Positions 1-64,000 of a stretch of DNA of 64,000 nt are shown here, piece after piece. The DNA is from a virus. Both the position numbers and the translations under genes were made by a program. The DNA lies in the IMG/VR virus record IMGVR_UViG_3300034072_000578, positions 1 through 64,000 of that record; one strand, given 5' to 3'. The notes beneath the pieces were generated by a model. It made no database searches. It had not been told where the DNA came from and was given only the letters and a program-made list of their open reading frames with translations. Within the stretch, counting starts at the first letter, position 1; the number at the start of each line of letters is the position of its first letter.

Positions 1-182
1 CCATGGATGATACATTCTATTTCATACTTCTTAGCGGCAGCGTCTAGAACTTTCTTTAGAAAAGCTGCTTGCTTGGCCGCTAGTAGTTTTGCAGCCTCGT
101 ATCCGCTATACGGTGGATCGAAGGGGACTTGAGGGAGGGAGCCGAAATCTCGGCCCCCACACACTAGGATTCTCTCACCCAT
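1..182 (-). CDS. SLOG/YspA-like (DUF2493) protein, 5' part only (runs off window)
   Basis: Manual translation from ATG at 182: MGERILVCGGRDF...IECIIHG, matching the VCGGRD...IIHG motifs of YspA-like SLOG proteins. Confidence 0.7.
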   Translation of the reverse strand, partial: MGERILVCGGRDFGSLPQVPFDPPYSGYEAAKLLAAKQAAFLKKVLDAAAKKYEIECIIH

Positions 183-1230
183 GCTTGGCATGAATTTCCA
201 ATAGTTCTTTCAGCCCGTCTTCCGACTTGCGGAAATAGTCAATGACATTTTCCCTGCCTTGGATACTCTTACCCATGAACTTAATCCAAGCTCCTGCTGT
301 CTCGATTGCTCCGATGTCTAGAAGATAATGCGTATAGCCTCCGATAACATCAAAGTTACCATTACCTTTATCATCGAATACGAAATCCCAATGCACGTTC
401 TGGAATGGAACAGTGTTTCTAGACTTCTCGGTTAGACAAGTGATATCCTTGTAAATTAACTTCTTAGCATCGCCTTTGCCTTCCCAAAAGTTTTTAGCCT
501 TTAGGACTAGAACGGTTGATGCGTAGAAGTATGCAGCATCGCCACCGGGGAACTTGTAGGTTTCGTTTCCATAGGTGTCGGTCTGGATACGAACTTGGTT
601 AATAAACACGGCAGTAACGCCGTATGTATCAAACTCTGTTGAAAGCATGGGCATCCAAGCCGATGTAGCGGCAGATAGAGCGTAGTTATCGTGCATTGAT
701 AGCCGACCGCCCTTCTTAATTGCCCCCTCTTTGCCATGCACATTGTCAAACTTGGACTGTGGAACCATGGCGTGTAGCGAGTCAAAAATAAACACGATTG
801 GAGCATCCGAAGGGATTACTTCGTTTTCTCTAATCAGCTTCGCTAATTTAATAGCGCGGGTAACGCCATCCTCGAAAGTCTTAGGCTTGTAATAGCGGAA
901 TGGTGCGTCTTCATCGTCATCATCGACAATTAGCCCTTGCTTGATAGCTAGTTCTTTCTGATACTGGCGCTCATAGTCAAAGAAAGCTGCGAAACCACCT
1001 TGCTTCTGTGCGCTAATCATTAGCTGGGTTGAAATCATTGTCTTGCCGCAAGCTGATTCACCAGCAATCATTGCGATCTGACCTGACGGCAATCCCTTCT
1101 TATAATCGCCAGAAAGGATTTTGTTTAGTGGCGGGTAGCCCGTGTCTAGATAGTGGCGGGTGACACCGCTTGTTTGGGTGCCTTCTAGCTTCGCTTCCTT
1201 TAGAAGCTTTGATAATTTACCTAATGACAT
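175..1230 (-). CDS. uvsX: RecA/UvsX-like recombinase
   Basis: DTGYPPLNKILSG, Walker A GESACGKT, FIFDSL, FINQVR, PGGDA and AGAW motifs. Confidence 0.93.
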   Translation of the reverse strand: MSLGKLSKLLKEAKLEGTQTSGVTRHYLDTGYPPLNKILSGDYKKGLPSGQIAMIAGESACGKTMISTQLMISAQKQGGFAAFFDYERQYQKELAIKQGLIVDDDDEDAPFRYYKPKTFEDGVTRAIKLAKLIRENEVIPSDAPIVFIFDSLHAMVPQSKFDNVHGKEGAIKKGGRLSMHDNYALSAATSAWMPMLSTEFDTYGVTAVFINQVRIQTDTYGNETYKFPGGDAAYFYASTVLVLKAKNFWEGKGDAKKLIYKDITCLTEKSRNTVPFQNVHWDFVFDDKGNGNFDVIGGYTHYLLDIGAIETAGAWIKFMGKSIQGRENVIDYFRKSEDGLKELLEIHAKHG

Positions 1231-2161
1231 TTTTATTACCTCTGAATGGTTCTAGGAAAAGGTCTAAAGAATTTCCTCTTAGCTGTAGTGAAACAGATGA
1301 AGCGAACTCCCTAAAGTCTTCCGCAATGAGGGGCTTCCGGGTGTTCCTAAGATCGACAATAGCCGGTCTGGCATCTGTTGCTAGGTTCGCCAGCCTATCA
1401 TTTTGATTTAGGATTTCAACGGTTGCTGGAATATCTAACTCTCTAAAGACCTTAGGCAGCTTCTTACCATCAATCTTCTGCCAAAACTCTGCTGTTCCTT
1501 GTGGATTGTTTTGTAGTTCATCTAGGAATTCGCGGAAGTTAGGCCACCAAGCATAAATGGTTTGTAGTTTAGCTGGTCCAATCCCTTTAGGGCCAATGAT
1601 ATTATCGCCGGTATCCCCAAGTATTGTCTTGGCTTCTACAAACTGGATCGGGTCATTGAAGCCAGTATCACGCTTGAAGGTCTGGTAGTCGCAAGTCTTG
1701 TCCCGAATAATGTCAATCCAATTGACACCGGGTTGGACTAGCTGCTGCCAATCTTCGTCTGCTGTTAGGAGAGTTACGGGAATGCCTTTAGAAACGGCAT
1801 TCTCTGTCAAGGTATATGCTAGGTCGTCCGCTTCCATGTTGGCCGCGATTGATTGGGTGACGCCTAGGAGCTTAAGACCCTTGATAATGTCGGGTTTCTG
1901 AGCCATGTATGCAGCTTTCATTTCACGCTGCTTTTCAGTGACTTCTCTCTTACCCTTATATTCTGCATAGATATCTTTACGCCATGATCTGCCATCCCAT
2001 AGGACCATTATCATTGCATTAGGATATTGTTCGTAAGTCTCGCGGACTCTATTGAGAACGTAATGGATTGCTTGCACTTTTCTAGTGCCGGAAAAAATGG
2101 GGACTCGACCGTTGCCAGCGAATCCCCAATTGTTTCCGTCAATTAAGACGAGTCTTTTCAT
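1217..2161 (-). CDS. 5'-3' exonuclease / flap endonuclease (T4 RNase H / T5 D15-like)
   Basis: LIDGNN, WDG..SWRK.IY.EYK, EADD, DEDW.QL and GDTGDNI.GPKGIG motifs. Confidence 0.92.
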   Translation of the reverse strand: MKRLVLIDGNNWGFAGNGRVPIFSGTRKVQAIHYVLNRVRETYEQYPNAMIMVLWDGRSWRKDIYAEYKGKREVTEKQREMKAAYMAQKPDIIKGLKLLGVTQSIAANMEADDLAYTLTENAVSKGIPVTLLTADEDWQQLVQPGVNWIDIIRDKTCDYQTFKRDTGFNDPIQFVEAKTILGDTGDNIIGPKGIGPAKLQTIYAWWPNFREFLDELQNNPQGTAEFWQKIDGKKLPKVFRELDIPATVEILNQNDRLANLATDARPAIVDLRNTRKPLIAEDFREFASSVSLQLRGNSLDLFLEPFRGNKNVIR

Positions 2162-3018
2162 TAATCGAATAGAGCGTCGATATCCGCGTCTGATACCGCT
2201 ACGGTTTCGACTTCAACGTCAACGCCACCTGCGGCAGCATCATCGATCACATCAAACTGTGCGTCCGTAACGTCTTCATTACGGGTTGAACGGCGATCCT
2301 CAATTAGATCGGTCGAACGATCAATTAGAGCTACCGGCTCACCGATTAGGCTCTTAATTGCGTTGACAGCGCGTTCACCATCCGCGAACTTCGCACGAAT
2401 GAAAGCATCGATGTCGTTAATCTTGTCCATTACGGCAGGATCAACCTTGCTTGAACGACGGGCTAGGGTGAATTCATACTTCGTATCGAAGCCCTTACCT
2501 GACTTACCAACGGTTAGGTTGAAGCCCTTTTCTAGGCTTAGGATATCGTCACCTTCTTCTTCTGCCTTGATTAGCATGGCAGTGATAGGGCCGGTAAACT
2601 GAGCTTCTGAGAACTCTAGGATTTGCGGTTCATTCGGATCAACTTCCGGGTCGTTTAGGACTAGACCGTTGACTAGGACACGCGAGCTAGCTAGCATTTC
2701 CTTGTAATGCTTGCGCTGACCATCTGACTTAGCGGCAGTTAGGGCCTTATAGACTAGGTTACGAACTACGTCATCTTCGCCGAACGTGATTTTACGATCA
2801 CCGACAACAGCTAGAACGTTGCCATCGAAATCTTTAATCCAAGTCTGTCCGAAATCGTGGAAAATGGGGGCGTCTTCTTCACCTTCGATAGGTTCACGCC
2901 AAGCGCCTAGGAGGCGGATATCTGTTGATGCTTGCTTGAAACGGTAGGTATTCTGGCGACCTGCGTTGCGGTCAGCTACTTCTTGCTTCTTCTTCTTTAA
3001 CTGTGCTGCTAATGACAT
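2161..3018 (-). CDS. single-stranded DNA-binding protein (gp32-like)
   Basis: K.G.GFDTKY motif, acidic C-terminal tail, position between exonuclease and polymerase. Confidence 0.75.
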   Translation of the reverse strand: MSLAAQLKKKKQEVADRNAGRQNTYRFKQASTDIRLLGAWREPIEGEEDAPIFHDFGQTWIKDFDGNVLAVVGDRKITFGEDDVVRNLVYKALTAAKSDGQRKHYKEMLASSRVLVNGLVLNDPEVDPNEPQILEFSEAQFTGPITAMLIKAEEEGDDILSLEKGFNLTVGKSGKGFDTKYEFTLARRSSKVDPAVMDKINDIDAFIRAKFADGERAVNAIKSLIGEPVALIDRSTDLIEDRRSTRNEDVTDAQFDVIDDAAAGGVDVEVETVAVSDADIDALFD

Positions 3019-3104
3019 TCTTTTCTTCTACTTTCTTTAACTTTTTTAGTGCCTTTATAATGGCGGTAGCCATTATAACAGAATTAATTACTTCTGCAAG
3101 GATA

Positions 3105-3518
3105 TTATTGGGTTGTGCTGTGGAAACTACGTTCGCGATCTGCGCGGGTTGATGTTTCGAGCGATCTGCAATTGTTGGCTGCTGCCTGTAGCGAACTGTA
3201 GGCGTTCTTATAGGCCGTCTTTTGAGCTGTTGCAACGGCTAGTGATTTCTTGAACTTAAGGTAAGTCTCATCCACCGCTACTAAGCAAGCTAGTGACTTT
3301 TCGGTGTGCTTATCCCCGCTAGCTCTAGCTTGGTTCATCACTTTCGCTTCTTGCTCTTCCATCTGAATTTTCATTAGAAGAAGATACTCTTCCCACTCAG
3401 ACTCCTGCGTTCCGTAATAACCCAAATATGATCCATTAATAGCAAGGTAGGGGCCGGGATTGAATTGGTCGAAAATAAGTGCTTTTGCTAATTCTTTGTC
3501 GTCTAACTTCTGTCTCAT
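3105..3518 (-). CDS. UvsY-like recombination mediator (putative)
   Basis: 137-aa helical/coiled-coil protein next to SSB and UvsX; size and pattern like UvsY. Confidence 0.5.
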   Translation of the reverse strand: MRQKLDDKELAKALIFDQFNPGPYLAINGSYLGYYGTQESEWEEYLLLMKIQMEEQEAKVMNQARASGDKHTEKSLACLVAVDETYLKFKKSLAVATAQKTAYKNAYSSLQAAANNCRSLETSTRADRERSFHSTTQ

Positions 3519-3709
3519 TAACCTGCTTTTGCCTCTGTAACTTTTCCGCCCTTAATGCGGACTAGGACTCTATCTTCGTCCCAGCTTGAAGTGACGAAAA
3601 AGAATTGACCATCTTCTTCGATCACTACAAACTTATGATTGTAATATTCGGTTAGGAGGCGAGCTTCCTCTTCCTCCATACCGATTAACCTACTTAGTGT
3701 GAAATTCAT
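3518..3709 (-). CDS. small hypothetical protein (I78 inhibitor-like C-terminus)
   Basis: Coupled ORF; C-terminus T..WDEDRV.V.IKGGKVTEAKAG. Confidence 0.55.
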   Translation of the reverse strand: MNFTLSRLIGMEEEEARLLTEYYNHKFVVIEEDGQFFFVTSSWDEDRVLVRIKGGKVTEAKAG

Positions 3710-6700
3710 ACCAAACTTGCCAATGTCTCGAATAACTCATTTAGAGGTTCTTCTAGTTCCTTGTTATGGAACAGCATACCCGGCGAGAAGCCTAGGATAA
3801 TGTTACAGTCCAATTCCGAACTGTAATGAACCTGACCGGCATTATCCGTTGCGCTACCTTTAAGGTCTGGAACGAACATGCGATTTATATTGGAGCCTAA
3901 ACAAATGATCGCTGGCGGCTTAAGGATTTCGATTTCCTGTTTAAGGATTTTGAAACCCCCTTCTAAGGTGGCATTGTCGAATAACTTTTCCTTAGCTCTC
4001 TTTGGACGTTTCACTAGGGAAGTCCAATAACCGTCTGCCTTGTTAAGGTCCGCCCTATATAAAGCCCGTGCGATGGAAGTAAAGGCTTTCGACTCCGTTA
4101 ACTTACCAGCCTTAGCTTCGGATGCACTTGGACAATCTAATACCACCATGAATTTAGGCGTCTTACCTAATAGCGGCATTACAAAGCTTGGGTCTTCCTC
4201 TTTCAGCTTTAGTAGCAGCGTTCCTAGGCTATTCTTACCCGCTCGCTCTAGATCGATTTTACGGTCAATCTGGACGAATCCTAGTGGTAAGCTAGGTAGG
4301 TAGTCATTAATAGCTTTTGAGCGCTCTACGGGGTCCATAGCGGCTGATTCAGGGTCGATTTCATCCATGGCCCCTACAGCCTTCAATGCACCTACCACAC
4401 GACTGTTACAAAGCCTCTTAGGGACTCTGTCCTGTAGATTCTCTACAGAAGTAAACGGTCCTCCAGCGTTTCGCTCATCCATAATAACGGTGGCCGCCGC
4501 TTGCACATATTTGATTTTAGATAGCGGTGCCACAATGCGCGATCCACTAGCAGGAACGAACTTGTCAGTGCTATGATTGATACTAGGAGGATCAACATTA
4601 ATACCTGCCTTATTAGCTTCCGTAATGATTGAACGGACTTTCTTATCATCTACGTAAGTTAATGATGCAGCGTAAAACTCTACAGGATAGTAGGTCTTAA
4701 GATACATGCAGATATAGCTTAGTAGTGAGTATTCTACCGAGTGAGACTTATTGAAAGCGTAGAACGCGAACTTACTAATCTGCTCATAAAGCGTATTAGC
4801 GGTGTAAGCATCGATACCGTTAGTTTTAAACGCACCTTCAATGAACTTGTCCTTTTCTTTCTTCATTGCTTCTGGGTCTTTTTTACCCATGATCTTACGT
4901 AGGTTGTCGGCTTCTGGTAGCGTGTAGCCTGCGAAGGCCACTGATACCGCCATAATTTGCTCCTGATAGCAAATTACGTTGAAGGTCGGCTCTACGATGG
5001 TCGCAATTGAGGGGTGGAAGGCTTCGTGAAGGTCGCCATTCTTGCCATCAATATACGCCTGCACTAGGCCAGCCTCGATAGGGCCGGGTCGGTTTAGAGC
5101 GTTAGCAGCTACTAGGTCATCGAATGTGATTTCGCCACCTTTAGCAAGCCCCTTTAGGAGCTTCTTAACCGATCCACCTTCGAACTGGAAAACACCACCA
5201 GTGTTACCTAGGGCGAACTGGTCTAGAGTCCTGCGATCATCCAGCGGAATCTTAGCAAAATCGATGTCGATAGAATGCCTATCGCGAACATACTTGACGC
5301 ATAGGTCCATAATGTCGAGAGTAGTAAGCCCAAGGATATCAAGTTTAATAAGCCCCTGTTTTTCGCAAATCTTCTTATCCCAATTGATAATGCGGGATTG
5401 ATCCGCACCACGTATCTCTACCACCGCATCCTGATTAAGTGGACGCGATGAAACGATCACACCAGCAGCGTGAGTAGAGAAGTTACGTAGCTTCTTCTCT
5501 AGCTTGGTAGCCTTGTCCCAATGATCGGGGTAAGCCTTAGCGAAAGCCCCAATATCAATAACTTCTTTAGCAGCCTCTTCTAGAGTGACTGAAAAGCCGA
5601 AGTTCTTCGGAACAAGCTTGGAACAGGTATATTCCTCAGCAGGCAAACCAAGGATACGGCACGTTGAGCGAAGCGCTGACGCCGCCTGTAGGGAAGCGTA
5701 GTTAATGATACCTGCAACGTTGTCTTTCCCGTATCGGTCGTATAGGTGTTCAATAATCTCGCCTCTACGCGAGGTTTGAAAGTCCAGATCAATATCCGGC
5801 AAATCCAAGCGGGTCGGATTGATAAATCTTTCAAAAAGAAGTCCGAATCTAACGGGATCAACATCGGTAATTCCTAAACAAAATGCGATTAAAGAACCGC
5901 CCACCGAACCACGGCCCGGTCCTACTTTGATGGCTTGGCCCTTACACCAGTCGATTAGCTCATGCACTAGCAGGAAGTAATCGCTAAAGCCTAGGTCGCC
6001 TAGAACCTTAAACTCATGCTTAAGCCGATCAGCGTAGATGCTGGTTAGCTCTTCTCTGGTTGGCTTGTAGCCATATAGCTCTTCCTGTAGCCGCTTCTTG
6101 AAGCCTTCAATGGTTAGCTTCTTTAGCGTCGCTAGTGGATCGGCACTTAGCTGCGGTAGTAGAGGGTCTTGCTTCTTCCACTGGTAGAACTCAGCGGGAT
6201 TCAGGGATAGCTTATGGAACGATAATTCTTTTCCATATCGATCATTAAGGCGATCCAGCATAGCAATAGTATCGTTACTAACGTCATGATAGTAATATTC
6301 CTCCGTAAACGGATTAAGGAAGTTGAACTCCACATTCTTATGGATCGAGAAGTGAATTGGGAAAATGCTAGCCTCTTCCTTCGTGTAGATCGAAGGGGTA
6401 TATACTAGGCATTCTAGACCATTCTTTTCCGCGAACTCTAGACCATCCTTATTAAGACGATCCCAACGGGCAGTCTTAACCGGGCAAATGTCTACGAACC
6501 ACTTAGTTCCGAAGTGGTCATGTGTTCTCTCGTAGAGCCATTGATGCTTCTTATAAGTGAAGATGCTATTGAAGTCGCCAGTAGAAACGATAATATCGTC
6601 TCCAGCTTCTTCGCATAAGCTAATGAACGAACTCATGTCTAGACGCGGTTCCATATAAAAATATGGACGCTCAAATGACTTCGAAAGGTAACGGTAAATG

Positions 6701-6963
6701 ATCCGCATACCTCTTTCGTTACGCGGGTAAATCTTTGGCTGGAAGACCGGCAAGCGGGCCTGCTCAGCTTCTTCTACTAGAGTAAGTCTGACACCTGTAA
6801 TCAGTTTCCCGCCAAGCTTTTCGCTCAGCGGGATCATGGATGATACGTTCATGGTATCAGCAACAATGACACTAGATAGGTCATTATCTTCTACCGTTTT
6901 AATAATATCCTTAACTGATAGCAGTGAGTGACCCAATGAGAATTCACTACTTGCTACTAACAT
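3706..6963 (-). CDS. dnaE: DNA polymerase III alpha subunit (DnaE-type) with C-terminal UDG-like domain
   Basis: PHP N-terminus, GPGRGSVGGSL, FERFINP.R.DLPDIDLDF, HAAGV, KLDILGL, FNKSHS. Confidence 0.95.
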   Translation of the reverse strand: MLVASSEFSLGHSLLSVKDIIKTVEDNDLSSVIVADTMNVSSMIPLSEKLGGKLITGVRLTLVEEAEQARLPVFQPKIYPRNERGMRIIYRYLSKSFERPYFYMEPRLDMSSFISLCEEAGDDIIVSTGDFNSIFTYKKHQWLYERTHDHFGTKWFVDICPVKTARWDRLNKDGLEFAEKNGLECLVYTPSIYTKEEASIFPIHFSIHKNVEFNFLNPFTEEYYYHDVSNDTIAMLDRLNDRYGKELSFHKLSLNPAEFYQWKKQDPLLPQLSADPLATLKKLTIEGFKKRLQEELYGYKPTREELTSIYADRLKHEFKVLGDLGFSDYFLLVHELIDWCKGQAIKVGPGRGSVGGSLIAFCLGITDVDPVRFGLLFERFINPTRLDLPDIDLDFQTSRRGEIIEHLYDRYGKDNVAGIINYASLQAASALRSTCRILGLPAEEYTCSKLVPKNFGFSVTLEEAAKEVIDIGAFAKAYPDHWDKATKLEKKLRNFSTHAAGVIVSSRPLNQDAVVEIRGADQSRIINWDKKICEKQGLIKLDILGLTTLDIMDLCVKYVRDRHSIDIDFAKIPLDDRRTLDQFALGNTGGVFQFEGGSVKKLLKGLAKGGEITFDDLVAANALNRPGPIEAGLVQAYIDGKNGDLHEAFHPSIATIVEPTFNVICYQEQIMAVSVAFAGYTLPEADNLRKIMGKKDPEAMKKEKDKFIEGAFKTNGIDAYTANTLYEQISKFAFYAFNKSHSVEYSLLSYICMYLKTYYPVEFYAASLTYVDDKKVRSIITEANKAGINVDPPSINHSTDKFVPASGSRIVAPLSKIKYVQAAATVIMDERNAGGPFTSVENLQDRVPKRLCNSRVVGALKAVGAMDEIDPESAAMDPVERSKAINDYLPSLPLGFVQIDRKIDLERAGKNSLGTLLLKLKEEDPSFVMPLLGKTPKFMVVLDCPSASEAKAGKLTESKAFTSIARALYRADLNKADGYWTSLVKRPKRAKEKLFDNATLEGGFKILKQEIEILKPPAIICLGSNINRMFVPDLKGSATDNAGQVHYSSELDCNIILGFSPGMLFHNKELEEPLNELFETLASLV

Positions 6964-7904
6964 TATTCAAAAATCCTATCTGCAATGGAGTTGATGGCGG
7001 CTGCGTCGATTGACGACATGCGAGCGGTAAACGCTTTCTGAACGCCATACTTGAAGTTCAATTTATCCCGTCCCCGCAGGATTGCAAGGTCTACTATTTC
7101 GAGTAGTTCGCGGGTGCTAAGGGTGTTAGTGATGGTTCTTTCATCATAAGCCTTGCGAACGGCAGTCACGAAACTCATAACCGACTTTAGATCGACTTCC
7201 GGTATCTTACCGAAAGTTTCCGTTAGAATCTTAGCTTCGTTCTTAGGATAGGGCTTATGAATCGTAATGGCGAAACGGGAATAGTTAGCTGCGTTCTGTA
7301 GCTGCGTTCCCTGATACAACCCGGTTTCGTCCCCTGACCCGTTGGTGTTGCCTGTAGCAACAAACCTGAAATCTGGATGAGGCTCGATAACCGCGATATC
7401 TTCGGGTGCATTCTTGATTAGAAGCGGCTCACCTTCTAGAACAGCCTGATAGATCGCTAGCACGTTTGGCAGGGCGAAATCATATTCGTCCGCCACATAG
7501 ATTAGCCCATATTTCATAGCTCTTGCTAGCGGGCCTAGGTGGAATGTCGTCTTGTCACCCTCTAGAACCCAAGTCCCTAGAACGTCAGCCTCTTCCGTTG
7601 ATACCGAGTGCTGGACTCGCATCGCAGGGCGGTTAACGCGGTTAGCGAACTGCATAATAACAGTAGACTTGCCCGAACCGTGTAGGCCCCAGATTAAAAG
7701 AGGCTTATTACGGTCGAGAGCGATACCAATATCAATAAGCTCGCTAGTGTCGAACACATAGTTTGACTTGCGTTTAGGTATATATTTTTCGGTGCCATCG
7801 GTTCTATCTGGCAGTTTGGCGAACTCAATAACTTCGCCACTACCATTCTTAACAGCATCGGATTCCCTAATGCCGAATAAGTCTGTGATTTTTACTAATT
7901 CCAC
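6963..7904 (-). CDS. cobS: CobS-like MoxR AAA+ ATPase
   Basis: GLHGSGKS Walker A, ADEYD Walker B, HPDFRFVATGNTNGSGD. Confidence 0.88.
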   Translation of the reverse strand: MELVKITDLFGIRESDAVKNGSGEVIEFAKLPDRTDGTEKYIPKRKSNYVFDTSELIDIGIALDRNKPLLIWGLHGSGKSTVIMQFANRVNRPAMRVQHSVSTEEADVLGTWVLEGDKTTFHLGPLARAMKYGLIYVADEYDFALPNVLAIYQAVLEGEPLLIKNAPEDIAVIEPHPDFRFVATGNTNGSGDETGLYQGTQLQNAANYSRFAITIHKPYPKNEAKILTETFGKIPEVDLKSVMSFVTAVRKAYDERTITNTLSTRELLEIVDLAILRGRDKLNFKYGVQKAFTARMSSIDAAAINSIADRIFE

Positions 7905-7905
7905 T

Positions 7906-9654
7906 TTAAATCCTTGTTTTCAGGAACCCGAACAATGCTGCTGGTAGGTCGCCTAATTGCTTAATTACTTTGTAATTCTTATAGTAATTACTAACAGAAT
8001 TACTCTTAATGCCTATGCCGAATATATCAACCCCATATTTAGACTGGCTTACGCTGTCTAAATACTTAAGCATTTCTTGGCTTTTCTTAGTATCGCCTAG
8101 GAAGGCTGGTGAACCGTCGCTGAAAACAAATAGCGTCTTCTGCTCTTCCGGTCTTACCGCTAACCTCTCTAGTGCCCGCTTGACGTGATAGGAGTCTTCG
8201 TTTTCCTGTAAGTTACCGCTTCCCTTGGCAATGTTAATCATCGCTTTCTTACTATCAAGATCGAAGTTATCGCCAAACTTCTTAAACGGGTATATCACTT
8301 CCGGGTAGGTTGGATTGATGACTTTCGCGGCTAGAGTAGGACTAATAGTTTCTTTAACCCTAGCCCATGCTTCCTTCTTACCTAGAATGTCGGACCGCTC
8401 AGTAGTAAAGCCGTAAATCTCATAAGGTATCTTTAGCGATTCAAGCGTAAGAGCAAAAGCATATGCCGATTTCATAGCTATGCTGATCGGCTCGCCTCTC
8501 ATGGAGCCTGACATATCGATCAGAAGCCCTACGGCGGCTTTTACGTCCCTCACTTCACTCTTGCGGGAGAAGATGCGATCATTGCCCGTTTTGACGCTGT
8601 GGAGGCTTTTCTGGTTCAATCTGCCTGACCGCCATCCGCCAGTATACCAGCGACGGTTTCGGCTCTCCAGCAGCCTCTTAAGGTCTTTAGAGAGGTAATT
8701 GGAAATCCTCTTAACCTCATCTTCGAATGCGGCGATAGAACGGGTAGCTAATGCAGCTACTTGTTTCTTATCCTTCACGATATCAAAACGATCCGAGAAG
8801 TGATAATTTTTAGCCGCTCGTTTCGCTAAATGCTCGACTTCCGCCCCGATTGCTTCTGCTAATTCATCCTCTACCTTTTTAAGGTCTTCTAGGCGTGGGG
8901 GTTTAGGAGACGATGGTTTACGCTCTTTCTTCTTCTCGCTATCGTCTGCCCCACCTTCACCTTTATCTTCGCTTTCGCTAAACTCTTTATAAAAGAAATC
9001 TACGAAATAGTCGGTAAGGTTTCTTACGTCTTCCGCACTGGTGACGCTAGCTAAAGCTTCTACCTTGGCGGGATTCATTTTAGCTTCAAGAGGATCGAAA
9101 AGCTTATTAGCTTTAATCTCATCATATTTATCGCTACTAAATCTACAGTTGGATTTCTTAGCGAACCATAATGACGAATAGCGAACTTGATAGTCCTTTA
9201 GCTGCTCTTCATCTTTCCTGTCGCATTCCATGATGGCGCTATAAGAATAAGGCTTGCTTCCGAACTCATCTTCGCGGTTGAAGATATAATTGTAGCCAGC
9301 CCTAATGTTAGCTTCGCAACCCGGATAGATACTGGACATGCCAGCATTTACGCGAGGGTCTTCAATGCAGTTGTGGATATAATGCCATAGCTTGCTTTTA
9401 GAGCTATCGCAGATATCATCGCCGCTACTTAAAAGGATATGGCCGCATTCATGATCGATATAGCCGTGCATTGCTGCCAGTAAGGCACTAGTTGCGCCCT
9501 CTGGAAGCTCTGGGATAAAAATGGTTTTCGGCTTTTTTGTTTTAGGATCATATACGACTCTTGGGGCAAAACCTTCCATGTATACTTTGATGTTTTGCCC
9601 CGCTAAAATCTTAGCAGTCTTCTTTAGGATTTGAGCCTGTTCTAATACGTTCAC
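7906..9654 (-). CDS. cobT: CobT-like vWA protein
   Basis: N-terminal HECGH motif, MIDAS DMSGS, FSDGSP; adjacent to cobS. Confidence 0.85.
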   Translation of the reverse strand: MNVLEQAQILKKTAKILAGQNIKVYMEGFAPRVVYDPKTKKPKTIFIPELPEGATSALLAAMHGYIDHECGHILLSSGDDICDSSKSKLWHYIHNCIEDPRVNAGMSSIYPGCEANIRAGYNYIFNREDEFGSKPYSYSAIMECDRKDEEQLKDYQVRYSSLWFAKKSNCRFSSDKYDEIKANKLFDPLEAKMNPAKVEALASVTSAEDVRNLTDYFVDFFYKEFSESEDKGEGGADDSEKKKERKPSSPKPPRLEDLKKVEDELAEAIGAEVEHLAKRAAKNYHFSDRFDIVKDKKQVAALATRSIAAFEDEVKRISNYLSKDLKRLLESRNRRWYTGGWRSGRLNQKSLHSVKTGNDRIFSRKSEVRDVKAAVGLLIDMSGSMRGEPISIAMKSAYAFALTLESLKIPYEIYGFTTERSDILGKKEAWARVKETISPTLAAKVINPTYPEVIYPFKKFGDNFDLDSKKAMINIAKGSGNLQENEDSYHVKRALERLAVRPEEQKTLFVFSDGSPAFLGDTKKSQEMLKYLDSVSQSKYGVDIFGIGIKSNSVSNYYKNYKVIKQLGDLPAALFGFLKTRI

Positions 9655-10720
9655 TACTTAACCTACTTCTGACTAGCATCATGTTCGTTGGAACTCTTCG
9701 CTGGTTAAGAGCCTTTAGAACCATCTGCGGGGTTGTTTCTGCGGGGTCGCAACCGTCCGGTAGGTCAAGGGCCACTGTGACCGGGAAACCATACGCACGG
9801 AGCTTTAGAGCAGCCTTGATAGCTGCCGTTCGCGCCTTAGGCTCTCCATCCCACATGATAACGAATTCCTCAACCCCTGCTGCCTTCATTGCTGCTAGGT
9901 CTGCTAGCTGGTCTTCCGCCGTATAAACGTCCTTCTGTATGCTAAAATGCTTACCGAACGTTCCACATGCTGCCCAATCTTTATAACCTACTTCGCTTTC
10001 TAGCGCTTTGGTGGTGGCGAACACATCGAATACGCCTTCATTGAGTATGACTCTTTTGATACGGTTTTTGATGACGTAATGAGCGTTGTAGATATATCGT
10101 GCTGTTCCCGGTAGCATATTGGGAAAGAGATACTTCTTTGGGGAGGTTCCTGTAATGTCGCGGCCTTGAAAGGTTGCGGGCTTTCCATCGACATCGTAGA
10201 TAGGAATGATAATGCGATTACTAAAATCGACCATCCTACGATTACCTTGATAATCTTCATATCGGTAGAATCCAGCTTGACAGTTTCGTAAATCGAACCT
10301 CTTAGCGATCTTAGCATCAATGCCTCTATCGACCAGATAACCGGGTAGGTCATCGTCGTTCTCTATCTTAAGGTTTAATGGGAGCTTCCAATCTTTATTA
10401 GCTTTGATACTAACATGGTGGAGCTTTTTCGGCTTATAAGTGAAGATAGATTCGTTGTTTTCCAAGAATCTAAAAACATTCGAAGATGGGCCGCCGATAG
10501 ACTTATTTAGGAATTTAAACAAATTCCATTTTTCATCGCATCTAAAGCAATTACCCAAAAATGATTCTGCGTTAAAATATACTTTATAGTCATTGGAGTG
10601 GCAATTGGGACACGTCTTTACATTTATCTGTAATCCACGGTTCCCGCTGGAAAGCCTATATTCGTATCCTAAATAGGATAATACACTTTCGTAATCGTAG
10701 TTAGTGATGTCTGTTTTCAT
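9611..10720 (-). CDS. DNA primase (Zn-finger + TOPRIM)
   Basis: CPNC...CFRC zinc finger, RIIIPI, FQGR, EGVFD, WDGE. Confidence 0.9.
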   Translation of the reverse strand: MKTDITNYDYESVLSYLGYEYRLSSGNRGLQINVKTCPNCHSNDYKVYFNAESFLGNCFRCDEKWNLFKFLNKSIGGPSSNVFRFLENNESIFTYKPKKLHHVSIKANKDWKLPLNLKIENDDDLPGYLVDRGIDAKIAKRFDLRNCQAGFYRYEDYQGNRRMVDFSNRIIIPIYDVDGKPATFQGRDITGTSPKKYLFPNMLPGTARYIYNAHYVIKNRIKRVILNEGVFDVFATTKALESEVGYKDWAACGTFGKHFSIQKDVYTAEDQLADLAAMKAAGVEEFVIMWDGEPKARTAAIKAALKLRAYGFPVTVALDLPDGCDPAETTPQMVLKALNQRRVPTNMMLVRSRLSSERIRTGSNPKEDC

Positions 10721-11159
10721 AATTCAACAAATAGCTAATCGCGTTTTGCAAAAATAAATAATTATCCTTGAACATACCTAAGCCCCTATTGCAATTGGAA
10801 CAAAGTAAACCTCGAACCCCATTGGTGGAATGGCAATGGTCCACAACTAAAGGCATCTTATTGCCCGTTTTAGGGTGAATACCAAACTGTTCTTCTTTAC
10901 AAATAGCGCACTTGCCAGATTGTTGGTCGGCTAGTTTATCATAATCTTCTGCGGTCAAGCCGTATTTGGATTTCAGGAGATATCCCCTGTGTCGATCTGG
11001 ATTATGATCTGCTTCTTTAGATTTCACTTTGTCGTATTCTTTTCTAGAGTTTATAAAACATGTCTTACAATCTTTCTTGTAGAAATCACGCCACTTATAG
11101 TAATCGCTTAATGGCTTGCTAGCACCACACACTCTACAAACTCTATACTCTTCACTCAT
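10701..11159 (-). CDS. endonuclease VII-like HNH endonuclease
   Basis: KYGLT, Q.GKCAIC, VDHCHST.GVRGLLCSNCNRGLG.FKD. Confidence 0.9.
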   Translation of the reverse strand: MSEEYRVCRVCGASKPLSDYYKWRDFYKKDCKTCFINSRKEYDKVKSKEADHNPDRHRGYLLKSKYGLTAEDYDKLADQQSGKCAICKEEQFGIHPKTGNKMPLVVDHCHSTNGVRGLLCSNCNRGLGMFKDNYLFLQNAISYLLNYENRHH

Positions 11160-11313
11160 CCTCTTCTACTTCTTCTTCTGGTGCTGGCCCTTCGATGACG
11201 CCTTTGCATCGGGAGCATTGATAGTGGTATCGGTATGGGCCGAAGCCCATAACCGACCATCCAAAAAGCTGCCAGTCATGACCTTTGCTCTTGCAAGGGT
11301 CGCGCCTAAACAT
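11152..11313 (-). CDS. small Cys/His zinc-binding protein (53 aa, not in ORF track)
   Basis: Manual translation MFRRDPCKSKGHDW...YQCSRCKG...EDE*, overlapping both neighbouring genes. Confidence 0.65.
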   Translation of the reverse strand: MFRRDPCKSKGHDWQLFGWSVMGFGPYRYHYQCSRCKGVIEGPAPEEEVEEDE

Positions 11314-11531
11314 TACTGACCTAGGGCCTTCTTAGCAATATTTAGAATGCGAGTTACCGTAGCGTTTGGTGCTGCGGTTTCCTGTGCTACGATGTCAGAA
11401 AGACTACGGCGATAGGCTTCTACATTGGAGAACGACTGTGCTAGGCTTTCGCGTTCCCGTTCTAAGAGAGCCTTATAAAACTCTGCTAGTTCCTGACTTT
11501 CTTCATACTTCTTTTTAGATACGAATAGCAT
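11313..11531 (-). CDS. hypothetical coiled-coil protein
   Basis: ORF in operon with tight spacing. Confidence 0.6.
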   Translation of the reverse strand: MLFVSKKKYEESQELAEFYKALLERERESLAQSFSNVEAYRRSLSDIVAQETAAPNATVTRILNIAKKALGQ

Positions 11532-11533
11532 AA

Positions 11534-12850
11534 TTATCCTTTAATATCTGTAATTTCTTTAATGTGCTTCATTACTGATAGATCACGCTTAACGAAAATT
11601 GTGACCGGCTTTTGGTTACGGGATGCCGCGTAGTAAAGCCTTGCTTCGCCCGTTTCCTGTTCGATTTCGTTGACGTTGATAGTGATAACAAGGTCTGCCG
11701 TTCTGATCTTATTAAAGTCATCAGCAACATGCGTCATAGTAACCGTGTCAACATCAGCGCCCGAACGGTTGGTCTGGGTTGCCGTAAGGATAGCAAAATT
11801 TTCCGTCTGCGCCAGCGCTCTTAGATCAATTGCTACCTGCTTGCTCTTCTCGATGCCATCACCATTGTTCTCGGATAGCATAATATCCATGTAATCGACC
11901 ACTACTAGATCGAACTGGATACCTAAAGCTTGATACTTCTTAACAAGGCGTCTTAGCTGGCTTACGCTAAATGTTCCTGACGGATATTCATGTAGCTTCA
12001 AAGTAGCTGCTCTACCAGTCCACTTAGCTACCCGCTCTTCCACCTTGTCAATTTCGATATTAAGATTATCCATCTTAACACCGGAGATATTGGCGTCCAT
12101 TCGGTCAACCTGAATTTCGGTGGAAACTTCAAGCGAAACGAATAGAACCTTGTTACCCTTTTCGGCGGCTCTTAGAGCGTGGTCCAGAAGGCCGATTGAC
12201 TTACCGCGCTTTGAGGGAGCCATGAGGATGGACAGTTCGCCCTTGCCCCAGCCCTTGCGATAAAGGGTTTCGTCAAATTCTTTGAAACCGGTTGTTACTG
12301 AGTTATATGAAATCTCACCAGCTAAGCGAGCTTTTCGGATTGCGCTACGCTGTCTAATGCTGTCACCATCGTTATAATCGTATGCGCTGCTAAGATCGCT
12401 AGTGCCTACGTCGATAGCTTTCTGGAAGATTGGTAGAATGTTGTCGAGGTTGCCCCCGTTGTCTACGATGTCAGCGGCTTCCATGACCGCCATTTCGGTA
12501 GCTTGTCGTCTTACGAACTCTGCTACTCGCTCGATAATGAATTCGCGGTCTGAGATATCCGCTTTATATAGGTCTTTAATCTTAGTGGTTACGGGGCCTT
12601 CTAGTTCCTTCCGTAACAGCCCCTTGGCCTTATCTTCTTTGAAGGTCTGGGATAAGGCAACAGGCGACGGGTTGATACGATACTTCTTATAGTGATTGTG
12701 GATAAGACTTAGAATATACTTATCCACTTCACTTTCGAAGAATTCAGGCTTAATAAGCCCATCAACCCGTTCGCAAAAGTTCCTGTCCCGTAAGTTTAAT
12801 GCTAGTGCTTTGTCTTTAAAATCGTCGCCAAACGTTACGGTAGTAGTCAT
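11534..12850 (-). CDS. dnaB: replicative DnaB/gp41-like helicase
   Basis: TGFKEFDE, APSKRGKS Walker A, SLEV, VVDYMD, TATQTNR. Confidence 0.92.
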   Translation of the reverse strand: MTTTVTFGDDFKDKALALNLRDRNFCERVDGLIKPEFFESEVDKYILSLIHNHYKKYRINPSPVALSQTFKEDKAKGLLRKELEGPVTTKIKDLYKADISDREFIIERVAEFVRRQATEMAVMEAADIVDNGGNLDNILPIFQKAIDVGTSDLSSAYDYNDGDSIRQRSAIRKARLAGEISYNSVTTGFKEFDETLYRKGWGKGELSILMAPSKRGKSIGLLDHALRAAEKGNKVLFVSLEVSTEIQVDRMDANISGVKMDNLNIEIDKVEERVAKWTGRAATLKLHEYPSGTFSVSQLRRLVKKYQALGIQFDLVVVDYMDIMLSENNGDGIEKSKQVAIDLRALAQTENFAILTATQTNRSGADVDTVTMTHVADDFNKIRTADLVITINVNEIEQETGEARLYYAASRNQKPVTIFVKRDLSVMKHIKEITDIKG

Positions 12851-12859
12851 AATGTCCTT

Positions 12860-13627
12860 TTATGGTTTTTGTGCTAAGAAGTTGTTCAGTCCTTCTTGCG
12901 TGTCGAAATAGCCTTCTGTTCCCTCATATCGATCAATGATATGGCGAACGATGCCGTGACGAACGATATCATCGCGTCCGAAATTGCAGATAGCTACATC
13001 GTCCAAACCTTTCAGCTTGTAAAGGGCATCTACCAAGCCGCTTGGGCCGGGAATGTCCTTCTGTTTAATGTCGCCATTGATGATGAACTTACCACCTTCA
13101 CCGAACCGGGTTAGTAGCATCTTCATTTCGGTTGGGGTGCTATTCTGCATTTCATCTGCTAGAACCCAAGTCTTAAGGGTCGAGCCTCTTAGGAATTGTA
13201 GGGGGCGCGGTTCGATCTTACCGGCCTTGATATAATATTCCGTCTGACCGGCTCCTAAAGCGTCAATGAAGGCATCCTTCACCGGTCGTAGATATGGTTC
13301 GTATTTTTCTTCTAGCTCGCCCGGTAGGAACCCTAGGCTTTCCCCTACCTCCACGGCAGGACGGGTCACGATAACTTTATCAATGATCCCGTTCTTAAGA
13401 GCTTGAGCCGCCATGACTGTCGAAAGCCATGTCTTACCTGTTCCTGCGGGGCCAACCCCGAAAATAATCGAACTACCATTAATCTTACGCATGTAATGTG
13501 TTTGAGCATCATTCTTAGGCGTAATCTTTTTGATCTTTAGTTCGTGGTGGGCAAACTGGTCATCAAACTCGGTTGAAATGGGCTTGTGACGTGGTTCTTG
13601 GTATTTAGGTCGTTTACTCTTACTCAT
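12860..13627 (-). CDS. phoH: PhoH-like ATPase
   Basis: GPAGTGKT, TRPAVE, LGFLPG, RGST, DEMQN, GD..QKD, DIVRH. Confidence 0.95.
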   Translation of the reverse strand: MSKSKRPKYQEPRHKPISTEFDDQFAHHELKIKKITPKNDAQTHYMRKINGSSIIFGVGPAGTGKTWLSTVMAAQALKNGIIDKVIVTRPAVEVGESLGFLPGELEEKYEPYLRPVKDAFIDALGAGQTEYYIKAGKIEPRPLQFLRGSTLKTWVLADEMQNSTPTEMKMLLTRFGEGGKFIINGDIKQKDIPGPSGLVDALYKLKGLDDVAICNFGRDDIVRHGIVRHIIDRYEGTEGYFDTQEGLNNFLAQKP

Positions 13628-13690
13628 TCATTAATATTCCTTACTAGGAACTACATTATATAAGATTAAAAATTATCTTAAAGACTTGAT

Positions 13691-14410
13691 TTAAGAAATT
13701 TTCTCTCTTGTGGATTCAGCCCAGCTTCCGCAGTCTTGGCACTGTGTCCGCTTGATACGATAATGTTTGGTCCGACGCCAGCCCCTACTCTGGACATTAT
13801 TGGAACCACATGCTCCGCACTCTACCTTGGTATGGGTTAGGTGGGGGTGATTCTTAATGAAGGGCTTAAGCTTGTGATATAGAGGTTCCATCATCACAAC
13901 GTCTTGAATGTTGTAGCTGCGCATTCTATCTCTAGCCGCTACATCACCGGCCATAACCGCAACCCAAAGTCCGAAGCCTTCATGCTTCATCTTCTCGCCG
14001 ATGCCTAGGTGGGGTCCGACGAAAGCTAACCGGTTCATCATGAAACCTAGCTTACGAACAACCTTTAATAGGTCAATGGAAGTGATAGGTGCTGGCGGAT
14101 CAAGACCTTCTAGGAGGAATTCACCGTGGATTTTAGGTAGATCGAAATCATCACCGTTATAAGTGACAACCGCTACAGATTCATTAATAAGCTTTTGAAG
14201 AGCGAAAAGCATTTCAAACCGGGTATGAGTCCATTCTGAATAAAAATGGGTTTCTTCTTCGCCTAAATATTTAGCAGCGAAGCATAGCATTCCGGTAGGT
14301 TGAACGATCTGTTCCGGTGAAATATTTACTTTCCAGCAATTCCATACGTAAGCTAATGCTGGTTTAGTTTCTATATCTAGAAATAAAATTTTAGGTTGAT
14401 ATTTAATCAT
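13691..14410 (-). CDS. DEDD/RNase H-like 3'-5' exonuclease with C-terminal Zn ribbon
   Basis: LDIET, YNGDDFDLP, YNIQDV; C-terminal CGACGS...CQDCG. Confidence 0.85.
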   Translation of the reverse strand: MIKYQPKILFLDIETKPALAYVWNCWKVNISPEQIVQPTGMLCFAAKYLGEEETHFYSEWTHTRFEMLFALQKLINESVAVVTYNGDDFDLPKIHGEFLLEGLDPPAPITSIDLLKVVRKLGFMMNRLAFVGPHLGIGEKMKHEGFGLWVAVMAGDVAARDRMRSYNIQDVVMMEPLYHKLKPFIKNHPHLTHTKVECGACGSNNVQSRGWRRTKHYRIKRTQCQDCGSWAESTREKIS

Positions 14411-14418
14411 ATAGTTCC

Positions 14419-14473
14419 TTATTAACTTTTAAATAGATTAAAATATTATAAATTATAATTTAAAAGTTAATAA
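14419..14473. repeat. 16-bp perfect inverted repeat in a very AT-rich intergenic region
   Basis: TTATTAACTTTTAAAT (14419-14434) / ATTTAAAAGTTAATAA (14458-14473). Confidence 0.85.
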
Positions 14474-14560
14474 TTATTTTTAACTATATAAATTTTATCA
14501 ATTAATTTTTAACCTATTCAACGACTGCTCGTCAGCGATTGTAGGGGCCTTCTAAACCCA

Positions 14561-14878
14561 TCAATCTGGCTTTGCAACAGCTAGTCCCTTCATTAATGAT
14601 GGTGGATCACACTCCCTATCGTTGAAGCATGTTATGATCGCTTGAAGCTCTTTTAGTCTTAGCTTGCAATCTGGGATCGTAGCTTCAAGGCTTGCTACAT
14701 ACTTAGCTACCTGAGACTCCATTATGATATCTCCGGTTGGTCTGGTAGTGGGGTTTTCACATTGATATTGAGCCGCAGGTATATTGATAGGTTGCGGTTT
14801 AAAAATCTGAACATGTGAACAGCCGGTTAATAGCACCGACATAATTATCATATAGAAGATTGACTGGATTTTACTCAT
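14561..14878 (-). CDS. o-spanin (Rz1-like lipoprotein)
   Basis: Lipobox LLTGC, Pro-rich segment, overlaps the i-spanin gene. Confidence 0.8.
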   Translation of the reverse strand: MSKIQSIFYMIIMSVLLTGCSHVQIFKPQPINIPAAQYQCENPTTRPTGDIIMESQVAKYVASLEATIPDCKLRLKELQAIITCFNDRECDPPSLMKGLAVAKPD

Positions 14879-15218
14879 TAAAGAACTCTTTTAAAAGCGG
14901 TCCTACTGGTTGGTCTTTATTTTCTTTTACCAGCGTATCTACCTTATCTATTTTAGATTGATATTCTTTTTTAATTATAACTCGTTCTTCATTACCGAGT
15001 TTAGTAACTTGGTCTACTACCTCTGCTCTTCTATCATTTTCTTTAATGGTATCATTAGCAGCGTTAAGGGTAGTCGTTAGTTCTATCTTATCCGCTTGTA
15101 AGCTATCAACTTGCTTATTTAAATTCCAGACATAAAAAGAAAAAGCTCCTAAGGCTACCGCGATGATAGCCCATAGAGCAATTTTTCCTTTAATGGTTGC
15201 AAAGCTAAGCAAACCCAT
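14871..15218 (-). CDS. i-spanin (Rz-like)
   Basis: N-terminal TM segment followed by coiled coil. Confidence 0.78.
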   Translation of the reverse strand: MGLLSFATIKGKIALWAIIAVALGAFSFYVWNLNKQVDSLQADKIELTTTLNAANDTIKENDRRAEVVDQVTKLGNEERVIIKKEYQSKIDKVDTLVKENKDQPVGPLLKEFFNE

Positions 15219-15431
15219 TTAAGCCTTCTTCTCGCCGTTTCGGGTGCCTGAGGTTGACCCGAATTCGTAGCTTACAACAGCGCCACCCCAACCAAAGAAG
15301 ACACCAGCTAGCGGGAGCAAGGTATCTTTATTGGCGTCGGGGATAGCGACGAAAAATAACAGCATCATAATAAGAAGGCTGGATAGAAGCGGAATAAGAC
15401 CCACTACCCATTTGAAGCCGCTCCTACTCAT
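15219..15431 (-). CDS. holin (2 TM)
   Basis: Two hydrophobic helices, YEFGS motif, charged C-terminus, directly upstream of spanins. Confidence 0.7.
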   Translation of the reverse strand: MSRSGFKWVVGLIPLLSSLLIMMLLFFVAIPDANKDTLLPLAGVFFGWGGAVVSYEFGSTSGTRNGEKKA

Positions 15432-15433
15432 GG

Positions 15434-15712
15434 TTATGCCGCGACTGGTGAAGGAGTTGGTGAAATTGTTGCAGGCGTATATTGCGCTAGGATATTTGTT
15501 AAATCCTGACCTAGCGTATAGCTAATAGTAGATTTTATTCTTGCGAAATACTGAGCAGCAGCGGTGTTTCCGCCTGTAGAGTCACTTAGAAGATCATTTA
15601 GTTCTGCATTAAAAGCATCAACTAGAAGTTTAAGTTCTTGTAGAATGACGTATTCTTTCTCTTTAATCTGAGAATAAAGATCATTTAGCGTAGGGGAAGT
15701 TGTATCAGTCAT
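15434..15712 (-). CDS. hypothetical protein
   Basis: ORF in late operon. Confidence 0.6.
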   Translation of the reverse strand: MTDTTSPTLNDLYSQIKEKEYVILQELKLLVDAFNAELNDLLSDSTGGNTAAAQYFARIKSTISYTLGQDLTNILAQYTPATISPTPSPVAA

Positions 15713-15714
15713 TA

Positions 15715-15912
15715 TTAATTGCCTTTCTTAGTTTTCTTGTTTCGATTATTAATTGCATATTTTATTAATTTATTAAATTCAGCGTTCGTTAGCAATTTCC
15801 AACGATAAACTAACGTGCCCCGTTTTTTTAAATATGCTACGTTGTCGTTTAGCGAAGTAACGGTGGCCTGTAGCTCTTTTACGTTTGGACTTTCCGTTAC
15901 TTCTTCTGACAT
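15715..15912 (-). CDS. hypothetical protein (start at MSEEV)
   Basis: SD AAGGA upstream of ATG at 15912. Confidence 0.55.
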   Translation of the reverse strand: MSEEVTESPNVKELQATVTSLNDNVAYLKKRGTLVYRWKLLTNAEFNKLIKYAINNRNKKTKKGN

Positions 15913-15919
15913 ATTTCCT

Positions 15920-16264
15920 TTATTTATGGAAGCGCCCATATCTGCAATGGGCCAACTCATGACCCAACCATTCCGGCATATATTTTACTCTCTGGTCGAT
16001 AGTGTGTATCTCACACTTATTCTCTTTAGGCTTTAATACCGCAAATGACATAACTTTTCTAGAGGGATTCTCCTGAACGTCATATTTTTTTAAAGCCTGA
16101 TCGAATTCTTTCTGATTAGGATAGTCTACAAATGACACGGCCACTTCCTGTTTAACATATTCTTGGCGCTCTAGCTGGTAGAAGTCTGTCCTACCGCCCA
16201 TCGTCATGCAGCTTCCTAATAAGACCGCCAATAAGACGGTCATTATTAGTGCTAGTTTTTTCAT
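15920..16264 (-). CDS. lipoprotein with HExxH motif
   Basis: Signal peptide with LLGSC lipobox; LGHELAHC near C-terminus. Confidence 0.6.
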   Translation of the reverse strand: MKKLALIMTVLLAVLLGSCMTMGGRTDFYQLERQEYVKQEVAVSFVDYPNQKEFDQALKKYDVQENPSRKVMSFAVLKPKENKCEIHTIDQRVKYMPEWLGHELAHCRYGRFHK

Positions 16265-19200
16265 TACCACTCCGTTGTTGTTATACTTACTCTTTGTGAC
16301 GCTATTGTGTCTGGCGGATTGAAACGTGACATGTTAACGGTGAAGGTTCTGTTAGCTGTTGATTTTTCGGTATCGTTCCAAGTGAATGATGCCCAATAGT
16401 TATATGTCCTTTTGATCCAACCGGCCTGACTATCGCCCGGAACAGGCGCTTGGCCTTCTAGTGTGATGGACCCGTTGCAGGTGTTTAGGGTACTTACGGT
16501 AGTCGAACCTTTCACTAGTGACAGGGTAAAGTCGGTTGTTCTATTGTCACTCTTGCCACCGTAGTGACCGTCTTGGTTGCTTCCTGAAATATTGTAACCG
16601 TTGCTCTGCAAGTTTGAGATTGCCGAGTTATAGTTATTCAATCCTGTTGAGGTAGCAGGGAATGATAGTAGGCCGTTGCAACTCATTGAATATGAAGCAT
16701 TGACCGCGATATCATTACCGTTAGAACCGAACGGACCTGCCGTTGTAGACCCGGTTGCTGCTAGGCCGCTCCAAGCGTTTGAGTTCTTTAGAGTTCCAGC
16801 AATGATACCACCAGCGTAGTAAGCTTGGCCGTTAGTCTTCACAAACTTGATGGCGTTAGCTTCTGTGCAGTTAGCAAGGTTAGTCTGGGCTGGTCCTGTC
16901 CATTCAAGGAACTGGTTTGAAGAACCGAAGCCTTTACCGACAACGTACATCGTGTCACCAGCATAGATGCGTAGCGTACCATCAGACCATGCCATACGAT
17001 TTCCACTGCTACTAGAAGGCTCCACAGAGAAGTTATCTGCAAACACTTTGAAGTTACCAGTTTGCCCGTTGTTATTGGTTTCCCATCCAGTAATTAAACC
17101 ATTGACATCAACCTTCACAGCAGCACGGGCAAGTGCAGTTGTAGCTTTACCATCTGTTGTAACGATAGCCTCGTTGATTGTGTTGACGGTCGCTTCTGAC
17201 GAGTAAGGTGTTGCAACACTGCCTCTCTCAAACTTCTGTTGACGAACCGCCATTTGGTCTACAGTAGCCCCATTAGGTGCGTATAGGATGACACGTACCA
17301 ATGCTTTTACAGCATTAGAAGGACTTGTTACTGTAGCAACTTCACGTCTGTTTTGCTCAAACCAAAAGCTTGCGTTACGGCTGGTGGCGCCATTGCGACT
17401 CACCTCTTGACCACTACTATTGAGCCAGAGAATTTCGGTGTAACCGCGAATGTTGCCATTATTACCACTAACACCATAGGTACAGCTATAAGTATACTGC
17501 GTATTTGGATCAACTTCCATATGCGCAGAGTCCATGTAATAGTAACGGTCTTGCGTCATGGTAGCGCCCACCCAGATGTAAGCGTAAGGCCCCCAAGTAT
17601 TGGAAATGGCCGTCCAACTGCCATAGCCGTTGACCCAACCGGTAATGCCCCGCTCAAACCCGCCATTCTTTAGCAGGTTAGGATTACCAGCTTGAACGGT
17701 AGTACGAAGGCTACCAAGTTGCGTGTTCGCATCAGCAATTGCAATGGCATTCTGAGCTACGTTGGCTGTTAAAGTCTTTGTGGTATCAAGACCATTACCG
17801 GCAGCGTAAGTAGAAGGGGATTGTCCTGCTTCATAATATTTACGGAACATAGGCTCACAGAACCAAAGCCAGCTATCACCTTGACCAGAGAAAGTGCCCA
17901 TCTTAAGCACTACAACAAGCGCTTTGGCGGCATTAGCAGGTGCGTAGCCTCTTGCAACCATATGGCTGTAATTACCGATTTGACGACCACCACTAGACGT
18001 AGCCATTTGTCCCGAATAGGTAGAGCTTATACCGTTACCATCGACATCGTACCAATCAATACGTACTTCGGCGTTAGCACGATGCGCAGCCACTTTAGCC
18101 GTGAATTCATAGAATTGCCCACCGACAACAGGCATGAACCCATAGAACCACTGCCCATATAGACCAGTATCTCCATTATTCTGATGGATAGTTAATACAT
18201 TCTTGCCTTCGGGATGCCATGCGTCACCTAATGGGTAGTTGATTTCCCACTGGTCAAAGCCCGCGCCGTTAGCATAAGCTGACCAGCCATCTTTAGACAA
18301 GAATTCGCTGTTACCAATCATATTACCACCACCTGCGGAATAGGTAGCAGCTAGATTAGAAGCAGACTGTGCAGCACTACGATAACCATCCGCCTGTGAA
18401 GCGTAGGTTGAAGCATTTTGCGAATGAGTATAAGCATCGTTACGATAAGACTCGGCGCTATTGGCATAACCATTAGCGGCATCAGCGCGACCACTTGCAC
18501 GATTGGCCTCACTACTGGCTGAATTAGACCAACCTGATGCGGCATTTGCAAAACTCTCTGCATTCTTTTCAGAGGTGATATCCTCAATTCGGAACCAACG
18601 CCAATTAATGCCGTGAGTTGTTTCACCATTATCGTTAGCCGATTGCAGGAAAGGCCGCGCTTGTACAACATCGTTGCCTAGAACAAATTCACCGGAGAAG
18701 TCGCCATAACCTGTGCCAGCCGGTCGAGCAAGAATCGTAGGGTAGTTGATATTACCATTGACGTCTTTAGTTTGGAAACCGATACGTGCAGGAACACCAT
18801 TCCACGCAGCGGCATTACCTGTCATGCGGAAGCGACGGCTAGCCCAATTTCCATCCTTAAGCTCGCCTTCAAGAACATCACGCGCTGTTTGTTGAAGGAC
18901 GTATGCATTAATTCCACCGTCCCATTGTACAGTAACTGCACCGGACCAGTTACCCTTCTGACCATCAGTAAAATTAGCTTTACCGATTAGATTGCCAGAT
19001 GCGTAACTAGATGCTTCGATCTTAGACACATTAACGGCAGATGCACTATTGCTTGCTTCGTTGGCTTTAGTTGTGGCTGTATTTGCGCTATTGCTTGCAG
19101 CATTTGCATACTGGCTTGCATTATAAGCAGAGCCACTAGCAAGACCTGCTTGTTGACTTGCTGTATTTGCACTACCTGATGCATTACTAGCGGAAACACT

Positions 19201-22200
19201 TGCTTCATTGCGGAAGGTTTCGGCTTGACCGCGATAAGTATTAGCATTATTGGCGGCTGTTTCGGCGTTAGTACGACTTGTGTTAGCAGCAGAAGCCGAA
19301 TTTCCAGCTTCGTCGGCTTTTATACTTGCAGTGCTTGCACTTTGGGCCGCTGCATCAGCATAATTCTTAGCTGTATTAGCGCTAGTGATATCTTCAAGTT
19401 GTAGTGAAGTAACCCAATAGTAACCCTGACTATCAATGCGTAGAAGAGGACGAATCCAACGAACACCATTATCCCATAGTGTGTTTGAATTAACTTCAAT
19501 GTAAGAAGTATTAAGACCATTGCCCCAGCCTTCTTGGCCTTCCCCAACAGTGAAGCTCTGTGAAGCATTATTCCAATAATCGCCTGACTGAAAACTACCG
19601 TCTTTTATACCGATAAAGAAAAGTGCAAAGCTGACAGATGAGCCAGTTTGTCCACCACGAAGACGCAGCTTAGACGTGATCTTATATCTGCGATCACGAA
19701 CAATTGGGTAATACCCTTTAGAAACAATGTGGGGTGTGAAATGAGGAACATTGCTAACCCCCAATTTTCTACCAAGACCATCACTAGACTCGTCTAGAAT
19801 AAAACGTGAATCACTGCTAAGGGAACCGGACGCTGTACCCCAATCCCATGACCAATCATTCAGATCATTAAAAACAGAAGGGTAATTAGCACGAACGATA
19901 TTAGAAGCTGAAACTTTAGAAGTTTCAGCAGCGTTAGCAGAAACACTCGCTTCATTTGCTTTTGTAGAAGCTGTTTGTGCGCTACCAGCAGCAGCGTTAG
20001 CAGAATTGTTAGCATTATTTGCGGATTGGCTAGCATTCTGTGAATAAGTGTAGGCATTACCTTCATGACCCGCTGCATTATTTGCAGAAGTGCTTGCGTT
20101 ACCGGCAAAAGTCTGAGCTTGGCCCATTGCAGTTTGCGCATCGGTTTTACTTTGACTTGCAGCATTAGCAGACTGGCTTGCTTCATCGGCTTTTGTACTC
20201 GCAGTTTGAGCGCTACTTGCCGATGCATTAGCATTGTTCCAGCTATTGTATACGTCAGTAATATCCTCTACAAACATAGAGTCAAGTTTGTAGTAACCAC
20301 CAACATCAATTCGAGCTAATGTACGTGCAGCGTAAACACCTTGTGCGATGAAATCATCTGCGGAGCATTCAAAACTATGATGCGCATAGACACTTCCTTC
20401 ACCCCAGCCATTTTGCCCAGATTGAATAGTAAAGGCTGTACTAATACCCCAATCAGTGCCATTAGAGCGACGACCGATAAGATACAAGGAGACTTGCGGA
20501 TTCCCAGAACTCGCATCTACAATCAACCACTTAAGGTTGACACGAAGCCTGCGACCGGGTGATAGAGTGAATAAGGATTTGCTTGCAATATGTGGGCTAA
20601 AGTGTGGACGGTTATCGACACCAAGACCTGTTACGCCATTAGTAGTTCTAACACTAAAACGTGCGTCACCAGAAAGATCACCTGCGCCGCCGCTAAAATC
20701 TTGTGTCCAAGAATACAAGTCTCTAAAAGAGGTTGGTCCTGAATTTACAAGAATGCCCTTGGCGGAAGCAAAGGCGCTCTCCGCTGCTACTTTGCTGCTA
20801 TTAGCTGCGTTGGCTGAATTCCCAGCTTCATCAGCTTTAGTAGAAGCGGTTTGAGCGCTGTTAGATGCGGCATTCGCAGATTGCCCAGCATTATAAGCCG
20901 ATGTTGCAGCGGCACCAGCCTGATTGCCCGCCGTTTGAGCGCTACCGGAAGCATCCTGTGCGGACTGGCTTGCTTGCTGCTGGTAAGCGTTCGCGTTACC
21001 TGCCGCAGTTTCAGCATTAACTCTACTTGTATTAGCTGATGAAGCTGAGTTTCCAGACTCGGTAGCTTTAATACTTGCAGTACTAGCGGATTCGGCAGAC
21101 GCATCGGCAAAGCCTTTAGCCGCACGTTCGGCAGTGACATCACGAATTGACAGAGTGCGTAAAGAGAACACACCCTGATTATCAATACGGATTAGAGGTC
21201 TAATCTTAGTATAACCGTCTGCTAATAAAGCATTAGAAGGGACATCGAATTTATCTAACTTGAAGCCATAGCCTGTGCCCCAACCAACACCACCTACTGT
21301 GATATTAATTGGAATATTATACGTGCCGTTTGCGTTACCATCAGGTTTAATACCTACAGCCCATAGAATGCCGTTGACAGGGTTATCGCCATTCTGACCA
21401 GAGCGAAGCATCCATTGGACAGAGATTTCAAAAATACGATCAGGAACAAGCTCAATGTCGCCCTTAGGCACAATATGAGGTGCAAACGCAGGAACGTTAT
21501 TAACATTAAGTACATTGCCAAAGGTAGTATCATTGACTAGTGTGAACCTAGCGTCGTCTGTGATTTTACCAGTTGCGCCGACCCAATTACTGGACCAGCT
21601 ATCCGCATTGGTAAATGTAGATGGTAGTAGCGCACGGGCGGCCGTAGAGGCTACAACCGCACTTGCTTGGGCAGCGGTTGCACTAATTCCAGCTTCATCA
21701 GCTTTAGTAGAAGCGATTTGCGCTGAACCATTAGCTGCGTTAGCCGATCCACTAGCATTATCTCTAGCTTGTTCAGAAGCAGTTTTTGCAGCTTCGGCAG
21801 CTTGCTTAAGTAAATTAGCATCTGTTTCGGCTTGTTCGCTAGCTTGTCTACTTACTTCGGCAGCAGCAGCGGCGATTTCAGCATCAGATTTTAAACCTTC
21901 CGTAGCTGTTTTAGCGTTTTCAGCAGCAACTTTAAAACCTTCCGCTTCGGCAGCACTTTGAGCGGCTGATGCGGTCGTTCCATAAGTCTCAATTAATTCT
22001 TCGATGCTATCTTTAGCAGCTTCCGCGTCTCTTTCTAATTGTTCAAGTAGAGCTTGTTCGCTTGGGCTTGAGCCATTAGTAGCACCGGGTTGAATAGTTT
22101 CCGTAGTAGTGAAAGTTGTAAAGTTTACAGTTCTCCAATCTGAGAATGAATTACCAATCTCAGAGCGAACGCGGAATTCATGCGTTCCAACTCTTAAGTC

Positions 22201-25200
22201 GCCCACTCTTAGATAATATTGATCTGTTACGCCATATTCGTCCCATTCGGTGTTGCCTTCTGGTTTCACTTGAACACGATAGCGGATACGTGTCTGTTCG
22301 TCGGTTGTAAGCCCATCAGGGCCGTTCCAAATCACTTCCACTAGTGCGGTAGCCAAATAGCTGATCTGGGCCACTGACAGGGCTGTAGGGGCGTCTAGAA
22401 CGGATGCTTTACTGTCAACCTCTAGAGATAGAGTAGGAGCCGCACCTGAGCTTGCTCTTGTTAGATCGGTGTTAAATGAGATTACCTTAACCGCTACTTC
22501 TTGGTCAGTGCTTACCTTGATCTGGCATTCGTTTGTGTTGAAGATAGTCTGATAGAATGTGAATTCGGCGTCACCGATTGACATGTAAATGTCGGCACCG
22601 CCATAGTTCTTAATGTGACCTGTCTGCCATGATAGAACGCCGTCTACGGACGTATTGTCGTATGAACCATACTGGTCGTGCGCAAACGCTAAGCTACGAA
22701 CATGTAGAACCGTCTTTGGCTCTGTTGTAGCTGGATAAGGCACGATTGTTTCTGGCGGATTGTAAATGGCTTCGTTATATTCTACGAACGTTAGCTTACG
22801 CTGGTCGAAACCAGTTCCCGTTAGAGCTTTTAGACGGTAAGGCTTCTTTACGATTTCCTTGTCGCCGAACATGAAGTTAGAATATTGAGCAGGGGCAGCG
22901 CCGAAAGCTGTAGCAACCGTAATGGTATCGGTTGTGCCTTCAACGTAAACAACGTCTCTTTCTTCAATAACATCAGTGTCCCAAACGGTAGCGTTAGTTC
23001 CTGTTACGAAATCGTTATCACCACCTACAGTTACGTAAGCGCTGTTACCAACTACGTTGATAGCTTCGATTGAACGATCTACTTCGCCTTGAACTAGACG
23101 CTTGCAGTTTTCTAGGGTTAGGACTTTACCGTTAGTTCCAGCTAGGGTTACAACATTACCGCTGCTGCCTACAACCTGATAAGTGCCTCTTGAGGCAGCG
23201 TTACCGATTACTAGGATCGAGTAGTCTTTGTTATCTTCCATTGTTACTGGACGATCTAGCTTGATGACTAGTTCGTTTGAACCAGCGCCTAGACGGCCTG
23301 ATACACCCCAATTAACAACATCGTGTTGAATTAGGGCAACGTCACCAATGCCTAGACCGATTGATTCAACCGGGGCTTCAAAGCTTACAGTGCGTCTTAG
23401 ATAGCGGTTATTATATAGCTGATACCAAACTTCCTGTAGAGCCTGATCGAAGTTGTCGATACCCGGAACTGAGTATGAAACAGCGCGAGGGACATCGCCT
23501 CTCTGGTCTGCCTCTGGATCGACTACGCGGATGGTCTTCTGAGTGTTTAGGTCTTCCTTATCGTAATAAGAAATTTCGAACTCATTAGCTCTGTCTGCCA
23601 TAGCAATGTAGCTGATCGAGAATGTATCTTTGAAGATATTACCCGGACCAAATAGCATTACTGGCTGTTGTGGCTTATCGATAGCTAGTGATAGCTTTGT
23701 TCCTACGCGAGAGAATGCAGCGTGACCGATCTTTAGAACGTCAACGCAAGCATCCCATAGGGTAGTTGTGGTGTCGAATACACCGTTAAACTTTAGGCTG
23801 TTGTCTTCGCACCATTGCGCCCATTCTACGAACGCTGGGAAGTCGATAGAATAGATTCCGGGTGTTCCGCGCTCTTCGCCAATTAGCATGTCTAGAACAA
23901 TCCACGCTGGGTTGTCTGTCCATGCCTTTTGGGTTACGTTACCGTTAATGTCATAGTGATTGACCTTAACACCCTTTACTAGCCAAGTAATGTTAGGAAC
24001 ATTGCTTAGCTGTTCGTTCATCTTGATCTTGTAGTAGGCGTTAGCTACGTGACGTAGAGTCGTTCCACCAGTAACGATTTCACCGATATCGGTTACAATC
24101 GTCTGGTCCATATCATGATCTTCGTCTAGGTTCTGCGTAATCTTTCTTACGCGGATATTATAGATACCCGGAGTTAGAGTCTGTGATTCGATGGTTTTAC
24201 GGATTACTTTAGCGCGCTTATCGGTGAAGTTGAACGCCCATGAAGGCCAACGAGGGTCTGTATTGCCGCCGTTTAGCTGCGTCCAAGTTGAAGCGCTTGC
24301 TAGCTTGTATTCTACGGTTACAACCGACTCATGCCAATCCTTATTGCCCTTCTTCGTAGTGAAGTGGACAATACCCTTAGGGAAAGCTAGATTAACTTGG
24401 AAGCGGTCAATCTCTTCCGTAGTAGTGTGTGTCATGTAGCCGTTGGCGTATGTTAGTTCGGCATTCTTTGTTACCTGACTAATTGAACGGCTGAATAGAG
24501 GGTTTACAGTTTCTGTTGCGCTACCAGCAGTGAATCCCCAAGTTACGGCATCGTAGCTTGTGATTGGCTGATCGTTTAGGTAAGGCGCTGAAACGCCATC
24601 GATTAGACCGTCTGATAGAACAGTTCTACCATATAGATACTGGTCGTCGCCTACGTTCTCGGTGTAAAGGTCAACATAGTTACCAGCTACACGGTATTCC
24701 CCGTATACTACCGGGATTGCTACGCCTTCTTTAGCCGTGTTTTTAGCCCCATCATAACCGTATGATGAGGATTCTTCGTTGTCGATTTTAGGAGTTTTAG
24801 GAGCTAATAGGGCGTTAATTAGTAGACCACCAGCTAGGGTGAATACCGACATACCGATACCAACCGCTAGGGCTGAACCACCTAGAAGAGCTAGACCACC
24901 AATTGCGGCTGGGGCAAATAGGAAGAAAGCACCTACGACAAGGGCGACCATGGCCACCATACGTAGAATGTTCTTGGCACCGCCACCACGGGGAACTACA
25001 ACTAGCTGAATTGTATCAGTAGGCTTTAGGCGTGTCTTACCATGTTCTTCAAGAGTTACCGGAGTCCCATTAAGGCCGATCTTCCATTCACAATCCTTTG
25101 GTAGGTCGTGTAGATAGCGTGCTAGTGTCGTATTCTTTCTATATAGAATCTCACTGTGTTCAACCTTTGATGGGTCGAACGCATTATACAGAATACCAAC

Positions 25201-25224
25201 CTTAATAAACTTCTCAGTCTTCAT
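16264..25224 (-). CDS. tail tip / central tail fibre (lambda J-like, fused I-like N-terminus) with modular receptor-binding extension
   Basis: IPVVYG, WTDNPAW, FN3-like region, then Ala/Ser/Asn coiled-coil spacers alternating with aromatic beta-rich domains. Confidence 0.9.
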   Translation of the reverse strand: MKTEKFIKVGILYNAFDPSKVEHSEILYRKNTTLARYLHDLPKDCEWKIGLNGTPVTLEEHGKTRLKPTDTIQLVVVPRGGGAKNILRMVAMVALVVGAFFLFAPAAIGGLALLGGSALAVGIGMSVFTLAGGLLINALLAPKTPKIDNEESSSYGYDGAKNTAKEGVAIPVVYGEYRVAGNYVDLYTENVGDDQYLYGRTVLSDGLIDGVSAPYLNDQPITSYDAVTWGFTAGSATETVNPLFSRSISQVTKNAELTYANGYMTHTTTEEIDRFQVNLAFPKGIVHFTTKKGNKDWHESVVTVEYKLASASTWTQLNGGNTDPRWPSWAFNFTDKRAKVIRKTIESQTLTPGIYNIRVRKITQNLDEDHDMDQTIVTDIGEIVTGGTTLRHVANAYYKIKMNEQLSNVPNITWLVKGVKVNHYDINGNVTQKAWTDNPAWIVLDMLIGEERGTPGIYSIDFPAFVEWAQWCEDNSLKFNGVFDTTTTLWDACVDVLKIGHAAFSRVGTKLSLAIDKPQQPVMLFGPGNIFKDTFSISYIAMADRANEFEISYYDKEDLNTQKTIRVVDPEADQRGDVPRAVSYSVPGIDNFDQALQEVWYQLYNNRYLRRTVSFEAPVESIGLGIGDVALIQHDVVNWGVSGRLGAGSNELVIKLDRPVTMEDNKDYSILVIGNAASRGTYQVVGSSGNVVTLAGTNGKVLTLENCKRLVQGEVDRSIEAINVVGNSAYVTVGGDNDFVTGTNATVWDTDVIEERDVVYVEGTTDTITVATAFGAAPAQYSNFMFGDKEIVKKPYRLKALTGTGFDQRKLTFVEYNEAIYNPPETIVPYPATTEPKTVLHVRSLAFAHDQYGSYDNTSVDGVLSWQTGHIKNYGGADIYMSIGDAEFTFYQTIFNTNECQIKVSTDQEVAVKVISFNTDLTRASSGAAPTLSLEVDSKASVLDAPTALSVAQISYLATALVEVIWNGPDGLTTDEQTRIRYRVQVKPEGNTEWDEYGVTDQYYLRVGDLRVGTHEFRVRSEIGNSFSDWRTVNFTTFTTTETIQPGATNGSSPSEQALLEQLERDAEAAKDSIEELIETYGTTASAAQSAAEAEGFKVAAENAKTATEGLKSDAEIAAAAAEVSRQASEQAETDANLLKQAAEAAKTASEQARDNASGSANAANGSAQIASTKADEAGISATAAQASAVVASTAARALLPSTFTNADSWSSNWVGATGKITDDARFTLVNDTTFGNVLNVNNVPAFAPHIVPKGDIELVPDRIFEISVQWMLRSGQNGDNPVNGILWAVGIKPDGNANGTYNIPINITVGGVGWGTGYGFKLDKFDVPSNALLADGYTKIRPLIRIDNQGVFSLRTLSIRDVTAERAAKGFADASAESASTASIKATESGNSASSANTSRVNAETAAGNANAYQQQASQSAQDASGSAQTAGNQAGAAATSAYNAGQSANAASNSAQTASTKADEAGNSANAANSSKVAAESAFASAKGILVNSGPTSFRDLYSWTQDFSGGAGDLSGDARFSVRTTNGVTGLGVDNRPHFSPHIASKSLFTLSPGRRLRVNLKWLIVDASSGNPQVSLYLIGRRSNGTDWGISTAFTIQSGQNGWGEGSVYAHHSFECSADDFIAQGVYAARTLARIDVGGYYKLDSMFVEDITDVYNSWNNANASASSAQTASTKADEASQSANAASQSKTDAQTAMGQAQTFAGNASTSANNAAGHEGNAYTYSQNASQSANNANNSANAAAGSAQTASTKANEASVSANAAETSKVSASNIVRANYPSVFNDLNDWSWDWGTASGSLSSDSRFILDESSDGLGRKLGVSNVPHFTPHIVSKGYYPIVRDRRYKITSKLRLRGGQTGSSVSFALFFIGIKDGSFQSGDYWNNASQSFTVGEGQEGWGNGLNTSYIEVNSNTLWDNGVRWIRPLLRIDSQGYYWVTSLQLEDITSANTAKNYADAAAQSASTASIKADEAGNSASAANTSRTNAETAANNANTYRGQAETFRNEASVSASNASGSANTASQQAGLASGSAYNASQYANAASNSANTATTKANEASNSASAVNVSKIEASSYASGNLIGKANFTDGQKGNWSGAVTVQWDGGINAYVLQQTARDVLEGELKDGNWASRRFRMTGNAAAWNGVPARIGFQTKDVNGNINYPTILARPAGTGYGDFSGEFVLGNDVVQARPFLQSANDNGETTHGINWRWFRIEDITSEKNAESFANAASGWSNSASSEANRASGRADAANGYANSAESYRNDAYTHSQNASTYASQADGYRSAAQSASNLAATYSAGGGNMIGNSEFLSKDGWSAYANGAGFDQWEINYPLGDAWHPEGKNVLTIHQNNGDTGLYGQWFYGFMPVVGGQFYEFTAKVAAHRANAEVRIDWYDVDGNGISSTYSGQMATSSGGRQIGNYSHMVARGYAPANAAKALVVVLKMGTFSGQGDSWLWFCEPMFRKYYEAGQSPSTYAAGNGLDTTKTLTANVAQNAIAIADANTQLGSLRTTVQAGNPNLLKNGGFERGITGWVNGYGSWTAISNTWGPYAYIWVGATMTQDRYYYMDSAHMEVDPNTQYTYSCTYGVSGNNGNIRGYTEILWLNSSGQEVSRNGATSRNASFWFEQNRREVATVTSPSNAVKALVRVILYAPNGATVDQMAVRQQKFERGSVATPYSSEATVNTINEAIVTTDGKATTALARAAVKVDVNGLITGWETNNNGQTGNFKVFADNFSVEPSSSSGNRMAWSDGTLRIYAGDTMYVVGKGFGSSNQFLEWTGPAQTNLANCTEANAIKFVKTNGQAYYAGGIIAGTLKNSNAWSGLAATGSTTAGPFGSNGNDIAVNASYSMSCNGLLSFPATSTGLNNYNSAISNLQSNGYNISGSNQDGHYGGKSDNRTTDFTLSLVKGSTTVSTLNTCNGSITLEGQAPVPGDSQAGWIKRTYNYWASFTWNDTEKSTANRTFTVNMSRFNPPDTIASQRVSITTTEW

Positions 25225-25591
25225 ATTTATAACAACCTAAAATCCTGTGTGTCCATCCTCTTGAAAGGCGTTCGATGGTTACGCCGTTAGTCTTTTCCCA
25301 TGTGTGGATCATTGTATCTGGGCCGGTTACATAACCTACGTGGGCACCATAACCTTTGATAGAGAAGAGAACTAATGCGCCTTCTTCTAGGCCGCATTCT
25401 CTCCACTTAAGTTTCTCGACCGATACTACGTCGGCAATAACTTCTAATGTGTCGGGGGAAGTAACGTCAGGAACTTGGACGCCATCTAATTCTTTAGATA
25501 ATAGCATATAAAGTCCGTAACAGTCTAGTGCTTTTCTGTCTCTTCCCCCATATTTAAATGGGATACCGATATAGTTAGTATAGTTTCTCAT
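25214..25591 (-). CDS. NlpC/P60 tail-associated peptidase (lambda K-like)
   Basis: IGIPF..GGRD...LDCYGL, HVG, IHT. Confidence 0.88.
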   Translation of the reverse strand: MRNYTNYIGIPFKYGGRDRKALDCYGLYMLLSKELDGVQVPDVTSPDTLEVIADVVSVEKLKWRECGLEEGALVLFSIKGYGAHVGYVTGPDTMIHTWEKTNGVTIERLSRGWTHRILGCYKYED

Positions 25592-26205
25592 TACGCTGCG
25601 TTTAGACCCGGATATCCGCCGAAGTTAGCAATGTTGCCGTGGGCGATGCAGCCGTTGGTTCCTAGAAGGGTTAGGTCGCATTTTGCTAGAGGGCCAGCAT
25701 ACTTACAGCGTGGGCCTTTGTATTTCCATGCGCAACGGTCTTTAAACTGACGGTAATTAGGGAAGCGCTTGTTTACTGCGCTGTCGGTTCCTAGATCGAA
25801 TTCTACAACATACTCAGTGTTGGTAGCCGCTAGAACCTTGAAAGTTTCTTGGATTTCTGCTGGTGCATCCATAGCGCCGCTATTAACTACGGTCATGGTT
25901 ACGTTAGAACCAACTAGACCGCCGTAAGCTTCCACATACTGCATAAGAACGCGGGTCTGGTCTTGAGCGGTTAGCTTGATTGTTGGCTCAGTATTATTCT
26001 CTACAGTGATGTCTAGATCAAAGTTAGAAGCCTGATAGGTAAGACCGTCGAACACAACGTTCTCGCTGTTCTTTACGAAAGTTAGGGTATTAACCTCTTC
26101 GCCTTCTTCGTTCTTTACGTCAACTTTAATTAGAACAAGGAATAGCTCTTCCGATGCGATCTTGTTCTTTTCAATGATACTACCTACGCTTAAATGTCTT
26201 GCCAT
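25591..26205 (-). CDS. minor tail protein (lambda L-like)
   Basis: C-terminal C.WKYK...C.Y....C........C.....N..NFGGYPG Fe-S motif. Confidence 0.88.
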   Translation of the reverse strand: MARHLSVGSIIEKNKIASEELFLVLIKVDVKNEEGEEVNTLTFVKNSENVVFDGLTYQASNFDLDITVENNTEPTIKLTAQDQTRVLMQYVEAYGGLVGSNVTMTVVNSGAMDAPAEIQETFKVLAATNTEYVVEFDLGTDSAVNKRFPNYRQFKDRCAWKYKGPRCKYAGPLAKCDLTLLGTNGCIAHGNIANFGGYPGLNAA

Positions 26206-26561
26206 TATACTTCTTCTAACTTAATTCCTGTAATGTCCCATCTATAGTTCGAACCATAACCTTTATAGTCAAATGTCGGAACTCCTGCGAAGCGAACTTG
26301 CACAGTTTCATTACTAGTTTTTACTAAATAAGTAAACACCTTGTAAGTCCCATTGTTATTAAAAAATGTTTCGAACGTTTCTTTTTCCGCATTTGATAGA
26401 TCGGTGAAACCCGTTGTCCATGTTCTGCGCGGTCTACGTGTATGTCTTGGTCTGGTTAATACGTATCCGCCCTCCATTTCAGAGCGGATACCTACGTCTT
26501 CCAAACTTAGTCCAAATTTATCGGTGGCCTCGCGATCACCGAAAGTTGGAAAGTCTGCCAT
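26205..26561 (-). CDS. distal tail protein (lambda M-like)
   Basis: SEMEGG...RPR.T motif; immediately after tape measure. Confidence 0.8.
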   Translation of the reverse strand: MADFPTFGDREATDKFGLSLEDVGIRSEMEGGYVLTRPRHTRRPRRTWTTGFTDLSNAEKETFETFFNNNGTYKVFTYLVKTSNETVQVRFAGVPTFDYKGYGSNYRWDITGIKLEEV

Positions 26562-29500
26562 TATTTCATTCCTTTCATGCTGTCTCTTAATGGACCCGGC
26601 TTAGACATGTTCTTTAGGATCACATCGATAATCATCTTTTCACCATCGAAGCGCGGTTGTGATGACGTTGCGTCCATCTGAGTGCCTGACTGGTTAATGA
26701 TGTTTACGGTTGTTTCTGGAGCTTGCTTGCTGCCAGACGATCCCATTGCTTTCATCTGTTCGGGAGTTAGGACGGTTTCACCCTTCTCCGCGATGATTGG
26801 GACTTCGTTAGGCTTTAGACCTACCATGCCCCCTGTGTGGTATCTTTCGGCGAAAGCGAAGATAGCAGGGTCTACCGTCGTTCTTCCCGGTGAACCCGAA
26901 CCAACCGTCCCTCCCCTATGGAACGTTGGGGTGCTGTTGAAAGCGGCGATTGGAGCTAGCCCATCGGCGGCGAAGTTATTCGAACCGCTGTAACCTAGGC
27001 CAATTGCGCTCAAAATTGCTTTCGCGATCAATGCGCGGATAATGATCTTTGTGATATCGATTAGAAGCGACTTTACGAAATCACCGAACGCTAACTTACC
27101 GCGAGCTAAACCGTCAATGAAGCTATCCATTGAGCTAGTTAGAGTGCTTCCTAACTGCCCCTTTAGATCAGCGGCGGATTGTGCCCAGCTTCCGAACATG
27201 CTTTGAGCGATGTTATTCTTTTTCGCTAGAGCTTTTAGGTAGTTGTAATACTGGTCGGCAATCTTCCTACCCTCCGGACCATAAAGGTTCTGCGTTTCGT
27301 CAATTAGACCCTGTATACGGGCCACTTCACGTTGGTAGTTAGCTTCTCTTTGCTGGTCTTCCGTTAGAAGAGCATCATTGATTTCAATAGTGCTTTCTTG
27401 CGCCTTCTTAGCCTCTAGAGCCATTAGTTCTAGTCGGCGATCATGGGCAGCTTTATTGATTTCTTCCTGTGTCTTGGTGACGATGCCTTGGTTGGTAGAC
27501 TTTAGGTTTTCGCTATATTGCTGGCGCAACTTAGCAATGTATCTATCAACCTGATTAGATACGTTAGAATAGCCAACCTCTAGGGAACCTAGAGCATCTT
27601 GTGCCTGTAGATTCTGATCGTTAACCGCAGTTTGTAGACGCTCTAGATTCTGCTGTGCCTTAGCTAGAGCAGTGATTTCGTCCTTATGCTTCTTAACGTC
27701 TTCCTTTAGCGAAGGAATCATGTTCTTATATTTTAGGGTTTCGGCGTTTAGAGTCGATTGAACCTTGATAGCCGCGACATAGGCACGAACTTCCGCTTCG
27801 ATTTCCTCGCGGTTATCGTTGAAGTTGCCGATGGCGTCGTTTTCAGGCGTAGTCGCTAACTCTGCGTTAAGCTCCTTGACCTTCATCATGAAGTTTACTA
27901 GCTGGTTTCTAGAAGAGTCTAAGCTGCCTAGCTTGTCCTTGGTATTTGTATTAACCGCAGCAACTTGCTTTTCTACTCCCTTGGTTAAGTCTACCGAATT
28001 AACCATGATGGTAGCTTGCTCTACTAGGTTAGCACTATCCTGTAGCTCCTTCGCATACTTTTGGGTTTCGCCAGAATAAAAGTTTAGATTATCTGTAGCT
28101 TTCTCATACTCTGTCTTTTGGCCTAGGACGTAGCGCTTAAATAGATTGATACCTCCCCAACCCGGATCAAGCATCCCGCCATTTTCTTTTCTTTCGGCAT
28201 CTTCTTTCTTTTTAGCGTCGTTTAGGTCCATTTGAGCGCCAACCATTCTGGCTCTAGCGTTAGCTAGAGCAGCCTTGGCGTTCTTCATTAGCTCTACGGT
28301 ATGGTTTTTAATTGTGTTAAGATCGCGAACACGCTCCGCACGGTTTTCGGCGGTTGCGGTTCTAACCTTATCAAATGCGTCCTCTAGAGCGTTCTGAGCG
28401 TTCTTTAGGTTCTTGCTAGCCATTTCATGCTGGATGCTGGCGTCAATGTCACGCTGAGTAGCTTCTTTCTTTCTGGTTAGGAAATAAATTAGACCACCGA
28501 TTGCCGCACCGACTAGAACAACTTCCGCAGCTACGGCAGCTAGAGCCGCAAGGCTTATAGCTCCAGCACGGTTAAAGATGCCCATCGCTGTAGCGGCGGC
28601 AGTGAAAGCTTCGCCAAGGATTATAGTTGCTCTAGCGGCTACTGTAGCGGGTGCGGATAGAGTCGCAATAATCATTTTGACTTGAGTTAGTGGGGTTAGG
28701 AACTTGATAATAGTTCCTGCGCCACCTAGGAACACGCTTCCTAAGTTTCTGATAATGCTAGTCGCTGCGTTGAAGGCGAAGAAGCCAGCAGCTACCTTTA
28801 GAAGAAGCGCAATCTCTTCTCTGTATTCGTATACGAACTTAATGGCGTTAGAGAAAGCAATAGCGACGGTTCCTAGACCTTCGGTTACTTCTCTCATAAA
28901 CTGATCGCCCGAAGCGCTGTTTAGGAATTCAGTTAGCTCCGAAACCTCTTTCTTAATCACATTGAAGAAGCTGTTTGAGCCGCCGTCACTTGTGACGCGA
29001 AGGATCATCTTTTGCCATGCGTTCTGCATACGAACCATTAGACCGTCCCACGTAGCCATCATGTTCTCTGCCCCGCCCTTATACTTGATGGACCATAGCT
29101 CCATTAGCTTGGGAACAGCATCGGCAGAAAGGACTAGACCTTTTCTCATTTTAGCGTCTAGCTCTGGGATAGTCATATCTAAAGCTTCCGCCATGTCCTT
29201 CATGGCGTTAGGGATAGCGTCACCCAACTGCTGTCTTAGTTCTTCGGCTGTAACCTTACCCTTTGAAAGCATCTGCGATAGAGCAATGCCAGCGCGGTTC
29301 ATTTCGTCGGTAGAACCACCGAAGAACGCAACTGTGTCTACTAGAGCTTGCATCGTCCCTTGGGTAGGATCGATACCGGAAGCTTTTAGTTTTACGAATG
29401 ATTTTGTTAGGGCTTCGATCTTGAATGGAGCGTTGTCAGCTAGATTCCAAATGTATCTGCTGTCCGACTTACCAATTACTGCGTTCTCCATTTCGCTAGC

Positions 29501-29956
29501 GCCGCCAGCTACGTTCTTTAGAAGAACTTGCATCTTCTCAAACTGAGAGTTAGTCTCGATAACGTCACCTAGAACGCCGCCGAATAGGGATTGACCCGTA
29601 AATAGGATCGCTCTAACCGAGTAAACGGCTAGGATTAGATCACGAATGCCAGTGTTCAATCCACCCACACTATGACGGGCAGAAGTCGAACTTCTTGACA
29701 TGTTGTTCATTGATTGGGTGAAAGAGTTAATACGGCTAGTGGCGTTGCCTAGAGCCTGCGTAATCTGGTTAAGACCAGTAGTAACACCCCTAACGGAACT
29801 GTTCATTCCGTTAAGAGTCTTCATCATGTTTGTTAGGGCACGACTAGAATTACTAATGCGTGTGTTAAAGGAGTTAAGACGACGTTCTGTTGACTCTAGC
29901 GTCTTAATAAGACCCGAAGCATCACCGTCAATCGTAATTACTAATCTATCTGCCAT
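26561..29956 (-). CDS. tape measure protein
   Basis: 1131 aa helical; ALSQM.SKGKVTAEELRQQLGD; C-terminal FH.GG and GLKPNEVPII...GE.VL. Confidence 0.92.
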   Translation of the reverse strand: MADRLVITIDGDASGLIKTLESTERRLNSFNTRISNSSRALTNMMKTLNGMNSSVRGVTTGLNQITQALGNATSRINSFTQSMNNMSRSSTSARHSVGGLNTGIRDLILAVYSVRAILFTGQSLFGGVLGDVIETNSQFEKMQVLLKNVAGGASEMENAVIGKSDSRYIWNLADNAPFKIEALTKSFVKLKASGIDPTQGTMQALVDTVAFFGGSTDEMNRAGIALSQMLSKGKVTAEELRQQLGDAIPNAMKDMAEALDMTIPELDAKMRKGLVLSADAVPKLMELWSIKYKGGAENMMATWDGLMVRMQNAWQKMILRVTSDGGSNSFFNVIKKEVSELTEFLNSASGDQFMREVTEGLGTVAIAFSNAIKFVYEYREEIALLLKVAAGFFAFNAATSIIRNLGSVFLGGAGTIIKFLTPLTQVKMIIATLSAPATVAARATIILGEAFTAAATAMGIFNRAGAISLAALAAVAAEVVLVGAAIGGLIYFLTRKKEATQRDIDASIQHEMASKNLKNAQNALEDAFDKVRTATAENRAERVRDLNTIKNHTVELMKNAKAALANARARMVGAQMDLNDAKKKEDAERKENGGMLDPGWGGINLFKRYVLGQKTEYEKATDNLNFYSGETQKYAKELQDSANLVEQATIMVNSVDLTKGVEKQVAAVNTNTKDKLGSLDSSRNQLVNFMMKVKELNAELATTPENDAIGNFNDNREEIEAEVRAYVAAIKVQSTLNAETLKYKNMIPSLKEDVKKHKDEITALAKAQQNLERLQTAVNDQNLQAQDALGSLEVGYSNVSNQVDRYIAKLRQQYSENLKSTNQGIVTKTQEEINKAAHDRRLELMALEAKKAQESTIEINDALLTEDQQREANYQREVARIQGLIDETQNLYGPEGRKIADQYYNYLKALAKKNNIAQSMFGSWAQSAADLKGQLGSTLTSSMDSFIDGLARGKLAFGDFVKSLLIDITKIIIRALIAKAILSAIGLGYSGSNNFAADGLAPIAAFNSTPTFHRGGTVGSGSPGRTTVDPAIFAFAERYHTGGMVGLKPNEVPIIAEKGETVLTPEQMKAMGSSGSKQAPETTVNIINQSGTQMDATSSQPRFDGEKMIIDVILKNMSKPGPLRDSMKGMK

Positions 29957-30272
29957 TCATCTTCCCACTTAATGCTTGTAGTCTTTCCATCGCATCCGGG
30001 TCCATGCCGCGTTCAATTACGATGGGATTGCCCGTCTCTTCTTCTAGCTTCTTGATGAGGCTATTAGCTGCTTCACCGGATTGTGAGCTAGCCATGACGG
30101 TAAGTAGCCGAATATCTTGTTCGGCTCTTAATCGACTTATGTTGCTATTATATAGCGTAAATACTTTAAGGGGAAGTGATAATACGTCTTGGTATTTGAA
30201 GCCATAGAAATGGCTTACGCGGGTAATATAAAAGGGAAGATCAAGGCGTGTTACCCTGTCTCCCCCTGTGCT
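29946..30272 (-). CDS. tail assembly chaperone extension (gpT), reached by -1 frameshift
   Basis: Open -1 frame (...DRVTRLDLPFYITRVSHFYGFKYQDVLSLPLKVF...) without its own start; GGGGGAA at 30278-30272. Confidence 0.8.
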   Translation of the reverse strand, partial: STGGDRVTRLDLPFYITRVSHFYGFKYQDVLSLPLKVFTLYNSNISRLRAEQDIRLLTVMASSQSGEAANSLIKKLEEETGNPIVIERGMDPDAMERLQALSGKMNGR

Positions 30273-30589
30273 TCCCCCTCGCCTGCGTCCTCCGAACTAG
30301 CGTCTTCTGCTAGCATACGGATAGCTGATAGCTGCGCCATTGTCAGCTTGCGGAATTGTTCTTCTGTTACTGTAGGGAAACTCTTTAAAAGCGTTTCAAT
30401 CGTTAGTTCCAGCATCTTTGATGCGGTATCTAATTCGCTTTCGCCACCGAGCTTTTCGATCTTCTCGGCTCGCTTCATCTGTTCGATATAGTCTTCGACG
30501 GTGGGAGTGTGCATGACATGCTCCACACCGCCAAGGATGATTGCTCTTTCTTTATTAGTGACAATCTGATCTAAGTTTACAACTTTCAT
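30251..30589 (-). CDS. tail assembly chaperone (gpG)
   Basis: Between tail tube and tape measure; slippery site near 3' end. Confidence 0.82.
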   Translation of the reverse strand: MKVVNLDQIVTNKERAIILGGVEHVMHTPTVEDYIEQMKRAEKIEKLGGESELDTASKMLELTIETLLKSFPTVTEEQFRKLTMAQLSAIRMLAEDASSEDAGEGEAQGETG

Positions 30590-30608
30590 TTAAAATCCTT
30601 ATTAATGA

Positions 30609-31145
30609 TTAGGTCGCGGCTGCGCTCTTATCACCAATAATGAATAGTAGTCCAGTTGTCAAGTCTGGGTAGCCAGTGAACTCGATAGAATACACTCTTT
30701 CTTCGTCATGCTTGTATGAGAAGGTTAGATCGCCCTTAGGTGAAGCGATAGGTAGAGTGAAGTCCTGTGACTTGTCGCTTGTAGCTAGAGGCTTAGGGTG
30801 TAGGTTTAGTTCGCCAGCTAGAGAACGTAGCGAAATACCAACGCCAGTAGCGCCGTTTAGCTTCTTCTTTGTTTGAACCGTAGCGTCGGTAACAAGAGTT
30901 GAACCGGGGAAAGCTACCTGTAGACGATCAAGCGATGTTTCAGCTAGAGGCGTCTTTACGGTCGCTGTGCGTCCAGTGATATACTCATTGACTTCCGTTC
31001 CACCAAACTGGTCAACAGTGATCTTATAAGTAGTAGTAGATAGCGTAACTTCTACACCACCCTTTGTTAAACCTAGGTCATCACCGTCGAAAGTAACGAT
31101 GCAGGCACCTAGTTGAATGTTGTTTACGTCCGAGGTCATAACCAT
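30609..31145 (-). CDS. major tail (tube) protein
   Basis: DLGLTKGGVEV...VDQFG motif; position. Confidence 0.82.
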   Translation of the reverse strand: MVMTSDVNNIQLGACIVTFDGDDLGLTKGGVEVTLSTTTYKITVDQFGGTEVNEYITGRTATVKTPLAETSLDRLQVAFPGSTLVTDATVQTKKKLNGATGVGISLRSLAGELNLHPKPLATSDKSQDFTLPIASPKGDLTFSYKHDEERVYSIEFTGYPDLTTGLLFIIGDKSAAAT

Positions 31146-31208
31146 TTATTAACTCCAATATTTAAATCGGAATAGATTATAACACAAGGATATTAGAAAT
31201 CAAATTAG

Positions 31209-31592
31209 TTATTTAGCAACAAACCTAATTTCATAGGTAACACTAAACTCAATAATCCCGCTATCACTTCTGCGATAAACCCTAGCTTGATATAGGGGCC
31301 TTACATATTTAATAAACATGGCAGGCGTATCTTTATTAAACAAGGTAAGGGCGTTAGATAGATTTTCGCATAAAGCGATCCCTTGTTCGTATCTCATGTT
31401 ACGGACAATGATCTGAAACTTCCCTTTAAAGTAGCGGGGCGTATCAGGATCGATAATCGGCGGATCGTTTGAGGGATACAGGATGATACCATTGTTCATT
31501 TCCGCATTAGCAGAATATAAGAACATGTCTTTATTAAGAGTAGCTAGATTAGCTTCTTCGATTAGGTTTGCGATGGTTTCAATCTGATACAT
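31209..31592 (-). CDS. tail terminator / minor capsid-type protein
   Basis: FQIIVR motif; synteny. Confidence 0.65.
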   Translation of the reverse strand: MYQIETIANLIEEANLATLNKDMFLYSANAEMNNGIILYPSNDPPIIDPDTPRYFKGKFQIIVRNMRYEQGIALCENLSNALTLFNKDTPAMFIKYVRPLYQARVYRRSDSGIIEFSVTYEIRFVAK

Positions 31593-32038
31593 TATCTCAT
31601 TGCCTGTCTTACTGCTTTACGAACGAGGTCTACGGCTTCCTCTTTCTTCTCGTCTACCGCACGTTCCATATATTTTTCGCCCACGTAGTGCGTTGGGTCC
31701 GCTGCTCTTTTAGCTTGGGTCTTCTCACCGGGATTGTAGCTCTGGTAGTTCTCATGGATTTCCATGGCATATGAAGCTACGTCTCTGCCGTCTTCGCCAG
31801 TTCCGCTAACCTCGATATCTACAGCGTGGTTCCCTCTGCGTGTCTTGCGATTGCTGATATGGATGGCAGACTCAAGGTTACCCGTGTCTACGGGGACGTT
31901 AGCTCTCGCTTCATCCCTGATTAGTTCGGCGGCTTGTTCTACCGCTTCTACCACTGCTTTTTCTGTTCTGTCGGCTTTCCTGAAAAGAGATTGTTTTAGC
32001 TTTTCGGGATTGAAGCCGCCTGAGTATGCCATTGCCAT
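31592..32038 (-). CDS. HK97 gp10-like tail completion protein
   Basis: PVDTGNLESAI, YA..IHE, KYMERA. Confidence 0.85.
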   Translation of the reverse strand: MAMAYSGGFNPEKLKQSLFRKADRTEKAVVEAVEQAAELIRDEARANVPVDTGNLESAIHISNRKTRRGNHAVDIEVSGTGEDGRDVASYAMEIHENYQSYNPGEKTQAKRAADPTHYVGEKYMERAVDEKKEEAVDLVRKAVRQAMR

Positions 32039-32403
32039 TAGGTTTCGTCTCCAAATAAGTCTGCGGCTTTTTCGTAGTCGATCTGGTAATGGTCTAGCTG
32101 CCCTAGCACGTTGTAACGTGGTTCTAGCTGCTTAACTCTGAAAACCTTACCATGAACGATAAACAAATCGCCCCAATCGGGTTTAACGCTAACGGGGACT
32201 AGGAGTCTTCCGCTAGCATGGTATTCTTTAATGTTTCCTCTTGTAGCGCTTGAGTCCGCTCTTACAGTGCTATCTTCTTTTTTAGTATCGTAGCGGACTT
32301 GCGCGAAAGGAATTTTCTCTTTATCGCCGTAGTTCTCTTCACCGTATTTGTTATAGCCGGGAAGCTTTCTACGGACGTAGCAGAAGTTGTTAGGTCTAAA
32401 CAT
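32038..32403 (-). CDS. head closure protein (start at MFRPN)
   Basis: Synteny; TAATG coupling with upstream gene. Confidence 0.65.
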   Translation of the reverse strand: MFRPNNFCYVRRKLPGYNKYGEENYGDKEKIPFAQVRYDTKKEDSTVRADSSATRGNIKEYHASGRLLVPVSVKPDWGDLFIVHGKVFRVKQLEPRYNVLGQLDHYQIDYEKAADLFGDET

Positions 32404-33197
32404 TATGCCCTCGCTAGTCTCCAAATCTGTGCGTTGGTAGCGCTCCACCAAATCCAATCCTTAATGTGGGAATAAGCCTCATCGGACATGTTAGTTAGCT
32501 TAGAGCCTCCAACGGCAGATTGACGGAAGAACATTGAGCTTTCGCCAATGGTTTCCGACACGATACCTGTTCTAATTTTCTCTCTAATCGGGCTGTTTTC
32601 AACAAGCATATTAGCTTCTACAAGCTGTGCCTTCTTTACAGCCTCTTGAAAGGCTACAGGGAGCGTTTTGAACTGGTCTAGGGTGTAAGTGCTAATATCC
32701 GTCCCTCGCTCCTGACAGCGGCCTACAGGGGCGAAATCGAACTTGCTTTTGATGATGCGTTCATAAGCATTCTCTAAAGCGACGGCTTTGATTTCGTCCG
32801 TAAGCATATCGAAGAATTTAAGGTCTTCACTTAGCTTGGCTCTGATGATTACGCTTTCCGGGTAGGTCATAAAGCTATCTACCATCGGGGTTAGCTTAGT
32901 AACGTCTCCGACAAGCTTATACAGAATGGTTTGCTTGTATGTTCCTTGGGCGGTTACTAGCTTTACGTTTAGCTGCCTTACGTCGATCTTCTGTGCGCTG
33001 CTGTTATACGTAGCTAATACAGTAATCATGGTAGAGCTTGCAGCAGGGTCAAAGCTAGGAGCCGTGGTAAAAGCAATTAGCTCTTCCCCGTATGCGTCTA
33101 ACACCTGATACTGTAGATCAGTAACGTCTAGATTGTTGCCATTGCTGACATGTGGGATCGTAATAAATACGTCCGTTCCTGCTGCGAACTCTTCCAT
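32403..33197 (-). CDS. head-tail adaptor
   Basis: VKKAQL.EA and G.VSETIGESS motifs; synteny. Confidence 0.7.
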   Translation of the reverse strand: MEEFAAGTDVFITIPHVSNGNNLDVTDLQYQVLDAYGEELIAFTTAPSFDPAASSTMITVLATYNSSAQKIDVRQLNVKLVTAQGTYKQTILYKLVGDVTKLTPMVDSFMTYPESVIIRAKLSEDLKFFDMLTDEIKAVALENAYERIIKSKFDFAPVGRCQERGTDISTYTLDQFKTLPVAFQEAVKKAQLVEANMLVENSPIREKIRTGIVSETIGESSMFFRQSAVGGSKLTNMSDEAYSHIKDWIWWSATNAQIWRLARA

Positions 33198-33198
33198 A

Positions 33199-33612
33199 TT
33201 ATGCCGCCTTCTTTTGGGCTTCCATGATATCCGCGATCATTGCATCAATGCTTACGCCTTTAACGCCAAATTCCGCTGCGATTTCACGAATGCCTTTAAT
33301 TCCCTTTTCTGATCCAATTTCGATCAGTTGTTCTTCTGTATACTTTAGTTCAGTAGCGTCTGTCGCTGGTTCGTCTGACTCTTTTTGTAGAGCAGTTTCA
33401 ACGACTGCTGATACATTACGAGCGTCAACCATAACAGTCGCAGGTCCAACTTGTTCATCATTGCCCACCTTAACGATCTTGATATTAGCCCCGATACGTC
33501 TAATTTCCATGTCGGTCGCCTCTCTTACAGAGACACCGCCCTCAAACTGTAGTGTGCCTAGGAAGCCATCAAATGCTTCATACCCAGCAACGTCGATTTT
33601 AATCTTGCTCAT
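33199..33612 (-). CDS. virion-associated hypothetical protein (start at MSKIK)
   Basis: SD GAGG before ATG at 33612; follows capsid gene. Confidence 0.6.
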   Translation of the reverse strand: MSKIKIDVAGYEAFDGFLGTLQFEGGVSVREATDMEIRRIGANIKIVKVGNDEQVGPATVMVDARNVSAVVETALQKESDEPATDATELKYTEEQLIEIGSEKGIKGIREIAAEFGVKGVSIDAMIADIMEAQKKAA

Positions 33613-33660
33613 TAGTAACCTCTTAAAATTTAATAAGCCATTATAGCGTATATTACAGAC

Positions 33661-33696
33661 AAACGAAAGGCCGCATAAAGCGGCCTGTTTCGTTTT
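33661..33696. terminator. intrinsic terminator after major capsid gene
   Basis: AAACGAAAGGCCGC-ATAAA-GCGGCCTGTTTCGTTT hairpin. Confidence 0.7.
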
Positions 33697-33716
33697 ATTC
33701 AGTTTCGAACTATCTA

Positions 33717-34622
33717 TTAGATATTTGTGATACCCTTTAGACGAGCGATGCTCTTCGTTGACTTTAGAGCCATAGCGGTATACCACTTTAGTCTGTAACG
33801 AACGCTGTCGCGTAGCTCTAGGGTTCCTAGGCTTTCAACGCGAATACCCGCTGCATCACCACCGTATAGGCCGTGTAGACCGTCAACCGTGTTCATACGA
33901 GCCGCATAGATTGAGCAAGTGTTACCTGTGCTTGTTCCCTGATCTTCGTTACCCGGTAGGTATTCTGATAGGATGATTGGTAGACCGTCATAAGCTGGAA
34001 CTGTGCCATCGAAGTCACGTAGCTTTAGCTGTTCAGGAACCATACCACCTGATGTTCTCATTAGCGTCTTAAGAGCGCGATATGTGCCGTGGCGCATAAA
34101 GATAGCATCTGGACGGTTAGGAACTTGGTCGATTAGCTGGTCTAGCATTTCGAAGGTTAGAGCCGCACCGTTAGCGCCTGCTGTGATCGTCTGACCGGCA
34201 GTTACTAGCTTACGGAAGCCATCGAATTCTAGTGCGTTTGTTGCGCTATCACCTGTAACCATTGTCTGACGGAACTTCTGGTCAACTGCCTTAGCAGCAC
34301 CTTGAAGCTGTAGAGCGATCTGGCTGTTAGTGTCACCCATCGTTTCTGATAGGAACTTGTCGATATCGACGTTCTTAGCCATGATCTTTAGGGTCACGGT
34401 TACGTCTGTGAAAGTGCTTCCACCTTCTGAGATATCGCTGTTAACATCGATGAAATCGATAGTTGGGATGGTGTTCTCACGGTTGTATACGTAAGCCTTA
34501 TGGTTCACCTGCACGAAAGGTAGAAGCGCATAAATGGCGTCACGCTTAATAATTTCTTCTACAACGCCTTGGACTAGAAGGTTATTCGATAGTCTCTGGG
34601 CATCAACTTTTAAAAGTGGCAT
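33717..34622 (-). CDS. major capsid protein (HK97 fold)
   Basis: 301 aa; LPF..V...AYVYNRE, FDG.RKL, LDQLID.V, RYRLKWY. Confidence 0.9.
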   Translation of the reverse strand: MPLLKVDAQRLSNNLLVQGVVEEIIKRDAIYALLPFVQVNHKAYVYNRENTIPTIDFIDVNSDISEGGSTFTDVTVTLKIMAKNVDIDKFLSETMGDTNSQIALQLQGAAKAVDQKFRQTMVTGDSATNALEFDGFRKLVTAGQTITAGANGAALTFEMLDQLIDQVPNRPDAIFMRHGTYRALKTLMRTSGGMVPEQLKLRDFDGTVPAYDGLPIILSEYLPGNEDQGTSTGNTCSIYAARMNTVDGLHGLYGGDAAGIRVESLGTLELRDSVRYRLKWYTAMALKSTKSIARLKGITNI

Positions 34623-34751
34623 GTTTAACTCCGTTTTCTTTAATTACGGAGATAATATTAACACTAGTATATGTATTAACAAAGCATTATTTAATTCTAC
34701 TTGTAATTTCTGTGCATCAATAGTAATATAGGCACAGAAAAGGACACAAGA

Positions 34752-35153
34752 ATGTATTCAACCGACGAAGAAAGAAAACAAGCCAGAAAAGATTCTTCTA
34801 AAAGATATAGAGAGAAGCAAAGATTACTAACTGGCAGAGCCAGCAATTGCAGATATGAAGTTCGCTTCTTATCCGCGATCAAAGGAAGAGCTATTAGAAA
34901 TGGGCTAGATTTTGACTTAACGTATGAAGACGTAATTTTCCCAGATTATTGCCCCGTCCTCGGAATAGCCATAGACTTTTCTAAACCCGGTCGTTCCGAT
35001 AACAGCCCTTCAATGGATCGCATTGATAATACTAAAGGGTATGTGAAAGGGAATGTTGAAATTATATCATGGCGAGCCAATAGAATTAAGAATGATGGCA
35101 CGGCGGAAGAGCATGTGAAAATAGCAGAATATATAAAAGGGCGCTTAATTTAA
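34752..35153 (+). CDS. HNH homing endonuclease (opposite strand)
   Basis: CPVLG, SPSMDRIDNTKGYVKGNV.IISWRANRIK. Confidence 0.88.
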   Translation: MYSTDEERKQARKDSSKRYREKQRLLTGRASNCRYEVRFLSAIKGRAIRNGLDFDLTYEDVIFPDYCPVLGIAIDFSKPGRSDNSPSMDRIDNTKGYVKGNVEIISWRANRIKNDGTAEEHVKIAEYIKGRLI

Positions 35154-35164
35154 GCGCCCTTTAA
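35135..35164. terminator. bidirectional terminator between scaffold and HNH
   Basis: TAAAAGGGCGCTTAA-T-TTAAGCGCCCTTTA palindrome. Confidence 0.75.
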
Positions 35165-35185
35165 GTTTGCCACTTTCGGAGTTAA

Positions 35186-36019
35186 TTACTTTTTATTGAT
35201 GCCTTTAATCAGCGCATCAAGACCAGCAGCGATCTTGTCGGTAGTATCTACGTAATCCTGCTGTTTTGCGGGCTTCTCTACACTGCTAGGCTTTGAACCT
35301 GCACCGCTCTTTGCTGGAGCTTTTAGTAGATAATCTTTATCCGGGTCAGCATTAATGATAGCTTCGATAGCGGCTTCGAACGAAACTGCTTCGCCTGTAG
35401 CGTCAACAATCATGGTTCTATCTGCTTCGCCCTTAGGCTTGTCATAAGCTACTTGCTTGCCATCTACGAATTCGAAGTGAGACTGATATAGAGCCTTGGC
35501 CTTGTTCGGAGTTAAAGTTAGCTTGTCAGTCACGAACTTCGAATTGGCAAATGAATTACCTACTGTTAAATCTTCGATCTGCTTTAGGAGCTTAGCCTTT
35601 TCAGCTTCTGCGTTGTCCGCACGTTCCTTTTCGGCATTTACCTTAGCGTCGGCAGCTTCACGTTGCTTAGTTAGAAGACGCTCATACTCGCCCTTCTTTT
35701 CAAGGGCCGCGTTTTCAGCAGTCTCCTTATCGGCAAGCATCTGGCGAACAGCTTCGATATCTAGGCCATCTACGGTAGTCTTTAGAGCAGCTAGGTCAGC
35801 AGCAGCTTTCTTAGCCGCTTCCTTATGCTTCATAACTTCCTTTAGGAGCTTAGCTTCGTTATCGCTAATTTTGGGTTTGGAATCTTTTTCTTTGTCGTCT
35901 GCACCGGAATTGTCATCAACGGTATCAGTCGTCGTATCCGTGGTATCATTGCCTTTTAAGCCTTCACGAATCTTCTCAGCGGTATCTTCCACTGTATCGG
36001 TTGTAGTTTCAGTAGTCAT
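35186..36019 (-). CDS. capsid scaffolding protein
   Basis: Acidic coiled coil with KSGAGS tail, between portal and capsid. Confidence 0.8.
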   Translation of the reverse strand: MTTETTTDTVEDTAEKIREGLKGNDTTDTTTDTVDDNSGADDKEKDSKPKISDNEAKLLKEVMKHKEAAKKAAADLAALKTTVDGLDIEAVRQMLADKETAENAALEKKGEYERLLTKQREAADAKVNAEKERADNAEAEKAKLLKQIEDLTVGNSFANSKFVTDKLTLTPNKAKALYQSHFEFVDGKQVAYDKPKGEADRTMIVDATGEAVSFEAAIEAIINADPDKDYLLKAPAKSGAGSKPSSVEKPAKQQDYVDTTDKIAAGLDALIKGINKK

Positions 36020-36053
36020 TCATTTACCTTTCTCTTGGTATCACTTGGTCCTA

Positions 36054-37628
36054 TCACTTGGACTTGTCTGCGGGTTTATTATTCTGGCCCTGCGATCCAG
36101 TTTTCGATCCGGTTGCGCTAGCAGTAGGCTTAGGAGCTAGTTTCGCTTTAGCTTCCTCTTCCTGCTTTTGTAGCCATTCCTTTTCGATGTCCTTATACAT
36201 AGCGTCGCGAGCTTTCTTAGAGATTTGTGGCCATAGTTTGTCCACTAATCCTTTCATCTGTTCTTGACGGACTGTATTAGGAGCCTTTATTGTAGTCAAA
36301 ACTGTAGCAATGTCAAATTCATTTCCTAGATTTCTTACGTCAAAGTCTTTTGAGTAAGTAACATAAGCTTCTAGTTCGTCTGATGAAATGGCTACTCCAT
36401 TCCATGCTTTAACAATAGCTACGATTCTATTTTCGCAATACTGTAGGGCTTTAGCCTTGTTAGCTAGCATGGCGTTCATACGCTCAAAGTCGTAAGCTTT
36501 CGCTACGCCTGATGAGTTGTCGATACCTACAGCGTTATCTTGCTTGGTGCGTTCTCCAGCCATACCAACCGAGTGGTAGATTTCGCCGATGATCTTGTTA
36601 ACGACGTTAAGGATCATTTCAGGCTGGCTTGGGTCAGGGCTGATGTAGTCTGGCTTATTACCACCTTCACCGCCATGATATAGGAAGATACGCTTTGTGC
36701 CGAATTCAAGCATCTTCTGGCCAATGCCTTTACCGTCATCATCTGCGAAGGCGACGGCTTCCGCTGGGATAACTAGCTGGCTGAAAGACTGATCTTGGAT
36801 AATCGCGTCTAGGTTCGATAGATAGTTGGCCGCTTTACGGTCTAGGTAAGCGATATCCGCGATTAGAGCCGTTGAAGTGTATGGGTTTTCGGTTTCGTTG
36901 TGGTCTAGATAGGTTACAGGAACGATACCTAAGCCGTGTGTCCCTTCATCTTCTAGGCCCCATTTAGCTTGGGCGTATTCGCTAGGAGTATCGCCATTGC
37001 TTTCAGAAGTGAATAGATACCACTTGTCGCGGGTCCATAGACGAATCTTCTCTACGATCTTGCCGGTATATTCGAACGGATCGCTATCATCACGAACGAT
37101 TTCCCTGATCTTAATCCAGTTAAGTTCGCCGTCATCGTTTAGAGATAAGTCCAGAACGTCTAGCGGGCTTACCGTGTAGGCGTAGACACGCTTCTTGTTC
37201 TTTTTAGCTTCCGCAACAGAAAGGTTGTCGGTTGCGTTGCTGTCTACGACAATCCAGACGCGACCAAAGATTGAAGCTTGGGCCGACGCCATTGTCATGA
37301 AGTGGTCGATATCACGCTTCTGTAGCGTGGTAGCGTTCCAAAAGTCCCTCACATACTGTTCGGCGTCTTCCTTACGTGCGACATCGGCCTTGAAAATATA
37401 CTTATTAACAAGGTCCACGACTTCGCGGGTATGATTGAAGCGGTAGGCACGGTCTAGACGTTCGTTGAACTCTTCGTGGCCTTCCTTAAAATACTTATCG
37501 ATGTTGTCAGCAAACCAGTGTTTACCGCCTTCATAGGTGTCCTTAAAGAACTTCCATTCGGCGGCATACTTATCGTAATCTGGGTGCTTCTTCTCAATAA
37601 AGGGGTTGATACTAGTTAAATCTACCAT
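36054..37628 (-). CDS. portal protein
   Basis: 524 aa; HPDY, YEGG, HGLG.VPV, SGVAK. Confidence 0.88.
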   Translation of the reverse strand: MVDLTSINPFIEKKHPDYDKYAAEWKFFKDTYEGGKHWFADNIDKYFKEGHEEFNERLDRAYRFNHTREVVDLVNKYIFKADVARKEDAEQYVRDFWNATTLQKRDIDHFMTMASAQASIFGRVWIVVDSNATDNLSVAEAKKNKKRVYAYTVSPLDVLDLSLNDDGELNWIKIREIVRDDSDPFEYTGKIVEKIRLWTRDKWYLFTSESNGDTPSEYAQAKWGLEDEGTHGLGIVPVTYLDHNETENPYTSTALIADIAYLDRKAANYLSNLDAIIQDQSFSQLVIPAEAVAFADDDGKGIGQKMLEFGTKRIFLYHGGEGGNKPDYISPDPSQPEMILNVVNKIIGEIYHSVGMAGERTKQDNAVGIDNSSGVAKAYDFERMNAMLANKAKALQYCENRIVAIVKAWNGVAISSDELEAYVTYSKDFDVRNLGNEFDIATVLTTIKAPNTVRQEQMKGLVDKLWPQISKKARDAMYKDIEKEWLQKQEEEAKAKLAPKPTASATGSKTGSQGQNNKPADKSK

Positions 37629-37644
37629 GTTTCTCTCTTAAATA

Positions 37645-38904
37645 TTATCTGCTAATACCATAATATTGTTTCTTTTGCACGGGGAATCTGAAATCAATTA
37701 CGTATCCTAGGGCGTCGGTCATGTGTTCCGTGCCTAGTTTCTTGTTAACTTCTCTAGTTCCCTCTTTATAGATTGTCTGCTCAAGCGAACGAATTAGCTG
37801 GCTGCAATTATTACTTACGAAAAGTCTAGACTCTCCGCTGGCTGTTAGGAACATTCTGTTAACAGCGTTAATACGATCTGCTACTAGAGGATGCTTGCGC
37901 TTGTAGAAAAGCTTTCTAAAGCCCATCTGTCTTAGGATATCTAAGTCTGACTCGCCTCTAGTATGGCCTCTGGCAGCACCGGCAGGGTCAGGATAGATTT
38001 CCACCGCTCGTTTGTGTCTAAAGAACTTCTGTTCGATGACTTCTGAAAGTTCATGGGTGGAAGCGTTACGTAAGTGGATTTCGTCTACGATCCATATTTC
38101 CCCATTAGGTTGCGGTTGTAGGACCACCGATGACATAGGATCGATGTTGAAGTCCTGCCCGATCCAGATAGGAAGGCTGGGGTTAAACGGAAGGAACCTG
38201 CTAGCGTGTAGCTTACGGTCGAAAGCGTAGTAGACTTTACCCTGCATGGTTTCGAAGGAAGCCATGAATTCCTGATTAAACGACTTAGGGTCAAGGTTAC
38301 GTCTAGCAGCCTCGATTTCGTCTTCCGGGATAAAGGGATTGTCGGCGGTTACGAACTGCCATGATTTCCAGCCATGCTTCTTCCAAGCCGGATCAAAGCC
38401 GCGCATATAAAGGTCATAGAGTAGGTTGTAGCTCTTAGGGGTTCCAGCTACCACAACTCGGCCTCTACGGTCGGTTAGGGTAGGATATAGAACCTTGCTA
38501 AAGATTTCATCGCTGTTGAAGTCCTGATACTCATCCATGCAAAGAAGGTCTAGCGATGAACCGCGTAGACCGTCTGGCTTATCGACACCGAAAAGCGAAA
38601 TCTTAGAGCCGTTCTTAAGCTCCATGATTAGTTCTACTTCTGATGTTTTCTTAATGAATGATTTGGGGACAGCTTCTTTAAGCTCCGACCACATTAGACG
38701 CTTAGCCTGCTTGTATGTAGGAGCTACATACCAGATTACAGACTTGGGCTTAGCGAAAGCCTCTTTGATGATTTCCGCTTTAAGAGCCTGTGTCTTACCG
38801 AAACGTCTACCACAAACCATGACCTTAAAACGAGCTTTGTCGTTAAAGACCTTGGCTTGGGCGGAATGTAACCTTAGATTGAATAAGGGGGTAGGGACTA
38901 CCAT
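37645..38904 (-). CDS. terL: terminase large subunit
   Basis: GRRFGKT, LRG, MDE, GTPK, GQDFNIDP, H.TDALGY. Confidence 0.95.
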   Translation of the reverse strand: MVVPTPLFNLRLHSAQAKVFNDKARFKVMVCGRRFGKTQALKAEIIKEAFAKPKSVIWYVAPTYKQAKRLMWSELKEAVPKSFIKKTSEVELIMELKNGSKISLFGVDKPDGLRGSSLDLLCMDEYQDFNSDEIFSKVLYPTLTDRRGRVVVAGTPKSYNLLYDLYMRGFDPAWKKHGWKSWQFVTADNPFIPEDEIEAARRNLDPKSFNQEFMASFETMQGKVYYAFDRKLHASRFLPFNPSLPIWIGQDFNIDPMSSVVLQPQPNGEIWIVDEIHLRNASTHELSEVIEQKFFRHKRAVEIYPDPAGAARGHTRGESDLDILRQMGFRKLFYKRKHPLVADRINAVNRMFLTASGESRLFVSNNCSQLIRSLEQTIYKEGTREVNKKLGTEHMTDALGYVIDFRFPVQKKQYYGISR

Positions 38905-39527
38905 TATTCCCCCTCTTCGTCTTCTAAACCTTCCATAATGAGGTTGTCGGTTTCGTCTTCCTCATCATCAACACCACCGGAAGTTTCCGCTGAAATTCTC
39001 TGTGCTTCTCTTAAAGCCAAAATATCTGCCTCAGAATATACACCGATGTTGAAGTTTAGGTTTTCATCTGGCTTATTATCCGGGTTATATAGATCGTAAA
39101 GGTGATACATATCATTACGAATAGTCTTGTAGACCTTCGTAGCCGCGATAATAGTTTCTACTTCTTGCCTTACTGTAGCGAGTTTCTTGCCTTCCTTTTT
39201 CGCCTCCATGATCTGATTCATGGTGGAAGTCATTAGGAAGTCGCCGTAGCGTAGGAATCTTTTCTTGAAGTTGTAGATTTCTTCGACCATCTTGGCGGCT
39301 TCTTCATCTGCTTTAGCCGCAACTTCTTTGGCGATGTGATGAGCTTTAGCGCCGCGTTTAATACCGCGACGCTTTAACCCTTGTGAAAGGGCAGCTTCTG
39401 AAATCTTAAACTTTTCGGACAGTTCTTTAAGGGTGGTTTCGCCACGCTCCCATAGGGCGCTAATGACGATCCACTCCGATTCCTTAAGTCTCTTAGTAGG
39501 TTCTGTTGTTAATTTTTCTTCACTCAT
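38904..39527 (-). CDS. terS: terminase small subunit (putative)
   Basis: N-terminal HTH, coupled upstream of terL. Confidence 0.72.
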   Translation of the reverse strand: MSEEKLTTEPTKRLKESEWIVISALWERGETTLKELSEKFKISEAALSQGLKRRGIKRGAKAHHIAKEVAAKADEEAAKMVEEIYNFKKRFLRYGDFLMTSTMNQIMEAKKEGKKLATVRQEVETIIAATKVYKTIRNDMYHLYDLYNPDNKPDENLNFNIGVYSEADILALREAQRISAETSGGVDDEEDETDNLIMEGLEDEEGE

Positions 39528-39566
39528 AATAAACGATTATATATCATTAATTAACGATAGTAAAGT

Positions 39567-41345
39567 TTATACTGACTGTCTGGTATACCACTCTGTAGCA
39601 CTGTCTGCATAAAGCATATTAGCATCACGATAAGCAGCGATATAAGCTACCAATTGCTTAAAGTCATTTTCATACCAGTAAAGGGTATCGGCAGGAGGGG
39701 TTGTCCCTGTCCCGCCTGCGGCTATACCGTGACAGAATAAGAAAATGGTTACGCCATTATAAACAGCAGCATCGACCAAAGCCTTGGCTTGTGCGAGCGT
39801 CTTACCACCGATGTTTACAGCGCCATGACCTAATAGCTTTGGACCAGCGTTGTATTCGTTATTGTGTATCCACCAGCCCCAACCCGATCTAGCCATCTTA
39901 ACGCCCTTAGAAGCTAGCATAGCGTCTGTAGAAGCGTCATTAGACGATAGAGGGTATGAGAATAGGTCAATGCCTCTGGTGAAGCCCTGTGCGGTGAAAA
40001 TGGCTTTGGCGGTGTCATAGTCCGTTCCTAGTTGGGTAGCTCCTACCGCAACATAGTCTGGATGGTTCATGCCTTGGCTGATGGCGTCCCAACCTGCGTT
40101 ATATACTTTTCTCAGAAGGGCGTTAGCATTCGTCGCACCATCGATAAGATTGCCATCACCAGCCCAATAAGCTTTGATACCGGCGTCTCTAAGGATTGGG
40201 TATGCAAGGTTTGGAATCGACTCTTCGCCAAACTTGTCGAAACCAATAACTACAGAACCTCTTGTAGGGATTTCCTTATGGTAGAAGACCGTATCTAGGT
40301 AAACCTCATTAGCAACGTTGTTACCAGTGCTTAAGCTGATTTGAACGCTGTTAATCGTTTCGTCTAGAGTTTGACCACCTGTAACCACCCAAGCCGAACC
40401 ATTAGGCTCTGTAGCTCCGGTCCCGTTAGGGCGAACAGTTAGTAGGTTCCATCCCTGATGAAGTTGACCGGGATAGGCCCATGAGAATTCCGTTCTTTTG
40501 GCTGCGAAATTATCGCTTGAGAAGCGAATTGAGATTGAACCGGCTGTAGCGGTCCAATAGACCCAAAATCCGACCACTGAGACTTCTGAAAGCTTGAAAG
40601 CACTGGTAGCATAGCGAGAGCCAGCAAAAGTGCCTGTAGCAGGCTTAGAGAGGCTTAAACCAGATGTTTTACCGCTAGGGGCTGCAACCGGATAAGCTTT
40701 GATCGTATTTGTCATGTTTGAGGCTACAGTCCAGCCTGTTAGAGCCGCTGTATTTGCAATGACAGTAGGGGTTTTAGCTTGTGGGAATTTACCAGTGTAA
40801 GGAGTTCCATGGCTGGCAACCGTAACTGATCCGCTAGAGTTAGTAGCTGTTACATTGCAGCGGATAATCTTACCAGCATCAATTCTCTTAAAAGTATAAG
40901 AGGCACTGGTAGCTCCGGTAATATTAATACCTTCGGAAGTCCATTGGTAAGAGTAAGTTGGAGCAGGAAAACCAGTCCAAGTTCCATTAGAAACAGTGAT
41001 TGTTCCACCGATCTTAAAGCTACCAGAAAGAGTTGGCCTAGCTGTATTAACCGGAAGCTTATTTGCTTCTGCTACTGTAATGGAAAAGGTAGTTTCTTTT
41101 CTGTATCCGTAAGCTGATTCAAATTCATACTCTACTAAAACAACCTTAACTACTCCGGGAACCAGATTAGTTCCTGTTAAAGTGTTTCCATTAAGAGTAA
41201 ATGAACCAGAACTAAAACTAACTAAAGCTAATTCAGTATTAGTAGTTCTATTCTGAACTGTTACGGTTAAGTTACTATTCTCTGTTCCACTTAGAGAAGA
41301 AAGAGTGATAGTGTTAAAATTAGGTTTTGAATATAGGAACGACAT
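39567..41345 (-). CDS. Ig-like + polysaccharide deacetylase (NodB/CE4-like) protein
   Basis: PTLSG...GTW.G.P.PTYSYQW Ig-like repeat; IGFD, AYPIL...GIKA, GWD, FSYP, IFLFCHGI. Confidence 0.72.
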   Translation of the reverse strand: MSFLYSKPNFNTITLSSLSGTENSNLTVTVQNRTTNTELALVSFSSGSFTLNGNTLTGTNLVPGVVKVVLVEYEFESAYGYRKETTFSITVAEANKLPVNTARPTLSGSFKIGGTITVSNGTWTGFPAPTYSYQWTSEGINITGATSASYTFKRIDAGKIIRCNVTATNSSGSVTVASHGTPYTGKFPQAKTPTVIANTAALTGWTVASNMTNTIKAYPVAAPSGKTSGLSLSKPATGTFAGSRYATSAFKLSEVSVVGFWVYWTATAGSISIRFSSDNFAAKRTEFSWAYPGQLHQGWNLLTVRPNGTGATEPNGSAWVVTGGQTLDETINSVQISLSTGNNVANEVYLDTVFYHKEIPTRGSVVIGFDKFGEESIPNLAYPILRDAGIKAYWAGDGNLIDGATNANALLRKVYNAGWDAISQGMNHPDYVAVGATQLGTDYDTAKAIFTAQGFTRGIDLFSYPLSSNDASTDAMLASKGVKMARSGWGWWIHNNEYNAGPKLLGHGAVNIGGKTLAQAKALVDAAVYNGVTIFLFCHGIAAGGTGTTPPADTLYWYENDFKQLVAYIAAYRDANMLYADSATEWYTRQSV

Positions 41346-41445
41346 TTATATCCCCTCTAGTAGATAATCAGAGGGAATATAACACGATAGAGAAAAAATA
41401 TAAAATTTAAATATATTTATTTTTAATAAGGGGGAGTGAGACTCC

Positions 41446-41474
41446 CTTATAACCGAAAAGTCACACCTGTCAAG
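41446..41474 (-). promoter_or_regulatory. sigma70-type promoter
   Basis: Minus strand TTGACA-N17-TATAAG. Confidence 0.65.
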
Positions 41475-41548
41475 CTAAATGTGAAAAGTGGCGGAAATCC
41501 TAGGTTTTTTCGTTCACTTTTTTCTTGACAGGTTTATAACCTATTTGG

Positions 41549-41803
41549 TTAGACGTAATCTAAAGCCTTTGTAGTGACCATAAATACCCTTACTTTCTTC
41601 CCCTCTCTCTCAACCATATCACGGCGTTCTACAAACCCATTTTCTACTAGAATTTTAATAGAGTGTAACATAGCGTCTCTCTTACATTCATAGCTTATAT
41701 GATTTAGGATATCATAAACTGATACCGGAGACTTATCAGGGTTTCCTTTTTTGATAACAGATAGAATTTCAATCTGCTTAGCTGTAAATCTAATTTCTTT
41801 CAT
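41549..41803 (-). CDS. winged-helix DNA-binding protein
   Basis: T.KQ.EIL..I...SI..L.ENG.VER pattern. Confidence 0.65.
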   Translation of the reverse strand: MKEIRFTAKQIEILSVIKKGNPDKSPVSVYDILNHISYECKRDAMLHSIKILVENGFVERRDMVEREGKKVRVFMVTTKALDYV

Positions 41804-41958
41804 TAATATCGCCCTCCAAAATGAGCATCAACCTCTTCCATATCTTCCGGTTCAAATTCTTCTCCTAAACCGCAATCGAAACAGGTTATTTCACAGAATC
41901 TATGTTTACATTCTGCACAGTCTTCAAATTTATCTGATTCAAAAAACTCTTCGTCCAT
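41803..41958 (-). CDS. small acidic Cys-rich protein (51 aa, not in ORF track)
   Basis: MDEEFFESDKFEDCAECKHRFCEITCFDCGLG...; stop overlaps next start. Confidence 0.6.
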   Translation of the reverse strand: MDEEFFESDKFEDCAECKHRFCEITCFDCGLGEEFEPEDMEEVDAHFGGRY

Positions 41959-41960
41959 GA

Positions 41961-42608
41961 TTATCTCTTTTCTAAAAATAGAATGTGGTAGAGGGCTTTA
42001 CCGAAATCGGAATAGCCATCTGAAAACTTATAATCATGATCGGCGGCTACCTTAAGCAGAAGGTCTTCCACTTCGTCGGCTTCATCTAGTTCAAGTCTAA
42101 TCTTGATCGTTCTATGGGTGTCTTCTTTTTCTTCGACTTCTCTAACGCCTTCCTCTAGCATTTCCTCTAGTTCGGTATCCTCTGGCGTTAATTCGAATAG
42201 TTCCCCGTCTGGTAGGGTAGCGTCTAGGCTGTCTAGGTCCATTTCCGCTAGGAGCTTGTCTAGTAGCTCTTTGTCGTCTTCACCGTATCTGGTGTTATCA
42301 ATTAGGCCAATCTCTTTTGCGCGGTCTTCTGAGACTTTCCCTAGATTTAGAACGGGAACTTCTTCCCAACCCAATTCCTTTACCGCTTCGTTGCGGTGAT
42401 AGCCGCCTAGGATTTCTAATGTTCCATCGGCTAGTTCTCTAACTACAATGGGTTTAAACGCCCCGTGTTTCGTAAGTGATTGCTTTAGTTTCTCAAATGC
42501 TGCCCTGCCTACCTTATTCGAGTTCCAAGGATTAGGGGCTAGCTTGAAGGGATTAATATGTAATAGTTCCATTGACTTTTTGTTCTTTCTTGCTATAAAA
42601 ATCGTCAT
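41961..42608 (-). CDS. ParB/Srx-like protein
   Basis: PNPWN.N, PIVVR, ILGGYHR; true start may be the internal Met (MELLH). Confidence 0.82.
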   Translation of the reverse strand: MTIFIARKNKKSMELLHINPFKLAPNPWNSNKVGRAAFEKLKQSLTKHGAFKPIVVRELADGTLEILGGYHRNEAVKELGWEEVPVLNLGKVSEDRAKEIGLIDNTRYGEDDKELLDKLLAEMDLDSLDATLPDGELFELTPEDTELEEMLEEGVREVEEKEDTHRTIKIRLELDEADEVEDLLLKVAADHDYKFSDGYSDFGKALYHILFLEKR

Positions 42609-42630
42609 TATTTAACAGAAACATGGAATT

Positions 42631-44079
42631 ATGTCAAAACTTATCACTATTGCTAGCAATGCTTTTACCTCCAAGCTATTAGATGCTGACGTTAACGCTA
42701 TGGAAGTTGTTAGCGACATTGTTAGCTACTACGTGAAGGGCTACGAAAACACCTACTCTTACAAGAACCAAACTTGGAACGGTAAATCGACAATGTTCGA
42801 TTGGCATACCGCTTCCTTCCCTAGGGGCTTTTTAAGCGCCGTGAACGCTAGGTTGACGCAAGAGGGGTATCAGGTCCGTAACCTAGCTAAATCGCTTCCA
42901 GAACCGCTAGGAAAGCTCCCTAGGACGCTTGGCGGGTTCGAATACACAGACAAGTATGATTACCAGTGGAAACTAGTCCGTAAGCTAGAAGAAACTGGTA
43001 TGATGATCGCCCGTTTAGCTACTGGCGCTGGTAAGACTTTCGCAGCAGCTTTATGCTACACCAAGATCAAACGGCCCACCCTGATCCTGACTAAGCGGAC
43101 TCCGCTGCTACACCAGTTCGTAGAGCGCCTTGAGACTTTCGGCTACAAAGCTGGAACAATCGGTGATAGTCAGATGGACATTAACCCCGAAATCACCGTA
43201 GCTATGGCTCAGACGCTGGAGAACAGACTTCATGAACCGGCTATTCAGGAATATTTAAAGTCGGTCGAATTCATCATCGGCGAAGAAGCTCATGAGATTA
43301 GCGACGACTCTTACTGGAATGTAGTAAAATCATGTCCTAATGCCTATTACAAGCTGGCTCTTACCGCTACTCCTTTCATGAAGGACGTAGGCGAAGCTAA
43401 TATGAAGCTGCTAGGGGCTTTTGGTCCTGTCGGCATTAACGTTTCTGAGAAGCTTCTAATTGACCGTGGCGTAAATGCCACACCTAAGATCAAATTTACT
43501 ACCTATTCTCCACCAGCTAAGTGCAAATATAATAGCAACTATCAGAAGGCAGTGGAGTTTGGAATAACTCATTGCGAAAGTCGTAATAAAGCTATCCTAG
43601 AAAACGCACTAGAAGCTCATAAGAGAGGGTTGCCTGTCTTAACGCTAATTGCTAGACAGGATCACGGCAAGGTTCTAGAAGCAATGTTCCTAGCCGCTGG
43701 CATCAGGACTAAGTTCATCTTTGGGGAAAGCACTCGCAAGAAGCGTCGTGAAGCTCTAAAGGAACTAGCCGAGGGTAAGATTGACGCACTAATAGGATCA
43801 ACAATCCTAGACGTAGGCGTTGACGTTCCCATGATCGGCGTTCTAATTATCGCTGGTGGCGGAAAAGCCGAGGTAGGATACAGGCAGCGAATTGGCCGTG
43901 GCCTTCGCAGCAAACCTACCGGACCAAACATATGCTTCGTAGTGGACTTTCTGGACGATCATAACGTCCATCTTCATGACCACTATAGAGAGCGTTATAA
44001 GATCGTCCGTGACACACCCGGCTTTAGTGAGAATTTGCTAGGGATGCACGAACAGCTAGATTGGAGTATATTTGATTAA
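42631..44079 (+). CDS. SF2 helicase (UvsW/D10-like)
   Basis: ATGAGKT, EEAH, LTATP, GVDVP, QRIGRGLR. Confidence 0.92.
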   Translation: MSKLITIASNAFTSKLLDADVNAMEVVSDIVSYYVKGYENTYSYKNQTWNGKSTMFDWHTASFPRGFLSAVNARLTQEGYQVRNLAKSLPEPLGKLPRTLGGFEYTDKYDYQWKLVRKLEETGMMIARLATGAGKTFAAALCYTKIKRPTLILTKRTPLLHQFVERLETFGYKAGTIGDSQMDINPEITVAMAQTLENRLHEPAIQEYLKSVEFIIGEEAHEISDDSYWNVVKSCPNAYYKLALTATPFMKDVGEANMKLLGAFGPVGINVSEKLLIDRGVNATPKIKFTTYSPPAKCKYNSNYQKAVEFGITHCESRNKAILENALEAHKRGLPVLTLIARQDHGKVLEAMFLAAGIRTKFIFGESTRKKRREALKELAEGKIDALIGSTILDVGVDVPMIGVLIIAGGGKAEVGYRQRIGRGLRSKPTGPNICFVVDFLDDHNVHLHDHYRERYKIVRDTPGFSENLLGMHEQLDWSIFD

Positions 44080-44580
44080 ATGTTAATAGGCTTATGTGGT
44101 ATGCCTAGGTCCGGTAAGACCGAGGTTAAGAAAATTTTAGAAGAGGTATATGGGTTCTATACCCTAGATACCAAACAAGTGTTACGCGAAATGGCCGCTA
44201 AACTAACCGGCCTAAGTCCAGATGACTTTATCACCCAAGAGCAAAAACAGACTCTGTTCGAAGGCGTCGAACGTAGGAAGATCATGGGTGAGATTGGCAA
44301 TGTAGCGGAAAAGCTATGGGGCGACTCCTACATGATCGAACGGGAACTTAAAAACCCCGCCTTTTATGAAGGTAAACGCATCGTAGTGGACGCCCTACGC
44401 AAGGAACAGCCTAGAGACTTCCCCGGCTACGTCTTTCAGGTAATTAGCAATAGAGCCATTGATACAGGTAATTCCTTCGATGACTTCTATAAAGGCCGGA
44501 ACGATGGTATCATCATCAACGATGGTAGCTTAGATGACCTAAGAGACACCGTTGAAAGAGCGATTAGAAGATATCTTTAA
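44080..44580 (+). CDS. deoxynucleoside monophosphate kinase
   Basis: IGLCGMPRSGKT, DALR, INDGSLDDL. Confidence 0.8.
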   Translation: MLIGLCGMPRSGKTEVKKILEEVYGFYTLDTKQVLREMAAKLTGLSPDDFITQEQKQTLFEGVERRKIMGEIGNVAEKLWGDSYMIERELKNPAFYEGKRIVVDALRKEQPRDFPGYVFQVISNRAIDTGNSFDDFYKGRNDGIIINDGSLDDLRDTVERAIRRYL

Positions 44581-44591
44581 GAAGGGTTTAC

Positions 44592-44873
44592 ATGGGCGAC
44601 GAAACTGATAAAAAGCAACCACCAGAACGCAGCGCGGTCTTTTCCACGACTGACGGGAAGAAAGTAAGAATTGAGTTTGACAAGGTTTTCTCTTACGTAG
44701 GTAAGACCAAAAATCATAGCACAACTATTGAATATGGTTATAGTTACGAAAAAGAAAGTCGCGAGACATTCATTTTAGATATTGACTTTGATGAATTCGA
44801 TGATAAACTCACAACTTATCAAAAAGAATTAAGAGATTATTACAGAGAGTTTGAAACAAGCTCTTCGTATTGA
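44592..44873 (+). CDS. hypothetical protein
   Basis: ORF with SD. Confidence 0.6.
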   Translation: MGDETDKKQPPERSAVFSTTDGKKVRIEFDKVFSYVGKTKNHSTTIEYGYSYEKESRETFILDIDFDEFDDKLTTYQKELRDYYREFETSSSY

Positions 44874-44951
44874 TGCGGGATAGTAGCAGTCTGGTAGCTC
44901 GCCACTCTCATAAGGTGGAGGTCGAGGGTTCAAATCCCTCTCCCGCATCCA
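44874..44951 (+). tRNA. tRNA-Met(CAT), initiator-like D arm
   Basis: Cloverleaf, loop CTCATAA, CCA end. Confidence 0.9.
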
Positions 44952-44958
44952 GATTTTC

Positions 44959-45034
44959 GGGGAAGTAGCTCAGTTGGATAGAGCAAAGCCACTTTAGGGC
45001 TTGTGCGTTGGTTCGAGTCCAACCTTCCCCACCA
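44959..45034 (+). tRNA. tRNA-Lys(TTT)-like with non-canonical anticodon loop
   Basis: Perfect cloverleaf, stem AAGCC/GGCTT, loop ACTTTAG, CCA. Confidence 0.8.
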
Positions 45035-45269
45035 CAGTTAAACAACTTAGTAACGACTAAAGTATATGCCCGTCTTGCTAAGGTATCTATGGACAACTGC
45101 TGATGCACGTTAAATCCCTGAGGCAAGGGTTTGCAGAGGTCATAGGTTTATTTGTTTGTGACGGGAGATTACCACTCAGAAGCTACGGCTTGCTGCGGTA
45201 ATGATACCACCGGGTTTACGGTCATCCTGCTTATAGCAAAAACCGGCAAGTTTTAGCCTTAAAGGCTTT

Positions 45270-45347
45270 CGGGAATTAGCGCAGTCTGGTCAGCGTGTGC
45301 CCTTTGGAGGGGTGAGGTCGTAGGTTCGAATCCTACATTCCCGACCA
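45270..45347 (+). tRNA. tRNA-Pro(TGG)
   Basis: C1-G72, loop TTTGGAG, CCA. Confidence 0.93.
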
Positions 45348-45418
45348 TTTACAGCTACGGCTGCTTGGGTGAGCAAAACAAATACCTTGGAACTTTGGCT
45401 AGTTCCTAAAAGCTCAAT

Positions 45419-45504
45419 GCGGGATTGGTGGAACTGGATATACACATATGCCTTAGAAGCATACGCCGAAAGGATTGAGAGTTCGAGTCTCTCATCCCGC
45501 ACCA
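45419..45504 (+). tRNA. tRNA-Leu(TAG)
   Basis: Loop CTTAGAA, long variable arm, CCA. Confidence 0.93.
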
Positions 45505-45555
45505 GTTTATTTTAATAAGAAACTATGTTATTATCCTCACAAACGAGGTAATAAC

Positions 45556-46110
45556 ATGGACAGATCAAAATTCTATTCTACGGTAAGAGCTAAACTAGGC
45601 TCTCTTACACAATCACAAATCAATGGCTTTGAGACAGTGCTAGATGCGCTAGAGGGTCAACCTCTTTCGCACAGAGCGTATTCGCTCGCAACTGCTTGGC
45701 ATGAAACCAATAAAACTATGCTCCCTGTTGTCGAAGCCTATTGGCTTTCGGAAGCATGGCGTAAGAAGAACTTAAGATACTATCCTTGGCATGGTCGCGG
45801 TTATGTTCAATTAACATGGGAATATAACTACAAGAGAGCAGATAAAGAACTTGGTCTAAAAGGGACTTTACTTGCTAATCCTGATCGTGCTATGGAACCT
45901 AAGATTGCTGCTAAGGTTATGCGCCTAGGTATGGATGAGGGATGGTTTACTAACGTAAAGCTATCTGACTGCCTACCAATGAGAGGCGTAGCTACTAGAG
46001 CGCAATACATGAAAGCAAGAACAATCATCAATGGATCGGATAAAGCCGACCTAATTGAAGATTATGCGCAGGTGTTCGAAAGAGCGCTTCGTGATGGAGG
46101 TTTAGTATAA
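45556..46110 (+). CDS. endolysin (GH19/lysozyme-like)
   Basis: AY.LAT.WHET, GRGYVQLTW..NY, NPD.A, AR.IING; SD GAGG. Confidence 0.85.
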   Translation: MDRSKFYSTVRAKLGSLTQSQINGFETVLDALEGQPLSHRAYSLATAWHETNKTMLPVVEAYWLSEAWRKKNLRYYPWHGRGYVQLTWEYNYKRADKELGLKGTLLANPDRAMEPKIAAKVMRLGMDEGWFTNVKLSDCLPMRGVATRAQYMKARTIINGSDKADLIEDYAQVFERALRDGGLV

Positions 46111-46167
46111 TGAGTAGTTGTAGAACAAGAGATATTCCAGACCAGCAATGGGGTGGATAATCTATAT

Positions 46168-46249
46168 CCCCTAGTAACAACGGCGGCTACGAACCGCTAG
46201 TAACGTAACTGGATTGAAAATGCAGGTTCGAATCCTGTCTAGGGGTCCA
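46168..46249 (+). tRNA. D-armless tRNA-Arg(ACG)-like RNA
   Basis: Acceptor CCCCTAG/CTAGGGG, anticodon arm GGCGG-CTACGAA-CCGCT, T arm, TCCA end. Confidence 0.65.
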
Positions 46250-46258
46250 TTTTAATAA

Positions 46259-46333
46259 CGGCGTGTAGCATAACGGTTAGTGCATCCCACTGATAATGGG
46301 CAGATGGAAGTTCGATTCTTCCCTCGCCGACCA
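46259..46333 (+). tRNA. tRNA-Ile(GAT)
   Basis: Loop CTGATAA, CCA. Confidence 0.88.
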
Positions 46334-46393
46334 ATTTAAACTGTCCTCATTTGGCCAGTTATGACGAATTACGGGACTTAATTGTCCATATAT

Positions 46394-46467
46394 GGCCGGT
46401 TACGTTAATAGTAAACTACCCTCCTTACAAGTGGGGATCAGCGGGGCAGAACCGCTACTGGCTACCA
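46394..46467 (+). tRNA. tRNA-Val(TAC) with atypical T and D loops
   Basis: Loop CTTACAA, T loop GGCAGAA, ACCA end. Confidence 0.72.
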
Positions 46468-46473
46468 TTTATT

Positions 46474-46881
46474 ATGACATACAAAATAACAAACTGTAAT
46501 TATTGCAATGTAGAATTCAGATATTGTGATTCGAAAAGAACTGGTAAGTTTTGTTCTAACCAGTGTTTTCAAGATCATAGATATGAATTCGTTACTAGGC
46601 CGAATATTCTTTTAGGTTTGACGGACGCCAAACAATTAAGAGATAGACTTCTAAAAGATACTCCTTATTGCTCAGAGTGTGGAGTAGGAGAGTTTTGGGA
46701 AGGTAAGAAGTTATCATTACAGATCGATCATTTTGATGGCGATAGTGATAACAACGCCCCTTATAACTTAAGAGTTTTGTGTCCTAATTGTCATTCTCAG
46801 ACTGATAATTATGGGATTAAAAATAAAGGATCGTCATCTAGACGTTCTAAATATCTAAAAGAATATAAATCTAATTACTAA
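46474..46881 (+). CDS. HNH endonuclease
   Basis: C..C/FCS..C N-terminus; LQIDH.DGD..NN...NLRVLCPNCHSQT. Confidence 0.9.
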   Translation: MTYKITNCNYCNVEFRYCDSKRTGKFCSNQCFQDHRYEFVTRPNILLGLTDAKQLRDRLLKDTPYCSECGVGEFWEGKKLSLQIDHFDGDSDNNAPYNLRVLCPNCHSQTDNYGIKNKGSSSRRSKYLKEYKSNY

Positions 46882-46954
46882 TTTCAGGGTGACTAGCTTA
46901 GGTTGGTTATAAAGAAGGCTAGTTTTAAAGTTCGCCTCCACCGATTAATTCATT

Positions 46955-47044
46955 GGATCATTGGGCGAGTGGTTTATGCCGTGTCCCTGCTAAGGACATG
47001 CACCTTAACCGGTGCCGTTGGTTCGAATCCAACATGATCCGCCA
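46955..47044 (+). tRNA. tRNA-Ser(GCT)
   Basis: Loop CTGCTAA, long variable arm, GCCA. Confidence 0.93.
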
Positions 47045-47071
47045 GTTTAACACTAATAAGAGTATCTAATA

Positions 47072-47323
47072 ATGCGTATCTATTTTGCCGCTAGCAACAA
47101 TGGTGATGGTTCTTCAAGCGTCCATTTCTTCGAAAGTAAGAAGTGTATCGACCTTTTAGAAGAGCATGACCTAGAAGGATATGGCGGTTGCGAAGGTGGC
47201 GACTGGATGGATATTGACGGTTCTGTTACTGGAATTAATATCGAAACTTTAGAAGAAGTAGTTGACTACCTAGTTGACTACGGCTATATAGATGAAGAAG
47301 ACGCAGAGCGTCTAAAAGCTTAA
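47072..47323 (+). CDS. acidic hypothetical protein
   Basis: NNGDGSSSV.FF motif ORF. Confidence 0.6.
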   Translation: MRIYFAASNNGDGSSSVHFFESKKCIDLLEEHDLEGYGGCEGGDWMDIDGSVTGINIETLEEVVDYLVDYGYIDEEDAERLKA

Positions 47324-47330
47324 AAGACAT

Positions 47331-47413
47331 GCTAGTGTCGCATAGTGGTCCATTGCACCGATCTTGTAAGTCGGAATTCCAGATCGTGGGTTCGAATCCC
47401 ACCACTAGCTCCA
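47331..47413 (+). tRNA. tRNA-Thr(TGT) with enlarged variable loop
   Basis: Loop CTTGTAA, 11-nt variable region, CCA. Confidence 0.85.
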
Positions 47414-47470
47414 TTAATAATTAAGGCCGGAACACTACGGTAAAGAGCTTCGATAGAAGCTTGCCTTAAT

Positions 47471-47547
47471 GGGGAATTAGCTCATTTGGGTAGAGCGTCG
47501 CACTTGCACTGCGAAGGCAAAGAGTTCGAACCTCTTATTCTCCACCA
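47471..47547 (+). tRNA. tRNA-Ala(TGC)
   Basis: G3:U70, loop CTTGCAC, CCA. Confidence 0.94.
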
Positions 47548-47558
47548 GATTAAATAAC

Positions 47559-47655
47559 GGAAGTATGGCAGAGTCTGGTTTATCGCGCTCGCCTTGAAAG
47601 CGAGAGTGGGCCTTAAACAAGTCCACCGTGGGTTCGAATCCTACTGCTTCCTCCA
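47559..47655 (+). tRNA. tRNA-Ser(TGA)
   Basis: Loop CTTGAAA, long variable arm, CCA. Confidence 0.92.
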
Positions 47656-47661
47656 GAATAC

Positions 47662-47737
47662 GGGTCGGTAGCTCAGTTGGTAGAGCATGGGGCTGAAAAT
47701 CTCAGTGTCGAGAGTTCAATTCTCTCCCCTCCCACCA
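47662..47737 (+). tRNA. tRNA-Phe(GAA)
   Basis: Loop CTGAAAA, CCA; acceptor-stem mismatches. Confidence 0.87.
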
Positions 47738-47788
47738 TTTACAACTTCGGTTGCTCGGACTTGCCACAGTCCTTTCAAAATTCCTAAC

Positions 47789-47862
47789 GCGGGCTTGGCG
47801 TAGTGTTAGCGTGTCTGGCTTCCAACCAGAAGGCAAGAGTTAGATTCTCTTAGTCCGCACCA
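47789..47862 (+). tRNA. tRNA-Gly(TCC)
   Basis: Loop CTTCCAA, CCA. Confidence 0.88.
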
Positions 47863-47880
47863 TAATTAAATACGGCACTT

Positions 47881-48372
47881 ATGACAGAATTAGATAGGTT
47901 TTTATCTTATATTTTAGTTTCTGAAACAAACTGTTGGGAATGGCAAGGCGCTTTAAGTGAAAAGGGCTATGGCGTTTTCAACATGGGTTCTAGAAAAGAA
48001 GGTAATAAAAGAACTATAAGAGCGCACCGATATTCTTATATGAAATATAAAGGCGAATTGGGCGAACTTCTAGTCTGTCATAAGTGCGACAACAGAAAGT
48101 GTTGCAATCCAGATCATCTTTTTTTAGGAACTGATGAGGATAACATTAGGGATATGTGGGCTAAGGGTAGGCAACCTCCACCTTTAGTCCAACTAGGGTC
48201 AGCAAATAATAATGCCATCTTGGATGATGTTAAAGTCGCTAAAATCAAATCTCTACTAGATACTTTTAACAATAAAGAATTAGGCGCTATGTTTGGCGTC
48301 AAGCATTCAACTATATCCAAAATAAGAACGGGTAGAACTTGGGTGCATGTTCAGGGATCGTCTAATGGGTAG
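47881..48372 (+). CDS. HNH endonuclease
   Basis: CWEWQG, GYG, AHRYSY, VCHKCDNRKCCNPDHLFLGT..DN. Confidence 0.92.
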   Translation: MTELDRFLSYILVSETNCWEWQGALSEKGYGVFNMGSRKEGNKRTIRAHRYSYMKYKGELGELLVCHKCDNRKCCNPDHLFLGTDEDNIRDMWAKGRQPPPLVQLGSANNNAILDDVKVAKIKSLLDTFNNKELGAMFGVKHSTISKIRTGRTWVHVQGSSNG

Positions 48373-48425
48373 GACAACTGGTTTTGATCCAGTTAATAGG
48401 GGTTCGAGTCCCTTTCCCTGATCCA
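48351..48425 (+). tRNA. tRNA-Gln(TTG)
   Basis: Loop TTTTGAT, CCA; overlaps HNH 3' end. Confidence 0.9.
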
Positions 48426-48435
48426 ATTCAAATAC

Positions 48436-48509
48436 GGGCTATTCGTTTAATGGTAGGACGCTGGATTGTCTATCCGGCAGCAGGGGTTCGATTCCCCTAT
48501 AGCTCGCCA
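48436..48509 (+). tRNA. tRNA-Asp(GTC)
   Basis: Loop TTGTCTA, GCCA. Confidence 0.92.
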
Positions 48510-48630
48510 TTTGTCAGAAGGGGCGCTAATCCCTTCGCCGCTCCCTAACCGGTTATTAGGTGTTAGGGTGAGCTAGTGGAGTGAGTGGCGCTAGCAATAA
48601 CTAAAGGAAGACGTTCCTACCACAAACTAT

Positions 48631-48707
48631 CGATGGCGTAGTGTAAACGGTGAACATGGCGGATTGTGATTCCGCAGTTGAGGGTTCGAATCCCTCCGTC
48701 ACGACCA
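48631..48707 (+). tRNA. tRNA-His(GTG), A73
   Basis: Loop TTGTGAT, ACCA end. Confidence 0.85.
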
Positions 48708-48722
48708 AATACAGGATTAATT

Positions 48723-49130
48723 ATGAAGAGTTTTGACGAACTAAAGCAAGAACGTAACGAGCAACGATTAACAGGCTTACTAAACCAGCTTGTTTATTTC
48801 GATGAACGATTAGATGGTGCCATTAAAGCCCACGAAAAGAAGATGGATGAGCTTTATTTTCTCGAAGAAGAACTAAAGCAACTAACAGCTAACCCTTCTC
48901 TCCTAACGCAGGAGCAGGTCTCAGCTATTATTGAGAAGCTTAATAAGTTAATCTATGCCACAGGCGGGATCGTTTCTGGTAATCATATTATAGGTGGCTC
49001 TATTACCGCAGACAAGATTGTAGCCCATTCTATTTGTGCAACGAATTTGTCGGATTGGCGTAACGCATCAAGCTCAGTAACAATTGCTGGCGGACAGGTA
49101 GCAAGTAACACTATTTCAACTACTAGATAA
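48723..49130 (+). CDS. hypothetical coiled-coil protein
   Basis: SD AGGA; C-terminal GSITADKI-type repeats. Confidence 0.55.
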   Translation: MKSFDELKQERNEQRLTGLLNQLVYFDERLDGAIKAHEKKMDELYFLEEELKQLTANPSLLTQEQVSAIIEKLNKLIYATGGIVSGNHIIGGSITADKIVAHSICATNLSDWRNASSSVTIAGGQVASNTISTTR

Positions 49131-49137
49131 TCAACTT

Positions 49138-49212
49138 AGGGGTGTAGTATAATGGCTATTACAGTCGACTCCAAATCCTCAGATCAGGGTTCGATTCCCT
49201 GCTCCCCTGCCA
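49138..49212 (+). tRNA. tRNA-Trp(CCA)
   Basis: Loop CTCCAAA, GCCA; weak anticodon stem. Confidence 0.82.
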
Positions 49213-49229
49213 TTTATAAGAGAATTTAA

Positions 49230-49535
49230 ATGAGCTTAGAAAAAGTATTAGAAATTTACAATGAAGACAGTTGGGGTCTAGAAGACTATATTGTCGATAA
49301 GACTGACTCCGATTGGGTTCAGGATCATAAATACCAGTATCGTTCCTACATTATCAAGTATGAGGACGGCAAGTTTTACCAGATCAACGAAAGCCGTTCC
49401 GGCTCTTATCATTCGGATTGGTATTACAACCCAGCAGAGATTTTCGAAGTCGAAAGACAAGAAAAAGTAGTTACTAAGACAGAAATCACTTGGCATATGG
49501 TCGGTGATCGTGTAGAGAGTAAAGATCGCTGGTAA
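49230..49535 (+). CDS. hypothetical phage protein
   Basis: RSGSYHSDWYY motif ORF. Confidence 0.65.
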   Translation: MSLEKVLEIYNEDSWGLEDYIVDKTDSDWVQDHKYQYRSYIIKYEDGKFYQINESRSGSYHSDWYYNPAEIFEVERQEKVVTKTEITWHMVGDRVESKDRW

Positions 49536-49545
49536 TAAGAATTTT

Positions 49546-49621
49546 TGGCTAGTAGCTTAACCGGTAAAGCCACTCACTGTTAATGAGTCAGATGCAGGTT
49601 CGACCCCTGCCTAGTCAGCCA
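49546..49621 (+). tRNA. tRNA-Asn(GTT)
   Basis: Loop CTGTTAA, GCCA. Confidence 0.92.
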
Positions 49622-49623
49622 GA

Positions 49624-64000: not shown

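Follow-up and report, generated by a model that had tools for sequence, protein, structure and literature searches.

The order of arms in the cloverleaf is treated as universal for the tRNAs of bacterial translation. In circularly permuted tRNA genes of the Cyanidioschyzon merolae type, the 3' half precedes the 5' half, and a normal cloverleaf is regained on processing. Metazoan mitochondrial tRNA-Ser(AGY) and nematode mitochondrial tRNAs lack the D arm; the D loop is gone, as in most cases is the canonical elbow, and the organellar factors that serve them are adapted (PMC7609411). Allo-tRNAs (8/4 or 9/3 tRNAs), which come from metagenomes and phage tRNA clusters and are missed or mis-scored by tRNA finders, have altered acceptor and T stem lengths and keep the arm order of the cloverleaf (Mukai et al., PMC5389517). 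[quoted passage not shown]

Here we describe a gene at positions 46168–46249 of a 64,000-nucleotide stretch of viral DNA, hereafter the window, which covers the first 64 kb of a phage genome that is complete at 108,412 bp and has terminal repeats (IMGVR_UViG_3300034072_000578). Judged from its sequence and that of its relatives, it is probably a working tRNA-Arg(ACG) belonging to a large phage-borne family with a rewired core. Like the canonical class I tRNA-Arg(ACG) (E. coli argV type, RF00005) and the phage's own tRNA-Arg(TCT), it has a 7-bp acceptor stem, a 5-bp T stem with a UUCGAAU loop, a 5-bp anticodon stem, a CUACGAA loop, AACUGGA with G18, G19 and A20, and an encoded CCA. It differs from them in that the D-loop motif, with one strand of the D stem, comes after the anticodon arm on its 3' side, and in that the D-stem equivalent encloses this arm.

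The gene also differs from each of the non-standard systems. It shares with D-armless mitochondrial tRNAs the short connector between acceptor and anticodon stems and the missing D hairpin at the usual place (PMC7609411), but the rewired family retains the D-loop motif, GG, A20, U8, A9 and a canonical T loop in a new order, and is set in bacterial translation; conservation of both the GG-bearing D-loop motif and the canonical T loop separates the gene from that class. The family resembles allo-tRNAs in being non-standard, phage-associated and poorly detected, yet it keeps the 7/5 stem lengths and alters the strand order of the core (PMC5389517), and the gene at 46168–46249 has 7 bp in the acceptor stem and 5 bp in the T stem rather than 8–9 bp and 3–4 bp. 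Nor does it have the combination of a variable-arm hairpin and a normal D arm that marks class II tRNAs. Its altered segment order recalls permuted tRNA genes, from which it differs in its normal termini and in a new topology that would persist in the mature RNA. Set against the engineered tRNAs (PMC11551756), the family would be a natural counter-example acting in bacterial cells. A full-text literature search of incomplete coverage returned no published description of this layout, which is an absence of evidence only.

Anatomy of the gene at 46168–46249

The 82-nt locus comprises, on the + strand, an acceptor stem, a linker, an ACG anticodon arm, a 23-nt segment, a T arm and CCA, and all the tRNA-Arg(ACG) parts that a preliminary description of this DNA had named within 46168–46249 were recovered at their places. 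The acceptor 5' strand CCCCTAG (46168–46174) pairs at 7/7 positions with the 3' strand CTAGGGG (46239–46245), which is followed by a discriminator T (46246) and the encoded CCA (46247–46249). The 7-nt linker TAACAAC (46175–46181) provides U8, A9, one spacer nucleotide, the 5' strand of a helix termed H2 (CAA, 46178–46180, assigned by a positional register rule) and a 26-like C (46181). The anticodon arm GGCGG/CTACGAA/CCGCT (46182–46198) bears the anticodon ACG at 46189–46191, and C32, U33, A37 and A38 are present in its loop.

Between the anticodon arm and the T arm lies the 23-nt segment AGTAACG-TAACTGGA-TTGAAAAT (46199–46221), which the preliminary description had put at about 22 nt and in which it had rightly recognized AACTGGA. 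The segment opens with a return linker AGTA (46199–46202) and the H2 3' strand ACG (46203–46205), continues with the D-loop-equivalent TAACTGGA (46206–46213), read as U13, A14, A15, C16, U17, G18, G19 and A20, and reaches the T stem through the connector TTGAAAAT (46214–46221), whose final T (T46221) is U48, the partner of A15 (A46208). The T arm GCAGG/TTCGAAT/CCTGT (46222–46238) is canonical. All three main stems are intact (acceptor 7/7, anticodon 5/5, T 5/5) and the set comprising U8, A9, A14, A15, G18, G19, A20, U48, the T loop and CCA is complete. GGA together with the anticodon ACG is the Arg combination of the family, and in the canonical tRNA-Arg(TCT) of this phage AACTGGA likewise makes up the D loop.

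A D hairpin is missing from the stretch that leads from position 9 to the anticodon arm, and just 7 nt separate the acceptor and anticodon stems. The gene had accordingly been said to possess no D arm; this holds for the usual place, but the family has a covarying D-stem equivalent, H2, around the anticodon arm, which had been overlooked because the copy at 46168–46249 has it weakly. Within the 23-nt segment itself, thermodynamic folds give weak, non-conserved self-pairing of 3–5 bp; the conserved partner of the segment sits 5' of the anticodon arm.

ARAGORN makes no call for the gene, either in the window or in the whole phage genome. The Rfam tRNA model RF00005 aligns to it end to end with 15 D-arm positions deleted and a 20-nt insertion before the T arm, scoring 27.4 bits against a gathering threshold of 29. 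Thermodynamic folding does not favour the proposed fold (z −1.4), and in a constrained fold H2 is not formed even when the three arms are enforced.

Two repeats are present in this copy and are not general in the family. An 8-nt direct repeat, CTAGTAAC, occurs at 46171–46178 and 46197–46204, taking in the end of the acceptor 5' strand and also the end of the anticodon stem, and GTAAC is tandemly repeated immediately before TGGA (46200–46209). The second repeat results from the same G-to-C difference that breaks an H2 pair.

The 5' leader, which separates the tRNA from the stop codon of the ORF upstream (46108–46110), contains an imperfect hairpin at 46130–46163 on the + strand, with no T run after it. 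It is moderately stable at −13.5 kcal/mol (z −2.5), a value matched by 3 of 200 shuffles. The preliminary description had placed this hairpin at 46129–46168 and suggested that it belongs to the same RNA. The hairpin exists, but nothing ties it to the tRNA: we found no sign that it is a part of the rewired gene, and it falls outside both of the family models (R1 and R2) described below.

A phage-borne family and its helices

The covariance search in phage genomes that had been named as a check showed that the architecture is conserved in more than 100 phage contigs and that its stems covary. Phage contigs with the same layout number well over 100, and cultured phages of Rhizobium and Maribacter have it too. 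An anticodon-anchored pattern on viral contigs (CTACGAA, 25–40 nt, GGTTCGAATCC) matched at least 117 stretches, and among the matches listed at least 79 instances, at least 58 of them unique, share a 7-bp acceptor, a 7–8 nt linker opening with TA, an ACG arm, 20–25 nt containing TAAYTGGA, a T arm and usually CCA. The acceptor and anticodon stem sequences are wholly different from member to member. A second pattern, which used the D-loop motif near the T loop as its anchor and left the anticodon free, returned the anticodons ACG (53), TCT (57), CCT (4) and TCG (4), all arginine, and a third, which required a non-A after GG, returned GAT (13), TAT (8), CAT (7) and one TCT, these counts per anticodon being biased because each pattern prescribed the T loop and one further element, the D-loop motif or the anticodon loop. 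The 28 Ile-type members obtained with the third pattern all have TGGT, and those listed have a discriminator A.

With a first covariance model (R1) we collected 118 distinct members from 100 sources, namely the window and 99 loci, several of which carry 2–4 members. The TA at the start of the linker is invariant (118/118), and the motif UAAYUGG(A/U) lies 3' of the anticodon arm, 5–11 nt ahead of the T stem, in all members but one; CCA is encoded in 72/118. Across the 118-member alignment standard pairs make up 95.1% of cells, compared with 61.8% in shuffles, and pairing falls to 36–45% when partner columns are slid. Both sides change in 19 of the 21 pairs, and covariation is seen in all four helices: all 7 acceptor pairs vary on both sides and all 5 anticodon-stem pairs covary.

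H2 was assigned by a register rule that is blind to pairing, its 5' strand being the three bases before the last linker base and its 3' strand the three bases directly before TAAY. In this register standard pairs occur at the three positions in 117/118, 116/118 and 70/118 members, in total 303 of 354 cells as against 175 ± 8 in shuffles, and in shifted registers at most 64/118 members are paired at any of the three positions. The pair types include C:G, G:C, A:U and U:A, with strand combinations such as CTC/GAG, CGG/CCG, CAC/GTG, CGC/GCG, ACC/GGT, GCC/GGC and CAG/CTG. By its covariation, H2 is a D-stem equivalent that closes around the anticodon arm.

The Levitt-type 15:48 pair (columns 52:78) is A:U in 116 members, G:C in 2 and mismatched in none. 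The base after GG is A in 115/115 members with an Arg anticodon in the 118-member set and U in the 3/3 members of Ile type (GAT, TAT, CAT), all three of which have a discriminator A, as well as in the 28 from the non-A pattern. A20 is a known ArgRS determinant, and this strict link between position 20 and the anticodon supports the view that the displaced loop acts as a D loop. The proposal of a topologically rearranged tRNA-Arg, with a D loop bearing GG and A20 after the anticodon arm, is thereby upheld at the level of the family by its recurrence, the compensatory changes, the position-20 link and the 15:48 switch.

A further covarying helix, H1, is seen in the members whose linker is 8 nt long (n = 31); it is formed by nucleotides 8–11 and the four bases after GGA and is paired in 29, 27, 28 and 28 of the 31 at its successive positions. 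H1 is inconsistent in the 7-nt-linker class, to which the gene at 46168–46249 belongs; that gene can form UAA/UUG. Pairing of the linker with G18, G19 and A20 is possible in 34/118 members, shows zero covariation and was rejected, and no pseudoknot was found, H2 being nested around the anticodon arm.

Against a second covariance model of the family (R2), built without the window sequence, the gene at 46168–46249 scores 82.4 bits (E 2.5e-18), mid-range among ACG members, while the ordinary tRNAs of the window reach at most 35.6 bits. R2 was made from other phages' copies, and the resemblance is far beyond chance. Standard tools recover the family poorly: ARAGORN detects 6 of 117 members, and RF00005 finds some at 34–39 bits and misses others. 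Among cultured phages, Rhizobium phage RHph_I1_18 (MN988519) carries two copies, at 15119–15199 and 87047–87128, and Maribacter phage Panino (PP540027) is a carrier too, at 28067–28143, and partial matches were obtained in Microbacterium phages Zooman and Pumpernickel; in the two cultured-phage records examined, the gene is unannotated or lies beneath a "hypothetical protein." With ARAGORN recognizing so few members and cultured-phage records leaving them unannotated, phage tRNA repertoires would appear to be undercounted. In RHph_I1_18 a rewired tRNA-Arg(ACG) (MN988519 15119–15199, which is 2501–2581 of our locus L339) lies between tRNA-Ile (EVB91_036) and tRNA-Phe (EVB91_034), and the locus tag EVB91_035 is absent from the MN988519 feature table, as if a call had been dropped or marked pseudo.

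The family is restricted to phage tRNA arrays. In a prokaryote genome collection searched with the same pattern, the layout was found in just 3 among the 121 matches listed; these lie in dense tRNA arrays on contigs of metagenome-assembled genomes (MAGs), and one is identical to a viral member. R2 at E ≤ 1e-6 found members in 0 of 150 other genomes sampled from one phylum. One Deltaproteobacteria MAG (G007) has four members on four contigs (C24, C230, C445 and C196), which may come from binned phage sequence or from a tRNA array of the cell; in the locus drawn from it, L287, tRNAs are densely packed, with many Leu and Gln duplicates and one tRNA whose anticodon is TTA.

Phage tRNA set and probable function of this copy

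The region from 44.8 to 50 kb is a dense tRNA array with interspersed small ORFs and HNH endonuclease genes, in which the next gene called by ARAGORN, tRNA-Ile(GAT), starts at 46259, 9 nt downstream of the rewired gene. ARAGORN called 26 tRNAs in the phage, covering 18 amino acids plus Arg(TCT), and 25 of the 26 encode CCA, as does the rewired gene. Within the window neither ARAGORN nor Rfam called a tRNA-Arg, in agreement with the earlier remark that no canonical one is found there; the only canonical tRNA-Arg of the phage, tRNA-Arg(TCT), lies outside the window at 80729–80806 on the minus strand. Neither a CGN reader nor a tRNA-Val is among the ARAGORN calls for the whole genome, and 58.7% of the Arg codons used by the phage are CGT, CGC or CGA. 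We infer from these gene contents that the rewired gene fills the place of the missing CGN reader, so that what looks like a gap would give way to a near-complete tRNA set.

Rewired genes complement the canonical Arg isoacceptors throughout the family. Most members (100/117) lie within 1 kb of another, ordinary tRNA, and a canonical Arg gene of the same anticodon shares the locus for just 8 of 114 rewired Arg anticodons (1 of 51 for ACG; permutation P = 0.002). The commonest arrangement is a rewired ACG with a canonical TCT, which is also that of this phage. One locus (L168, IMGVR_UViG_3300035661_000143) carries each of the four Arg anticodons in rewired form and lacks a canonical Arg gene.

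In the arrangement that we propose, segment 10–21, comprising the 5' strand of the D stem and the D loop, would be relocated behind segment 22–44. The chain would run through 1–9, a strand in place of 22–25, the 26-like base, 27–43, a return linker of 3–8 nt, a strand in place of 10–13, A14–A20, a short connector ending in U48, and finally 49–76. H2 would stack on the anticodon stem to give one continuous arm, much as the D stem does in ordinary tRNAs, and the displaced GG should still be able to reach and dock on the T loop, which would protect G18 and G19. The contacts U8–A14 and A15–U48 are predicted to form, and the RNA of 46168–46249 to fold into an L shape. In canonical tRNAs, position 9 meets 22 through the 9-23-12 base triple, 44 meets 10 through the 26-44 pair and the 45-10-25 triple, and 21 meets 45–48 through 8-14-21, 46-22-13 and 15-48. 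All three new junctions (9–22, 44–10 and 21–45/48) would in this way connect residues that already touch in the L shape, and the family would show that the L shape tolerates re-connection of its strands at three places where canonical segments are already in contact.

We predict that the rewired tRNA is processed by RNase P and charged by the host ArgRS, with A20 and C35 as the recognized bases, and that, once TadA has converted A34 to inosine, it reads the CGU, CGC and CGA codons of the phage. ArgRS reads A20 and C35, and TadA requires just the anticodon arm. Of the sequence determinants expected in a substrate of ArgRS, TadA, EF-Tu and the ribosome, the gene shows A20, C35, G36, the anticodon loop and CCA.

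The feature of this copy that calls for caution is H2. Its three positions are C46178:G46205, which is a standard pair, A46179.C46204 and A46180.A46203, making it the weakest H2 of the 118 and this gene the sole member with one standard H2 pair or fewer. The A.C is unique, that position being standard in 116/118 members; the A.A mismatch is common to 13 members. C46181:G46200 and A46180:U46201 could instead extend the anticodon stem, as in the TATCCAC/AGTAAGG class. With H2 cut to one Watson–Crick pair plus A.C, the copy may work less well than typical members. A search for orthologues with a 40-mer from the 3' half matched only a UCU paralogue in another phage locus (L152), and exact-pattern searches in two metagenome scans found none. 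The UCU paralogue, which is the nearest sequence, is identical in acceptor stem, T arm and D-loop segment and has an intact H2 (CGG/CCG). Of 23 loci obtained by synteny via the upstream lysozyme-like ORF, none has a rewired tRNA. The four closest cultured relatives by helicase similarity (Xanthomonas JGB6, Stenotrophomonas ANB28, Rhizobium RHEph10 and Pseudomonas hairong) are without a member, and BLAST of the 800-bp region against cultured phages gave a tRNA-Ile-like match in XacN1 as its sole result.

The weak H2, the want of any orthologue found that would support maintenance of the sequence, and the lack of the gene in related cultured phages would all be accounted for if the locus were a member of the family that is now an inactive or decaying pseudogene, H2 loss blocking its folding and the phage using the host tRNA-Arg(ACG). 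We regard this as unlikely. The acceptor, anticodon and T stems and all conserved nucleotides are intact, the single unique feature is one A.C pair, the A.A being common to 13 members, and the score against R2 is mid-range for ACG members. Moreover, the gene fills the sole missing Arg codon box in a near-complete tRNA set, and its pairing with a canonical TCT is the commonest arrangement in the family. The intact main stems and conserved nucleotides thus lead us to favour a working gene, with a confidence that is held down by the weakest H2 and by the failure to find an orthologue.

Still less probable, to a degree that makes it hard to credit, is that the family is tRNA-like without decoding, its members serving as decoys or sponges for tRNA-directed host nucleases or modifying enzymes, or as processing or regulatory elements in tRNA arrays. 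Such a role would suit a family restricted to phages, whose altered core might impair function on the ribosome and whose loci contain further unusual RNAs (in the window GOLLD and tRNA mimics, in L168 RNase P RNA). A decoy, however, has no need for an anticodon that complements nearby canonical Arg genes, for a position 20 and a discriminator that switch with the anticodon between Arg and Ile, or for a 7/5 acceptor/T branch with an encoded CCA, and in L168 all four Arg anticodons are rewired with canonical Arg absent from the locus. A chance resemblance, a tRNA fragment or a recombination scar (an att-type remnant) lacking selected structure is, on these comparisons, effectively refuted, for although partial tRNA genes are numerous in prokaryotic annotations according to one report (PMC9897764) and this copy has the 8-nt direct repeat CTAGTAAC, both acceptor strands are full-length, the 82.4 bits (E 2.5e-18) come from a model excluding this copy, and covariation extends through all four helices in 118 distinct sequences.

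The rewiring of the family might be adaptive, a suggestion that we offer as speculative and doubtful. Phages would have evolved and spread working non-cloverleaf Arg and Ile tRNAs that keep what the synthetase, EF-Tu and ribosome need, while dropping the D hairpin that gives tRNA-Arg and tRNA-Ile away to the tRNA-directed nucleases or toxins of host defence, or to tRNA-degrading enzymes encoded by the phage itself; if this were true, the phage's supply of these tRNAs would survive infection. The family would also provide a natural scaffold for studies of D-loop reading by ArgRS and IleRS, and perhaps for the construction of orthogonal tRNAs.

Other unusual RNAs of the same loci

A GOLLD RNA (RF02032, 183.6 bits) is present in the window at 57967–58415, with a tRNA-Lys(CTT) embedded at 58034–58106; of the 26 tRNAs that ARAGORN called in the phage, this one alone does not encode CCA. 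A GOLLD-like RNA scoring 140 bits (cut-off 150) is present in L131, a locus that also carries a rewired tRNA-Arg and has a typical member of the family at 2111–2191. Right after the GOLLD of the window are three tandem tRNA-like elements, at 58480–58552 (33.4 bits), 58558–58651 (24.5 bits) and 58657–58763 (36.9 bits, 107 nt), on all of which ARAGORN is silent. The tRNA array of L168 includes a bacterial class A RNase P RNA (5521–5849 of that locus; Rfam 146.8 bits).

Among the tRNA genes of the window, the ORF at 46351–46881 is a weak match to HNH endonucleases and that at 47881–48372 a clear match to HNH_3. The tRNA-Thr(TGT) at 47331–47413 is 83 nt long; its variable loop, at ∼12 nt, is unusual for a class I tRNA. 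The tRNA at 53498–53574, a clean one at 57.3 bits in Rfam, has 8 nt in its anticodon loop; ARAGORN gives the four bases CCTA as its anticodon, and it may be a suppressor or a quadruplet reader.
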